Origin: Eledone cirrhosa
Lineage: Eukaryota
Reading direction: 5' to 3'
NCBI GenBank assembly: GCA_964016885.1
Contig: OZ024740.1
Coordinates: 337,342,001 to 337,406,000, forward strand
DNA length: 64,000 nt
The notes beneath the pieces are model-generated. The model did no database searches and was not told the DNA's origin. It saw only the letters and a list, made by a program, of their open reading frames with translations. The position numbers and the translations under genes are program-made. Positions 1 to 64,000 of this stretch are shown one piece after another; positions within the stretch are counted from its first letter, which is position 1, and each line of letters starts with the position of its first letter.

Positions 1-108
1 CCCGTATGAGCAAGACAAGGTCAGCTGACTGGACACTTCCTACAACAGGACAATCCGTCTAACCCATGCTAGCATGGAAGAACGGACGTAAAACGGTGAT
101 GATGATGA
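1..108 (+). mobile_element. 3' tail of RTE-family LINE or derived SINE, cut by the window edge
   Basis: GTCTAACCCATGCTAGCATGGAAG...(GAT)n matches the 3' ends of the RTE copies at 18810-18875 and 30090-30147. Confidence 0.75.
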
Positions 109-243
109 TATATATGTATGTTAGTTTGGAGTGTAACTACAGTTGCAGGTGACATGCTGTTCAAAGCACTCAATACTGTTACGAGGTCTGTCTCATGTGG
201 GTTGTATTCCAGAGTTAAGGCAGCTGTAGTGTGCAGAGTGTAA

Positions 244-546
244 AGATATTAAGTAGAATCGAAGTCAGTGCTGCAGCATATGTACAAACTTTATTGGTAT
301 GTTACAATTGTTTCGATATCGAGCAGCTCAGGGTACAATCGAAATGATGGGGTCTGACACTTTTTCAACATCTCGTCAGATATGTGAGTTCACATATAAA
401 CTCACATATCTGACGAGATGTTGAAAAAGAGTCAGATCCCCATCATTTTGATTGTACCCTGAGCTGATCGATATCGAAACAATTGTAACATACCAATAAA
501 GTTTGTACATATGCTGCAGCACTGACTTCGATTCTACTTAATATCT
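244..546. repeat. ~300-bp near-perfect palindrome, PLE pLTR-derived fold-back element with a hammerhead motif in each arm
   Basis: Arms 244-390 and 399-546 differ by about 3 substitutions and 1 indel. Loop CACATATA. CTGACGA 410-416, GAAAC-AATT-GTA 476-487, AATAAA 495-500. Confidence 0.85.
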
Positions 547-549
547 CCC

Positions 550-588
<39 letters not shown>

Positions 589-603
589 ATATATATATAT
601 ATA

Positions 604-1398
604 CTAGCAGCAGTACCCAGCGTTGCCTGGGTAGGTAAAATAATATCTGCTTTGATGAAAAGGTGTTGATCTTAGCGACTGCTTCTCGATGACTCATCTA
701 TGGCCACACACAGGGCATACGGGGGAGGGTGGTGATGACCTCTATCACTGAAAAACGCAGGTGACTTACGAAGGAGCATGCTGGGGGAGGGAGTTTCGAA
801 TTTTAACGAAATCGGTTGAAAAATGTGGGAGCTAGAGCCAAAAAGGCGGAAATTTGAGCGAAAAGGTGGTATTTTCGAATATTTAAGCGGCTGCCACGCC
901 GTTCCTGAACAAAAAATCCGAAATGTAAAGCCACTTTAAGACGTGAAATAATCAGATCTAGCACAGTGTAACATTTGAAGAAAGTAGGTTGATTAATGTG
1001 GGAGCTAGATTAATGTGGGAAATTTGAGTCTAAAAGTGGTACTTTTGAATATTTAAGCGGCTGCCACATCATCCCTGAACAACAAATATAAAATATAAAG
1101 CCATTACAGGATGTGCAATGATAAATTCTATTTTGCTTTAAAATTTGAACGAAATCGGTGGCAAAATGTGGGAACTGGAGCAAAAAAACTTATTTTTCGA
1201 TACCTAAAAAAAGGTGACACCCTATCGATTTTTATCTGCAGAATGACGCCGGAAAATAAAAAAAAACGATCCCTGATATATAGAAAACACTCCCCGATGA
1301 CTAATCTATGAGTCTGTAAAGTTTCATGAAAATCGGTAATATAGGTAATACACAGACACACAGACATACACACATACTTAATTTTATATATATACAGA
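604..1398 (-). mobile_element. Non-autonomous Helitron
   Basis: On the - strand: 5' TC(TGTATATATATAAAA), 3' hairpin TACCCAG-GCAACG-CTGGGTA 6 nt before terminal CTAG, inserted between A and T. Internal repeated blocks at ~810-900, ~1000-1070 and ~1150-1185. Confidence 0.8.
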
Positions 1399-1399
1399 T

Positions 1400-1624
1400 A
1401 TCATCATCATCATCGTTTAACTAACGTCCTCTTTCCATGATAGCATGGGTTAGACGGGTTGTCCTATTTGAGGCAGGTTGGGTCAGGTGATCATGTCCTG
1501 CTCATATAGAAATGTTTCTGGCTATATTTCTCCAGCTGGATGCCCTTCCTAATGCCAACCACATTTACAGTGTGTGCTGGGCGCTTTTTGTCATGACTCC
1601 TACACACCACTTTACAGTGTGGGC

Positions 1625-1625
<1 letters not shown>
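1400..1625 (-). mobile_element. Short RTE-3'UTR-derived element
   Basis: (ATC)n tail, CATGGGTTAGAC and CTGGATGCCCTTCCTAA motifs shared with the RTE 3'UTR. Confidence 0.7.
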
Positions 1626-1719
<94 letters not shown>

Positions 1720-1729
1720 TATATATATA

Positions 1730-1895
1730 TGTAGTCATGGTTGTGTAATTAAGAAATTCTCTTTAGAACAATGTAATTTCATATCCATTTCCACTATTTA
1801 GCACTTTGGGCAAGTGTCTTCTACTACATCTCCAAACCATCTAATTCCTTGGGTGTGAATTTGGTAGATGGAAACTGTAAGGAAGCCTTTCATAT
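1730..1895 (+). mobile_element. Degenerate CORE-type SINE
   Basis: CTTTGGGCAAGTGTCTT CORE-like motif followed by GTGAATTTGGTAGATGGAAACTG. Related copy at 37618-37758. Confidence 0.6.
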
Positions 1896-1994
1896 AATAT
1901 ATGTACACACACATACACACATGTGGGAGTACATGCATGCCTCAAATGTCATATCAATACTATTAAAAAAGGCAGTGGTGACATTTGTTTATAC

Positions 1995-2303
1995 CAGGCA
2001 TGGGCAACCTTTTTCGAGAAGTGTGCCGCATGAGATATGGCTCATCATCAGGTGGGCCGCTAGTGCTAATTTACATTCGTGCCCACATTAAAAATAAAGG
2101 GCGGTAACTCAGGTTGTTTTGATTTGTTTCTTCAGAATTTGTACATGTTGTTCTCCTCGATCGTAAAAATGATAGAAAGATAAATTACGACTGAAAAGTT
2201 GGGGTAAAAAAATCAGAAAGATTTCACTTAGATGACTCAGGCGAGCCATCATGAAAGCTTCGCGGGCCGCATGCTCCCGTGGGTCACAGGTTGCTCATGA
2301 TTG
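1995..2303. mobile_element. hAT (Charlie-like) MITE
   Basis: TIR CAGGCATGGGCAACCT / AGGTTGCTCATGATTG, 8-bp TSD GTTTATAC / GTTTACAC, subterminal GGGCCGC motifs. Confidence 0.8.
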
Positions 2304-4246
2304 GTTTACACTCTCTATCATCTTGTAGCATTTCAATGTACATCATTCATACATATGCTTAAAATAAGGTATAGGTTAACATTAGGAAAGACATCATGCT
2401 TTATAAAACTTCATCCAGCCTATGTAAATATGAAAAAGGGATGAAAAAGATAATGAAGATGATGATGATAAGGATGACATACTGATACACAAATCCACCA
2501 TAAAAATATATGTAGGTAGGTACACATCTAGGTAGAAACAGATGTATGGTGAGGAATAAACAATATCAATTAATGACTAAGATGACTAAATATGAGAGAA
2601 AACGTTTGGCATTTTCAATTTTATTCTGATCTCATCAGCTACACATAACCTTCACTTTACTTGCTGAAGCATTGATAAATGAATCACCAAATATATTTAC
2701 AAGGTATACAGCATGAATCCATGCTGGGGCACCATTGTTTTTCATGCCTATGGTGTCTTTGAATTATTACCTTTCAGGTCATCAAGCCTATGTAATATAC
2801 AACAATATTACACCAAGAAATTTCACTATACTTCTTGAATGGAGTATGACAAGGGTGCATCCTCTCACTTATTCTGTTAAAATTGTACCTATATGATCTT
2901 CTTTACATATTTTCAATATACACAGACATCCTCATATCAGATGACATCACACTTGTATATTTTCACCATTCTCCCCATACAGCTGCACAACTATTCCAAG
3001 TTACAGCTATCAACTAAAAACCTGTTTTCAAAACAACAGACTTAAAGTAGTTCTTACCAAATTCAACGTCTTCCTTCAAAGACCAAAACTTTGGCATACT
3101 TCCTATCTTATTCTTGGTTAGATCTCAAGGATGATAACTTTTAACGTTTAACCTATGTATGATAAGTTCATTTTGCCTTAATCTATTTCCCATCAGCCAT
3201 CACAGACAACTTGTAGTAATTAGAACCTTGGCCCACTTCCAACAACTGATCAATAATAATTGTGAAATTGTGGTTTATCACTGAGTAATGGAGTAACTTC
3301 TTGTCTATTTCTATTCCAGTTACATATATATATTTTAACACATGTTTCCAGTCAGTGAAATTGTGTCTGTAAAATGGTGGAATTATCCAAGTTGTCATCT
3401 GCATATCAGGTTGAATGTATAAGGGTGTGTGGAAAGTTTGTACAGGTACAATTTAATTTTAAAAGGGGTGGTGGGAGGATGTATTCTTGTAGTTCAGTTG
3501 GTGGGGTGCAAATTCTAAATGTATTTTTGTTGTATACTACATCCTCCTCCTCCTCTTCATCATCATCACCACCACCACCACCATAGTGGAAAGATGGATG
3601 TTAAACGGTGACGATGATGATGAATGAAACACTTGTTAATTATGTAGTGTTCCTACTGCTACACTTACTGAATGTATAAAATGTCAGTAAAAGATTAGTA
3701 GGGGAAGAAATTGCAGAATTGTTAAAGAATAAGACAAAATATATTTGCTATGAACCTCTATACTTTGAGTTCATATCTCACCAAGGTTATCTTTACTTTT
3801 CATCATTTGGGGTTGATAAAATAAAGAACCAATTCAGGGTGGTGGATTGGCAGACTTGTTAGAATATCAAACAAGGTGCCTTGCCATATTTGTTCCAGCT
3901 CTTTGTGTTCTTGTAATCTAAATGGCTGGTAGACTTCATATGTTGCCCAGTTTAGCATCACTACCTGCTTTTTGGGTGTTTTTAGTAGATCCCAGTCAGT
4001 TGCATGCATTTGGGTCAGTTCTCTGGTTTAGGAATAAATTCCTTCCTTCTTCCTACCAGTCTTGGAGACCATAAAAAGTACCTCAAGCTCTGCCTTTTCC
4101 TACCTTCCCTGACTGAACAATAAAAAAACAAAACAAAAAAACAACAAAAAAAAAACAACAACAAAGAACCCTTAACTGAAAGTTCAATATTCTTGTATCC
4201 TTGCAACCTCAATCTCTTCATTATAATTGCTTAAATTTCACTGCAG

Positions 4247-4282
4247 AATGCATTAAAACTTGATATTCTGTTTTCCCAAAAG
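4247..4282 (+). CDS. Putative host-gene exon (NALKLDILFSQK), phase 0-0
   Basis: Acceptor TTTCACTGCAG, donor AAG|GTAACT, 36 nt open, in frame with the next exon after a 63-nt intron. Confidence 0.5.
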
Positions 4283-4345
4283 GTAACTATATTAATGTAT
4301 TGTAATGCTACCTGTAAATAAACTCATAATGTCTCTAATTGATAG

Positions 4346-4452
4346 AAGTCTGCTGCCAACAGGATTAACAATCTACTCTCACAACACAGTCAACGTATTC
4401 TGGACATTTATGCTGTTTCTCACCAAATCTCAAAGCTTTCACAAGCAATCAT
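4346..4452 (+). CDS. Putative host-gene exon (KSAANRINNLLSQHSQRILDIYAVSHQISKLSQAI), phase 0-2
   Basis: Acceptor CTCTAATTGATAG, strong donor GTAAGT, 107 nt open, non-repetitive, phase-compatible with exon 35348. Confidence 0.6.
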
Positions 4453-4537
4453 GTAAGTAGATGTACATATTGTAATTGTTGAAATGAATATAGAGAGATT
4501 TTTATGCTGGTAGCAGTAGTCTGTGCAATTATTTCAG

Positions 4538-4735
4538 ATTGGCAAAATTGTTAGAGCATTGGACAAAATATTTTGTTATGGTCATATATGTTCTGAGTTC
4601 ATATTTTACCAAGGTTAGTTTTGTCTTTCATCCTTTCAACATTGATAAAATAATACACCAGTCAAGTACTGAGGTCAATATAATTAACTATACTCTATCC
4701 AACAATTTGTGTCCATAAACTTATGTTTGAAATTA
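4538..4735 (+). mobile_element. Old tRNA-derived SINE copy (Meta-like domain family)
   Basis: TTGGCAAAATTGTTAGAG...TCTGAGTTCA...CTTTCATCCTTTC..TTGATAAAATAA. A similar degenerate copy lies at 3710-3835. Confidence 0.55.
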
Positions 4736-5103
4736 ATACTTCAAATACACACCAACACACATATCTTCCTGGGGAGAAGGCAATCTTTATAGTGCTGGAT
4801 ACATCAAGAATCAAATATAGTGTTCAAGACAGAAGACAGACCTGGTATATACATGTGATGTGTATGGATGATGATCTTTAGGTTAAGAAGTGCTAGGAAA
4901 TACCTGTGGAAGATAGCAGCAGTAAAGGAAGACCGAGGTAGAGGTTGCAAGAACTTAATTTGGAGTTGCTAAGACTCAGAGCAGAGATGATGAAGGAATG
5001 TGTTGGAGAAGACCCATTCAACCAATGTAATCATGGAAAAGAGGACATGAAATGATGATGATATATGTACAAGTATGTATGTACAAGTATGTATGTATAT
5101 ATG

Positions 5104-8100
5104 TTCTTCTGGTTTTATAATTTCACAAAGTTTTACCAATAGAGAGAGAGTCGGTTTCTAACATAGACACAAGACTCTCTCATTGGAATTTACACAACAT
5201 CAACTAGGTAGATTATGTATGTACGCATGTGTAGATATGGATGTTATTGTATGTGTGGATGTGGATGTTTTGAGTTGTATGTGTGCATGTGTATATGCTT
5301 TGTATCTGTACATGTGTATATACAGTTATTAGATGCAAAATGTTTGGAATGTTTTACATATTTTTACTGTTCCATTAATGGATTGTACTTGTAGTTTCCT
5401 AACTAGTTGTGTTCTTTCTGTTCCTGTGAAGCCTAGCTTCTCAAGATTTGTATTGAGGCAGTTACTAACATACCCCAGTGCCCCAATAATCACAGGCATA
5501 AATCTGCAGGTGTAATCAGGGTGGAGTATCTGCAGATTTCTCATCAGTTCTGCATAAATATTCTCCTTTTCACTAATCTTTGATATTATATTGGCATCTG
5601 CTGGGCAGCTAATTTCCACTACTGTGCATGTTTTCTTCTCCCTGTCCCATATCATAATATCTGGTCTGTTATGCCTGCATTTTATTGGGGTTTTTACTGG
5701 AACATTCCACCAGTACTCTTTCATATTATGTACATGGATGTCTTCCACATTGTTGTAGCTTTTAATGTGTTTATTATCGGGGCTATCTTTTTTACGAACT
5801 GCATTGTACAGTGTTTTGGTCACTACATCATGCCTTATAGGTAGATAGTACCGCGATGACATCTTTGGACAGCTGCTGATGACATGGGTGATATCCTCAA
5901 TGTTAGTTCTGCAGAGTCTGCACTTGTTATCACATCTAGGTGTTTTGCCTGCATCCCTATCTCTTTTGTGAATCAGGTATTTTGTGCTAATCTCCTGTTC
6001 TTGGATTGCAAAAGCATATCCTTCAAAGTGGGAGCCAATATAGCGGTTGTTGGTCCAAGATAGATTACTTTCCTTCTCTATATTACTCTCACTCTGGAGC
6101 TTCCTGGCAACATATCCATGCATGATTTTTTGCTGATAGACATGCAGTTTTTCATCCATGGATTCACTGCGATACTGCTGAGCGACATCCCTGGGTGTGA
6201 GTTTTTGATTATCACACAGGGAATATCTCTTAAGGAGTTCCTTCCCAACTCTCATGATCTTATCTGTTTCATGCAGATAGACTTGCTCGAGAAGCGGGCT
6301 CCTACGCTTCGAGGTTCGTAGATGTTGTCGGAGAGATATGATGCGACATTCAAATGTTGTCTGGACTGATGTTAGGCCTCTGCCTCCATGCTTACGTTTC
6401 AAGTAAAGGCGGTTTATGTCACTATTGATGTGGAAGTTTCCGGTGTTGTTCAGTATTTTTCGAGTTCCAACATCAACAGCTGGAATTTCGTCTATCATCC
6501 AATTGAGTATTCCAAACGTTGGTGTTAGGACAGGCACAGCAAACACATTGTGAGCCACTGTTTTGTTTTGCACAGAGAGTTCCGAAGACCAGATCTTTCT
6601 TAACCGGGTGTAGTATTTCCTGGTTACGCGTTCTTTATTACAAATACCATTATAGGATATGTTCTCATCTATACCCAGGTATCTGTAGCAGTCCTCATCA
6701 GATATCAGTGAAACAGTTAGACCATTGATGACAATGTTGCTAGATTGGGTTGTTGTTTTTCCCCGAGTCATGTATGAGCATTTATCTTGGCCAAACTCCA
6801 TTCCTATATCCTTTGAGAACGTTGTAACCAGGTCAAGATTTTTCTTCATCCCATCCATGTTCTTGGCATAGAGTTTCAGATCGTCCACAAAGAAGTTATG
6901 GGTTAGGTTCGTATTTCTGTCCTCCTGTGAGCCAATGATGTATCCCTCACATTTCTTGAGCAGAAAGGACAAGGGGTTTAATGACAAGATGAACAATATC
7001 ACAAAGAGACTGTCTCCCTGAAATATACCCCTGCAATATTTTATTTTATCAGTGAAAATAGAGTCCTCCCTCTCTGTCTTTAACCTTAGGATAGTAGCCC
7101 AAGAAGAAGACAGCTTCTCTATGGCTCTGACAATAATGTCTGGGACTTTAGCAAGTTGGAGGGCCTCTATCATCCAAGAGTGGGGAACAGAATCGAAAGC
7201 TTTCTTGTAATCCAGCCAGACTGTAGTAATATTCCTCCTAAGTTGTCTCACCTCCGACATCGCAGTTTTGTTGATTAGGAGTTGTTCAGCACATCCCCAA
7301 ACCCTTTTCTTTCCAGCTGCTTGTTCATCTGTGATGATGTTATTATTTTCACAGTGATCTTGGAGGAATAGGTTCAGGCAGGCTGTATACATCTTATACA
7401 TCAGGTTCTGGCATGCAATGGGTCGGTAGTTTTTTGCCAAGTGGGTGTCTTTGTTCTTGGGGACCAGTAACGTTTGTGCTAATGTCAACCATTCTGGTAT
7501 AAGTGTATCTCCCTTAAGAACTTGTTGGTAGAGGTCAGTAAGATACCTCCGATAGAATATTAGTTTTTTGTACCAGTAGCCGACAATCATGTCTCTTCCT
7601 GGTGTTTTCTTATCTTGGAGTTTTCCTATCACAGTCTCAAGGGTACCCTCACTTATTTCGTATGTTTTTGTTGTAGTGTAGGAGCAATAGTTGTTTCGGA
7701 TTTCTCTTAGCCACACTGCATCTTGGTTGAAATTCTTCTTTTCACCCCATATTTTTCTCCAAAAGGAATCTGTCTTTCTGGGATGGGGCCTCAGTGACAC
7801 TTATTATTTTGCCCTTCATATCTCTATAGAGTGATGTTTGGTTTCGTCTGAATCTTTTATTAAGCATTTTTCTCTCATCTACCTTCTTCAGGAATTGGCG
7901 TTTTTCGCTAACAGCTCTCAATTCTTGGTTGAGGGTGATCAGCTTATATTGGAGAGTTCTTGTTCTACTGTTACCAAACATTGTCTCTATTTTATTTTTC
8001 ACTCTTTGTTGGTGAGGAGTGAGGTTTTTTTTGTGTTTGTTTGCATGTAAGGAGCATTGTCACATGTCCTATGTTTTTTCGTAGGTCAGCACTCTTTTTT

Positions 8101-8110
8101 TCTATTTTAG
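5104..8110 (-). mobile_element. R4/Dong-clade non-LTR retrotransposon (RT + CCHC + restriction-like endonuclease), 5'-truncated
   Basis: ORF 5329-7800 has YRPIAC, LDYKKAFDSVPH, GIFQGDS, FVDD, CRLC..EDITHVISSC, RHD and RPD..EISCP. Upstream frame 7742-8002 is joined by a frameshift. Stem-loop in the 3'UTR at 5137-5186. Confidence 0.92.
5329..7800 (-). CDS. Reverse transcriptase / RLE endonuclease polyprotein of the R4/Dong element (~820 aa, N-terminus frameshifted)
   Basis: Long uninterrupted ORF with RT motifs, a zinc knuckle and a PD-(D/E)xK-type endonuclease. Confidence 0.88.
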   Translation of the reverse strand: MSLRPHPRKTDSFWRKIWGEKKNFNQDAVWLREIRNNYCSYTTTKTYEISEGTLETVIGKLQDKKTPGRDMIVGYWYKKLIFYRRYLTDLYQQVLKGDTLIPEWLTLAQTLLVPKNKDTHLAKNYRPIACQNLMYKMYTACLNLFLQDHCENNNIITDEQAAGKKRVWGCAEQLLINKTAMSEVRQLRRNITTVWLDYKKAFDSVPHSWMIEALQLAKVPDIIVRAIEKLSSSWATILRLKTEREDSIFTDKIKYCRGIFQGDSLFVILFILSLNPLSFLLKKCEGYIIGSQEDRNTNLTHNFFVDDLKLYAKNMDGMKKNLDLVTTFSKDIGMEFGQDKCSYMTRGKTTTQSSNIVINGLTVSLISDEDCYRYLGIDENISYNGICNKERVTRKYYTRLRKIWSSELSVQNKTVAHNVFAVPVLTPTFGILNWMIDEIPAVDVGTRKILNNTGNFHINSDINRLYLKRKHGGRGLTSVQTTFECRIISLRQHLRTSKRRSPLLEQVYLHETDKIMRVGKELLKRYSLCDNQKLTPRDVAQQYRSESMDEKLHVYQQKIMHGYVARKLQSESNIEKESNLSWTNNRYIGSHFEGYAFAIQEQEISTKYLIHKRDRDAGKTPRCDNKCRLCRTNIEDITHVISSCPKMSSRYYLPIRHDVVTKTLYNAVRKKDSPDNKHIKSYNNVEDIHVHNMKEYWWNVPVKTPIKCRHNRPDIMIWDREKKTCTVVEISCPADANIISKISEKENIYAELMRNLQILHPDYTCRFMPVIIGALGYVSNCLNTNLEKLGFTGTERTQLVRKLQVQSINGTVKICKTFQTFCI

Positions 8111-8112
8111 TT

Positions 8113-8187
8113 ATGTATGTATGTATGTATGTATGTATGTATGTATGTATGTATGTATGTATGTATGTATGTATGTATGTATGTATG
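8113..8187. repeat. (TATG)n microsatellite
   Basis: About 18 perfect units between the Dong and RTE elements. Confidence 0.95.
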
Positions 8188-10365
8188 CTGTTGTACAGTC
8201 TCTTGCATGAAGTTTATGGACTGTCTTCTTCTCTGGTGACACCACTTCACAGCAAGGATGGCAAGGAACTTCTTCGTGACTCACAAGGAATTCTATGAAG
8301 GTGGCGAGAGCACTTTGATGAACTTTTGAATCAGCCGTCTGTCATCAATGAAGATTTCCTCAATCTCATTCCAGAAAAACCTGTGAAAGTAGCTCTCGCA
8401 GAACTTCCGATGCTTGTGGAGGTTGCAGTAGCTATCTCAAAGCTGAACAGTGGAAGGTCTCCAGGTATGAATGGCATACACGCAGAGCTCGTATAATATG
8501 GTGATGAGAGACTTCTGCATCATCTTCACTCGTTGTTTGGTAGGATATAGGCTAGTGAATCCGTACCTGAGGACTGGAAAGATGCAGTAAAGGTGATCTT
8601 GTACAAGCGAAAGGGTAACAAGAATGATTGTGGAAACTACAGAGGTATATCATTGCTTTCTGTCGTAGGAACATTTTTTTATGTAGGGTGCTTTTGGACC
8701 GTCTGCTGACACACATTGCAGATTGTGTTTTTCCTGAAAGTCAATCTGGTTTTCGTGCTGAACACGGCATTACTGATATGATCTTCTCAGCTAGACAGCT
8801 CCAGGAGAAGTGCATGGAACAAGGTTTGGATCTGCATCAGGTTTTTGTCGATCTGACAAAAGCTTTCGATACTGTTATCAGAAATGCATTGTAGAAGGTT
8901 CTCCAGAAACTTGGTTGCTCTGATAAGTTCCTTGCTTTGGTTAGGTCTTTCCATGATGACATGAAGGGTTGGGTTAATGTCAGAGGTAACATGTCGGAGC
9001 ATATCTCAGTAAAAAATGGAGTGAAACAGGGGAATATTCCAGCACCGACCCTGTTTGCCATATACTTTGCAATGATTTTCTATATTGCATTCAGGAATTG
9101 CGAGCATGGTGTTTACATCCAATATCGAACCTCAGGCAGCATATTTAACATCAAGTGCTTTGATGCAAAAACAAAAGTATTTACATCAATCATAAGAGCC
9201 CTCTTGTATGCAGATGATTGCGATCTTGTAGCGCACACAGAGAGTGATATGCAGCACATTTTGAATGCATTTCCTGGTGCTTGCACTGCCCTAGGATTGA
9301 CTGTCAGTCTCAAGAAAACTGTCGTCATGTACCAACCTGCCCCTGGTTAGCAGTACAGTGAGCCAAATATCTATGTGTATGGTAAACGACTTGGAATGGT
9401 TGATCAGTTTGTCTACCTGGGAAGCACTGTCAATCGATACAGCAACCTTGATAATGAAATTCCACTCAGGATTAGGAAAGCAGGTGATGCTTTCGGAAAG
9501 CTAGAAAGGCGACTCTGGGGTCGGCGAGACATATGCAAGAAGACAAAGGTAAAGGGGTACATGTGTGCTCTCTTCTCTTCTTTATGCCTGCGAGATCTGG
9601 GTCACATATCGACACCACCTTAAACAATTGGAGCGTTTCCATCAGATGTGTCTCAGATGTATCCATGGCATTCACTGGAGGGACCACATCAGTGATGTCG
9701 AGATTTTGGAAAGCTCTCTATGTGACAGTATAGAAGCTCTTGTGCTTAAGCAAAGACTCCGTTGGCGTGGTCACCTTGCCAGGATGAAGGATTCTAGAAT
9801 ACCAAAACAACTCTTTTATGGAGAGTCAGTTAAAGGAAAATGACCTCCACATAAATGAAAAAAGAGGTATGACGATTCGTTGAAAGCCTCTTTGAAAGAC
9901 ACTAACATCTCTTCTGCTGATACATGGGAAAATGTTGTGGCTGATCGTTAAGAAATGGAGAAAGACTGTATATGAGGGGAAAGTTGCCTTTGAGGCATCT
10001 CGAATTGCATACGAGAAAGTAAAGAGGGATGTGAGGAATGACATTACTGTTGCATTACCAGACAGTGAAGGTCCTCCTATGGTGCTGACATGCAGCGTCT
10101 GTGCAAGACCCTGCCTAAGCAAAACTGGACTTGAAAGTCCTTTTCGCAGTCATAAAATGAGATCAGTGGTTGACTACCAGGCTGCTGTTGGAGATGCTAC
10201 TCATCATGCTTGCCAAGCATGTGGTAGAGAATGTAAATCAGCAGGAGGGCTCAAATGACATACAAAAGTACATGAACTCCAACCACAGCCGGCTATTTCC
10301 AGTGAATGTTTTGGTTGCTAACTTTGTGCAAGACACTTTAGATCATTGGCTGGGCTAAAAAGCAG
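8188..10365 (+). pseudogene. Decayed RTE-clade (BovB-like) LINE ORF with C-terminal C2H2 fingers
   Basis: PESQSGFR, FVDLTKAFDTV, GVKQG..APTLF, LYADD, FVYLGS, LRWRGH..RM..RIPKQLFYGE. Many stops and frameshifts. Confidence 0.9.
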
Positions 10366-12913
10366 CACTTTTAATTGTTATCGTTTGTGTGTGTGTGTGT
10401 ATATAGATATGTATATATATATATATATTATTATTATTTTTATTTTCTTTCATTATTGTTTCTGAGATATATGCCGAGTGTCTTCCTGACACCTAGGGCA
10501 AATAAATTCACAGTGTGCATTGGTAAGCCAGTTAATACAGCACATTGATTATAATAAAAAAAAAAACAGTATACATATATACACATGTGCATATGCATAT
10601 GTAAATACAAGGAGGGATATCAATCTTACAGAGATAGTGCTCTTCTCAATATGTGTGCAGTACCAGTCAAAACAATTTTTTGCACCTCGTGCAGAGAGGG
10701 TAAACCAGGAATCATTCACAAATATTATTCTGTTCCTTTCTTGATTATTATTATTATTGTTGTTATTATTGTCATTATTATTATTATTATTTTTTTTTTT
10801 TCGTGCAATGGCTATACTGAATAACAAGGGGGAAGCCATCATGTATCATATATGTATGTATAGAGAGAGGTGGGTGGTGGAAGAGGTAATGAGGGCGAGA
10901 AAGTAACTTATAGAAAGAAAGCTAGATAGCAGATAGGTAAATAGATAGGCATGTATATGTGTGTGCATGCATATATGTATGTGTGTATATATGTATGTAT
11001 GCATATATATCTCATCCAACCCATGGAAAAGCGGACACAAAAGTGATGATGTATGTATGGAAAAGCTTGCCGAATACAAGCTGAAACAGCTAGGCATCGA
11101 GGGGTTGAATTTTTACCTTCCTTTATATATATATATTTGTGCGTGTGTGTGTCTGTGTGTGGATATAGAAGTTGTCCATTATACATTATAGATTCCATAT
11201 TATAACATTGTGTTAGACATCTTGCCCCCAACCTACCAAACTTGATAAAATCACTTTCATGAGTGAACTCGATATCTTCTCCTCTGCAGTTGTGAAGAAA
11301 GAAAACTTGATTTCATGTGTGCAGTGCATGGTTTGTGGGAGTGGGTGTACTCTCCTTTCTGAAATGCATCGGTGCATGTCATTCTGTTTCACTTCATTGC
11401 ATTTCTTACAAGAATTAAAGTTTTCTTGCAAGATTAAAAAAAAAAAATCAAAAAATTTTCCGAAGAAAAATTTCTTATACATGGATGCTTTCCAGAAGTT
11501 TTATTTTAAAAAATGTTATATATATTTTTCTAAAGTTTTATTTTCAATTTTCTTCATGTTTTTGGGATCCTTCATTGATAGAAGATTTGATTTTACATAA
11601 AATACTTCAGATTGTTTCACTGCTTGTTTGGTTTTATTATTCAAAACTTTCCATTTAAAAATTTGCGATATTTTCTATATAAGTTGAAAATATTGGAAAT
11701 AAGCGCTGGAATGAAGTGAAGAAAGAAAAGAATTAAGATTGAAGTAATAATTCATGATTATAATGCCAACAACTGGGATCATGTTCTTTGGGAACAAAAA
11801 GGGGATTTTGATTTATGAGTAACATAGAAGTGAGAAAGGTTTCAATCTCAACTGAATAGCCCATCTATCCTCCCCCACCACAGGATGTATGCAGGTTATA
11901 GTTATTGTTTTTTTTTAGCCTCATCTTAGCCCTGATTAAGCAGAATTATGATCATAAATGTTCCAGCTGTAAATTTCCCATCTTTTCACAGATGGAATAT
12001 ATCTAGGATTACATTATTCAACACTTCCTTCCTTTTATAAGAAAAAAAAAAAATGTTGTGATTAAAGAAGGTTAAGCTGCTACTTTTAGTATGCCATGCA
12101 ATTATCTAATAGCTCCCTCACTGGCTAACTAGAATTAATTGTTGGTCAGCCTTGATGAAGCCACTGTATGATCAAAGGCAGTCAAGCTATGACCACTCCC
12201 TTTTTTAAAGACATAATATCATCATCACCACTATTTTGATATCAACTTTAACCACATCTACCAAGGTTTTTCTTGGTCTTCTTCTACTGTAGCTTCTTTC
12301 CACTGGCATCTCTTGGCACTTCACCTATCTAATATAAATGCATATATGAATCCACACACAGTACATTTATGTATACTAAGTGTACATTTAGTCACACCAC
12401 AAGTATTTAAGCTGAGAACAAGTCCCAGCTACCACAACAACCAGAGTAAGAGTTTCAAACACAGTTTACTTTTGACACAGATTGTCAGTGTATTTAGCTA
12501 TATCTAGGTGCCAAGGTATAGAAGATAATATCTTCTTATAGGATATCTAAAAAAATAAGGGATGATCATCACTGGAATGTCTTGATTAAGGTAGACTCAG
12601 GGTTAAATAACATCAAAAATAATGCACAATACTAATATCTGAAAGAAATTGTGGTGTTATGTATAGAGATGTTAGTAAGTATTTTTTATTACATTTCGAT
12701 TTTCGTGTAAATGGTTTTGCTTTTTATATAACCCTTAGTTTGGTTGCATTTTATTTTTCAAGAAACAGATTTTATTTTTCATAAAAGTCTGTAGCTCACT
12801 CAGCGGTTCCTCCCCAAAAGTTGTGTAAAAACTGTGACTATTGGGCTGCCTGCTGTGTTATCAAGGCCTTGTAGGCAACACATCAATTTTAGCATTTTTT
12901 CACACACACAGAC

Positions 12914-12958
<45 letters not shown>

Positions 12959-12969
12959 TACATATTATA

Positions 12970-13140
12970 AGAGCTGTTGAAATGGCTGAGCTCTTGCCAT
13001 TTCAACAGCTAAAAAACAATCTGAAACTAGCTGTTGAAATGGCAATAGCTCAGCCATCGGGTCTCAACTGTTTATAATATAAACATACTCTACTACCTCA
13101 AGTATCGAGTACTCTGTTGAGTAATGGTCTAACCTGTTTA
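12970..13140 (+). mobile_element. Older copy of the fold-back half-hammerhead element family
   Basis: Inverted arms containing GAAATGGC...GCCATC, followed by ACTCTACTACC..GAGTACT..ATGGTC as in 14816-15008. Adjacent to (TA)n. Confidence 0.65.
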
Positions 13141-13291
13141 AAACTGGTTTTATCTTGTATTTGTTTATATATGTAAATATATAAACAAATATTGTATGCG
13201 AAGCTCAAATTAACTTCGAGCTGAGGAAATAAATTTATAAGATGTAAGAAGTTCAGACAGACAATAACTGCAATTATTGTAAGTTGCTATA

Positions 13292-13376
13292 AAATAGCAT
13301 AGCATAGCATAGTATAGTATAGCATAGTTTAGTATAGCATAGCATAGCATAGTATAGCATAGTTTAGTATAGCATA
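13292..13376. repeat. (TAGCA/TAGTA)n pentanucleotide repeat
   Basis: Direct reading. Confidence 0.9.
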
Positions 13377-14724
13377 CACCTTGTATGGTGGTTGGTAACA
13401 TGAAGTGTATCCTGTTGCATAAACCATGCTCAAAAGATCAAAAGGACTCTTTAGTTGTGTGAAGGATCTAGACTCACCTAGTATATTCTGTAAAGTAGTT
13501 GGTGATAGGTTGGATATATGACTTTAGAAAACTTGCCAAACAAAGGGTTGGAAGGATCCTTCAGTTGTGCCATAGACATGATAACATGCCTAATATATAT
13601 CTATGTATATAAATTTCTGTGAAAAATGTGTCACTGACTTTAAAGTCTCACATCATACATGCATACACATACAAACACATCTTGATTATGTTTATGTTTA
13701 TGTGTATGTGTGGGTGTGTGTATGTGTGTATATATACATACATATATATATATATACAGAGAGAGAGAAAATTTATTGTATTATTCAGCATCTGTTAGTG
13801 TAATCAATTAATTTGATTATGTAACAAGAATCAGAAGCCACTTACAGTAGTGTTTTACTCAACGGTCGAATTATTTCATTTGGTAGATTTATATATATAT
13901 ATATATATGAATTTATTTACTCAAGAGATGTATCTAATTTATCATGCAAACAGCTGTACGTTATTCCATAACTTACCAAATGTTGGGTAGACAAAAATCT
14001 AATTGGACCTTTAATATGTTTTGAGAGTAGACTGTATTTAAGGTTAATTTGATATAGCACTTTGTATGGGAAATTCAATTATGGCACTATATATTATTGG
14101 GTGGACAACTTTCTATTGAAACCTTCAATATATTATGAGAGAGTAGACTGTATTTAAAATTAAATATAAATATATAACACTAAGTTATAATACATTACAA
14201 TCCATTACTATAACAAACATTCAATACAAATATATCGTAACTTATGTGATGGATGTGAAAAATGTAACTTTCTTTTTTTGCACACATACAAATTTGAACT
14301 ATACAGAAAATATCCTCGCATTGCAACCACCATAATGCACTAACATATTCGCTTAAAGTGCTTGTATTTCATGTAATACCTTGCCATACAGTACTCATAT
14401 ATACATGATACATTTACTTGTTCCATCCCTTTGTATATGACTAACGCATATACTATCTCTTTGATTTAATTATTAGACTATTCTCTGTATTATATGTATT
14501 ATCTGTTGCATGTATTCCAACCTATACTTTTAATCTTGTTTTTAAATTTAATTTTGATTTTAATCTTAATTCGAATTATTGTACAAATATAGTATAATAT
14601 AATATATGTCGCATCAATCCCACACTGTAAACATGAAACTGTTGTACACAACATCAATATATATATGTATCTGTATGTTTCTTTGGTTCAGTAGGAGGTC
14701 AATTATATGTACAAACATTAAAAA

Positions 14725-14771
14725 TGCTCCGAAGACTCCAAGCCTAGGTTTGGAAGAAACAATTGTCAGCG
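14725..14771 (+). ncRNA. Type I hammerhead ribozyme motif (U4C variant) at the 3' end of a probable PLE remnant (~13910-14800)
   Basis: Stem I TGCT/AGCG, core CCGAAGA, stem II TCCAAGC/GTTTGGA, GAAAC-AATT-GTC, AATAAA at 14772. Region bounded by (TA)n. Confidence 0.7.
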
Positions 14772-14815
14772 AATAAATGTTTTAAACATAACTTTGATTC
14801 TTATATATATATATA

Positions 14816-15005
14816 TAGGAACGAGTAGGACCCCGACGGCTGAGCTCAAGCCGTTTCGACGGCTAATTCAGTCCAGAATTAGCCGTCGAAACGGCTTGAG
14901 CTCAGCCGTCGGAGTCCTACTCGTTCCTATTACCCACTCTACTACCCTAATATTGAGTACTTTGGTGCATTATGGTCCATCTGGTTCCTTACCACATTTC
15001 CTTCG

Positions 15006-15008
<3 letters not shown>
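14816..15008 (+). mobile_element. Fold-back element: 54-bp inverted arms containing the 3' half of a hammerhead, plus a 79-nt tail
   Basis: Arms 14816-14869 and 14876-14929 (1 mismatch). GAAACGGCT-TGAGCTC-AGCCGTC at 14888-14910. Inserted in (TA)n. Second copy at 59634-60040. Confidence 0.85.
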
Positions 15009-15088
<80 letters not shown>

Positions 15089-15129
15089 CATATATATATA
15101 CATATATATATATACATATATATATACAC

Positions 15130-15167
<38 letters not shown>

Positions 15168-15619
15168 ATATACATATATATATATACACATATATATATA
15201 TACACATATATATACATATATATATATATATACACACATATATATATACACACATATATATATATACATATATATATGAAAACAAATAACGAAACAAAAT
15301 TAAATTTCGTTTCGTTTGTAACTCACTTTTGTATGACTGACGCTTAAACAATTAAGTTAAAGATGTACATCCATATATGTATACTGAAATACTAGTATTT
15401 CTGGAGAATAGAGGAGAGGTGTTTCCTCAAAAACCAGTACGACTCTAAAAACCGGTTTGTCTGTGTGTTTACATACAGAATAGCTGGCCACTCACAGTAA
15501 AGTGACCAGTGAAAAAACTTGGTACACCTACATATGTATACGTGTGTGTATTCATATACATACTAGTATTTCAGTATACATATATGGATGTACATCTTTA
15601 ACTTAATCATATATATATG

Positions 15620-15705
<86 letters not shown>

Positions 15706-16270
15706 TATATATATACATATATATATATACATATATATATATACACACAAACACTCCAGGCAATTTTCACTTTATCTTTGTGACTAGTTATTCATTAATT
15801 CATCAAAGTTCTTTTGCCACACATTCTGTGATCTCCTCAATGACTATGTTCTTTTTTGTACCTCCTCTTCTTTCTGGTCTCCATTTTGTCTTTTGTTTTA
15901 CAGTGCGTTTTTTGTGATTTGTGACTGCTCATGCATAGGCATGAATCAGGAAAAATGCACCACAAAACAACAAAAAAAAGAACTTTGATGAACAAATAAT
16001 TTGTAATAAAGATAAAGTGAAAATCATATGGTGTGTGTGTTTCTTTTTAATGGTAATACTGGCAACATCACCATCCCCAAATATAACAATATATATCAAT
16101 GGCAGTGCCCCAGCATGGCCTCAGCCTGTTTTCTGGAACATGTAATAGAGTAATATATATATAATATATATATATTTGTTTGCGTGTTTGATGAGGGGTC
16201 AGTTTTGAAGAGCCTCCTCCAATATACAGTGGTGGCCATAACTAGACCTCAAAACCAATGATCACACATA

Positions 16271-16452
16271 TTGGCAGTATCGGTAGAGGGTCGGACGCCA
16301 TGCTTTCCAACATAGTTACGTCCCTTTACGATCTGAGTTCAAATCCCGCCGAGGTTGACTTTGCCTTTCATCCTTACGAGGTTGATAAAATAAAGTACCA
16401 GTAATGCACTGGGTAATTGCTGGCCTTGTGCCAAAAAGTAGAAACAATTATT
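16271..16452 (+). mobile_element. tRNA-derived SINE (A box, B box, central GCCTTTCATCCTT..GATAAAATAAAGTACCAG domain)
   Basis: A box TGGCAGTATCGG, B box GAGTTCAAATCC, more than 10 copies in the window. Confidence 0.85.
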
Positions 16453-16465
16453 TATACTATACATG

Positions 16466-16499
<34 letters not shown>

Positions 16500-17001
16500 A
16501 TACACACATTAAGTTTAGAAACACCAAAGATTTAAAGCATTAATAAACTGACAAATGTTTCTGCCTGTAAATGAGTTTAACTACTCTCATTAATATTACA
16601 ACTATAATATTAATACAACTATTATAAATATATATTCTTTTAATAATTCAAAAGATATCAATGGGATTTTCTCTGCAAGTCATTGGAACTGTAGGAAATA
16701 GCAGCCAAATCTCCTTAGAATCACATGCTATCATCTTTAAAAAGTGGTTGACACATTAAATAGTGTAACCCAAGATACTCCTAAAAGAGGGAATGGTCAG
16801 TATTAGAATTCCTTTCAGCATAGGCTGATCATTGCAGACCCAAGGTTAAATAGAAAGAATTTTTTTTTTTAAAAAGCAACACATTGAAAAGAAAAACAAT
16901 ATAAATAATAGTAAAAAAAAAAACCAAAAATTTGTTAATATTAAATTCTCACTGTTTATTTATTAACCCCATCGTCGTTCCTATCATCATTATTTTTATG
17001 T

Positions 17002-17180
17002 GAATTGGCAGTATCGGTAGAGGGTCGGACGCCATGCTTTCCAGCATAGTTACGTCCCTTTGTGGTCTGAGTTCAAATCCCGCCGAGGTTAACTTTGCCT
17101 TTCATCCTTATGGGGTCGATAAAATAAAGTACCAGTAATACACTGGGATAATTGCTGGCCTTGTGCCAAAAGTAGAAACA
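17002..17180 (+). mobile_element. tRNA-derived SINE with 13-bp TSD
   Basis: Same family. TSD ATTATTTTTATGT at 16989-17001 and 17181-17193. Confidence 0.88.
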
Positions 17181-17444
17181 ATTATTTTTATGTCTGCTCT
17201 TCCGTATTAACAAGGGCTGGATGAGATGTTTTTGAGGCAATTTTTTTAAGGCTTAATGTCTTTCCTGGTGTTAACCCATACTTCATTTTTAATCATGAGT
17301 TACTTAAAAATGCTTGACCTTCATGGGACTGTAAGATATGAGGCATTTTTTAATATGGAACATAAACGTCATTACTTACTTTAAACAGTGTTGCATTGGA
17401 GGCACATATATGTATTTGGAAGTCCAACCAATGCAATTGAATAA

Positions 17445-18875
17445 GGCTCTGTCCTTAGCCCCCTCCTATTTATTATTGCCCTTCAGGCTATAACAGAGGA
17501 GTTCAAGACTGGCTGCCCATGGGAACTCCTATACGCAGATGATCTAACGCTCATAGCTGAATCAATGGCTGAACTAGAGAAGAAATTCCAAACATGGAAG
17601 CATGGCCTAGAATCAAAAGGCCTTAAAGTTCTAGTTTGTAGAAAAGAAAATAGGGGACAGGTGCCCTCAGGGAAATGGCCATGCTCAGTGTGTAGGAAAG
17701 GAGTAGGCAGAAATTCCATTTTATGTCCCAAATACAAAGTATGGGTACATAAAAGATGTAGTGGGATCACAGGTAAACTATCTAAGAATATAGACTTTAT
17801 ATGTGGCCGATGCTCAGGTGCAATAAGTAGCAAGTGTCCACAGGATACTAGCTCCTTCTATTGCCCAGATGGTTCTATAGAAATAGTGGACACTTTCTGT
17901 TACCTGGGTGACGAAATCAGCAGTAGTGGAGGGTGTTCTGAAAGTACAGTAGCCAGAGTCAGAACGGGATGGAAAAAGTTCAGAGACCTTATACCGCTGT
18001 TGGCCACAAAAGGTTTCTCTCTAAAAATGAAAGGCAGATTGTATGATGCCTGTATACGAACAACAATGCTACATGGCAATGAGACATGGGCATTACGTGC
18101 AGAGGACCTGTGCAGACTGGAAAGGAACGAAGCATGCATGCTCCGTTGGATGTGTAATAGTAATATACGTGAACAGCAAAGCATAAATGAACTAAGTAAG
18201 AAATTAGAAATAAGAGGGATCAGATGCTGTTTACCTGAGAGAAGACTATGTTGGTATGGCCACGTGATGCGCATGAAAGACAACAGCTGTATAAAAAAGT
18301 GCAGGGCGATCAAAATTGATGGTAGTTACAGAGTAGGTAGACCCAGAAAAACCTGGGACGATCTGATAAATTCCGACCTTACACACTTGCACCTCTCTAA
18401 GACAATGTCATGGACCGAGATCTTTGGCGCTACGCAGTAATACAGAAGACCCACCATGCCTATGTACAAAGTGAAACCTACAGTCAGTAGGCACCTCTTA
18501 ACCAAATATACACCCTAATCCACTACCCCTACCCTATCCTCCCACCAACACCACCCTCTCTCTGTAAAGTTGGTACCACAACATCCAGTCCAAATAAATG
18601 AGATAATGAGATCGAGATCGTGTAGGTGTCACAACAAAAAACACATAGTCTATGCTGTAATGTGGCCGTGTAGGTAACACGGTAAAAAGTTCCCAGTCCA
18701 CACTGTAAATGTGGTTGGTGTTAGGAAGGGTATCCAGCCATAGAAAACCTGCCAGATAGTCCTATATGAGCGAGACACGGTCACCCGACCAACCTTGCCT
18801 CAAGTGGGACAACTCCCGTCTAACCCATGCTAGCATAGAAGATGGACATTAAACGAAGATGATGATGATGATGAT
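17445..18875 (+). mobile_element. 5'-truncated RTE LINE (PHD-like finger family)
   Basis: LLYADD, then ORF 17565-18440 (WPCSVC..WVHKRC..CGRC, FCYLG, LCWYGHV, GRPRKTW), 3'UTR and (GAT)n tail. Confidence 0.92.
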
Positions 18876-20299
18876 AGAAACTGTGTGGAATCTTGTACTA
18901 TATAGACATACGAGCGCACATATATCTATATATCTCTCTCTCTATATATAACTATATCTATCTATCTATCATCTCTTATCTCTCTCTCTCTATATATATA
19001 TGTATTGGAAGGCATGCTTGAGGACTCTTCCCCCCACACCCTCCCAAGAATAAATTGGTGAAGAAGATATACATATATTATGGGCTTCCTCATAGTCACT
19101 GTCAATCATATTCCTTTGCAAAGCCTTGGATGCCTTTCCATACTTTGCAATAAACAATTTTCTAAGTCTTCTCTCCTATAAACTGCTACCTTCTGGAATT
19201 ATGCCCCTGCCAACATTTTGTGTACAGATGTTGACTTACAGATGTTCAAATTGATTCTTAACTGCATTAATCTCATCAGTTTTGGAGGGTTTGTAAAGGT
19301 GATGGCCACTGGTGAAATTGGCCAAACCAAGTAAACTGGTGGTAACATGTGGTTTATTCAAGACACTAATTAAACATTGGGAAATATAATTAAGAACCTT
19401 TTAATTTTGCAATTGCCAATATCATGATAATTACTCTTCCATTTACATTAACACAACAATTTATAAATCATAAAATATTTTTTTAAATCTATATATTGAA
19501 CAGTGTGCTGAATGATTTTTATACAAATCTATTTTGCAAGCAATACAAATGCCTAATTGAAATTGTTTTTATTATTATTATAAATAATTTCAACTTTTTT
19601 CTAAAATCAATGTACTATGTAAATGAATCTCTCTTGGTTTTGACCATCAGTATTCCAGTTATTTGATCAACTGAACTACCTAATCATTGAATTAGTGAGT
19701 AAATGGCTGAATATTCCATAGACAGTTCATTTGATGGAATTCCACATAATTTTCATATGCACAATTTCACCCACAAGGCATGGGCTGACCTAGGGCTATA
19801 GAAAAAAATACCTGATCAAGATGCCTCCTCTTAACCATTCAGCTATCTCTGACTCCACAATGTAAAATCTGGCTTATAAGATAAACTATTTTGAAAATTA
19901 TTTGAAAATTATTTGAAAATTATTTGAAAATCATAGGAAGTGTCTTTTATCAGACATATTGTAATGAAAGGGTTAATTTCCTTTCATTTTATTATTTGTC
20001 ATATTATATACTAAAAAGTAAATAAGGATAAAGGATAAAGATCCCATTACTCCTAGTGGAGTCATAGAGGCACTGTCATACAGCGTGTTTAGAGAAAAAT
20101 TTAAACCCGGCAGAGTCCAACCCTCTCCAGGTCTGAACACAGCTGATTTTTTCTATAGAGGATGAATCAACCCCAGTACTGAACTGGTACTTTTTTATCC
20201 ACCTTAAAAGGATGAAAGGCAAAGTTGACCATGGCAGGATTTGAAATACAAATGAATAAATAAGTGTTGATGGTCTCTCTCTTTCATGCACTGCCTCCA

Positions 20300-20500
20300 T
20301 CTCTCTTGTTCTCCCCATCTCTCCCTATTATTGGCAAATGGGGGCCCACATGCTGGCTGCTCCACAGCTCTGGCAGACAGAATAGAGAAAGTGTTTCCCC
20401 TTGAGGATGGTGAGGGAGACATATTGGAAGAGCCATTCCAGCTTATGAGGCTCACACCTGTGGGTAGCCAACTCCATGCCGATAGTCTTGCTTTCTAATA
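20300..20500 (-). pseudogene. 3'-terminal fragment of a CRE-like RLE non-LTR element
   Basis: Translates IGMELATHRCEPHKLEWLFQYVSLTIL/RGNTFSIL with one frameshift, resembling the CRE C-terminal motif LFQRxSxxxxRGN. Confidence 0.5.
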
Positions 20501-21873
20501 AATTTTACTCTATCAAATAACTATGAAAATTATATTGGGTTGTTATCAGAAAAGCTACACTCTGAAAAGAATGTACTATGATGAATCAAAATTTTAAACA
20601 TTCTACTTGAATAAGTTTCTGTTATTAAGTATGAAAGTTAATAAATAATTAAATAATTGTTTGTCATATATTATATAAACCCATATTTACCATACTGATG
20701 GGAAAATTATTGCTAAGTCATATTTTTGGATGAATATTAGTTTTTCTTATCAAAATATTGAATTGATTAATTATTCATGTTCAGGATTATTCTTTCTTGA
20801 ATTTATGCAATAAATAAAAGAATTGTGGACATATTTTTTAATTATTATTTCAAACAATTTAATGAGAATATATTTGTGACAGTTTCTTTTCTAATTATTA
20901 ATAAAACTGTGTTTTTCTTTCTAAAATCTTTGTTACTAGGTGCTAATAGTTTCCAATAAGTGGTTTGCAGACTTCTTGGGTTCTGGGGTGGGTGACGTTC
21001 ATCAGTTTGTTGAATAGACAAGCATTCCAAAGGCTTGGGATTCATAGGGAAATCAATTTAAACAAACAGTCTTTGGTAGTGACTATGCTGAGAACCCGTG
21101 ACCTAGAATATATTTCTCAAGTTCTTCTGAGTTTAAAAACTATAAAGGATTCTTAAAAAATTAAGTATTAACTTGAGTTAAGAAATTTTAACTAAATATA
21201 TTCTACATTTTAAAAACTACTTTAATCATATTCTGAAGAGCAATTTTATCTTTCATCTTCCTGGTGACAAAATATGTACTAGTAATATGTGCCTATGTGT
21301 CCATGTGTCTGTGTACCTTTATGTCTATGTGCTTGTGTGTGTGTGCCTGTATACCTATGTGTCTGTATGCCTGTATGCCTGTATGCCTGTGTGTATGTGT
21401 TAAGAATCATTTTTGTTCTAGTTTCTGATAGCTGTTTTTTACAATATCTATTGATGAAATAGTATATATTTGTTCAAAAGTAGTAACCATCAATAGTATT
21501 ACTTATTCTTCACAAGCTGGAAGTGCTACTTCTGTCATTTATACCATGACAACAGTGACAAGATTTTTTTTATTATCTGTTTAAGAATCCCACGGGGAAG
21601 ACTAATAGAAGAATTTGTAATCTGGAATGTGGTTAGTCGTTAATAGTTAATCTGTTGTGTATTGCAGCAGTGGATGTTTTGTGAAGAAACACAGGGCTGT
21701 AGTTTGAGATTCATTACTACACTAATGTCTTTTAGAAATGCATGACCATTGCAGCATTTCATTTTACTTTTCACTTACAGTTTTGAAACTTCATATTCAC
21801 ATAAGAAATTCTCATTGCCACCACCACCGCCATCATCATCATCACCACAATCATCATCAGTACCATCATTGTT

Positions 21874-21910
<37 letters not shown>

Positions 21911-21924
21911 CTGTATATATGCTT

Positions 21925-22490
21925 CAGCTTGTGCTCGTGGGAAGTCAGGTCGTCTGTATTCTGCATATTGCCAGAGATCTCGGTCATGTGTCATCACCTT
22001 TGAAAGGTGCAATTGGGCAAGGTCAGCTTTTATCACTTCATCCGAGGTCTTCCTGGGTGTTCCCACTCCAAGGCATCCATCTACTTTGAGCGCTCTGCAC
22101 TTTTTTATTCAGCTGCCATCCTTCATATGCATCGCATGTCCATACCAACGCAATCTCCTCTCCTGCACACAACATTTGATTCCTCTTATGCCTAATTTCT
22201 CTCTCAGTTCATTTATGCTTCGATGTTCTCATATATTACTATTACACATCCATCGGAGCATGCAAGCCTCATTTTTTTCCAATCTACACAAGTTTCCTGC
22301 ACACAGCGCCCAAGTCTCACTACCATGTAACATTGCTGTTCGTATGCATGCATCATAGTCAGCCTTTCATTCTAAAGGAAAAGCCTTTTGTAGCCAGCAG
22401 TGGTAGTAACTCCCTGGCTACTCTACTTTCAGAACACCCACCATCACCACAGCTAATTCGGCTACCAAAGTAGCAGAAGCTATCTACTGT
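21925..22490 (-). mobile_element. RTE LINE C-terminal fragment
   Basis: Antisense homologue of the RTE C-terminus (ETWAL, LRWMC, RWYGH, GTPRKT). Confidence 0.85.
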
Positions 22491-22969
22491 TTATATATAT
22501 ACATTGTCATTGTGGTTGGTATTAGGAAGGGCATCCAGCCATAGAAAACCAGCCAGAAACACTCCTATATGAGCGAGACACGGTCACCCGACCCAACTTG
22601 CCTCTAAATGGGACAAATCCGTCTAACCCATGCTAGTTTGGAAGATGTTAATTGATGATGATGATGATGATGATGATGATATATAAATATATTATATTAT
22701 TCATTTATGCCTAAAGAAACAAAGGTACTACCCAAAGTCAATTGCTTTTAATGATATCTTATAAACTCATATAAGTGAATGAAGAAAGGCCACTATTTTG
22801 ATGCCTCGCGTTTTCTGGGAGCATGGTCAAATTTTAGCCTTGAAACCTTGGGTAGTACCTTTGTTTCTTGTTTGAACATAAATGAATAATATAATATTTC
22901 TGCTCTCTTTCTGATTGATCATTGTTTTCCTTTTTCCATTTCACATACACATATACATACACATATACA

Positions 22970-25900
22970 TATCATCAACATCATTTAACGTCCATCTTCC
23001 ATGCTTGCATGAGTTTGGGTGGGAGTTTTTCCACTTGAGGCAAGATTGGTTGTCTTGCTTGTATAGGACTGTCTGGCGGGTTTTCTACGGCTGGATGCCC
23101 TTCCTAACACCAACCACTTTTACAGTGTGGACTGGGAGGTTTTTACCGTGTTACCTACATGGCCACATTACAGCGTGGACTGTGTGTTTTTTTTTCGTGA
23201 CACCTACACGACCTCATTTATTTCGGACTGGATGTTGTGGTACCAACATAACTTTACATCGAAAGGGGTGGTGTGGATGGGGTGGGGGTAGTGGGACGGG
23301 GGTGTATTTTTGTTAGAGGTGCCTACTGACTGTAGGTTTCGCTTTGTACTTAGGCAAGGCGGGTCTTCTGTATTACTGTGTAGTGCCAAAGATCTCGGTC
23401 CAGTGACATTAGTCTTGGAGAGGTGTAAGTGTGTGAGGTCGGAATTTATCAAGTCGTCCCAGGTTTTTCTGGGTCTGCCTACTCCGTGGCTACCGTCTAT
23501 CTTTATCGCCCTGCACTTTTTTATACAGCTGCCGTCTTTCATGCGCATCACGTGACCATACCAACGTAGTCTTCTCTCGAGTAAACAACATCTGATTCCT
23601 CTTATTCCTAATTTCTCTCATAGTTCATTTATGCTTTGCCGTTCACGTATATTACTATTACACATCCAACGGAGCATGCAAGCTTCGTTCCTCTCCAATC
23701 TGCGCATATCCTCTGCACACAATGCCCAAGTCTGACTGCCATGTAACATTGCTGTTCGTATGCAGGCATCATACAGCTTGCCTTTCATTTTTAGAGAGAA
23801 CCCTTTAGCGGTCAATAGTGGTATAAGCTCTTTGAACTTTTTCTATCCCGTTCTTACTCTAGCTACTGTACTTTCAGAGCACCCTCCACCACTAGGTAAC
23901 GGAAGGTGTCCACTATTTCTATAGAACCATCTGTGCAATGGAATGAGCTAGTATTCTGTGGGCACTTGCTGCTACTTATTGCACCTGAGTACCGGCCACA
24001 TATAAAATCTATATTCTTAGTTAGCTTATCTTTGATCCCACTACATCTTTTATGCACCCATACTTTGCAATTGGGACATAAAATGGAGTTTCTGCCTACC
24101 CCTTTCCTACACACTGAGCATGGCCATTTCCCAGATGGGACCAGTGCCCTATTTTCCTTCCTACAAACTAGAACTTTAGTCTTTGACAGGTTAATTTTAA
24201 GGCCATGCTTCCATGTTTGGAATTTCTTCTCTAGTTCAGCCATTGATTCAGCTATGAGCGTTAGATCATCTGCGTATAGAAGTTCCCACGGGCAGCCAGT
24301 CTTGAACTCCTCTGTTATAGCCTGAAGGGCAATAATAAATAGTAGGGGGCTAAGGACGGAGCCCTGATGAACACCAACTTTTACGCTAAACTCTTCACTA
24401 TATTCGTTGTTAATTCTAACCTTGCTGACTGTTTCTTTAAACATGGCTTGTATAGCTCTCACAAGCCATTCATCAACACCTAGTTTCCTAAGAGCCCACC
24501 AGATAATAGAACGGGGGAACTCTGTCAAAGGCTTTCTCCAAGTCAACAAAAGCTAAGTATAGGGGTTTACTTTTAGCTAGGTACTTCTCCTGTAGTTGTC
24601 GTACAATGAAAAGAGCGTCTGTTGTACTTTTACCTGACACAAACCTGAACTGCATTTCGTCTAGATCAATTCGCTCTCTGATTAGTTGCGCTATTACTTT
24701 TTCTGTGACCTTCATGACCTTGTCAATTAATTTAATGCCTCTATAGTTTCCCCTATCTAGGGCATCTCCTTTACCCTTGTAGCAGTTAATGATGATGCTG
24801 CTGCACCAGTCCTTCGGAATGACCCCATTCTGCATGACTTGATTTACTATCTCGGGTGACCATGGTGTGTCCCACCGTTCCAGAGGCTTTCGGCATTTCA
24901 GCAACTATTTCCGAAGGCCCAGCCGCCTTGCCCATCTTCATGTCTTTGATCGCCTTACTTATTATACTACCTTCAACTTGCACTGCTGGTCCCTCTATTG
25001 GATCGATGGGGGGAGACTGTCTTTCTCCCATTTATTCTCCTCATTTAGTAGCCTTTCGTAGTGACACTTCCAAGCTACCTTCTTATCAGCGTCTGTGATG
25101 GCAAGTACACCATCATCATTAAGGACACACTTCTGCCCGACAATATCACGGTTTACCGTGACACATTGCCTAGCAATCCTGAACACCTCAGGGTTTTGGT
25201 CCTCGCGTTGTAGAACATGCTTGAACTTTCTTTCCTCTGCTTCTCTTCTTGCGAAGTACACTTGTCTCCTAGCTTCCCTCCTGGCCACTTGATAGTCTTC
25301 TCTACTTTCCCCATCCCGCCATACTTTCCAAGCCTGCTTTTTGGCCTTGATCAACTCCTCCACCTTACTGTTCCACCACCAAGTTACTCTCCTCCTGCCT
25401 ATAGGTCTGCTCCAGCCACAGATGTCAAGTGTCGTCTTCAGCAAGTTAGCTTTCAGGAATTCCCACTGTTCCTCTATATTCTACGACTCTAATTGCTCTT
25501 CCTTACTGTCAAAAGCATCAAGTAATATGCTTTTAAATTTATTACTGGCTGTGGGGTCCTTTAACTTCCATATTTTTCTCCTGAGGATAGTCCTCCTCTG
25601 TTGTTGAGTACATCTCGTCCTGACTATAAGGTCGCTAACTATGAGGCTATGTTGGGAGGTGCATTCTTCATGGGGGAGGGATTTAGTGTTTACAACAGAC
25701 ACTATGTCTCGTCTTCTGGTAAGGATATAATCTACCTGGCTGGTGTGTTCCCCTGATCTATAGGTGATCAAGTGATTGTCTCGTTTTTTGAAGTTAGTGT
25801 TACAGATAGTTAGGTTATTTGCGTCACAGAATTCCAGGATTCTGGAGCCTTCCTCATTTCTAGTACCAAACCCATAGCCTCCATGGATTCCGTCATAGCC

Positions 25901-26466
25901 GTCACAGTGTTGTCCAACGTGACCATTTAGGTCGCCAGCAATAATTATATAGTCACTGTCGGTTAGTTGGGAGGTAATGAGCATTAACGACTCATAGAAT
26001 CTGTCTTTTATAATGCCAGGCAGTCCGGGTTGGGGTGCATACGCAGATATTATTGTCACAGTAGTTCTATTGAGGACAAGTCTTATTTTAATTATTCTGT
26101 CGTTCACTCTATTTACGTCTATTATCTTGTCTGCCCACTTTTCTGCTACCATGATTCCTACTCCACCCAGCCCATTGTCATTACCCACAATGAATCTAGC
26201 AGACCCACCCCTCCACCTGGTCTCTTGAATACAGCAAACATCGACCTCCTTACGGTCAAGCATTTCTACAACCTCGTTAGAGCAACCTTTTAAGGTACCT
26301 ACATTCATGGTACCAACTCTGAAGTTTTGGATTGCGTTTGGAGGGTAGGAACGGTGGGGCGCAAGGGGTGGGGTAGGTGGGTGAGGGAGATGGGGTTATG
26401 TTAGCCATCTGCTGCCGAAATAAAGAGGAGGAGTCCTTGCATTCTTGTCCGGCAGCATGAGGTGAA
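22970..26466 (-). mobile_element. Near full-length RTE LINE (APE endonuclease + RT), frameshifted
   Basis: ORF 25481-26308 has TMNVG, IQETRW, SAYAPQ, GDLNGH and QVDYIL (APE). The RT is split over several frames. 3'UTR and (ATC)n tail at ~22970. Confidence 0.93.
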
Positions 26467-26468
26467 TT

Positions 26469-26501
<33 letters not shown>

Positions 26502-26573
26502 TAGGATTTAGCTTCAAGCATAGCTGTATACAGATATGTATAGGAATTTTAAATATTTAGGAAGTCGTAGCTA

Positions 26574-27140
<567 letters not shown>

Positions 27141-27141
27141 A

Positions 27142-27199
<58 letters not shown>

Positions 27200-27442
27200 A
27201 TTCAGAAACGAAATATATATAAACGGAAAAAATGAAACGATATTTCATTTCCCACTCTTAGTACGGCTGTTACTTAAATATAAGTATGTACACGTACATA
27301 CATATATGTATACCGACGTACAGTAGTATGTATATATATATATACATACATGCACACATATATATATGCACGTATGGATTCAGTGAACATTTATTATAAT
27401 GCTCGGTGTGTTTGTAAACAAACATCCCGTATTAAGCCGTAG

Positions 27443-27524
<82 letters not shown>

Positions 27525-27527
<3 letters not shown>

Positions 27528-30147
27528 CCAGGAATAAATTCCAAAGCATATTACTTGATGCTTTCGACAGTAAGGAAGAGCATTTAGAGTCGGACAATAT
27601 AGAGGGACAGTGGGAATTCCTGAAGGCAAACCTGCTGTTGGCGGCAGATGAAGTCTGTGGATGGAGCAGGCCTATAGGCAGGAGGAGAGTAACATGGTGG
27701 TGGAACAGTAAGGTGGAGGGGTCAATTAAGGCCAAAAAGCAGGCTTGGAAAGTATGGCGGGATGGGGGAAGTAGAGAAGATTATCAAGTGGCCAGGAGGG
27801 AAGCTAGGAGACAAGTGTACTTCGCAAGAAGGGAAGCAGAGGAAAGAAAGTTCAAGCATGTTCTACAACGCGAGGACCAAAAATGTGAGGTGTTCAGGAC
27901 TGCTAGGCAATGTGTCAAGGAAAACCGTGATATTGTCGGGGAGAAGTGTGTACTTAATGATGACGGCGTACTTGCCATCACTGACGCTGATAAGAAGGTA
28001 GCTTGGAAGTGTCACTATGAAAGGCTACTAAATGAGGAGAATAAATGGGAGAAAGACAGTCTCCCCCACATCGACCCAATAGGGGGACCAGCAGTGTTAG
28101 TCGAGGGTAGTATAATAAGTAAGGCAATCAAGGATATGAAGATGGGTAAGGCAGCTGGGCTTTCGGAAATAGTTGCTGAGATGCTGAAGGCATCTGGCAC
28201 GGTGGGACACACCATGGTCACCCGGATAGTTAACCAAGTCGTACAGAATGGGGTTGTTCCGAAGGACTGGCGTAGCAGCATCATCGTTAACTGTTATAAG
28301 GGTAAAGGAGATGCCCTAGATAGGAGTAACTATAGAGGCATTAAATTAATCGACCAGGTCATGAAGGTCACGGAAAAAGTTATAGCGCAACTAATCAGAG
28401 AGAGAATTGATCTAGATGAAATGCAGTTCGGGTTTGTGTCAGGCAAAAGTACCACAGACGCTCTTTTCATTGTACGACAACTACAGGAGAAGTACCTAGC
28501 TAAAAGTAAACCCCTCTACTTAGCTTTTGTCGACTTGGAGAAAGCCTTTGACAGAGTCCCCCGTTCCATTATCTGGTGGGCTCTTAGAAAACTAGGTGTC
28601 GACGAATGGCTTGTGAGAGCTATACAAGCCATGTATAAAGAAACAGTCAGCAAGGTTAGAATTAACAACAAATATAGTGAAGAGTTTAGCGTAAAAGTTG
28701 GCGTCCATCAGGGCTCTGTTCTCAGCCCCCTACTATTTATTATTGCCCTTCAGGCTATAACAGAGGAGTTCAAGACTGGCTGCCCATGGGAACTCCTATA
28801 CGCAGACGACCTAACACTCATAGCTGAATCAATGGCTGATCTAGAGAAGAAATTCCAAACATGGAAGCACGGCCTAGAATCAAAAGGCCTTAAAATTAAT
28901 CTGGCTAAGACCAAAGTTCTAGTTTGTAGGAAAGAAAATAAGGCGGCGGTCCCTTCCGGGAAATGGCCATGCTCAGTGTGTAGGAAAGGCGTAGGTAGAA
29001 ACTCCATTTTGTGTCAGAAATGCAAAGTATGGGTGCATAAAAGATGTAGTCGGATCACAGGTAAGCTAACTAAGAACATAGATTTCACATGTGGCCGGTG
29101 CTCTGGTGCAATAAGTAGCAGCAAGTTCCCACAAAATACTAGCTCCTTCAACTGCGCAGAGGGTTCTATAGAAATAGTGGACAGCTTCCGTTACCTGGGT
29201 GACAAAATCAGCAGTGGGGGAGGGTGCTCTGAAAGTACAGTAGCTAGAGTCAGAACTGGATGGAAAAAGTTCAGAGAGCTTATACCACTATTAGCCACTA
29301 AAGGGTTCTCCCTAAAAATGAAAGGCAGGTTGTATGATGCCTGCATACGAACAGCAATGTTGCATGGCAGTGAGACCTGGGCATTGTGTGCAGAGGATAT
29401 ACGCAGACTAGAGAGGAACGAAGCTTGCATGCTCCGCTGGATGTGTAATAGTAATATACGTGAACGGCAAAGCATAAACGAACTAAGGAAAAAATTAGAA
29501 ATAAGAGGGATCAGATGTTGTTTACTCGAGAGAAGGCTACGTTGGTATGGTCACGTGATGCGCATGAAAGACGACAGCTGTATAAAAAAGTGCAGGGCAA
29601 TAAAGATAGACGGTAGCCACGGAATAGGCAGACCTAGAAAAACCTGGGACGAGCTGATAAACTCCGACCTCACACACTTACACCTCTCCAAGACAATGTC
29701 ACTGGACCGAGACCTTTGGCGGTACTCAGTAATAGAGAAGACCCGCCTTACCTAAATACATAGTAAAACCTACTACAGTCAGTAGGCATCTCTAACAAAA
29801 TACACCCGCGACCCACCACCCCTACCCCATCCACACCGCCCCCTTCTATGTAAAGTTGTGTTGGTGCCACACCATCCAGGCCGAAACAAATGAGATCGTG
29901 TAGGTGTCATGACAAAAAAACACACAGTCCACGCTGTAATGTGGTCATGTAGGCAACACGGTAAAAACCTCCCAGTCCACACTGTAAATGTGGTTCGTGT
30001 TAGGAAGGGCATCCAGCTGTAGAAAACCTGCCAGACAGTCCTATGCGAGCAAGACAATCACTCTTGCCTCAAGTGGGAAAACCCCCCATCCAAACCCATG
30101 CAAGCGTGGAACACGGACGTTAAACGTTGATGATGATGATGATGATA
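27525..30147 (+). mobile_element. Young 5'-truncated RTE LINE
   Basis: Same family as 22970-26466, intact RT frame, 3'UTR and (GAT)n tail. Confidence 0.95.
27638..29755 (+). CDS. RTE reverse transcriptase ORF (705 aa, endonuclease lost by truncation)
   Basis: [43 protein letters not shown]-like finger, LRWYGHV. No internal stops. Confidence 0.9.
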   Translation: MAADEVCGWSRPIGRRRVTWWWNSKVEGSIKAKKQAWKVWRDGGSREDYQVARREARRQVYFARREAEERKFKHVLQREDQKCEVFRTARQCVKENRDIVGEKCVLNDDGVLAITDADKKVAWKCHYERLLNEENKWEKDSLPHIDPIGGPAVLVEGSIISKAIKDMKMGKAAGLSEIVAEMLKASGTVGHTMVTRIVNQVVQNGVVPKDWRSSIIVNCYKGKGDALDRSNYRGIKLIDQVMKVTEKVIAQLIRERIDLDEMQFGFVSGKSTTDALFIVRQLQEKYLAKSKPLYLAFVDLEKAFDRVPRSIIWWALRKLGVDEWLVRAIQAMYKETVSKVRINNKYSEEFSVKVGVHQGSVLSPLLFIIALQAITEEFKTGCPWELLYADDLTLIAESMADLEKKFQTWKHGLESKGLKINLAKTKVLVCRKENKAAVPSGKWPCSVCRKGVGRNSILCQKCKVWVHKRCSRITGKLTKNIDFTCGRCSGAISSSKFPQNTSSFNCAEGSIEIVDSFRYLGDKISSGGGCSESTVARVRTGWKKFRELIPLLATKGFSLKMKGRLYDACIRTAMLHGSETWALCAEDIRRLERNEACMLRWMCNSNIRERQSINELRKKLEIRGIRCCLLERRLRWYGHVMRMKDDSCIKKCRAIKIDGSHGIGRPRKTWDELINSDLTHLHLSKTMSLDRDLWRYSVIEKTRLT

Positions 30148-30379
30148 TATTATATATATATATATATATATACAGATCTATATGAGCAAGACACGGTCAT
30201 CCTACTCATCTTGCCTCTAATGGGACAACCCGTCTAACCCATGCTAGTATGGAAAATGGACATTAAATAATGAGGATATATATATATATATATGTATATA
30301 TTTACACTTATACATATATATTCATACATATATATATATACATAGTATAGACAAAACGACCAAGTAGATTGATGCTGTT

Positions 30380-32530
30380 AAGAATGTTCCCTAAATATTC
30401 AATGCATTGAAATGTTGAAATGAGTAATTCTACTTAACATTAGTAGTATTTTTGATATATTTATTCTAAAGCAGCCTATCCTACAAATACCATTGTATAC
30501 TGTTTTTAGTAACAATGTCATGCCACAGAGGATATGATATCTCAGTGGGATTTTTGGGCAGCTACACACCAAATGTATAATGTCATCCATAGATATATCA
30601 CATAATCAAGATGTTCAATTATATTTTGGCAGTTTAAGTACTTCACTGTATCTTTTGTTCAATAGGTATTTTGTAACTATCTCCTGTTATTGGTTTACAA
30701 GAACATAACTTTTGAAATATAATATGATATAGAGCCCTTGCCTTTCTCTTCCTTTTCCGTTTTCTTAACCACAAAAGCACTTGAACATTTTACAATAAAT
30801 CTTGTTTTTTATATTATAAATATCTATCTTAGCGAAGCTACAATTCCTGTTGATACTAGCATAGTTTTTACTTTACTAGAAACACACCTATGCACGACTT
30901 CTTGATATGTAGATGTTTCTTCACTTGTTCCTTGTTAAGGTATTCCCATCTAACAGTTCTGGGTTCACATGGAACAGCTTCAGGAACTGAGTACTTCTTG
31001 AAGAGTTCTTTCCCAACTTAATCCTTTAGTATTTAAACCGACCATAACCAGCTGCTCATACTTATGTTAAGGTATTTTTCTCAAAATAAATAATATCAAA
31101 ATCTCATAGATTCAATATTATGTGAGATAATTATATGAGATAAAGCCTTTCCTGTGAAAATATAATAGTAATTATAGAGCAATGTAAATGCTAAGGGTTA
31201 AATAATTGTTTCTACTTTTGGCACAGTGCATTACTGGTACTTTATTTTATCGACCACGTAAGGATGAAAAGCAAAGGTTGATATATTTGATTTTTCTGTT
31301 GTTGTTTATTAGAAGTTATGAGTGAGGGATTCCATACAACATTCAAATGCCCTCTGGACTGATCTTAGACCTTTACCTTCCATCTGTTCTTCTGAGATAA
31401 TGTGTTAATATAATAATTTATGTTGAGATCATCATTGACTCTGTGAGAGTTCTGTCACATCCCACCAAATGTTGTTATGTTGTACTGTTTTTAGTTAGCA
31501 GAGAAAAATAGATGTTAAACAGTGATGATGTCTAGTATCTCTAAATTAGCATTGGTTTCTATCAGTTAATTCATTGGTCACTTTGTTTTTACTGATCAGT
31601 TTACTTATATCCGGTTTTAAATATTTTTTATTATGCTAAGAGTTGTCATAGCTATTACCCCACTGCTGTTTCCATTGAGATTACTTAGTTATATATATAC
31701 TGTGTTTGTGTAATTATGTTGTATTTTTCTGGTGTACACAAAGGACATATCTAAGAATCTTTTATGTAAAGAGTGACATTGTTCTTACCCTGTTTATAAG
31801 ATAATTACATTTCAAATATGCTCTGCTAGAAACGTTAAGTCCATCCTCATCCTCATTATCATCATCTTTCTATACTGGCACAGGTTGGGTGGAATATTTT
31901 GAGGTAGTGTTTTATTGCTGGATGCCTTTTCTTGATGCCAACGTTTTTGGTTGTCTTTTACAACATGCTGTATATATTGCAGAGTAATTGTGTATGTTGA
32001 GTGTATCTGATGTTGAGCATTCCATTTGTTGTCTTGATGCAGTTTTACCAGTGTTTCCTGTTACAATAATGTTGTCTTATATATTAGTTATTTTTTATTC
32101 AATTTTCACTTAACAGACATGATTTTGATCTGAGTAGCTACATTCATTTTTAGCTATGGGCTGTGGGGCTTCTAGATATTTCATTATTTATAGCCTGAAT
32201 AGCACATATTTGGTTCTTTGTGTAGCTGCAGATAATTATTATGCTATTACTGTTAATAACTTGTTATATCTATGGTTAGTTGGGAATTGTTGAGTAAATA
32301 GTGTTAGTAAGTTTCTTGTCACATTTGTCTCGACATTGGTTGAAATGCAGATTGAACCAGGCGATGTTTCTGGTTTTGTTTGTGTGCTTTTGGGTATATA
32401 TTCCATTTTTACTTTGAATTCTCTATTTTTAAAGCTTCCTTTTATGATATTGCTGAGTCCACTATTGTTTTGTTAGAGGATATTGTGGAGATTATTCAGT
32501 TCGTGTTGGTGACTAGATTCATTGTTATTG
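30380..32530 (-). pseudogene. Highly decayed R4/Dong-like element interrupted by a MITE and a SINE fragment
   Basis: DDIIHLVCSCPK..RY aligns with EDITHVISSCPKMSSRYY of the 5329 ORF. Further weak homology near 30660 and 31340. Upstream boundary uncertain. Confidence 0.55.
31022..31197. mobile_element. TTAA-flanked piggyBac-like MITE (internally deleted copy)
   Basis: TTAA|TCCTTTAGTATTT...AAATGCTAAGGG|TTAA. Same internal sequence as 41031, 42719 and 43533. Confidence 0.75.
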
Positions 32531-32634
32531 AAAGAGTGTGTGTATATATATGTATATATATATATGTATACATATATATATATCTATATATATATCTATA
32601 TGTATATAGATATATATATGTATATATATATATG

Positions 32635-32668
<34 letters not shown>

Positions 32669-32829
32669 TATATACATATACACATATATATATAAATATA
32701 TGTATACACACTTATATATAAATATATGTATACATATATACATACATATATATATGTATATATACATGTCCATCCATCCATATATACATACATACATACA
32801 TGTATAAATACCTCATCCCCCCATCCCGA

Positions 32830-33908
32830 AAATGTAGATTATGCAGAATCAAAAGTAAAGACATTAAATAGTATTGTCAACTATGAAAAAATGCCTTCTA
32901 GATACTATATTGCCCTTAGGTATGATGTCATAATCAGAACCATCTAGAATAGAGTAAGGGATGAAAATAACCAACTATATATTAAGACTGATGGGTCAAA
33001 AAAATATTGGTGGGATCTAAAAATATGTACCGTCACCAAATTAAAAGAAAATCAGTCTTATATTCTTGTTTAAGACCACAAAATAAAAGCATGCTTAGTG
33101 TAGTAGTAAATGTTGCGATAGAAATACAAGAAAAAGAGGACGTCTGTGGATTATTGATGAGGAGTTTGTAAATACGAGGGGGCTTCAAAAAGTTTGTGGA
33201 AAAAGTACATAGCTAAAAATCATATGCAGGGATTTTATCTCAATGCACCTGTACGTTCTTGTATTAATGTGTCATAACATGTTCTAACATGAACCCTTAA
33301 ATGCATGTTGCAACACAGCACTTCCAGTTGGAAGTCAGCACCTGCTCAAGTATCATAGCTTCCATCAAAACATCAAATTCATGGTGAAGTTAGGGTGGAA
33401 GAACAGGCAAATTATTGATGGTCTGGAGCAAGTTTATGAGGACAATGCCCCAAATAAATCATCAACCTACAAATGGGTAAATCGTTTTAGAAGTGGAAGA
33501 GACGAGGTTGAAGATGATCTCCAGTTGAAGATGTAAAAAAATCTGCTTTGACATGGTTTAAATCAAATGGCCCTCCGTTTTACACAAGGGCTTAAAGGCT
33601 GGTATCAATGCTTGCAGAAGTGTATTGACCTAGATAGAGCAATTATTGAAAAATAAACATAACTTAAACCGTTTTTTCCAATTGTCCTTTTTCCACCTCG
33701 AATATTACCTAATATACACTTTCAGTTTAATTCCTATTGGAGTGACAGATAAGCACCAACCTATCTGGAGCAAAGTATGTATTGTTGGGGATGGAATGCA
33801 GCTCCCTAATTCATATGATATCTGGGATAATTAAAACCTATATACAACCTACTTAAGATTTAAAGAATACTGGTCATAATAAATTCTAAATTAAAGTTAA
33901 AAGAGAAC
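32830..33908 (+). pseudogene. Decayed 3' part of an R4/Dong element split by a mariner insertion
   Basis: KMPSRYYIALRYDVI, KYWWD and LMRSL before 33175, resuming as YTFSLIPI after 33700. Confidence 0.65.
33175..33700 (+). mobile_element. Internally deleted mariner (irritans subfamily, Hsmar2-like)
   Basis: TA|CGAGGGGGCTTCAAAAAGTT TIR. IKFMVKLGWKNRQIIDGLEQVYEDNAPNKSSTYKWVNRFRSGRDEVEDD fused to C-terminal VKKSALTW..GWYQCLQKCIDLD..IEK. Right TIR partly deleted. Confidence 0.88.
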
Positions 33909-33974
33909 ATATATACATATATATTATAAAAAATATACATCCATATGTCTGTATATAATATATTATAAACATAT

Positions 33975-34124
33975 GAGGGCGGTGGATTGGCAGTATCGGA
34001 TGCCAATGGACTGAGTTCAAATCCCGCCGAGGTTAACTTTACCTTTCATCCTTACGGGGTCGATAAAATAAAGTACCAGTAATAGACTGGGATAATTGCT
34101 GGCCTTGTGCCAAAAGTAGAAACA
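33975..34124 (+). mobile_element. tRNA-derived SINE with 13-bp TSD
   Basis: TSD ATTATAAACATAT at 33962-33974 and 34125-34137. Internal deletion between the A and B boxes. Confidence 0.8.
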
Positions 34125-34504
34125 ATTATAAACATATACACACATATGTTTGTATATAATATATATATGTTTATATTCATATATATCTAAACATATGCAC
34201 ACACATGTCTTTATATCATATATATATATGTTTAAATACATATATATATTATAAACATATACACACATATGTCTGTATATAATATATATATGCTTAAATA
34301 GATCATCATCATCATCATTTTACGTCTGCTTTTCCCTGCTTGTAAGGGTGGGATGGGAACTGATTCTGGCTTGATTTCTACAGCTGGATGCCCTTTCTAA
34401 CACCAACCTCATTTACAGTGAGTGCTGGGTGCTTTTTTGCTGTAGCACCTCCACAACCACTTTGCAGTGGAATGATAGGGACACCAATCCCTATCATCTC
34501 ATTT

Positions 34505-34640
34505 CTACAGCTGAGTAAACTGGAGCAATGTGAAATAAAGTCTCTTGCTCAAGGAAACAACACATCACCCGGTCTGAGAATTGAACTCATAACCTTTCGA
34601 TTGCAAGGCCAATGCTCTAACCACTAAGCCATGTGCCTCC
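34505..34640 (-). mobile_element. tRNA-derived CORE/V-type SINE (second family)
   Basis: On the - strand: TGGCTTAGTGG (A box), GAGTTCAATTC (B box), CCTTGAGCAAG. Another copy at ~48330-48650. Confidence 0.7.
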
Positions 34641-35116
34641 ATATATATTATAAACATATACACACATATGTCTGTATATAATGTTTATATATATATATAA
34701 ATACATATATATTATAAACATATGCACACATATGTCTGTATATAATGTATACACCTATATATAAATACATATATATTATAAACATATACACACATATGTC
34801 TTTATATAATATATATATATCCACTACACGGAGTACTCTAACTGGACTACATCTAAGTGGACTGCCTATAACGATAACCTGTTATCCCGTATAATATATA
34901 TATATATATATAAATACATATATATTATAAACATATATGTCTTTATATAATATATATATATATAAATACATATATATTATAAACATATACACACATATAT
35001 ATATACATAATATATGTACATTTCTGCAAACACACATCTTTGGCAAAACATACAAATATTATTGATGCGGCTGGTTATAATGGCAATGATTTGATGATGA
35101 TGATTACAATGATAAT

Positions 35117-35304
35117 TGTTTCTACTATTGGCACAAGGCCAGCAAATTACCCAGTAGATTACTGGTACTTTATTTTATCGACCCCGTGAGGATGAAAGGC
35201 AAAGTTAACCTCGGCGGGATTTGAACTCAGAATGGCAAGGGCCGCAACTCTATGTGTCAAAGCATGGCGTCCGACCCTCTACCGGTACTGCCAATTCACT
35301 GCCC
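35117..35304 (-). mobile_element. Full-length tRNA-derived SINE with 16-bp TSD
   Basis: TSD TGATTACAATGATAAT at 35101-35116 and 35305-35320. Confidence 0.9.
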
Positions 35305-35347
35305 TGATTACAATGATAATGTTAATCATAATGATATTCTTTTACAG

Positions 35348-35519
35348 CCAGCTGACAGTTCTACTTGACCTGACTGATAAGAAGGACTCTGTCATTGTCA
35401 CTGACATAGCACTGAAGAAAGCTATAGAATCTGTACATATGACATGGGTAACAATGAAGCCTCCAATTGGTCAAATTACTGAGGAAGTAGCTAACAAGAT
35501 GCCACTAACTGATACTGAG
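35348..35519 (+). CDS. Host-gene exon (QLTVLLDLTDKKDSVIVTDIALKKAIESVHMTWVTMKPPIGQITEEVANKMPLTDTE), phase 2-0
   Basis: Acceptor TTCTTTTACAG, donor GAG|GTAAGT, 172 nt open and non-repetitive. Confidence 0.78.
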
Positions 35520-37382
35520 GTAAGTTTCTGATGGATCACTGAGATTTATTTTACTTATTTCATATTTTGACAGTGCTTAGGAAAGCATGGATCCTAAGAT
35601 ATTGAGGTTAAGATTAGAAATGTGATATTATGGTAATGATATAAATATGTGATATTATGATAAATATGTGATATTATGATATAAATATGTGATATTATGA
35701 TAATGATATAAATATGTGTAACAACAGATGTGTTTGGATGCTTTCTATGATAGTTGTAAATTTTACCCCTTTCATTGCTCTATTTCTAATGAAAGACATC
35801 GTCAATGATTTTCAAATAATTTCTGAAAATAATCAAGAATTTGGAGGTTATTTAGATAGTGTTGAGAACAAAACAAAGGTTCTTATATAAAAATATGATG
35901 GCAGGTTTTTTTTTTAGTTAAATATAAATGCTTTTAAACAAATACTGAATATACTCATATATAAGCTGAGAAATATGACAAAAGAAAAATAAATGGTAAA
36001 TGTTAGGTCGGCTTTTATTTGAGGTCATTGTTTTGCTGATTTTCACCAACTTCATAATTTACATAAATGAGGTTTGTTGGTGAATATTGCACTGGTTTCA
36101 CTTTGGAGGTAAACATTTGTTTTTCCTATTGTTTTTTTAATGTGTTTTAAATGAATATAGCCTTCAAAACGATCAGAAATTGGTAAAATATCATTATGTA
36201 ATGAAATTGTGAAACAAAAACTATATTCTAAACAACACTTAAAACATTTTAAATATCAAAATGTTAAAACTTCATAAATATATTCTCCACTCATGAGAAT
36301 TTCAAAACCACTTCATCTAAATATAATGTGTTGAATAGCTGCCTTGGTTTATACACAGGGTTTGGAGTTTTGCTCATTTCTCAAACACAAAATAGGGGGT
36401 CAGCTTATAATAGAGTATATATGGTAGTTTTATATCGATGAACCAGGTGGAGTTTGGTATCAAAAAGGTTAAGCTACATATAATCATTCCGTCTGAAGTC
36501 TGACATGCATTGATATTTTTTCTGTTTCCTTGCTATGCATTCTCATATTAATGTCCAAGTATTCCAGTTCCCTATTAACCCCATCAATATCCTTCATCCC
36601 TCTCCCCACCCCATATAATCTGGGAAGTGCCAAAACGACTATTGGAACAATACCCTTACTTTTTTGATATACCATATATAACCCTATATGAACCGTAGTG
36701 GCAGATAAGTTACAAACCCTTACTGTTAATATTTTGGCTTCCTTATTTGATATTTTAAGTCCAGTGTAAGGGTGGGTAGATAAATTGTATGTGGCTTTTT
36801 GGGCCTCATTTTTTTAGTAAGAAACTGCAACTTATCCAGGTTTAAATAAGGTAATAATTAAAAAAAAAGTATATATCTGCAGAAAGGTTTCGAAACATTA
36901 CCTACTTGCCATCATTTTTTCATAATTATTATTCAGTTACTGAAAATTGGTTGGAAATGTATCAAATATGTAAATATTTGTATTCTGCTAAAAGCCACCA
37001 ATTCAAACAACTTTTTATAAAAAACAATTCTGAATAAAAGAAATTAGATTTGTCAGAAAGTTAATTTCTCTAATTTGTTGAAAATTTAAATTTCCCAATT
37101 TGTTTAATGTTCATTAATGTTGTAAAAACAACCAACAATTGAATGCCAAAGTACATATTAAAGTAATGTTTTGGGGTTTCATTCAACTCCTACAAACAGT
37201 AACATCTTTCTTGTAATCTTAACAATTATGAATACAGATTGTTTTTCTTGACAAAGTTCTAAATATTTTCATTAATTTTTAATTATAAAATCTTACATAA
37301 TTAGCATTATATAAACAGACTGGAATTTATTTTTGAAATCCCAGATAAAGTAAAAGAATTGGTTTTGGTCTTGTTTCCGCAG

Positions 37383-37504
37383 ATTTCAATGTTTCGAAAA
37401 GCAGCAACAGAATATATAAAGTCAATGATGTGGACCATACGAAATGACTGTGTGTTTTTCCCACTTGAAGATTATTCCTTCAAAGACCTCAAGTGCAAGC
37501 TAGG
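37383..37504 (+). CDS. Host-gene exon (ISMFRKAATEYIKSMMWTIRNDCVFFPLEDYSFKDLKCKLG), phase 0-2
   Basis: Acceptor TCTTGTTTCCGCAG, donor GG|GTAAGA, 122 nt open, in phase with the previous exon. Confidence 0.75.
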
Positions 37505-37759
37505 GTAAGATTTTATAACCCAAGTACTATGTTTTGAACAATTACATGGCCCAACACACTGTTCAAGGATAGTTTTAGTCTCAATAGCTAAAATGTATCT
37601 AAAAACTAAAGAATAGATGCAGACATAGCAGTGTGATTAAGAAGTTTGATTCATGACCACATGGTTTGGGTTTCAGTCCCACTGTGTGACATCTTGGCAA
37701 AGTGTCTTTGTCATAGGTTTGGGTTGATCCAAGCCTTATGAGTAAAATTTGGAAACCTG

Positions 37760-37794
<35 letters not shown>

Positions 37795-39035
37795 GTTTTT
37801 AAGCCCATTTTTCCATGCTCGCAGGAGTCCTTTTCAGCACAGCATCTCTTCACTTGCAACGTTCCTTTGTCATCTCCTCTGTTTATCTCAGTGATTTGAG
37901 ATCAGCTTTCACTACCTCTTCCCAGGTCTTCCTTGGTCTACCTCTACTGCATCTTCCTTCCACTGGGATTTCCTGGCACTTTTTCACCCAGTGATTATCA
38001 TCCATACGCATAATATGTCTGGACTAACAAAGTCTTCTCTCTTGCACACTGCTTTGGATTCCTCTTAAACCCAGTTTCTTCCTCAGTTTCTCCACACTCT
38101 GCCTTTCTCTTACATTTACAGTGCACATCCAATGAAGTATGGTTGCTTCATTTCTCTCCAGTCTACACATGTCCTCTGCAGCCACTACCCATGTTTCACT
38201 ACCATGCAACATTGCACTTTGCACATAGGCATCATACAGTTGTCCCTTTGTATGTAGGGAGAAACCTTTTGTTGTTAACAATGGGAGTAGCTCTCTAAAC
38301 TTCTCCCATTCTATCCTTATTTTAGCTATTATGCTCCCAGAGCACCCTCCCCCACTGCTAATTAAGTTACCTAGATAGTAGAAGCTATCAACCACTTCTA
38401 TGAATACTTCAGGTGATTGGGAAACGTTTTTATCACTGACGCTCTTCCCCTCAATTACACCCGTGCATCTTCTACTCTACCTGATATCCCATCTCTTGTG
38501 TATCCAAGTTTAAGCTTACTCCTTTTCAACATATTGAGCAGGGTCACTTCCCTGAGGGAATGAGGGTCCTATCTTCTTTTCTACTCACTAGCACTTTAGT
38601 TTTGGCTAAGTTTACTCTCAGACCTTTTGATTTCAAATTCTGTTTCCATAGTCAGAATTATTTTCAAGTTCTTTTATGGATCCATCTATAAGGACCAGAT
38701 CATCCACATAGATAGGTTCCCATGGACAGTCTGTCTTAAACTCCTCTGTTATGGCCTGGAGAACTATGATGAATAGTAGTGAGTTAAGAACTGAACCCTG
38801 ATGAACTCCTACCTGTACCTTGAATTTCTCACTAAACTCACTTCCTACTCTCACTTTCCTGATGGCTTGCAATGCTCTCACAAGGCATTCTTCTACACCT
38901 AATTTTTTTAAGGACCACCAGATAATCGATTGAAGTACTCTGTCAAAGGCCTTTTCTAGATCAATAAAAGCTAAATATAGTGGCTTATTCTTGGCTAGGA
39001 ACTTCTCACTAAAAGAGGGCATCTGTAGTTCTTTT
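37760..39035 (-). pseudogene. Older RTE LINE copy, 5'-truncated and decayed
   Basis: LAFIDLEKAFDRV, GVHQGSVL, YVDD, YYLG, GSETW, (ATC)n tail. Confidence 0.88.
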
Positions 39036-39070
39036 TCCAGATATGAAACCATATATATAGATACATACAT

Positions 39071-39207
<137 letters not shown>

Positions 39208-39214
39208 GTGAAAG

Positions 39215-40980
39215 AATGAAGAGTAACATGGTTGGCTGTACAATAAGGGACTTTATTTAAAGTACTGACAATTGTTTCGTTGATCAGGGGAGTCTAGAGT
39301 TCGCTTATCGCTTGAAGTTGCGTCACTCGATCTCCAATACATTATTTACCTCTGGTCAACACATCAGAGTATGTAGATATAAAAATAATTCACTCGAGGC
39401 AAGACATATATAGAAAAATAGCGTATAATCAAAACAATAATATCAATAATAAAACATATATGGTAAATAGGTAGAGAAGTTACAGATGTAAAAAGTAAAA
39501 AGTAAAAAGTAAAAAGTAAAAAGTAAAAGATAAGATAGGGTACATTAAAAAAGTAAGAAAATGAGAAAATGGAAAATATAAAGAAATAAATAAGGATAAG
39601 TGAGAGCATGTAAGTATTTAGTATGTTTGTAGTAGTTTTGTGTAAGTGTTCTTATAAGGATTCCTTGGTGGGTTTAGTGCTAACATGAAAGACCAGATTC
39701 AAGATGTACATAGATACGTGTAGAGGGTCCGATGTAGTGACAGATAAAAGAAAAAAACAATAAATTAGAGATTAATTGGTGGATACATGTATGAGATTTA
39801 TGGGCTAGGGGTTAAGGGACGTTTGACAAACGCTTGTTGTAAATGTTTTGCTGATTGTTCTATCTTAATGGGGTTGATGCTGTTTCAGGGAGAGAGGGTG
39901 AAAGAGATGTTCAGAGATTTATGATCCAGTGACCAGTTGGCCGTTTGACAGCTAATAGCAGTGCGATGGTGTGTCTATATGCTAAAATCTAGGTGGTTCA
40001 GTTCTAATTTTGCGATTTCTGGTTCAAATCATGGTGGTTTGAAGTTTGTGAATCTGGTAGCTATTTTATGCCTACAGAAAATTGATCTTTTTATTTTGCT
40101 GTTAAGCAGCATCCCATCGTGCCTTAAAATATGTAGTAGTTCTAAATTACAAAGTCTGCAGTGGGACATTCCGTTGCTGTAGGCTCTTGCTACCGATAAT
40201 TTTGACCAGCTAATCTTATATTCTAGGTTTTTGTTTTTAAGCTGCCAGATTTTATTGGCGAGCCTCGTAGAGTTCTCCAGTCTACGGTTCTTCATGGAGT
40301 GTCTGTGGACGTACCACCTTTTCTTGAACTCCCCAGCCATCTATTCCGTAGTGGGCAGTTATCCCGTAGGTGGCAATTACAATTTGAGGTTTTTCTGTGT
40401 GCAGGTTCACTGTTGCGGTTTTGTAAGTTGTTGTGGGTGGGTTGTGATTTAGGCCTATTGATGTTTTGTTGTGATGCGTTCTGATGCGTTTGTGGTTGTG
40501 ATGTTGTTATGTGTTTGCGTTTTGTATTTGGTGCTATGGTGCATGTTGGTAGGTTAATTTCTTTAGAGATATTTTTGTGGTTGATTTTACGTATGTGTGA
40601 TTCTATGCTGGCTGCAGTAGAGTAGGAAAGTTTTATAGTTTTTCTATTAAAGATTTTATGGTATTTGTGTAGTGCAGGGAAGTGCTTATCTATTAGTTTA
40701 AAGAATGTAGAAGGTAGTTTAGTTTTTATAGAGGAGTTGAATATTGGATTGAACCATAGGTACTTTCTATCTCTGGATCTTCTATAGTTTTGGGGGATCC
40801 TTATATTAGTGATCTGTTCAGTTATTTTTGGTGCTCGTTGTCTAATTCTATGCTTAGTCCTATGCTTGTTATTTCTATATGAGCAGGTAGTGTTGTTGTC
40901 GTTAGGTTTGTTGTTGATGTCTCTATCTAGTATGTATTCCAGCTTCTCCTTATGTCCAGCCCTATGTGAAGCTATGTTAT
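39215..40980 (-). mobile_element. Penelope-like element, Hydra-clade-like, 5'-truncated
   Basis: LWFNP..LIDKHFP..HKIFNRKTIKLSYS, CNCHLRDNC (CxCx5C), FKKR..H, IWQLK..W, CRLC..E. The GIY/YIG core is deleted. HHR and AATAAA at the 3' end, (TA)n on both sides. Confidence 0.85.
39262..39372 (-). ncRNA. Type I hammerhead motif in the PLE pLTR (A9U variant, long stem II)
   Basis: On the - strand: TACT-CTGATGT-GTTGA...TCAAC-GAAAC-AATT-GTC-AGTA, AATAAA just downstream. Confidence 0.78.
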
Positions 40981-41030
40981 AATATATATATATATGTGTG
41001 TATGTGTGTATTTGTATTGGCATCACTTAA

Positions 41031-41251
41031 GCCTTTAGCATTTAAACTGGCCATATCTGTCCAGAATTCTCCCACCCCTTTCTGTTCAAATTGGCTGTAA
41101 CTGGCCACTCACACTGATGTTAAGGTATTGTTCTCAAAATAAATAATATCAAAATCTCATAGATTTTATATTATGTAAAATAATTATGTGAGGTAAAGCC
41201 TTTACTGTGAAAATACAATAGTAAATATAGAGTAATGTAAATGCTAAAGGG
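41031..41251. mobile_element. piggyBac-like MITE
   Basis: TTAA TSD, TIR CCTTTAGCATTTA / TAAATGCTAAAGG. Confidence 0.85.
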
Positions 41252-42718
41252 TTAAAAAATAGTGTTGTTTGTTTATGTTCTCTAACTTAGTGGTACAACA
41301 AATAGAGATCAATAAAATAAGTATAAAATTTAAAAATCAGTATTAAGATCGATATGATTGACAAAGTCCTTTAATGCAGTGCTCTAGCATGGCTCAAGTT
41401 CAATGACTGAAACTAGTAAAAGAATAATATGGGTCCTTAGCTTTGACATGTGTGTTTCATTAATGTAAATTAATATTATAGAAGAAATGTTTTCTTGATA
41501 TCAGCATTACGTATCATGTAGTTAAAGCGAATATGTAATCTTAAAAAATTATGAAATTTTGACAGAATTATGCTTTGAGCAATTGCAGATCACATTTCTA
41601 AAAAGTACTTAACTTACATGTAAATCAGTGTAACTTAGGCACTGTTGTCAGTAAAATAGTCAATTAGCAGTGTAAATCTTCAAGTCCAGCTGGACAGTAT
41701 TCATATAATCACATGGGAGAAAAAGTATTCAATACATGTAATATTAATTTGAAACTGATGATCCCTTCCTCGCTTTACAAAGTTTCTCATTACGTACATT
41801 CCTTTAAGCAACAGGGAAAATTATCAGTTTCAAACAAATATAATCGTATAAATAAATAGCTAGATATATAAATGGCAGCTTCTCAATAGAAATATTAAAC
41901 ACACCTTTTTACATAAGTGGTTCTGAATTGAAATTTGCATGTTGTGATTATCTAGATATTACCTGCATTCTGTCTATATAGTAAACATCTACAACTGTAT
42001 ATGTTCTGACAACATATAAAACATTATGTCTATCTATCCATTTAAGTATCCACACTGTATTTATCCAGCTATATATCCAGTTAATATCTATTCATTGTCT
42101 ATCTGTCCATTCAACATCCACTATTTATGTATCTAATCAGGACCTACACACAGTGTCTATCAAAACCAGTTAACATCTACAATGTGTCAATCTAGCCAAT
42201 CAATGTTCACACACTGTATTTATCTACCCACACAATATCTACACACCACCTCTCTCTATCTAATCAACATTTACGAAACATATCTATCTATCTAGTCAAT
42301 ATTGTGCCTATTTATTTCATAGTGGCAGAGTGAAGGGACATGAGCTCTCTAGGCAAGGGATTGGAGTGTGTTGGAAAGAGAGTTCCTGCTAATCAGCCAG
42401 ATAACTTTCTTTCAGATGAAGTTAAGGTGTAGCAGCAGCACCATCCCAAAATGTGCCAATAGTATTTCATAGCTGGTCTTCCTTGAACTTTATAGAGTCA
42501 GTAGCTGTTTGTGACTGAAGTATTTTTGGCTCTGAAAAGAAAGGCTAGTGTTTGAGACACACATTTTATTATGTTATGAATGTGAGAATGCTAAGGGTGA
42601 TTAGCAGTGATTGTGTCCAAGAGTAAAGAGAGAGAGGGATAAAAGATTGTTTCCTTAATATTAACAGTGATTGTGTCTTTGAGGTGTTGAAGGAAACAAG
42701 ATTACATGTCTTCATTAA

Positions 42719-42934
42719 CTCTTTAGCATTTAAACTGGCCATATCTAGCCAGAATTCACCTCTTCCTGTTCAAACTAGCTGTAACAGGCTGCTCACACTG
42801 ATATTAAGGTATTGTTCTCAAAATAAATAATATCAAAATCTCATAGATTCGATATTATGCGAGATATTATGTGCGATAAAGCCTTTACCTTGAAAATATA
42901 ATAGTAGATATAGAATAATGTAAATGTTAAAGGG
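42719..42934. mobile_element. piggyBac-like MITE
   Basis: TTAA TSD, same family. A 27-bp tandem duplication spans the right end (42923-42976). Confidence 0.82.
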
Positions 42935-43532
42935 TTAAAGAATCTCTTCAATGTTAAAGGGTTAAGGAATCTCTTCAAGAGGGAGTAAAGAGCTAATACA
43001 CAATGTCTAGGTTGCATAATAACTCTTAATGTCCTGTACCACATGAAACTGTGTTAGTAAGACATTTTTGAAAAATATAAAACAGCATCATGTGACTACA
43101 TCACATAAAAAATTCAGGTCTTTCTTCCTCTTCTTCTTTTCATGCCACATCATGTCAGAAATTCGGCAAATATATGATGAAGAGTTATGACATATATGTG
43201 TGTATGCATGTATATATTGCATGTATGTATATCATTATCATTCATCAACATATGTTTTTATACACAGAGCCTTGTTAGCAAAACTTTCCAAGGGACCAAT
43301 GCATGGAGTTAAGGTTGGCCCGGTCCTCTTAAAATCTTTACTTTAGTTAATTACAAATTTTCACAATGATCTGTCCCCTAGTAAAGATACTATAAATATT
43401 TGAATTTTTAGCTATTTTCTGCTAAATCATTTCAGGATGTTAATAGTTAATTATGTGTTAGGGAAGAGTAGAGATAGATACCATTGGTTCAAGAATGGGC
43501 ATTGTTATAGATGATTGAATATAAGTCATTAA

Positions 43533-43753
43533 CCCTTTAGCATTTAAACCGGCCGTATCTGGCCAGAATTCTCTCACCTCTTTCTGTTCAAACTGGCTGT
43601 AATCAGTCACTCATACTGATGTTAAGGTATTGTTCTCAATATAAATAATATCAAAATCTCATAGATTCAATATTATGTGAGATAATTATGTGAGGCAAAG
43701 CCTTTACTGAGAAAATATAATAATAAATATAGAGTAATGTGAATGCTAAAGGA
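43533..43753. mobile_element. piggyBac-like MITE
   Basis: TTAA|CCCTTTAGCATT...AATGCTAAAGGA|TTAA. Confidence 0.85.
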
Positions 43754-43899
43754 TTAATGTACAGAAAAAAAGCATGTGAATGATATCTAAACCCTGGGTC
43801 ACACTAATGTTCTATCCAGTCAACATTTACACTCTGTGAAGATCTATTCAGGCAATATCTACACACTATCTATCTAATCAACATCTACATACTGTATAC

Positions 43900-44236
43900 C
43901 AGGGGCATGCAAAAGGCAGCCCATGGGCCACAATCCGGCCCGCCAGATCTGTCAGAGTGGCTCGCAATGACCGTTTTTAATTTTTACCTTGTAGGCTTAT
44001 TTAGAATTTTTTTTGTAACCGTAATACAATTTTCTGTTAGTTGACCTATATTAAAGGGCTTCACTGATAGGGTTCTGTGTGTTATAATTTCCCAGTTCCA
44101 TGTTATGGAAAGAAATTGTGGTAAATCTTTGGAATAGTGGTTTTTCATTAGATAACATTTTTTGACAGAGACTAGCCCTAATAGTTGTTCCAATGTTCAA
44201 AAGTGGCCCGCCAATGGAATATGTTGCACACCCCTG
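43900..44236. mobile_element. hAT (Charlie-like) MITE
   Basis: TIR CAGGGG..TGCAA / TTGCA..CCCCTG, perfect 8-bp TSD CTGTATAC. Confidence 0.88.
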
Positions 44237-44399
44237 CTGTATACATATCTATATATCCACTCAACATCTATACATGTGAGTGTCTTTCTATCCTGCTAAT
44301 ATTTATATACTATGTCTATCTATACGGTCAACATCTATACATTATATTTATTTACCCTTTCAACATTTATACACTGTGTCTCCCTCTCTCTCTATATAT

Positions 44400-44560
44400 A
44401 TACATCCAAGTATCTACATTGTCTCTGCATATCTATCTTGTCAGCATCTACATCCATATTTTTATACACTGTGCCTATATATATTTATCCATCCAGATAT
44501 CTACATTGTCTCTGCATATCTATCTTGTCAGCATCTACATCCATATTTTTATACACTGTG

Positions 44561-44615
<55 letters not shown>

Positions 44616-44680
44616 CCATCCAGATATCTACATTGTCTCTGCATATCTAACTTGTCAGCATCTACATCCATATTTTTCTA
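44400..44680. repeat. ~87-bp tandem repeat (3 copies) within a degenerate ~32-bp satellite
   Basis: ATCTACATTGTCTCTGCATATCTA..TTGTCAGCATCTACATCCATATTTTT repeated three times. Confidence 0.8.
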
Positions 44681-45288
44681 TATCTACACATACTATTATC
44701 TATCCAGACAACATCTCTGCATCATGTCTTTTTATCTAGTCAACTTCTATACACTATTGTTTCAGTCTACATATATACACTGTGTCTATACATCCTGTAA
44801 TTATTGTATTATTGATACCCATGAGGGTGCTTACTTATTCCAGCACCTTAGCCACACTGTCACCTGTGGCAATACTGTGAGTGGGTTAGCTTGCCTTAAG
44901 AATTATTAGAGGGAAGCTCCAGCACCATTTGTTGTGATGTATAATTGAGTGTGTGGGTCTTCTTCCTCTGTTTTTTCTTCTTTATTATTTTTTTCACCTT
45001 TTTTTTCTCCCTTATTTTCCTCTCCTTTTCTGTGAGTGGGTTGGCTTGCCTTAAAACTATTAGAGGGAGGCTTCAACTCTCTTTGTTGTCCCATTTGATG
45101 GATTGGCAGTATCGGTGGAGTGTCAGACAACATGCTTTATGGCATAGAGTTACGGCCCTTTGCTATCTCAGTTCAAATCTTGCTAAGGTTAGCTTTGCCT
45201 TTCATCCTTACGGGATCAATAAAATAAAATGCTCTGTTGGTGATTTAACAAAATTGTTGGCCTTGTGCCTAAATCAGAAACCATTATA

Positions 45289-45773
45289 CAGTAAAATTCT
45301 GTTATAATGAAATTCATGGGGTATAAAAAAAATTAATTGTAATGAAAAATTTGTTATAACGAGATGGACCGAAACAAATTGAGCATTTGTTTGTTATTAC
45401 CTTGTATTTAAAAATTAAACAATAAATGAATGAAAACATACCTGCAATATGACAGTATCATGCATTAAAATATAAATATATACAGTGTTTATATAAATAT
45501 ATACAGCGTTTATAGGCATTTTTATGGACCACGTCCAATATTCGCGATTTTTCACACTTTGCAGGTGCTCTAAGAATGTAACCCCTGTGAATACTGCTTC
45601 TTCTATCTGGAGTGGCAATCGGTAGAAAGTATTAACAATTGGAAAGACTAACGGAGACACTGTTTCCTCAGTCTGATTTGACGAAAGTCAATCGACAGTC
45701 GATATATATACATATATATCCAGGGAGTGTAATATATGTCCTTGTATTATTATATATATATATACACACACAT

Positions 45774-45840
<67 letters not shown>

Positions 45841-46183
45841 TCTATTAATGTATGTGAGAGTGTGTGTGTTTCAGATATGTTCTTTTGAATAATTTTCGAA
45901 TATATTTCATAGCCAATAAACTCAACCCTAAAGGGATGCAACTCCAGCCAGGATCACTGTGAGAAGGATTGTGTTGAACATTTAATTTTTTCTTGTAGTG
46001 AGGAATTTTGGCTGCTTGGGTTCAATTTTCGTTTATTGTACTGAAGTATTCGTTGTAATGAATTTTGTTATAATGAGATTCTTTTATTGTTGCTTTAATA
46101 AGCTTGTGGCCGGGGATTGAAAAAAAATTCATTATATTGCAAAATTTGTTATAATGATGCTCGTTATAATGGAATTTTACCTG
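45289..46183. mobile_element. pogo/Tigger-like MITE
   Basis: TA|CAGTAAAATTCTGTTATAATGA ... TCGTTATAATGGAATTTTACCTG|TA with repeated subterminal GTTATAA motifs. Confidence 0.7.
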
Positions 46184-46587
46184 TATATATATATATAGAA
46201 TTAGAATTTAGCTTCGAACATAGCTGTATATATAGAATTAGCTATATATAGAGAATTAGAATTTAGCTTCGAACATAGCTGTATACAAAAATTAATTTCG
46301 TATTTTTAAAGAAATACGAAATTCAAATAAATATTTCAAAAGCCATAGTTATGAATAACAATGGCAGCCAAACTATATATTTTCACCTGTTTTCAAAGTC
46401 TGGCATTTGTAAGAGCGGGAGAGACTGTCCTGACGAGAACCAGTTGAGTTCAAAATGTATCAACGGTTGTCCCCCTTGCTTCTGCCAAACACCCCTCAGT
46501 GGCATTGGCTGCCAGTGTTATTCATAGCTATGGCTGTCTAAATGTTAATTTATAAACATACCGTATTTCTTTAGAAATAAGAAATTG

Positions 46588-46678
<91 letters not shown>

Positions 46679-47123
46679 TATATATATATGTATATATATA
46701 TCAGTACTGTATAGCCTTACACTTATTCAATAAGTACACTCTATATACATATCCTGTTAATATCTATACACTGTATCTATCTTGCCAGTTGATTTCAACA
46801 CACTGTGCCTATCAAACCAGTCAATTTCTACATTATATATATATAATCAATATTGATACATTGGATCTATTTCTCCAGTCAACACCTACACAGTATATCT
46901 GTCTAACCAGTCAATATCTACACACTATTTATCTAACCAGTCAATATCTACACACTCTTTCTATATATCTAGTTGATACCTAAACACTTCATCTGTCAAA
47001 CCTGTCAACACCTACATGTTTGTTTTCTAACCAGCCTATTAACATCTACAGATAACATATATACATACCATATCTATCTCTTTAACCTATTTACATTCAT
47101 TCATTGTGTCTATCTATCTAGAT

Positions 47124-47488
47124 CAGCGGTTGCCAACCGGTGGCCTGAGAGAAAATTTTGGTAGTCAGCAGAAAAATTTGAACATTATTAGCAATTTTTA
47201 CATTTTATTAATATTAAAACAAAAATAATATCCAGTTAAAATATATTTTATAATACCCATAAAAAATATTTATCCTCAGTAAAAAACTAACATCCATGAA
47301 AGAATTTTACACATATATATCATCTATCGACAATATGACACACGTATGCTTCAGTATTGTTTAATAAGATGGAAGTTCTCTGATCATTATTTTACAAATG
47401 CATTTACCTTTTTAAAAAAAAACAATTTAGTGGTCCACGGGGTTATAAATTTAGTGGTCCATGAGGTCCGAAAGGTTGGTGACTACTG
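47124..47488. mobile_element. hAT MITE
   Basis: TIR CAGCGGTTGCCAACC / GGTTGGTGACTACTG, perfect TSD ATCTAGAT. Confidence 0.85.
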
Positions 47489-47528
47489 ATCTAGATAACA
47501 TCTATACACAGTGTTTATCTATCTAATC

Positions 47529-48253
47529 TAGTGGTTCCCAAACCGTGTGCAGAGGCACACTGATGCACTGCATGATGCAGCTCGATGCACAGTAAAAAAC
47601 TAAGATTAAGTTTTAAGATGTGAAAAATACAATCTGAAATTCATATGAAAGTTCATATATAGCTGTAAAAGTGACAAACAAGTAAAGTCTAGTAACAAGA
47701 TTTGTGAAAAATATTACAATCTGTCAACTTTAATAGTAAAGTCAATACATTTTGCTTTACAATTATAGTTTCTTTTTCAAGTACAATTATAATTTATTAT
47801 TATTATTTTTTGGCCATGGACCTTTGCCTTTCATCCTTAGGGGGGTCAATAAAATAAAGTACCAATAACGCACTAGGGTCAATTTAGTCAATTTTCCCCT
47901 TCCCTTCAAATTGCTGGCCTTGTGCCAAATGTAGAAACAATTATTTTTTGGCCATATTTCTTATATTTAATATTTAGGGGAATCTGGCACAGGAGAAATA
48001 GTCCAGAGGGAAGTTGACTGGAAGGGGCTGGGGTGACCAGAAGGAGTTGGCCAGGGATTTGTTGGGAGTTCATGGGAGGGGGCATTCGAGTTGGCCGGTG
48101 GGGAATGGGCCTAGAACATTTTAACTCTATGCTTTGCTAATATGTATGAAAAACTCTTTTGCATAGATTTTTGAATTTATGGTACAAAGAGCCCCAGAAT
48201 ATTTTTATGTTTTCAAAGATGTGCTGTGAGTAAAAAAAGTTTAGGAACCGCTG
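47529..48253. mobile_element. Older hAT MITE with a nested truncated SINE (47818-47939)
   Basis: TIR TAGTGGTTCCCAAAC / GTTTAGGAACCGCTG, TSD 6/8 match. Nested SINE TSD ATTATTTTTTGGCCAT. Confidence 0.7.
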
Positions 48254-49061
48254 ACCTATTCAAAATCATCATGATCATCATTATCACCATTTTACGTCCA
48301 CCTTTCCATGCTAATTTACTAAATCTATCTACATAGTCAGTTTCTATTGTTGGACCTCTGTTATTTCAGACAACAAATGCTTCAGTTAATTCAATCAACG
48401 GAACTGCCTACTTGTGAAATTAATGTGTACATGTACTCATAACGTAGTTCTCAGGGAGATTCAGCACAACACAATGTGTAACAAGTATGGCTTCTTAAAT
48501 TACAAATACAACTCATTTGTATCAGTGAGTGGAGTGGAGCAACATGAAGTAAAGTATCTTGCTCAAGCACACAATATATTGCTCAGTCCAGGAATTGAAT
48601 GCATGACCTTACAATTGTCAACTGAACACCCTAACCACTAAGCCATGCACCTACACATTGTGTTTATATAGTTAAGACATTGTATGTCTACATATCTATC
48701 CACTCAACTTCTACACAGTGTTTACTGAACCCCTATCACTTCATTATGACAACACCTGTGTATAATATATCATGTAAAGGCATATGACTTTACATAATAT
48801 ATTATATACAGTGTTGTCATGCATGTTGTGGATTGGCAGTGTTGGTAGAGCATCAGGCAACGTTTTGTGGCACATAGTTACATCCCTTTATGTTCTGAGT
48901 TCAAATCCCAACGATGTTAGCTTTGCTTTTCATCCTTACGGGATTGATAAAAGAAAATGCACTATTATTTATCTAATTGCTTTCCCCTCCCACAAAATTG
49001 TTGGCCATGTACCTAAATCAGAAACTATTATATATATATATAATTATATTATATATATATA

Positions 49062-49708
49062 TTCTATTCTATTCTAAGGCGGGTAAAATTCCCGAGATCC
49101 ATGGACGAGTTCTCTCCAGCGGTCTCTGTCCCTCATTATCGCTACCAAATGTCTGTCCTTAGGGCATCAACATACGTTAACCTTGGTCTTCCTCTTCTAG
49201 TGTGTCCATGTAGGGGCTCCCAAAGGAGCACTGAGTGCAATATCAACTCTGGATGTCGGTGAGCATGTCTAGCCAACCTCAGTCTCCTCTGTGTCACTTT
49301 TGAGCTGACTTTTGGGATGCTCCCATACAGCTCTGAGTTTTTCATCCTCAGTGTATACTGATTAATGTTCAGAGCCATCCTCAGCATTTGATTCTGTGGA
49401 CCGTTACTGCCTGATGAAGATCTTACAGGCTTATGGAATCCCCAAGAGGATAGTGGACCTGATATCACTGCTCTACACCAACACCAAAGCCCAAGTCATT
49501 ACACCTGATGGGATGACAGAGTTCTTTGAGATACTGGCTGGAGTGCTCCAGGGAGATACATTAGCTCCCTACCTTTTTATCATTGTAGTGGACTATTGTA
49601 TGCACCTTGCACTGGAGAAACACCAGGACTCTGGCTTTACTGTAGCACCAGCTCAGAGCAGGAGAGTTAGGGCGAAAAAGGTATCGGATGCTGAATTTGC
49701 CGACGACA
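49062..49708 (-). mobile_element. RTE-clade LINE (second family) with an inverted 5' segment
   Basis: 49062-49393 is the 3' end on the - strand. 49394-49708 is an RT segment (GVLQGDTLAPYLF...FADD) on the + strand. Confidence 0.85.
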
Positions 49709-49719
49709 TATATATATAA

Positions 49720-49908
49720 AGGGCGGTGAATTGGCAGTATCGGTAGAGGGTTGGACGCCATGCTTTCTAGCATAGTTACGTCCCTTTACAGTCTGAGTTC
49801 AAATCCCGCCGAGGTTAACTTTGCCTTTCATCCTTACGGGGTCGATAAAATAAAGTACCAGTAATGTACTGGGTAATTGCTGGCCTTGTGCCTAAAGTAG
49901 AAACAATT
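49720..49908 (+). mobile_element. tRNA-derived SINE
   Basis: Near-consensus copy. Older copies at 45098-45286 and 48827-49030. Confidence 0.88.
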
Positions 49909-50355
49909 ATATATATATATAATGTTGAACTAGCCTGCTTTTAAATTCCCTTTTTGGCATATTATAAACAGTGGGACTTTGGTTATCATGTCTTTGAGCT
50001 CTGCTGATGATCGACTCCAACCGTGACCATCCCCACTGAAAGTTTCGTGAAATAGTCTTTAAGACTATACAGAGCATTTGTAGATTTTCCAAATTGAAGG
50101 ATGAGTATTTTAAACTTTATTTTATTCTGAGTTAAGGCTCTATTGATTTTTCCCTAGATTTCACCAAATTCTGTGGATGAATCTATATCCTGATTCTTTT
50201 TGAATTGAGTTTGAATTATTTTCCCACATCTTACGTTAACTATTTTTCCAGTTTGACGCTATAGCTTCTTGCTACAATAATTTCTATACTTTTCATTTAT
50301 ATATATATATATATATATATATAAGTAAAACCACAGACCCTCCATCTCAACTCTA

Positions 50356-50391
50356 CTTTTGAAAAGCAGAAGAACTGCGAAACCGGTAAAG
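50356..50391 (+). ncRNA. Minimal hammerhead-like motif (U3-A8 variant) in a short (TA)n-embedded pLTR-like element
   Basis: CTT-TTGAAAA-GCAG-AAGAA-CTGC-GAAA-CCGG-TA-AAG, AATAAA 6 nt downstream. Confidence 0.55.
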
Positions 50392-50522
50392 GAACCAAAT
50401 AAATATATATATTTAAAAAAAAATAAGACTCCAGTTGCATTTTCGATTTCATCTCTTTTTCTTTATACTTTCACTCGTGTAGGACACCTCGGTTATTTTT
50501 CATTTTGTAAAAAAAACCTCAC

Positions 50523-50565
<43 letters not shown>

Positions 50566-50939
50566 CATTTAATGTCCATTTTCTATGCTATCATGGGTAG
50601 GATGAGCAGTCTCTTTGTGAGAGATCAGGTTTGAGGAATGTGTTTTTCTCACAGAGAACTGATTTTGGATTGGTTTCTATGGCTGGATGCTCTTCATAAC
50701 GCCAATCACATTACAGTGTGTGCTGGGTGCTTTTTGTAATGACACCTCCACAACCACTTTACACAGTGGACTGAGTGCTTTTAGTTGTGACACCTATATG
50801 ACCACTGTACAGTGTGAACTGGGTGCTTTTTGTTGTGACACCTACACGACCACTTTACATATATATATATACATATATATACATATATTTATGTATATAT
50901 ATATATATATGTATATACATATATATATATATATATGCA

Positions 50940-53370
50940 TATGACTTCCTTGAGCTAGTGCTGGACTCGAATTGGTCCCAAGTAGTCACCTCCCCAACAA
51001 GAGGTGACAACACTTTGGACCTACTCTTCACCACTACTCCTGAAACGGTTATTAGTATTACTACTGAGGAACATTTAGATGACTCTGATCATGCTATGAT
51101 CATTGCCAATCTATCCCTCATGGGCAGTAACAAAAACCACAACCATCTCCAAACTACTCACTTTGACTGGAATAAAGGAGACTGAAACTGTTACTGCACC
51201 GAGTTGCAATGTCCAAACTGGCTTGAGTTCTACGACTCTGGAGATGTCAACACTGTACTCCAGAACATCCTGAGCTCAATATGGACAGCATGTGCAGCAT
51301 CGGTGCCACGTAAGCAGAAAAAACTTCCCAAAAGTGCAATTTGGGAGACTGCAGCAGCCCGTCTTGCCACAAAAGAACGTTGTAATGCTGAACGTGAGTA
51401 CAAACTGCATAAATCAGATATCAATAGGAAGAGGCGAAATAAATCATCCAACCAAAGGCAGTGCTTCAATTTGAGCAGCGCATAGCAACCGGCCCTGACA
51501 GTAAGGTGTTCTGAAAGTATGTTCACTCAAAGCAGAGGCCTCACTCTCCAGTTGGTCCTCTTCGCAATCCCCACACAAGGCAGGTTACTGACGACCCCAA
51601 GGAATGCGCAGAGCTCATTGCTGAATGCTATGGAGGCATTTTCACTATTGAAGACCAGAGTGTACCGTCTCCACCACTTATGACACCGGATTCTATTACA
51701 ACCATGGAATTTACACCTGCAATGCTGCAATGTCACCTTAAAAATAAACGCAACCATGCCTCTCCTGGTCTTGATGGTGTTACGTACCTGCTTCTCAAAC
51801 GTGGTGGGTACTTCCTTCTGCACCAGCTATCACGCTTCTTCCAATTCTATCTGAACAACGGTGCTACTCAAGAACAGTGGAAAAGTGCCAGTGTCATTCC
51901 TCTGTTCAAAAAGGGTGACCGCACATCACCTGTGAACTATCGTCCAGTCAGTCTTACTAGCTGCATTGCCAAACTGATGGAATCCTGTGTCAGAGAAATA
52001 CTTTGGAATTTTTAGAACTCTCACAGTCTTATCCGGCAATTTGGATTTATCCCTAACTTCAGCTGATGTGATCAACTTATCGAGTTTCTTGAAGACATCA
52101 CCGGGATTACTGATGGCGGTTCATGGGTGGATGTTGTTTACCTTGACTTTGCTAAAGCTTTCAATTCTGTGCTACACAAAATGCTTATGGCAAAACTCTC
52201 TGCAATGGGTGTGAAGGATGATCTTTTTAACTGGTTGAAGTCCTTCATTCTCAGTCGAAGAGAGGTAGTCACGGTTCTGGGACAGCATTCCTCACCATAT
52301 GAGATGTCATCTGGTGTACCACAGGGATCTATTCTTGGCCCCCTTTTGTTTGTGGCATATATTAATGACATAGATGCCAACTTAAAGAATGCCACAGTAC
52401 TGAAATATGCAGTTGACATCAAGCTGTACCTTGAGATAAATAGGCCAGATCCTGAACACTATAGATCTTGCCTGCAATCTGACCTGGACACAATGCAACA
52501 ATGGATCACAGACTGGAAACTCAAGCTAGCTGGGGACAAGTGCACCACCATGCATTTTGGGAGTAAAAACCCAGCGTCCACATACTCCCTCTACAACACT
52601 AATATCAATAAGTCTTCTTGTGAACGTGACCTGGGCATTACGGTCAGCAGCGATTTGCGTTGGACGAAGCACGTCTCTAAAATTGACAAGAAGGCCGAGA
52701 GTGTCTTAGCATCACCCAGCAAGACCTTTGTTATCCACTCTCCAGCTATCTATTTAAAGCTGTACATGGCTATGGTGCGGCCACACTTAGAATTTGCATC
52801 ACCAGTCTGGAACCCCTATCTTGCTCAGAACATTGATCGCCTGGAAACTGTTCAGAGACGTGCAACCAAGCGAATACCTTCCATCAGGCATCTACCATAC
52901 TCTGAACGCCTTGCTTCCCTGGGCATGGATACATTGAAGCTCCGACGTCTGGCAACTGACTTGGTAAACACCCACAAAATTATTAACTATCTTGCCAATA
53001 ACAACCCTGAGTACATTTTTGATTTCCATGTGTCTAACACACGTGGGTATGCCCACAAAGTCAGAAAACAGCACGGTTCCCATGACTTTCGGAAACATTT
53101 TTTCATGCTCAGAGTTGCTGAAGCATGGAACAAACTACCTGCATCAGTTGTTAGCTGTCGAAACACTGCATCCTTTAAAACCTCCATGCTTCCTGAGATT
53201 CGCCAACACTACACCTAATATTCCCCCTCCATACACATACACACATGGATATCATGACTCATACACTATTCACTTCCCGGACATTTGTATATTATTCTAT
53301 GTACTATACATGCACCTTTGACGAGTTGTAGTGCACCTGAGCACTTTACACAATAATTTCATTATTATTT
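50940..53370 (+). mobile_element. CR1-clade LINE, 5'-truncated, decayed
   Basis: PTRGDNTLDL..SDH (APE end), NYRPVSLTS, VYLDFAKAF, SGVPQGSILGPLLF, ERDLG, VRPHLE..VWNP, WNKLP, (ATT)n tail. Confidence 0.92.
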
Positions 53371-53378
53371 ATATTATA

Positions 53379-54040
53379 CTAGCATTAAAGCCCGGCGTTG
53401 CTTGGGGTCATTAAGTTACCAAAGTTAGGTTGCACCACCCATTTTATGGCAGCACTATTTTGTCTGCCAGGCACTGGGTGAATGAATTGCAGACCTGGAA
53501 GCAGGAGCTGCGCCAGCAGTGACAATTGTAGTTTCGCCTATGGATATTATCTCTGTGCAAAAAAGTGTTGAAATTTATTGTTTCACAGTACTTGCGCAAC
53601 ACGCGCGTAGACGATGCCAGCCGAACAACAGAGCTGCGATGGAGTTGTTCTGCATGGTTGTCTGTGTGTTTTCTAAATTTAAGACAGTAGGGAGGGTTGT
53701 GATATGAGGGAGAGTTAGCTGTTGTTTCTAGCAGGTTTAGTGACTTCATAGAGGATATGTGTTTTCTAAATTTAAGACAGTAGGGAGTGGTGTGATATGG
53801 GGGAGAGTTAGCTGCTGTTTCTAGCAGGTTTAGTGACCTCATAGAAGATATGTTTTCTAAATTTAAGACAGTAGGGAGCGGTGTGATAGGGGGGGAGAGT
53901 TAGCTGTTGTTTCTAGCAGGTTTAGTGACCTCATAGAAGATATGTTTTCTAAATTTAAGACAGTAGGGAGGGGTGTGGTATGGGGGAGAGTTAGCTGCTG
54001 TTTCTAGCAGGTTTAGTGACCTCATAGAGGATATTATTGT
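53379..54040 (-). mobile_element. Helitron 3' part with an internal minisatellite
   Basis: A|CTAG terminus and CCCGGCGTTGCTTGGG hairpin like the 604 element. 5' end not resolved. Confidence 0.6.
53668..54033. repeat. ~92-bp tandem repeat, 4 copies
   Basis: GTTTTCTAAATTTAAGACAGTAGGGAG starts at 53668, 53761, 53852 and 53944. Confidence 0.92.
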
Positions 54041-54062
54041 TTATCATTATCTATAAAAGGCA

Positions 54063-54166
54063 ATCCCGCCGAGGTTAACTTTGCCTTTCATCCTTACGGG
54101 GTCGATAAAATAAAGTACCAGTAATGCACTGGGATAATAGCTGGCCTTGTGCCAAAAGTAGAAACA
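54063..54166 (+). mobile_element. 5'-truncated tRNA-derived SINE with 17-bp TSD
   Basis: TSD ATTATCTATAAAAGGCA at 54046-54062 and 54167-54183. Confidence 0.88.
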
Positions 54167-54877
54167 ATTATCTATAAAAGGCAGATTGTTGTTGTTGTTG
54201 TGTGTGTGCACATGTTCCATGTTTATACATTTGCACAAATTCAAACCGATTCGACTCAAAGTCTGTAAGAATCCACGTTCGTTGAGAGGTTTTGAAAAAG
54301 ATTTATCGCTTGTTGTTGAATAAATGTATCTGTTGCTTTTGAATAATTGTCGTTTCGTATGAAATGTAATAATTGAGCAACTAAAAGTTAGTGTGGTTAT
54401 AAATCATGCACGTTGTTTAATTGCTTTAAATGTTTTTTTATCATTTGAAGTGAGTGTGTGTTTGTATGCGTTTGTAAATAAATCAGTAAGTTTGAAGTAT
54501 AAAAGAGAAAGTAGCAAAATGTGTGGGTTGTAGATAGAGGTAAGCAGATGATATGAGAGAGTAAAACGGACACTATCACCATCAAGTTTGGAAAGAGAAA
54601 GTAGCAGAAAGTATGAAGTTGTATAGATTTTGAATGGTAATGGGAAGAGTTTAGCAGTTTAAATGAGAGAAAAAATCGTAAAATATTGAGTTTTATCTAT
54701 TTTTTGCGTAATTGTGGGTGAAATTGAAAAAATTATATGTGCCAAGACGCAATCGAAGCTATTTCGAACACTGAATTGTAAATTTCAATTGAAGAAATTC
54801 TATATCGTAGATTTCTATAACAAAGGAGCATGTCCATACACTGAGCTTTATAGATTATGATGTATATATACTGTATA

Positions 54878-54934
<57 letters not shown>

Positions 54935-54936
<2 letters not shown>

Positions 54937-56784
54937 ATAATAATAAATTCGAAGACTAAAATCCAAAGAGGGCTCGATAAGGATAAATATATATCAAATA
55001 TATAAGAACCGTAGAGCAAATATTTATTAAAATAACAGATTAAAGTTTAAGCAAAGAATCGCTGCTTTCACCCTTAACGGGATCTTCTGAAACTAAAAAA
55101 AAAAATCTGTGAACGCAGAACTAAATATTTCAAAAAACGTTGCAACCGGAGGAAGACAGGAAGACGATACTTTGGTTCGTGGAAATGTTCCCTGGCAAAG
55201 AATGGGAAAAAACGAAGATAATACGTCATTATTTGGAGCGGTGAAAAACAATTACACGCAAAGACAAAACCACGTTTATGGTATAAAAGAAGTCGTAGAC
55301 TATTATTTTATTAGGTGGTTCATGGAGACGTTCTCTGACAATGAACGAAAAAAACGAAGATAATACGTCATATGTGGAGCGGGGAGAACAATTGCACGCA
55401 AAGACAAAACCACGTAAATGGTATAACTGAAGTTAGACTAAGATTCTAACTAAGAAACCGAATGATTCTCGGCTTCAGAGTTAAGAATAAAGTAAAATAA
55501 AATACAGAGGTAATAGAAATTAAATAAATACATACACGCATCCATATACGTACATACACAAGCATACGCGAAAACCCTCGCCATAGGTATACAAATACAA
55601 GCACGTACACAACCCCCCCCCAAAAAAACCCCCCGCATGCACATACAAAACGGACGCAACGCTTGTACCCGCACACATACGAATGTATACACCAAATACA
55701 CATAAAATAAAAAAAAAAATATATATATATGTGTGTGTGTGTGCGTGTATACATATAATTAAATAAACGTATATAAATAAATAAATACGTATATAACGCG
55801 CGCACACACATACGTACATCTAAATACACATATATTCGGAGACACACGTCAACCAAAACACAAAGTACACATATACACACACCCTACATAGTTACGAACC
55901 CGCATACTCACACAGACGCAAAACTCGCGTATACACATAACCAAATGCATATGTACCAGAATATATAATATATACGCCATAACATATACAATCAAATATA
56001 CGTACAAGAAAGTATACGTACCTTCACAAAACATACAGGTAATATATACTTACCTATAAAAATAAGTAATGGTATAAACATAACATATACTTAGCTACCA
56101 CATCAAGACGTAAAATATCCGCGTATAGTTCGTACTATCCGTTAGGGTATAATGTGGGGCTGTAATACAGGAAAGTTTTGTGCAATTTATGTTTACAAGC
56201 CGAAATTGCCTCAGATTTTTTGTTTAAGATGTCGTCTTTGGCGTAGAGTATTTCCAGGGCCTCAGCAGCGCAGAGGTCACATAGTCTTTTATTTCTGTCA
56301 TACGATCTAGCCTTAACTAGGATCTCCCAGTGTAATTTATATTAGGTGTGGTTGTCTTTTAGACTCCAGATATAAGCTGAAAGTGACGTCATATTCCTCC
56401 TTAAAGGGTTATGAAAAGAATGGGTATGCATGTAAAGACGCTGCTTGAATCTATTGGCGGTTAACCCTATGTAGGCCCTACGGGACGTGGGTGTTTCAAC
56501 CTTACATTTGTAGACAATGTTACTAGAGAGGCATTTACCGGATAGGGGGCAGTCAACCCGATTCCTACAATTACAATACTAACTACAGTGTTGAAACGTG
56601 TTCCCATGACTAGGTAGTTTAGCTAAATTTGAAGCTGTGATGTTATGTGCAAGGTTAGGACTCGTAGAGTAAGAAATTTTAATGGTATTTCTATTAAAAT
56701 TTTACTATATTTATGTGTAGGGGGAAAATGCTTCATAATAAGAGAGAGAAAGATTTTAGCTAATGGTGTGGCCACCTCCATATG

Positions 56785-56785
<1 letters not shown>
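54935..56785 (-). mobile_element. Second Hydra-clade-like Penelope element with a complete but disrupted GIY-YIG domain
   Basis: Manual - strand translation of 56140-56780: [75 protein letters not shown] (stops and a frameshift). (TA)n on both sides. Confidence 0.88.
55044..55094 (-). ncRNA. Type I hammerhead motif (U4A variant) in the PLE pLTR
   Basis: On the - strand: AGTTT-CAGAAGA-TCCC-GTTAA-GGGT-GAAA-GCAG..TTGC-TT-AAACT, AATAAA 15 nt downstream. Confidence 0.65.
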
Positions 56786-56823
<38 letters not shown>

Positions 56824-56824
56824 G

Positions 56825-56861
<37 letters not shown>

Positions 56862-57042
56862 GTATAGAAGTATATATATGTATATGTATATATATGTATA
56901 TATATATATATGTATATATGTATATATATATATATGTATATATATATGTATATGTATATGTATATATATATATGTATATTTATATATCTATATGTATATA
57001 TATGTATATATATATGTATAAATGTATATATATATATGTACG

Positions 57043-57133
57043 AATATAGTGAAGAGTTTAGCGTAAAAGTTGGTGTTCATCAGGACTCCGTCCTTAGTCC
57101 CCTCCTATTTATTATTGCCCTTCAGGCTATAAC
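57043..57133 (+). mobile_element. 90-bp internal RTE RT fragment
   Basis: [31 protein letters not shown], near-identical to 28672-28762. Confidence 0.85.
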
Positions 57134-57489
57134 AAACTATCCCCATCCTACTCGCGCAACTTTCCCCAGCCAGAGCCAAAACAAGCCGCTCGACAAGTGT
57201 GCTGATGTCGCACGTGCCGTGCCAACAGGGAGAGGGCACGCACATGCCGACGAGATACAGATGGCAGAGAAGATTGTGGGACAGCTCACCTGGCTGCATC
57301 GTCTCCAGAGCCAGGGTCACCTACACCAGCACTCGAGACCACCACAATTAAGGGACCCAGAGTGGCCGCCGTGACACTAGACCAGGTGTCATACCGACAG
57401 CCATTACTGGCACCCCAAACGTCACACCAGTGCTGCTGCTGAATGTCAATCTCCGCACCCTCCTCGGCCACAGCTCCCTACCCCCCAAC

Positions 57490-59505
57490 CCACGCCCTGT
57501 TTCCCCTCGGTTCCTTTCCCTGTTCTAGGCCCCGCTGCAACACCTGTCCCCACATCACCAACACCACCACCTTCCAGAGTCCCAACGGCCACTCTCTCTC
57601 TGTCCGACATGCCTTCCGCTGCACCTCCTCCAACCTAGTCTACGGACTTATGTCGGACAGACGGGACGTCGCCTGGCGGACCGATTCACTGAGCACCTCC
57701 GGGATATTCGTCTCGGTGGTAGTTCCCCCATCGCCCGCCACTTTGGTGGCCCTGGACATTCCGCACGCCATCTCACAGTCTGTGGCCTACTCCAATGCCA
57801 CGGAACACCCGCCAATCGCCTTAGAGTCGAACAAAGAACTATCTTCATCTTACAGACCCACACTCCCCCCGGCCTGAACTCCCCACCCTTATTCCTTTAG
57901 CCTTCGACCGCCCCCTCCCCCCACACTTATCCCCCACTAACACCACTAACACACCCCTCCTTTTCACCGCCCACCCCACAACTAACAATACTAACACCTC
58001 CACTCCACCCCTCATCCGACCACCCTTCCCCAACTAACATACTAACATCCCTCCCTTCTTCTCCTCCTTCCCCCTCCTTATCACACGCATACACCCACCG
58101 GCACATATATACACGCGCTCACACTAAATACACACCCTACTACCACCACTAACCCTCACCCTCACACCTCCATCCCACCACCCCGCAACTAACCTCACTA
58201 ACACCCCCTGACCCCAAGCACACGAACACACGCACCCACTTACACCACCGACCCCACACGCAACTAACATCACTAACACCCCCCAACCCCACGCACACGT
58301 ACCCACACACCCTCGTACACCACCAACTCTACACACCCTACCACCACTAACCCCCACTCACACCTGCATTCAACCCTTCCCCACCTCCCGTATACTAACA
58401 CCCACTAACACCCCCTTCATCAAACTACACACACACCAGTATACCACACTCCCTCCATAGAACTACACACACCCTTCTCTCCCCGCTCCACCCACACCCT
58501 CGCTCCACACTCACTCATCCCACTAACACCTCTACTAATACACACACACACCCTCCTCACTCCAACTTTCACACCTACCCATCCTCGCCCCTTTACCATT
58601 CCACCGACTGCTGCTATGCCCTCTGACCACCTCCCAGCACAAACAGACACACAGCACTCCCACTGCTTGACCACTTCCTGTTGCGCGCGCACCCCACATC
58701 TCTCCTCTTCCGACCATCTCTTCATGGAATACTCGTATGTGGAACTTGATCACCACGGAATCCACTAAACATCATAGGATTTTACCAACTTTTCAACCAT
58801 CCTCTTACGGAATCACCTATATAACTCACCCACACACACACCCAAACATTTTTTTTCTCCACACGCCACCTACACCCACAACACGCGTAAACCCCCCACA
58901 CACGTGCTTTCCACCACATATTTACACCCTCAGCCTCCTGATTCCTCTCCCCCCACCCCTCTATCCACACACGCACAGACACTCCGACCTACAACCCCCC
59001 CCACACACCTCTTCCTGAACATGCAACCCCGTTCTTCCCCCAACCCTTACTTTCACATACACACACACACACACACACACACGTACACCTACACACACAC
59101 ACCACCTTCAGCCCTCCCCGCTCGGACACCCCGTCTTCCTCTCCCCACTCCACCCGCCACCACCCCTACAGACCCCACATCCTTCCACCACCTGTTTTAC
59201 CCTCTTTTTAATTTCAGTTTATTTTGATCATGCTTTTATATTTAATTTTATTTCATTCCTTGTATTTTGATCATGCTTTATTTTTATTTTTATTTTTAAT
59301 TTCATTCGCACCGTTTCCTTTCGCTATATGTCTCTCCACCACTCCCCTACACACCCTTTGAACTCTGTTCCCACACACTTCTCACCTGAGGAAGGGCTTA
59401 TGCCCGAAACGTCGTTCTCCACCACCACCCCACTCTCCAGAGCGTGAAATTAATAAACATTCGTTGTACTGCCTCTCTGTTTTGTTCCTGTTCAAATTTT
59501 TCCAT
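57490..59505 (+). mobile_element. Neptune-like Penelope element remnant (Zn finger + GIY-YIG, C/A-rich 3'UTR, pLTR)
   Basis: CSRPRCNTC..CTSSNLVYGL / YVGQTGRRLADRFTEH..IARHF..EQ..GLN, stop at 57900. HHR and AATAAA at 59381-59457. Confidence 0.85.
59381..59415 (+). ncRNA. Minimal PLE-type hammerhead motif
   Basis: CTGAGGA-A-GGGC-TTAT-GCCC-GAAACGTC. Stem I reduced to about 2 bp. Confidence 0.7.
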
Positions 59506-59579
59506 TATATATACATATATGTATATACATATATATATTTATGTATATGTATATATATTTATGTATTTATGTATGTATG

Positions 59580-59633
<54 letters not shown>

Positions 59634-59636
<3 letters not shown>

Positions 59637-60040
59637 CGAAGGAAATGTGGTAAGGAACCAGTTGGACCATAACGCACCAAAGTACTCAATACTTAGGGTA
59701 GTAGAGTGGGTAATAGGAACGAGTCGGACCCCGACGGCTGAGCTCAAGCCATTTCGACGGCTAATTCTGGACTAAAAAAAAAAAAAAAAAAAAAAGCACC
59801 ACTGGTGTGACTTTTGGGGTGCCAGTAATGGCTGTCGGTATGACACCTGGTTTAGTGTCAGCGGCGGCCACTCTGAGTCCCTTAATTGTGGTCGTCTCGA
59901 GTGCTGGTGTAGGTGACCCTGGCTCTGGAGACTATGTAGCCAGGTGAGCTATCCCACAATCTTCTTTTTTTTTTTTTTTTAGTCCAGAATTAGCCGTCGA
60001 AACGGCTTGAGCTCAGCCGTCGGGGTCCTACTCGTTCCTA
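59634..60040 (-). mobile_element. Fold-back half-hammerhead element carrying a 169-nt cargo between A22 and T16
   Basis: Reverse-complement match to 14816-15008, with the loop replaced by a copy of 57268-57436 in reverse orientation. Confidence 0.85.
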
Positions 60041-60293
60041 TATATATATACTTATACACGCAGACTATTTACTGACATCTACACACTTTTCTGAACTGCA
60101 ACTTCATCTCTGCACACTGTTGCACCTGCTGCATATCCCTCTCTCCTGCATCACATACTGAATACAAGGTAAACAACAGACACCTCACCCACCACCCTTA
60201 TTGGATATCGAGACAATTAATAATATATCATGTTTTCTATAAACACTGATTTTTCTCAAAACATACCTCTCAGTCTTCAGTAGTCTTATACTG

Positions 60294-61790
60294 TTGGTGG
60301 TGGTGGTGGTGGTGGTGACTGGGGTGGTATTGGCAGTGGTGGTGGTGACTGGGGTGTTAGTGGTAACGGTGGTGGTGGCAGTGGTTGTGGTGCTGGCAGT
60401 GGTGGTAGTGACTGTGGTGGTGGTGGTGCTGGCAGTGGTGGTGGTGACTGGGGTGTTAGTGGTAGTGGTGGTGGTGGCAGTGGTGGTGGTGGTGGTGGTG
60501 GTGCTGGCAGTGGTGGTGGTGACTGTGGTGGTGGTGGTGGTGGTGCTGGCAGTGGTGGTGGTGACTGGGGTGTTAGTGGTAGTGGTGGCAGTGGTGGTGG
60601 TGACTGTGGTGGTAGTGGTGATCATGGTGATGGCGTAGTAGTGGTGGTGGTGGTGCTTGTAGTGTTGGTGCTGGCAGTGGTGATGGTGGCAGTGGTGGTG
60701 GTGACTGAGGTAGTAGCAGTGGTGGTGGTGGTGGTGGTGCTTGTGGCAGTGGTGGTGATGGTGGTGTTGGTGATGGTAGTGCTGGTGGAGGTGTAATATT
60801 GGTGGTGGTGCTGGTTGAGGTGGTGGTGATGCTGGTGGTGGTTGTTGTTGTGGTGGTGGTGCTAGTGTTCCAATGGGGGATGGTGGTTGTGGTTGTTGTT
60901 GTGGTGGTGGTAGTGGTGGTAGTGGTGGTTGTGGTGATGGTTGTGGTGGTGGTGGTGGTAGTGGTGGTTGTGGTGGTTGTGGTGGTGGTAGTGGTGGTAG
61001 TGGTTATTGTGGTGATGGTTGTGGTGGTGGTGGTGGTAGTGGTGGTTGTGGTGGTTGTGGTGGTGGTAGTGGTGACTGTGGTGATGGTTGTGGTGGTGGT
61101 GGTGGTAGTGGTGGTTGTTGTTGTGGTGGTGGTGGTGGTGGTGGTAGTGGTGGTTGTTGTTGTGGTGGTGGTGGTAGTGGTGGTAGTGGTGGTTGTGGTG
61201 ATGGTTGTGGTGGTGGTAGTGGTGGTTGTTGTTGTGGTGGTTGTAGTGGTGGTAGTGGTGGTTGTGGTGATGGTTGTGGTGGTGGTGGTGGTAGTGGTAG
61301 TGGTGGTGGTGGTGGTGGTAGTGGTGGTTGTGGTGATGGTGGTGGTGTTGGTGGTAGTGGTGGTTGTGGTGATGGTTGTGGTGATGGTTGTAGTGGTGGT
61401 GATTGTGGTGTTGGTGGTGGTGGTAGTGGTGGTAGTGGTGGTTGTGGTGGTGGTGGTGGTTGTGGTGTTCGTGGTTCTTGTTGTGGTGGTGATGGTTGTG
61501 GTTGTTGTTGTTGTTGTGGTTGTGGTGGTGGTGGTGGTGCTAGTGCTCCAATGGGGGATGGTGGTTGTGGTGTTGGTGGTGGTGGTAGTGGTGGTTGTGA
61601 TGATGGTTGTGGTGGTGGTAGTGGTGGTGCTAGTGCTCCAATGGGGGGGGGGGGTAGTGGTTGTGGTGTTGGTTGTTGGTTGTTGTTGTTGTTATGGTAG
61701 TGATGGTTGTTGTTGTTGTTGTGGTGGTAGTGGTGGTGGTAGTGGTGGTTGTGGTGATGGTTGTGGTTGTGGTGGTGGTAGTGATAGTGC
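60294..61790. repeat. Degenerate (GGT/GTT/AGT)n trinucleotide low-complexity array
   Basis: Direct reading. Poly-V/G/P/T ORFs in several frames. Confidence 0.9.
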
Positions 61791-62361
61791 TGGCTGTTGA
61801 CATTCTTCACCGCCACTGTCTCAGTCTTCTCACACTCTCTCCTCCCCCTCCTCCTCCTCTCCTTTCGTTTTATACTCTCTCCTCCACCCTTTGCATCTCA
61901 TATCACTCCCCCTCTCTTTCACATTATCTCCTTTTCACACTCTCCTCTCACCTCACCCCTTTCTTCCGTTTTTTCAATAAAGTTATAAGAGAAATAGAAT
62001 TATATTTGAATTTCGAAACTTATTTAGGTTGTCTGTATGGCATATCCGTGTGTTTGTATGTGTCTGTGTGTGTATGAGTGTATGCATTTGTGTATGTGTA
62101 TGTATGTGTGTGTATATGTGTATGTGAGTGCGACTGTGTATGCATGTGTGTGTTTGTATGGCATGTTGTGTGTGTATATAGATATTTTTATATATATATT
62201 GTTATACTTTGGGAGGGTCATGTTGCCAATAAGAAACACACGCACCAGTTGCTTTCACTTCAATTTATTATATATTTATAAATTTATAAATTTACAAATT
62301 TACAAACTTATAAATTTCTGGTTGGTTGGTTGGTTCCACAACCAGATAGTTGTTTATATAT

Positions 62362-62406
62362 AGTCATAGTCCTTTCGTCACACACTCTGTGACCTCTTCA
62401 GTGACT
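62362..62406 (-). ncRNA. Minimal type I hammerhead with canonical core
   Basis: On the - strand: AGTCA-CTGAAGA-G-GTCACA-GAGTG-TGTGAC-GAAA-GGAC-TA-TGACT. Degenerate paralogue at 15801-15845. Confidence 0.75.
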
Positions 62407-63214
62407 GGGGATTCCTTTCTTCGTTTCTGTGCCTTTCCTTTCTTCTATCCTACGCCATTTTTATATATATATATATACATATATATATGTTTGTGTGTGT
62501 GTGTGTCTCTATGGTATGACTGTGAGTGTTTTTATGGTAAGCCTGTATGTATGTATGCATATATGTATGTATGTATGCATGCATGTATATATGTGGGTGT
62601 GTATGCATGTATATACATGAATGTTTGTATGTGTATGTATGTCTGTGTGTGTGAATATATCTGTAATATATGATTGTGTGTGTGTGCATGATTGTGAGTG
62701 TGTGTATGTGTGAGTGTTTGTATGGCATTATTGTGTGTGAGTGTGTAGGTGTGTATCTGTGTGACATGATTATGTATATGCATGTATAGGCATACAAAAG
62801 TGTTTGTGTGTATATGTGTGTGTGTATGTGTTTGTGTGTATGTATGTGTGTGTATGCGTGTGTGTGTGTATGTATGTGTATCAGTGTGAGTGTGTGTATG
62901 TCACTGTGTGTGAGTGTGTCTTATAAGGCGTATCATGGAATGGTTAATACATTTTCAGTAATTACAAGAGAGGTCGCTTCTCACAGAAATTCCCATTTTC
63001 TACATCAATTTCATTATTTCCACCACAACCACCATGTATATTGATGTAGTTGCATGCTTTTATGTGTGTGCTTATGTGTTTGTGAGTTGTTAAGTGTGTT
63101 GATATGGGTGTGTATATACATATTTATTTAAAGAAAAGTTCAGCCCTTGCTAACAGGGAAAGTGGATGTTAAAATGATGATATGTATCTATCTATTTAGG
63201 AGGGGGGGGGGGGG

Positions 63215-64000
63215 GTAAAATTCCTGAGATCCATGGACGAGTTCTCTCCAGCGGTCTCTGTCCCTCATTATCGCTGCCATGTCCTGTATCTCCAAGAGAC
63301 CAGGGCATCAACATATGTCAACCTCGGTCATCCTCTTCCAGTGTGTCCATGCAAGGGCTCCCACAGGAGTACTGAGTGCAGTGTCAACTCTGGATGTTGG
63401 TGAGCATGTCTAGCTAACCTCAATCTTTTCTGTGTCACTTTTGAGCTGAGTCTTGGGAGGCTCCCATACAACTCTGAGTTTTTCATCCTCAGTGTATACT
63501 GATTAATGTTCAGAGCCATCCTTAGCATTCTCGTGTAGCACCCATCCATCATCTGAGTGAGTTTCTTGGTCAGTGTCCAAATCTCAGGCCCGTACAGCAG
63601 CACAGACTCCACTACAGCAACGAAGAGGCTGATCTTCAGGTCTTTACGAAGATCCGACTGCCACACCGATCTCAAGCTGTGGCATGCCGCCCAGGCTTTG
63701 CTCTTCCTCTCGACCACATCATCATTTGTACTCCCAATCTTTGGTCCCAAATACAGGAAATCTTCAATCAATTCTAGCGGCTTCTCGCCTACATTAGTAA
63801 TCTTCTCTGGCTTCTTAATATTCTCTACCAGATATTTCGTCTTAATCTCATTCATTCTCAGCCCTACACTCATCAACACAGTCTCCACCTCATGCATTAA
63901 ATCCTCTGCTTCCTTCACTGTGTTTGTCACCAAAACTATGTCGCCGGCAAATTCAGCATCCGATATCTTTTTCGCCTTAACTCTCCTGCTCTGAGCCAGT
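63215..64000 (-). mobile_element. RTE-clade LINE (second family), 3' part, runs off the window
   Basis: ORF 63328-63933: DFLYLG, VESVLLYGPEIWTL, DGCYTRMLRMAL, RLRLARH. Same family as 49062-49708. Confidence 0.88.

What the first reader, a model, noticed from the sequence alone, without database searches (positions are those of the whole stretch)
12970..15008. Repeated fold-back family holding only the 3' half of a hammerhead
Copies at 14816-15008, 59634-60040 and 12970-13140 contain stem II 3' strand-GAAA-stem III (ACGGCT/AGCCGT around palindromic TGAGCTCA)-GUC. The CUGANGA strand is replaced by an inverted copy of the same segment. The two young copies end at the same nucleotides (TAGGAACG.. 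and ..CTTCGTTA) in (TA)n, so this looks like a defined mobile unit rather than a one-off truncation. The older copy keeps stem III paired (ATGGC/GCCAT, AUC site). Inference: a MITE-like or retrozyme-like derivative that may be cleaved in trans by a parental pLTR.
Basis: partly seen in the sequence, partly recalled or inferred. Interest (0 to 1): 0.72.

Follow-up and report, generated by a model that had tools for sequence, protein, structure and literature searches.

The report
Penelope retrotransposon stumps, half a hammerhead
These small hairpin-shaped repeats in TA microsatellites are truncated, mirror-image insertions of a known kind of jumping gene (a Penelope-like retrotransposon), cut short inside its hammerhead-like RNA motif, likely because they were copied from the short leader of the element's own messenger RNA.

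Summary
All three window copies are fold-backs carrying stem II 3' strand-GAAA-stem III-GUC on each arm, without a CUGANGA strand.

They are not a MITE or a retrozyme. They are stump insertions of a Hydra-clade Penelope-like element (PLE). A full-length copy elsewhere in the genome (L110) has the same 3' end and tail. It also has a 786-aa frame with the clade's motifs and a complete hammerhead-like three-way junction, whose 5' core is YUGAGAA rather than CUGANGA.

- **Two fixed ends.** Each insertion is an inverted copy plus a direct copy of the element's 3' end. One copy starts at ..TTCCTA, the other 79 nt further on at ..CGTTA, which gives the one-sided tail. Of 87 fold-backs, 84 had exactly one tail and none had two.
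- **No defined unit.** Fold points differ among near-identical copies, so each stump was made anew.
- **Why only half a hammerhead.** Most arms stop at one spot in the stem II loop. A TATA-like box lies 29 nt upstream, and extra G and oligo-A additions occur at that spot. I infer a capped transcription start there, untested.

The layout is already described for PLEs. This scan has noted the same kind of stump before, in this genome and in others.

The parts
14816..14869 (-). Copy 1, inverted arm. It is a copy of the element's last 54 nt, starting at the inner RT start site (..TTCCTA, read on the minus strand) directly next to (TA)n. It has no tail.
   Evidence: It is 92.7% identical to three arm copies in the full-length locus L110.
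14870..14929 (+). Copy 1, direct arm, 60 nt. It holds stem II 3' strand (14870-14887), GAAA (14888-14891), helix III (14892-14908), U16.1-C17 (14909-14910) and the helix I 3' strand (14911 onward). Position 14870 is the common arm end, called '+1' here.
   Evidence: Read.
14930..15008 (+). Copy 1, one-sided 79-nt tail. It runs from the end of the arm to the outer RT start site (..CGTTA), next to (TA)n.
   Evidence: In L110 the same tail links the upstream arm to the element body.
59634..59713 (-). Copy 2, tail (reverse orientation).
   Evidence: 96% identity to the tail of copy 1.
59714..59773 (-). Copy 2, direct arm (sense on the minus strand), 60 nt, ending exactly at +1.
59774..59980 (.). 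Copy 2, fold junction. It consists of 22 A, a 169-nt fragment (59796-64) of an unrelated high-copy repeat, and 16 T.
   Evidence: The fragment has 616 first-look candidates elsewhere, whose similarity runs on beyond both its ends.
59981..60040 (+). Copy 2, inverted arm (reads sense on the plus strand), 60 nt, from +1 to ..TTCCTA next to (TA)n. It has no tail.
12970..13140 (+). Copy 3, an older stump of a diverged subfamily. It has an inverted arm at about 12971-13011, a direct arm at about 13029-13080 (GAAA 13036-13039, GCCATC 13053-13058) and a tail-like stretch to about 13139.
   Evidence: It is 70% identical over 157 nt to copy 1, and its tail part is 75% identical over 52 nt.

Best explanation
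The three fold-backs are dead-on-arrival stump insertions of a Hydra-clade Penelope-like retrotransposon, likely made when both cut strands of a (TA)n target primed reverse transcription of the element's RNA.

**Shown**
- The arms and tail are the 3' end and tail of a full-length element of about 3 kb, which encodes a reverse transcriptase with a C-terminal GIY-YIG-type nuclease.
- Each insertion has one end at ..TTCCTA and the other 79 nt further on at ..CGTTA.
- The fold point differs from copy to copy.
- The full element carries a complete hammerhead-like three-way junction, and the stumps break off inside its stem II loop.

**Inferred from PLE biochemistry in print**
- The element's protein cuts both strands of a (TA)n target.
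- Each 3'-OH primes a cDNA at one of two fixed internal start sites on the RNA.
- The two cDNAs are then joined head to head.

**Inferred here, untested**
- Most arms are 60 nt long because the template was the element's own mRNA, which likely starts at a capped transcription start inside the stem II loop.
- That leader would hold both start sites but only the 3' half of the ribozyme.
For: **Parent element**
- Long copies continue upstream of the arm into one shared sequence.
- L110 holds three pieces in order: an inverted copy with tail (2344-2211), a direct arm plus tail plus body (4854 onward), and a 3' arm ending in (TA)n (7972-8026).
- The 786-aa frame carries RWR, DKT, YRDD, CNC-x5-C, IY..YIG, and CNLC...CKH. 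These positions are conserved in 8 relatives that are 37-42% identical.
- They match the Hydra-clade description, which also names size under 3 kb, (TA)n insertion and hammerheads (PMC8557442, section 11 read whole).
- 661 relatives scored E <= 1e-5. The best 120 listed are mostly about 700 aa long and lie on contigs of 2.3-3.5 kb.
- The nearest Atlas clusters carry GIY-YIG and RVT_1 in part of their members. This is a lead only.

**Layout**
- An inverted 5'-truncated copy plus a one-sided tail is described for PLEs (PMC8557442, passages).
- Cutting and extension of both strands, and a tail that is the stretch between two RT start sites, are shown in vitro for an Anolis element (PMC11167929, main text).
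- One-tail rule: 14 of 14 arm pairs in 25 motif-sampled loci. Of 87 fold-backs across four samples, 84 had one tail, 3 had none detected and 0 had two.
- In 21 of the 29 tail-sampled copies an inverted arm was found. In all 21 its outer end was intact and lay beside TA-rich flank, clean (TA)n in most.

**Made anew each time**
- The centre differs among the 30 best matches.
- Arms differ independently in the 29 tail-sampled copies and in the 30 junction-word loci, one of them the window copy itself.

**Common arm end and transcription-start reading**
- In 19 of 29 tail-sampled copies the direct arm measures 57-73 nt. Five are too short to detect, three measure 47-54 nt, and two measure 141 and 361 nt.
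- 6571 arms have a non-T base directly before +1.
- In window copy 2 both arms end exactly at +1, and each is followed by an oligo-A run on its cDNA strand. Similar runs occur in L101, L122 and L187.
- The filler base next to +1 is G in 9, C in 6 and A in 1 of 16 arms.
- TATTTAAATA lies 29 nt upstream of +1 in L110.
Against: **Family assignment**
- Pfam found no RT or GIY-YIG domain in the 786-aa frame at E <= 0.1, and only RVT_1 at E 0.14 on a sub-piece.
- PDB sequences gave nothing below E 2.7.

**Hammerhead**
- No Rfam hammerhead model matched the window or the parent, even at E <= 10. For one search only the best 150 of 189 rows were visible.
- None of 19 long copies has the canonical core: CTGAGAA 8, TTGAGAA 7, TTGATAA 2, GTGAGAA 1, CTGAAAA 1.
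- The parent fold is no more stable than shuffles, z = -0.33.

**Transcription-start reading**
- The excess of G is modest. After my own hand re-sorting of the 16 filler cases it is about 8 G, 3 C and 1 A, p about 0.02.
- In the first 100 listed arms the count is G 48, C 44, A 8 by hand. There, G is partly explained by an abutting inverted arm ending ..TTCTG (5 of 11 G cases).
- Many arms run 3-10 nt past +1.
- The upstream copy in L110 runs more than 230 nt past +1, so some templates start further upstream.
- No RNA data could be laid.

**Other**
- L164 has arms from two different subfamilies. A single-template model does not predict this.
Confidence: 0.88

Rival explanations
1. One reading: the 193-bp unit is a defined non-autonomous mobile unit (MITE-like or retrozyme-like) that is copied as a whole and may be cut in trans by the ribozyme half of a parental pLTR.
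For: - Copy number is high and the outer ends are identical.
- The unit keeps both RT start sites and the tail.
- Its flanks are (TA)n on both sides, so a read-through transcript could hide its true ends.
- A parental element with the other half of the motif exists.
Against: - Fold points and centre letters differ among copies 94-99% alike.
- Arm lengths vary independently of each other.
- The inverted arm was never seen truncated from its outer side (0 of the 21 found), as 5' truncation of a unit RNA would give.
- An apparent shared asymmetry between the arms (A at 14913) is only a point mutation found in 142 against 6166 exact copies.
- The 55-bp hairpin of -118 kcal/mol would outcompete trans pairing.
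- There are no tandem units with a full ribozyme.
Confidence: 0.07
2. A cut-and-paste DNA transposon: a fold-back or Stowaway-type MITE with long terminal inverted repeats and TA target duplication.
For: - The fold-back reads TA-GGAAC...GTTCC-TA, and all copies sit in TA repeats.
Against: - The unit is asymmetric: its two outer ends are not inverted repeats of each other.
- Four of the 21 loci that could be read hold the tail alone, with (TA)n on its 5' side.
- One-arm copies exist.
- Both arms are the 3' UTR end of an RT-encoding element.
- Arm length varies from under 25 nt to thousands of bases.
Confidence: 0.02
3. Same stump origin, but the common arm end reflects reverse transcriptase stalling or switching template at the structured, A/U-rich stem II loop, not an RNA 5' end.
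For: - The end lies at the base of a small distal hairpin of stem II in the predicted fold.
- Ends are spread over about 10 nt.
- Long templates that pass this point exist.
Against: - Oligo-A runs added exactly at +1 on both cDNAs of window copy 2 fit run-off at a template end better than a stall.
- Similar runs occur in L101, L122 and L187.
- There is an excess of G as the added base.
- A TATA-like box lies 29 nt upstream.
Confidence: 0.35

Closest known systems
Hydra clade of C-terminal-endonuclease Penelope-like elements (Craig, Yushenova, Rodriguez, Arkhipova 2021, PMC8557442)
   Same: - A single ORF in an element of about 3 kb.
- The motifs RW(K/R), DKT and CxCX5C linker, with CxxC and CxH around the conserved E and N.
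- Insertion into (TA)n.
- A hammerhead-type motif at the repeat end.
- An inverted 5'-truncated copy and a one-sided tail.
   Different: - The tail is 79 nt, against the 30-40 bp given for PLEs.
- The ribozyme core is YUGAGAA with a stem-loop II of about 54 nt, whereas the paper calls Hydra hammerheads canonical.
- I did not place the protein in a tree with named Hydra families.
Poseidon of Anolis carolinensis, internal initiation of reverse transcription (Frangieh et al. 2024, PMC11167929)
   Same: - Both target strands are cut and extended.
- There are two fixed internal RT start sites, and the tail is the stretch between them.
- The target is AT-rich.
- The ribozyme is not needed for insertion in vitro.
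   Different: - It belongs to a different clade.
- Here every fold-back checked has one end from each site (84 of 87). The in vitro work saw no difference between the strands.
- Here the start sites lie after the ribozyme, not inside the ORF.
[quoted passage not shown]
   Same: - A type I motif in the repeat ends.
- A U3-A8 core variant is reported there, for the Schistosoma Cercyon element.
- Helix II is long, and loop 3 is palindromic.
- Pairs occur on opposite strands 100-700 bp apart.
- Most motifs are single and ascribed to truncated PLEs.
   Different: - Helix III here is a stable 6-bp stem, not 1-2 bp.
- Stem-loop II is far longer.
- About half of the long copies have C3 with A8, which is unpaired in that reading.
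Animal non-LTR retrozymes (Cervera and de la Pena 2020, recalled and seen only in a reference list; Li, Clavereau and Pollet 2026, bioRxiv 10.64898/2026.07.22.740005, abstract read)
   Same: - Small non-coding hammerhead-bearing repeats derived from PLE pLTRs.
   Different: - Retrozymes are head-to-tail tandem units, each with a whole ribozyme.
- These are single head-to-head stumps with half a ribozyme.

Membership tests
Hammerhead ribozyme (type I) | 5' core strand CUGANGA between helix I and helix II | tested here: not met
   - **Stumps:** absent on both strands. The proposed parent word gave 1 hit against 1 for the control.
- **Parent:** 0 of 19 long copies are canonical. All have A where G8 is expected: CTGAGAA 8, TTGAGAA 7, others 4.
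Hammerhead ribozyme (type I) | GAAA, helix III closed by A15.1-U16.1, and cleavage triplet UH | tested here: met
   Window 14888-14910 and 59981-60040, and L110 7984-8006.
Hammerhead ribozyme (type I) | Three-way junction with the core unpaired | tested here: inconclusive
   - The parent's minimum-energy fold is exactly this junction, with 7, 3 and 1 unpaired bases, but z = -0.33.
- The stump folds as one 55-bp hairpin instead.
Hammerhead ribozyme (type I) | Match to a curated covariance model | tested here: not met
   No hammerhead family appeared at the gathering score or at E <= 10. In one search only the best 150 of 189 rows were visible.
Hammerhead ribozyme (type I) | Self-cleavage | not testable with these tools
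   Needs an in vitro transcript assay.
Penelope-like element, Hydra clade | Single ORF with reverse transcriptase and C-terminal GIY-YIG nuclease, element about 3 kb or less | tested here: inconclusive
   - The motifs YRDD and IY..YIG are present and conserved.
- The body is about 3.0 kb.
- Pfam detects neither domain.
Penelope-like element, Hydra clade | Clade motifs: RWK, DKT, CxCX5C linker, CxxC and CxH | tested here: met
   RWR, DKT, CNCPDRSIC, CNLC and CKH are present in the frame. They are conserved in 8 relatives. The criteria come from PMC8557442, section 11.
Penelope-like element, Hydra clade | Insertion into (TA)n | tested here: met
   All 30 loci. In one search, the flank beside all 21 inverted arms found is TA-rich, clean (TA)n in most.
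Penelope-like element (any clade) | pLTR or partial tandem, inverted 5'-truncated copy, one-sided tail | tested here: met
   The L110 layout. One tail in 84 of 87 fold-backs.
MITE / fold-back DNA transposon | Terminal inverted repeats at both outer ends, fixed unit, TSD | tested here: not met
   - The outer ends are not inverted repeats.
- Arms vary in length.
- Tail-only copies exist.
- A TSD cannot be read inside (TA)n.
Non-LTR retrozyme | Head-to-tail tandem units, each with a complete hammerhead | tested here: not met
   - The stumps are single and head-to-head.
- The one tandem seen (257-bp units, L108) lacks the 5' core.

The most novel reading that the evidence does not exclude
The element's promoter fires from inside its own ribozyme. 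A capped transcription start in the stem II loop would give every mRNA a 60-nt leader that holds only the 3' half of the hammerhead. Both reverse-transcription start sites would lie at +60 and +139. About two thirds of all insertions would then be abortive run-off copies of that leader, and their fold points would be a genomic record of the RNA's capped 5' end.
Probability: 0.45. Interest if true: 0.55.

Novelty: new member of a known kind. Interest (0 to 1): 0.33.

Why it matters
The main result is a clean-up. A puzzling "half-ribozyme MITE" turns out to be the ordinary debris of a very abundant Penelope-like element, with thousands of stumps in this 3-Gb genome. Repeat annotation should file it there.

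The family is also a useful natural data set for a poorly understood insertion mechanism:
- It shows two fixed start sites 79 nt apart.
- It shows a strict one-of-each rule for the two ends.
- It shows a sharp common end of both cDNAs, with added G and oligo-A.

If that common end is the capped mRNA start, it would tie together promoter, ribozyme and abortive insertion in one short stretch. It would also explain why half-hammerheads litter such genomes.

Tried and rejected
- **Rfam.** The whole window at the gathering score and at E <= 10, and the parent 3' end at E <= 10, gave no hammerhead or other ribozyme. The hits were microRNA-like matches on TA/TG repeats only.
- **Exact canonical parent.** The pattern gave 6 hits, all point variants inside the palindrome. 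The pattern gave 1 hit against 1 for the control.
- **Parent inside the window.** None was found. The large RT frames there (5329-7800 and others) are LINE-type, some with a PHD finger.
- **SINE reading.** This was my first idea. The tRNA-like look of the 169-nt insert in copy 2 came to nothing, because the insert is an internal fragment of a longer repeat.
- **Shared arm asymmetry.** I tested the A at 14913 against G in the other arm as a sign of unit inheritance or editing.
  - Given A in the tailed arm, the other arm is G in 18 of 21 fold-backs.
  - The A word occurs 142 times against 6166 for the G word, about 2%.
  - That is an ordinary point mutation, made to look like a class by my own sampling.
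- **Fold-point census.** The census therefore rests on samples of about 30 loci.
- **RNA evidence.** No RNA holder was listed. Six runs of unknown kind are kept as contigs only, and I did not lay them.
- **Tail-to-body junctions.** I looked for full-length copies that start at +1. Only two places are in the held loci, too few to use.
- **PDB sequence search of the ORF.** Nothing below E 2.7.
Full report
**What is there.**

Copy 1 (14816-15008) is a 114-nt fold-back followed by a 79-nt tail, lying between TA repeats.
- Its arms are 55 nt long and 98% complementary.
- As RNA the unit folds into a single hairpin of -118 kcal/mol, z = -17.
- On the arm next to the tail I read, in order: the 3' strand of a long stem II (14870-14887), GAAA (14888-14891), a 6-bp helix III around the loop TGAGCTC, and GUC ending at 14910.
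- The other arm is the reverse complement, so no CUGANGA strand exists.

Copy 2 (59634-60040) is the same unit in the other orientation. Copy 3 (12970-13140) is a relative about 70% identical.

**How common, and where.**

The window lies in a 3.0-Gb assembly.
- The 193-nt unit gave 1861 first-look candidates. All 40 scored were full-length or nearly so (189-193 of 193 bases) at 94-100% identity, one being the window copy itself.
- In all 30 fetched loci the unit lies between TA repeats with the same two ends.
- Exact words give larger numbers: 8871 places for a 26-nt arm word and 6166 for a 35-nt arm-tail junction word. The reversed controls gave 0.

**Not a fixed unit.**

Among the 30 best matches, the few letters at the centre of the hairpin differ from copy to copy while the rest is about 97% alike. 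I then drew a sample that does not depend on the arms: the 29 best matches to the tail alone. In it the two arms vary independently.
- The direct arm measures 57-73 nt in 19 copies and 47-54 nt in 3.
- It is too short to detect in 5 copies, and measures 141 and 361 nt in 2.
- An inverted arm is present in 21 of the 29. Its outer end is always intact, and the flank beside it is TA-rich, clean (TA)n in most.

In one search, 21 of 30 loci could be read. Four of them hold the tail alone with (TA)n on its 5' side, and several hold the inverted arm joined straight to the tail. Arms that start at fixed outer points and break off inside at varying points are what target-primed reverse transcription gives. 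A cut-and-paste element does not produce this pattern.

**The parent.**

The 26-nt arm word occurs as minus/plus pairs at distances from 26 bp to 3.9 kb, and also as a 257-bp tandem.
- Long copies continue upstream into one shared sequence that reads ..ACCCC-YTGAGAA-G(A/C)TCGGCTA.. before the arm.
- I fetched one full-length place (L110). It holds an inverted copy with tail (2344-2211), a direct arm plus tail (4854-4987) running into a 3.0-kb body, and a 3' arm (7972-8026) ending in (TA)n.
- The body has one open frame of 786 aa.
- Pfam sees nothing in it at E <= 0.1, and only RVT_1 at E 0.14 on a sub-piece.
- The frame does carry RWR, DKT, YRDD, CNC-x5-C, IY..YIG, and CNLC...CKH. These positions are conserved in eight relatives that are 37-42% identical.
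- They are the marks that Craig et al. give for the Hydra clade of Penelope-like elements, together with size under 3 kb, insertion into (TA)n and hammerheads (PMC8557442, section 11 read whole).
- 661 relatives scored E <= 1e-5. The best 120 listed are mostly about 700 aa long and lie on contigs of 2.3-3.5 kb.

**The ribozyme motif.**

In the parent, L110 7918-8011 folds at minimum energy into a three-way junction. It leaves 7 bases (UUGAGAA), 3 bases (GAA) and 1 base (C) unpaired, which is the hammerhead layout. The energy is no better than shuffles, z = -0.33.
- The 5' core is never canonical. Among 19 long copies I counted CTGAGAA 8, TTGAGAA 7, TTGATAA 2, GTGAGAA 1 and CTGAAAA 1.
- A U3-A8 core variant has been reported in Schistosoma PLEs (PMC4209133, passages), so the TTGAGAA form has a precedent.
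- The CTGAGAA form would leave C3 and A8 unpaired in that reading.
- No Rfam hammerhead model matches.
- I therefore call it hammerhead-like. Whether it cuts is open.

The stumps hold its 3' half because they break off in the loop of stem II.

**Two ends, one tail.**

PLE insertions with an inverted 5'-truncated copy and a tail on one side are in print (PMC8557442, passages). For an Anolis element the protein cuts and extends both target strands in vitro, starting at two nearby internal sites of the RNA. The tail is the stretch between those sites (PMC11167929, main text).

Here the two sites are the end of the arm (..TTCCTA) and the end of the tail (..CGTTA), 79 nt apart.
- In 25 motif-sampled loci all 14 arm pairs had exactly one tailed end.
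- Over four samples, 84 of 87 fold-backs had one tail, 3 had none detected and 0 had two.
- Two of those four samples were drawn with a tail in the query. The motif sample was not, and it gave 12 of 12.

**Why the arms stop where they do.**

Most arms end at or within a few bases of one position, window 14870, which I call +1.
- 6571 arms have a non-parental base directly before it.
- In window copy 2 both arms are exactly 60 nt long. Each is followed, on its own cDNA strand, by an oligo-A run of 22 or 16 bases, with a 169-nt piece of another repeat caught between them. Similar runs stand at the same spot in L101, L122 and L187. Added bases at a precise end fit run-off at the end of a template.
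- The base added next to +1 is G more often than chance would give. It is G 9, C 6, A 1 in the 16 arms that a script classed as having filler.
- By my own re-sorting, two of the C cases are a subfamily with C in that place, one is a mutated abutting arm, and one G is ambiguous. That leaves about 8, 3 and 1, p about 0.02.
- An extra G is what copying a cap gives. This rests on recalled knowledge of L1 and processed pseudogenes, not on a call.
- In L110 the word TATTTAAATA begins 29 nt upstream of +1, and the bases around +1 resemble an initiator.

I infer that the element's mRNA starts here, inside the ribozyme's stem II loop. Its leader would then hold only the 3' half of the ribozyme and both RT start sites, and most insertions would be short run-off copies of that leader.

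Against this reading:
- Ends are spread over about 10 nt.
- Some templates clearly start further upstream.
- Part of the G excess in the raw list comes from abutting arms.
- No RNA runs were available.

I put this part at about even odds. The rival is RT stalling at the loop.

**What I discarded.**
- An apparent rule that the tailed arm has A and the other arm G at 14913 turned out to be a single-site mutation present in about 2% of copies, which my sampling had picked out.
- The MITE, SINE and retrozyme readings fail on the points above.

**Standing.**

This is a new member of a known kind: Penelope stumps in TA repeats, in a layout already described. Earlier notes of this scan reached the same kind of reading in this genome and in others. 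I tested the layout, the one-tail rule, the clade motifs and the core variant myself.

The points that may be worth a specialist's look are the 79-nt tail, the strict one-of-each rule, and the possible promoter inside the ribozyme.

Noticed in passing
window 59774-59980; related copy at window 57272-57437: The fold point of copy 2 holds 22 A, a 169-nt internal fragment of an unrelated repeat, and 16 T. That repeat has 616 first-look candidates at 92-95% identity, and their similarity runs on past both ends of the fragment. The nearest copy lies 2.4 kb away in the opposite orientation. It looks like a template switch caught between two A-tailed cDNAs.
   Followed up: partly
L108 1528-2300 (G000:C1:27009513-27010300): Three head-to-tail 257-bp units follow an inverted stump. 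Each is made of arm, tail, 5'UTR and the first 23 nt of the ORF, ending in an AC-rich stretch. This may mark a third RT start site with repeated template jumps. The units look like a retrozyme array but lack the 5' ribozyme core.
   Followed up: partly
L164 (G000:C2:73897574 region): One stump has its inverted arm from one subfamily (..CCAGTAAG..) and its direct arm from another (..CTACTCG..). Its two cDNAs therefore came from different RNAs.
   Followed up: no
L174, L175, L178: A subfamily of long copies has C instead of T just before +1. This gives TCAGTCC, an even closer match to an initiator word.
   Followed up: no
window 5329-7800 (-), 27443-29755 (+), 23863-26395 (-), 52067-53218 (+): There are several LINE-type RT frames, some with a PHD finger and an AP-type endonuclease. 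None is related to the fold-back family.
   Followed up: partly
window 13690-13760, 62543-62615 and many others: Sub-threshold mir-297-like and similar microRNA matches all fall on TA/TG microsatellites. They are composition artefacts.
   Followed up: no
G000:C3:345711843-345729507: Four exact copies of the A-variant arm-tail word lie 4-8 kb apart on one strand. This is probably a segmental duplication that carries one stump.
   Followed up: no
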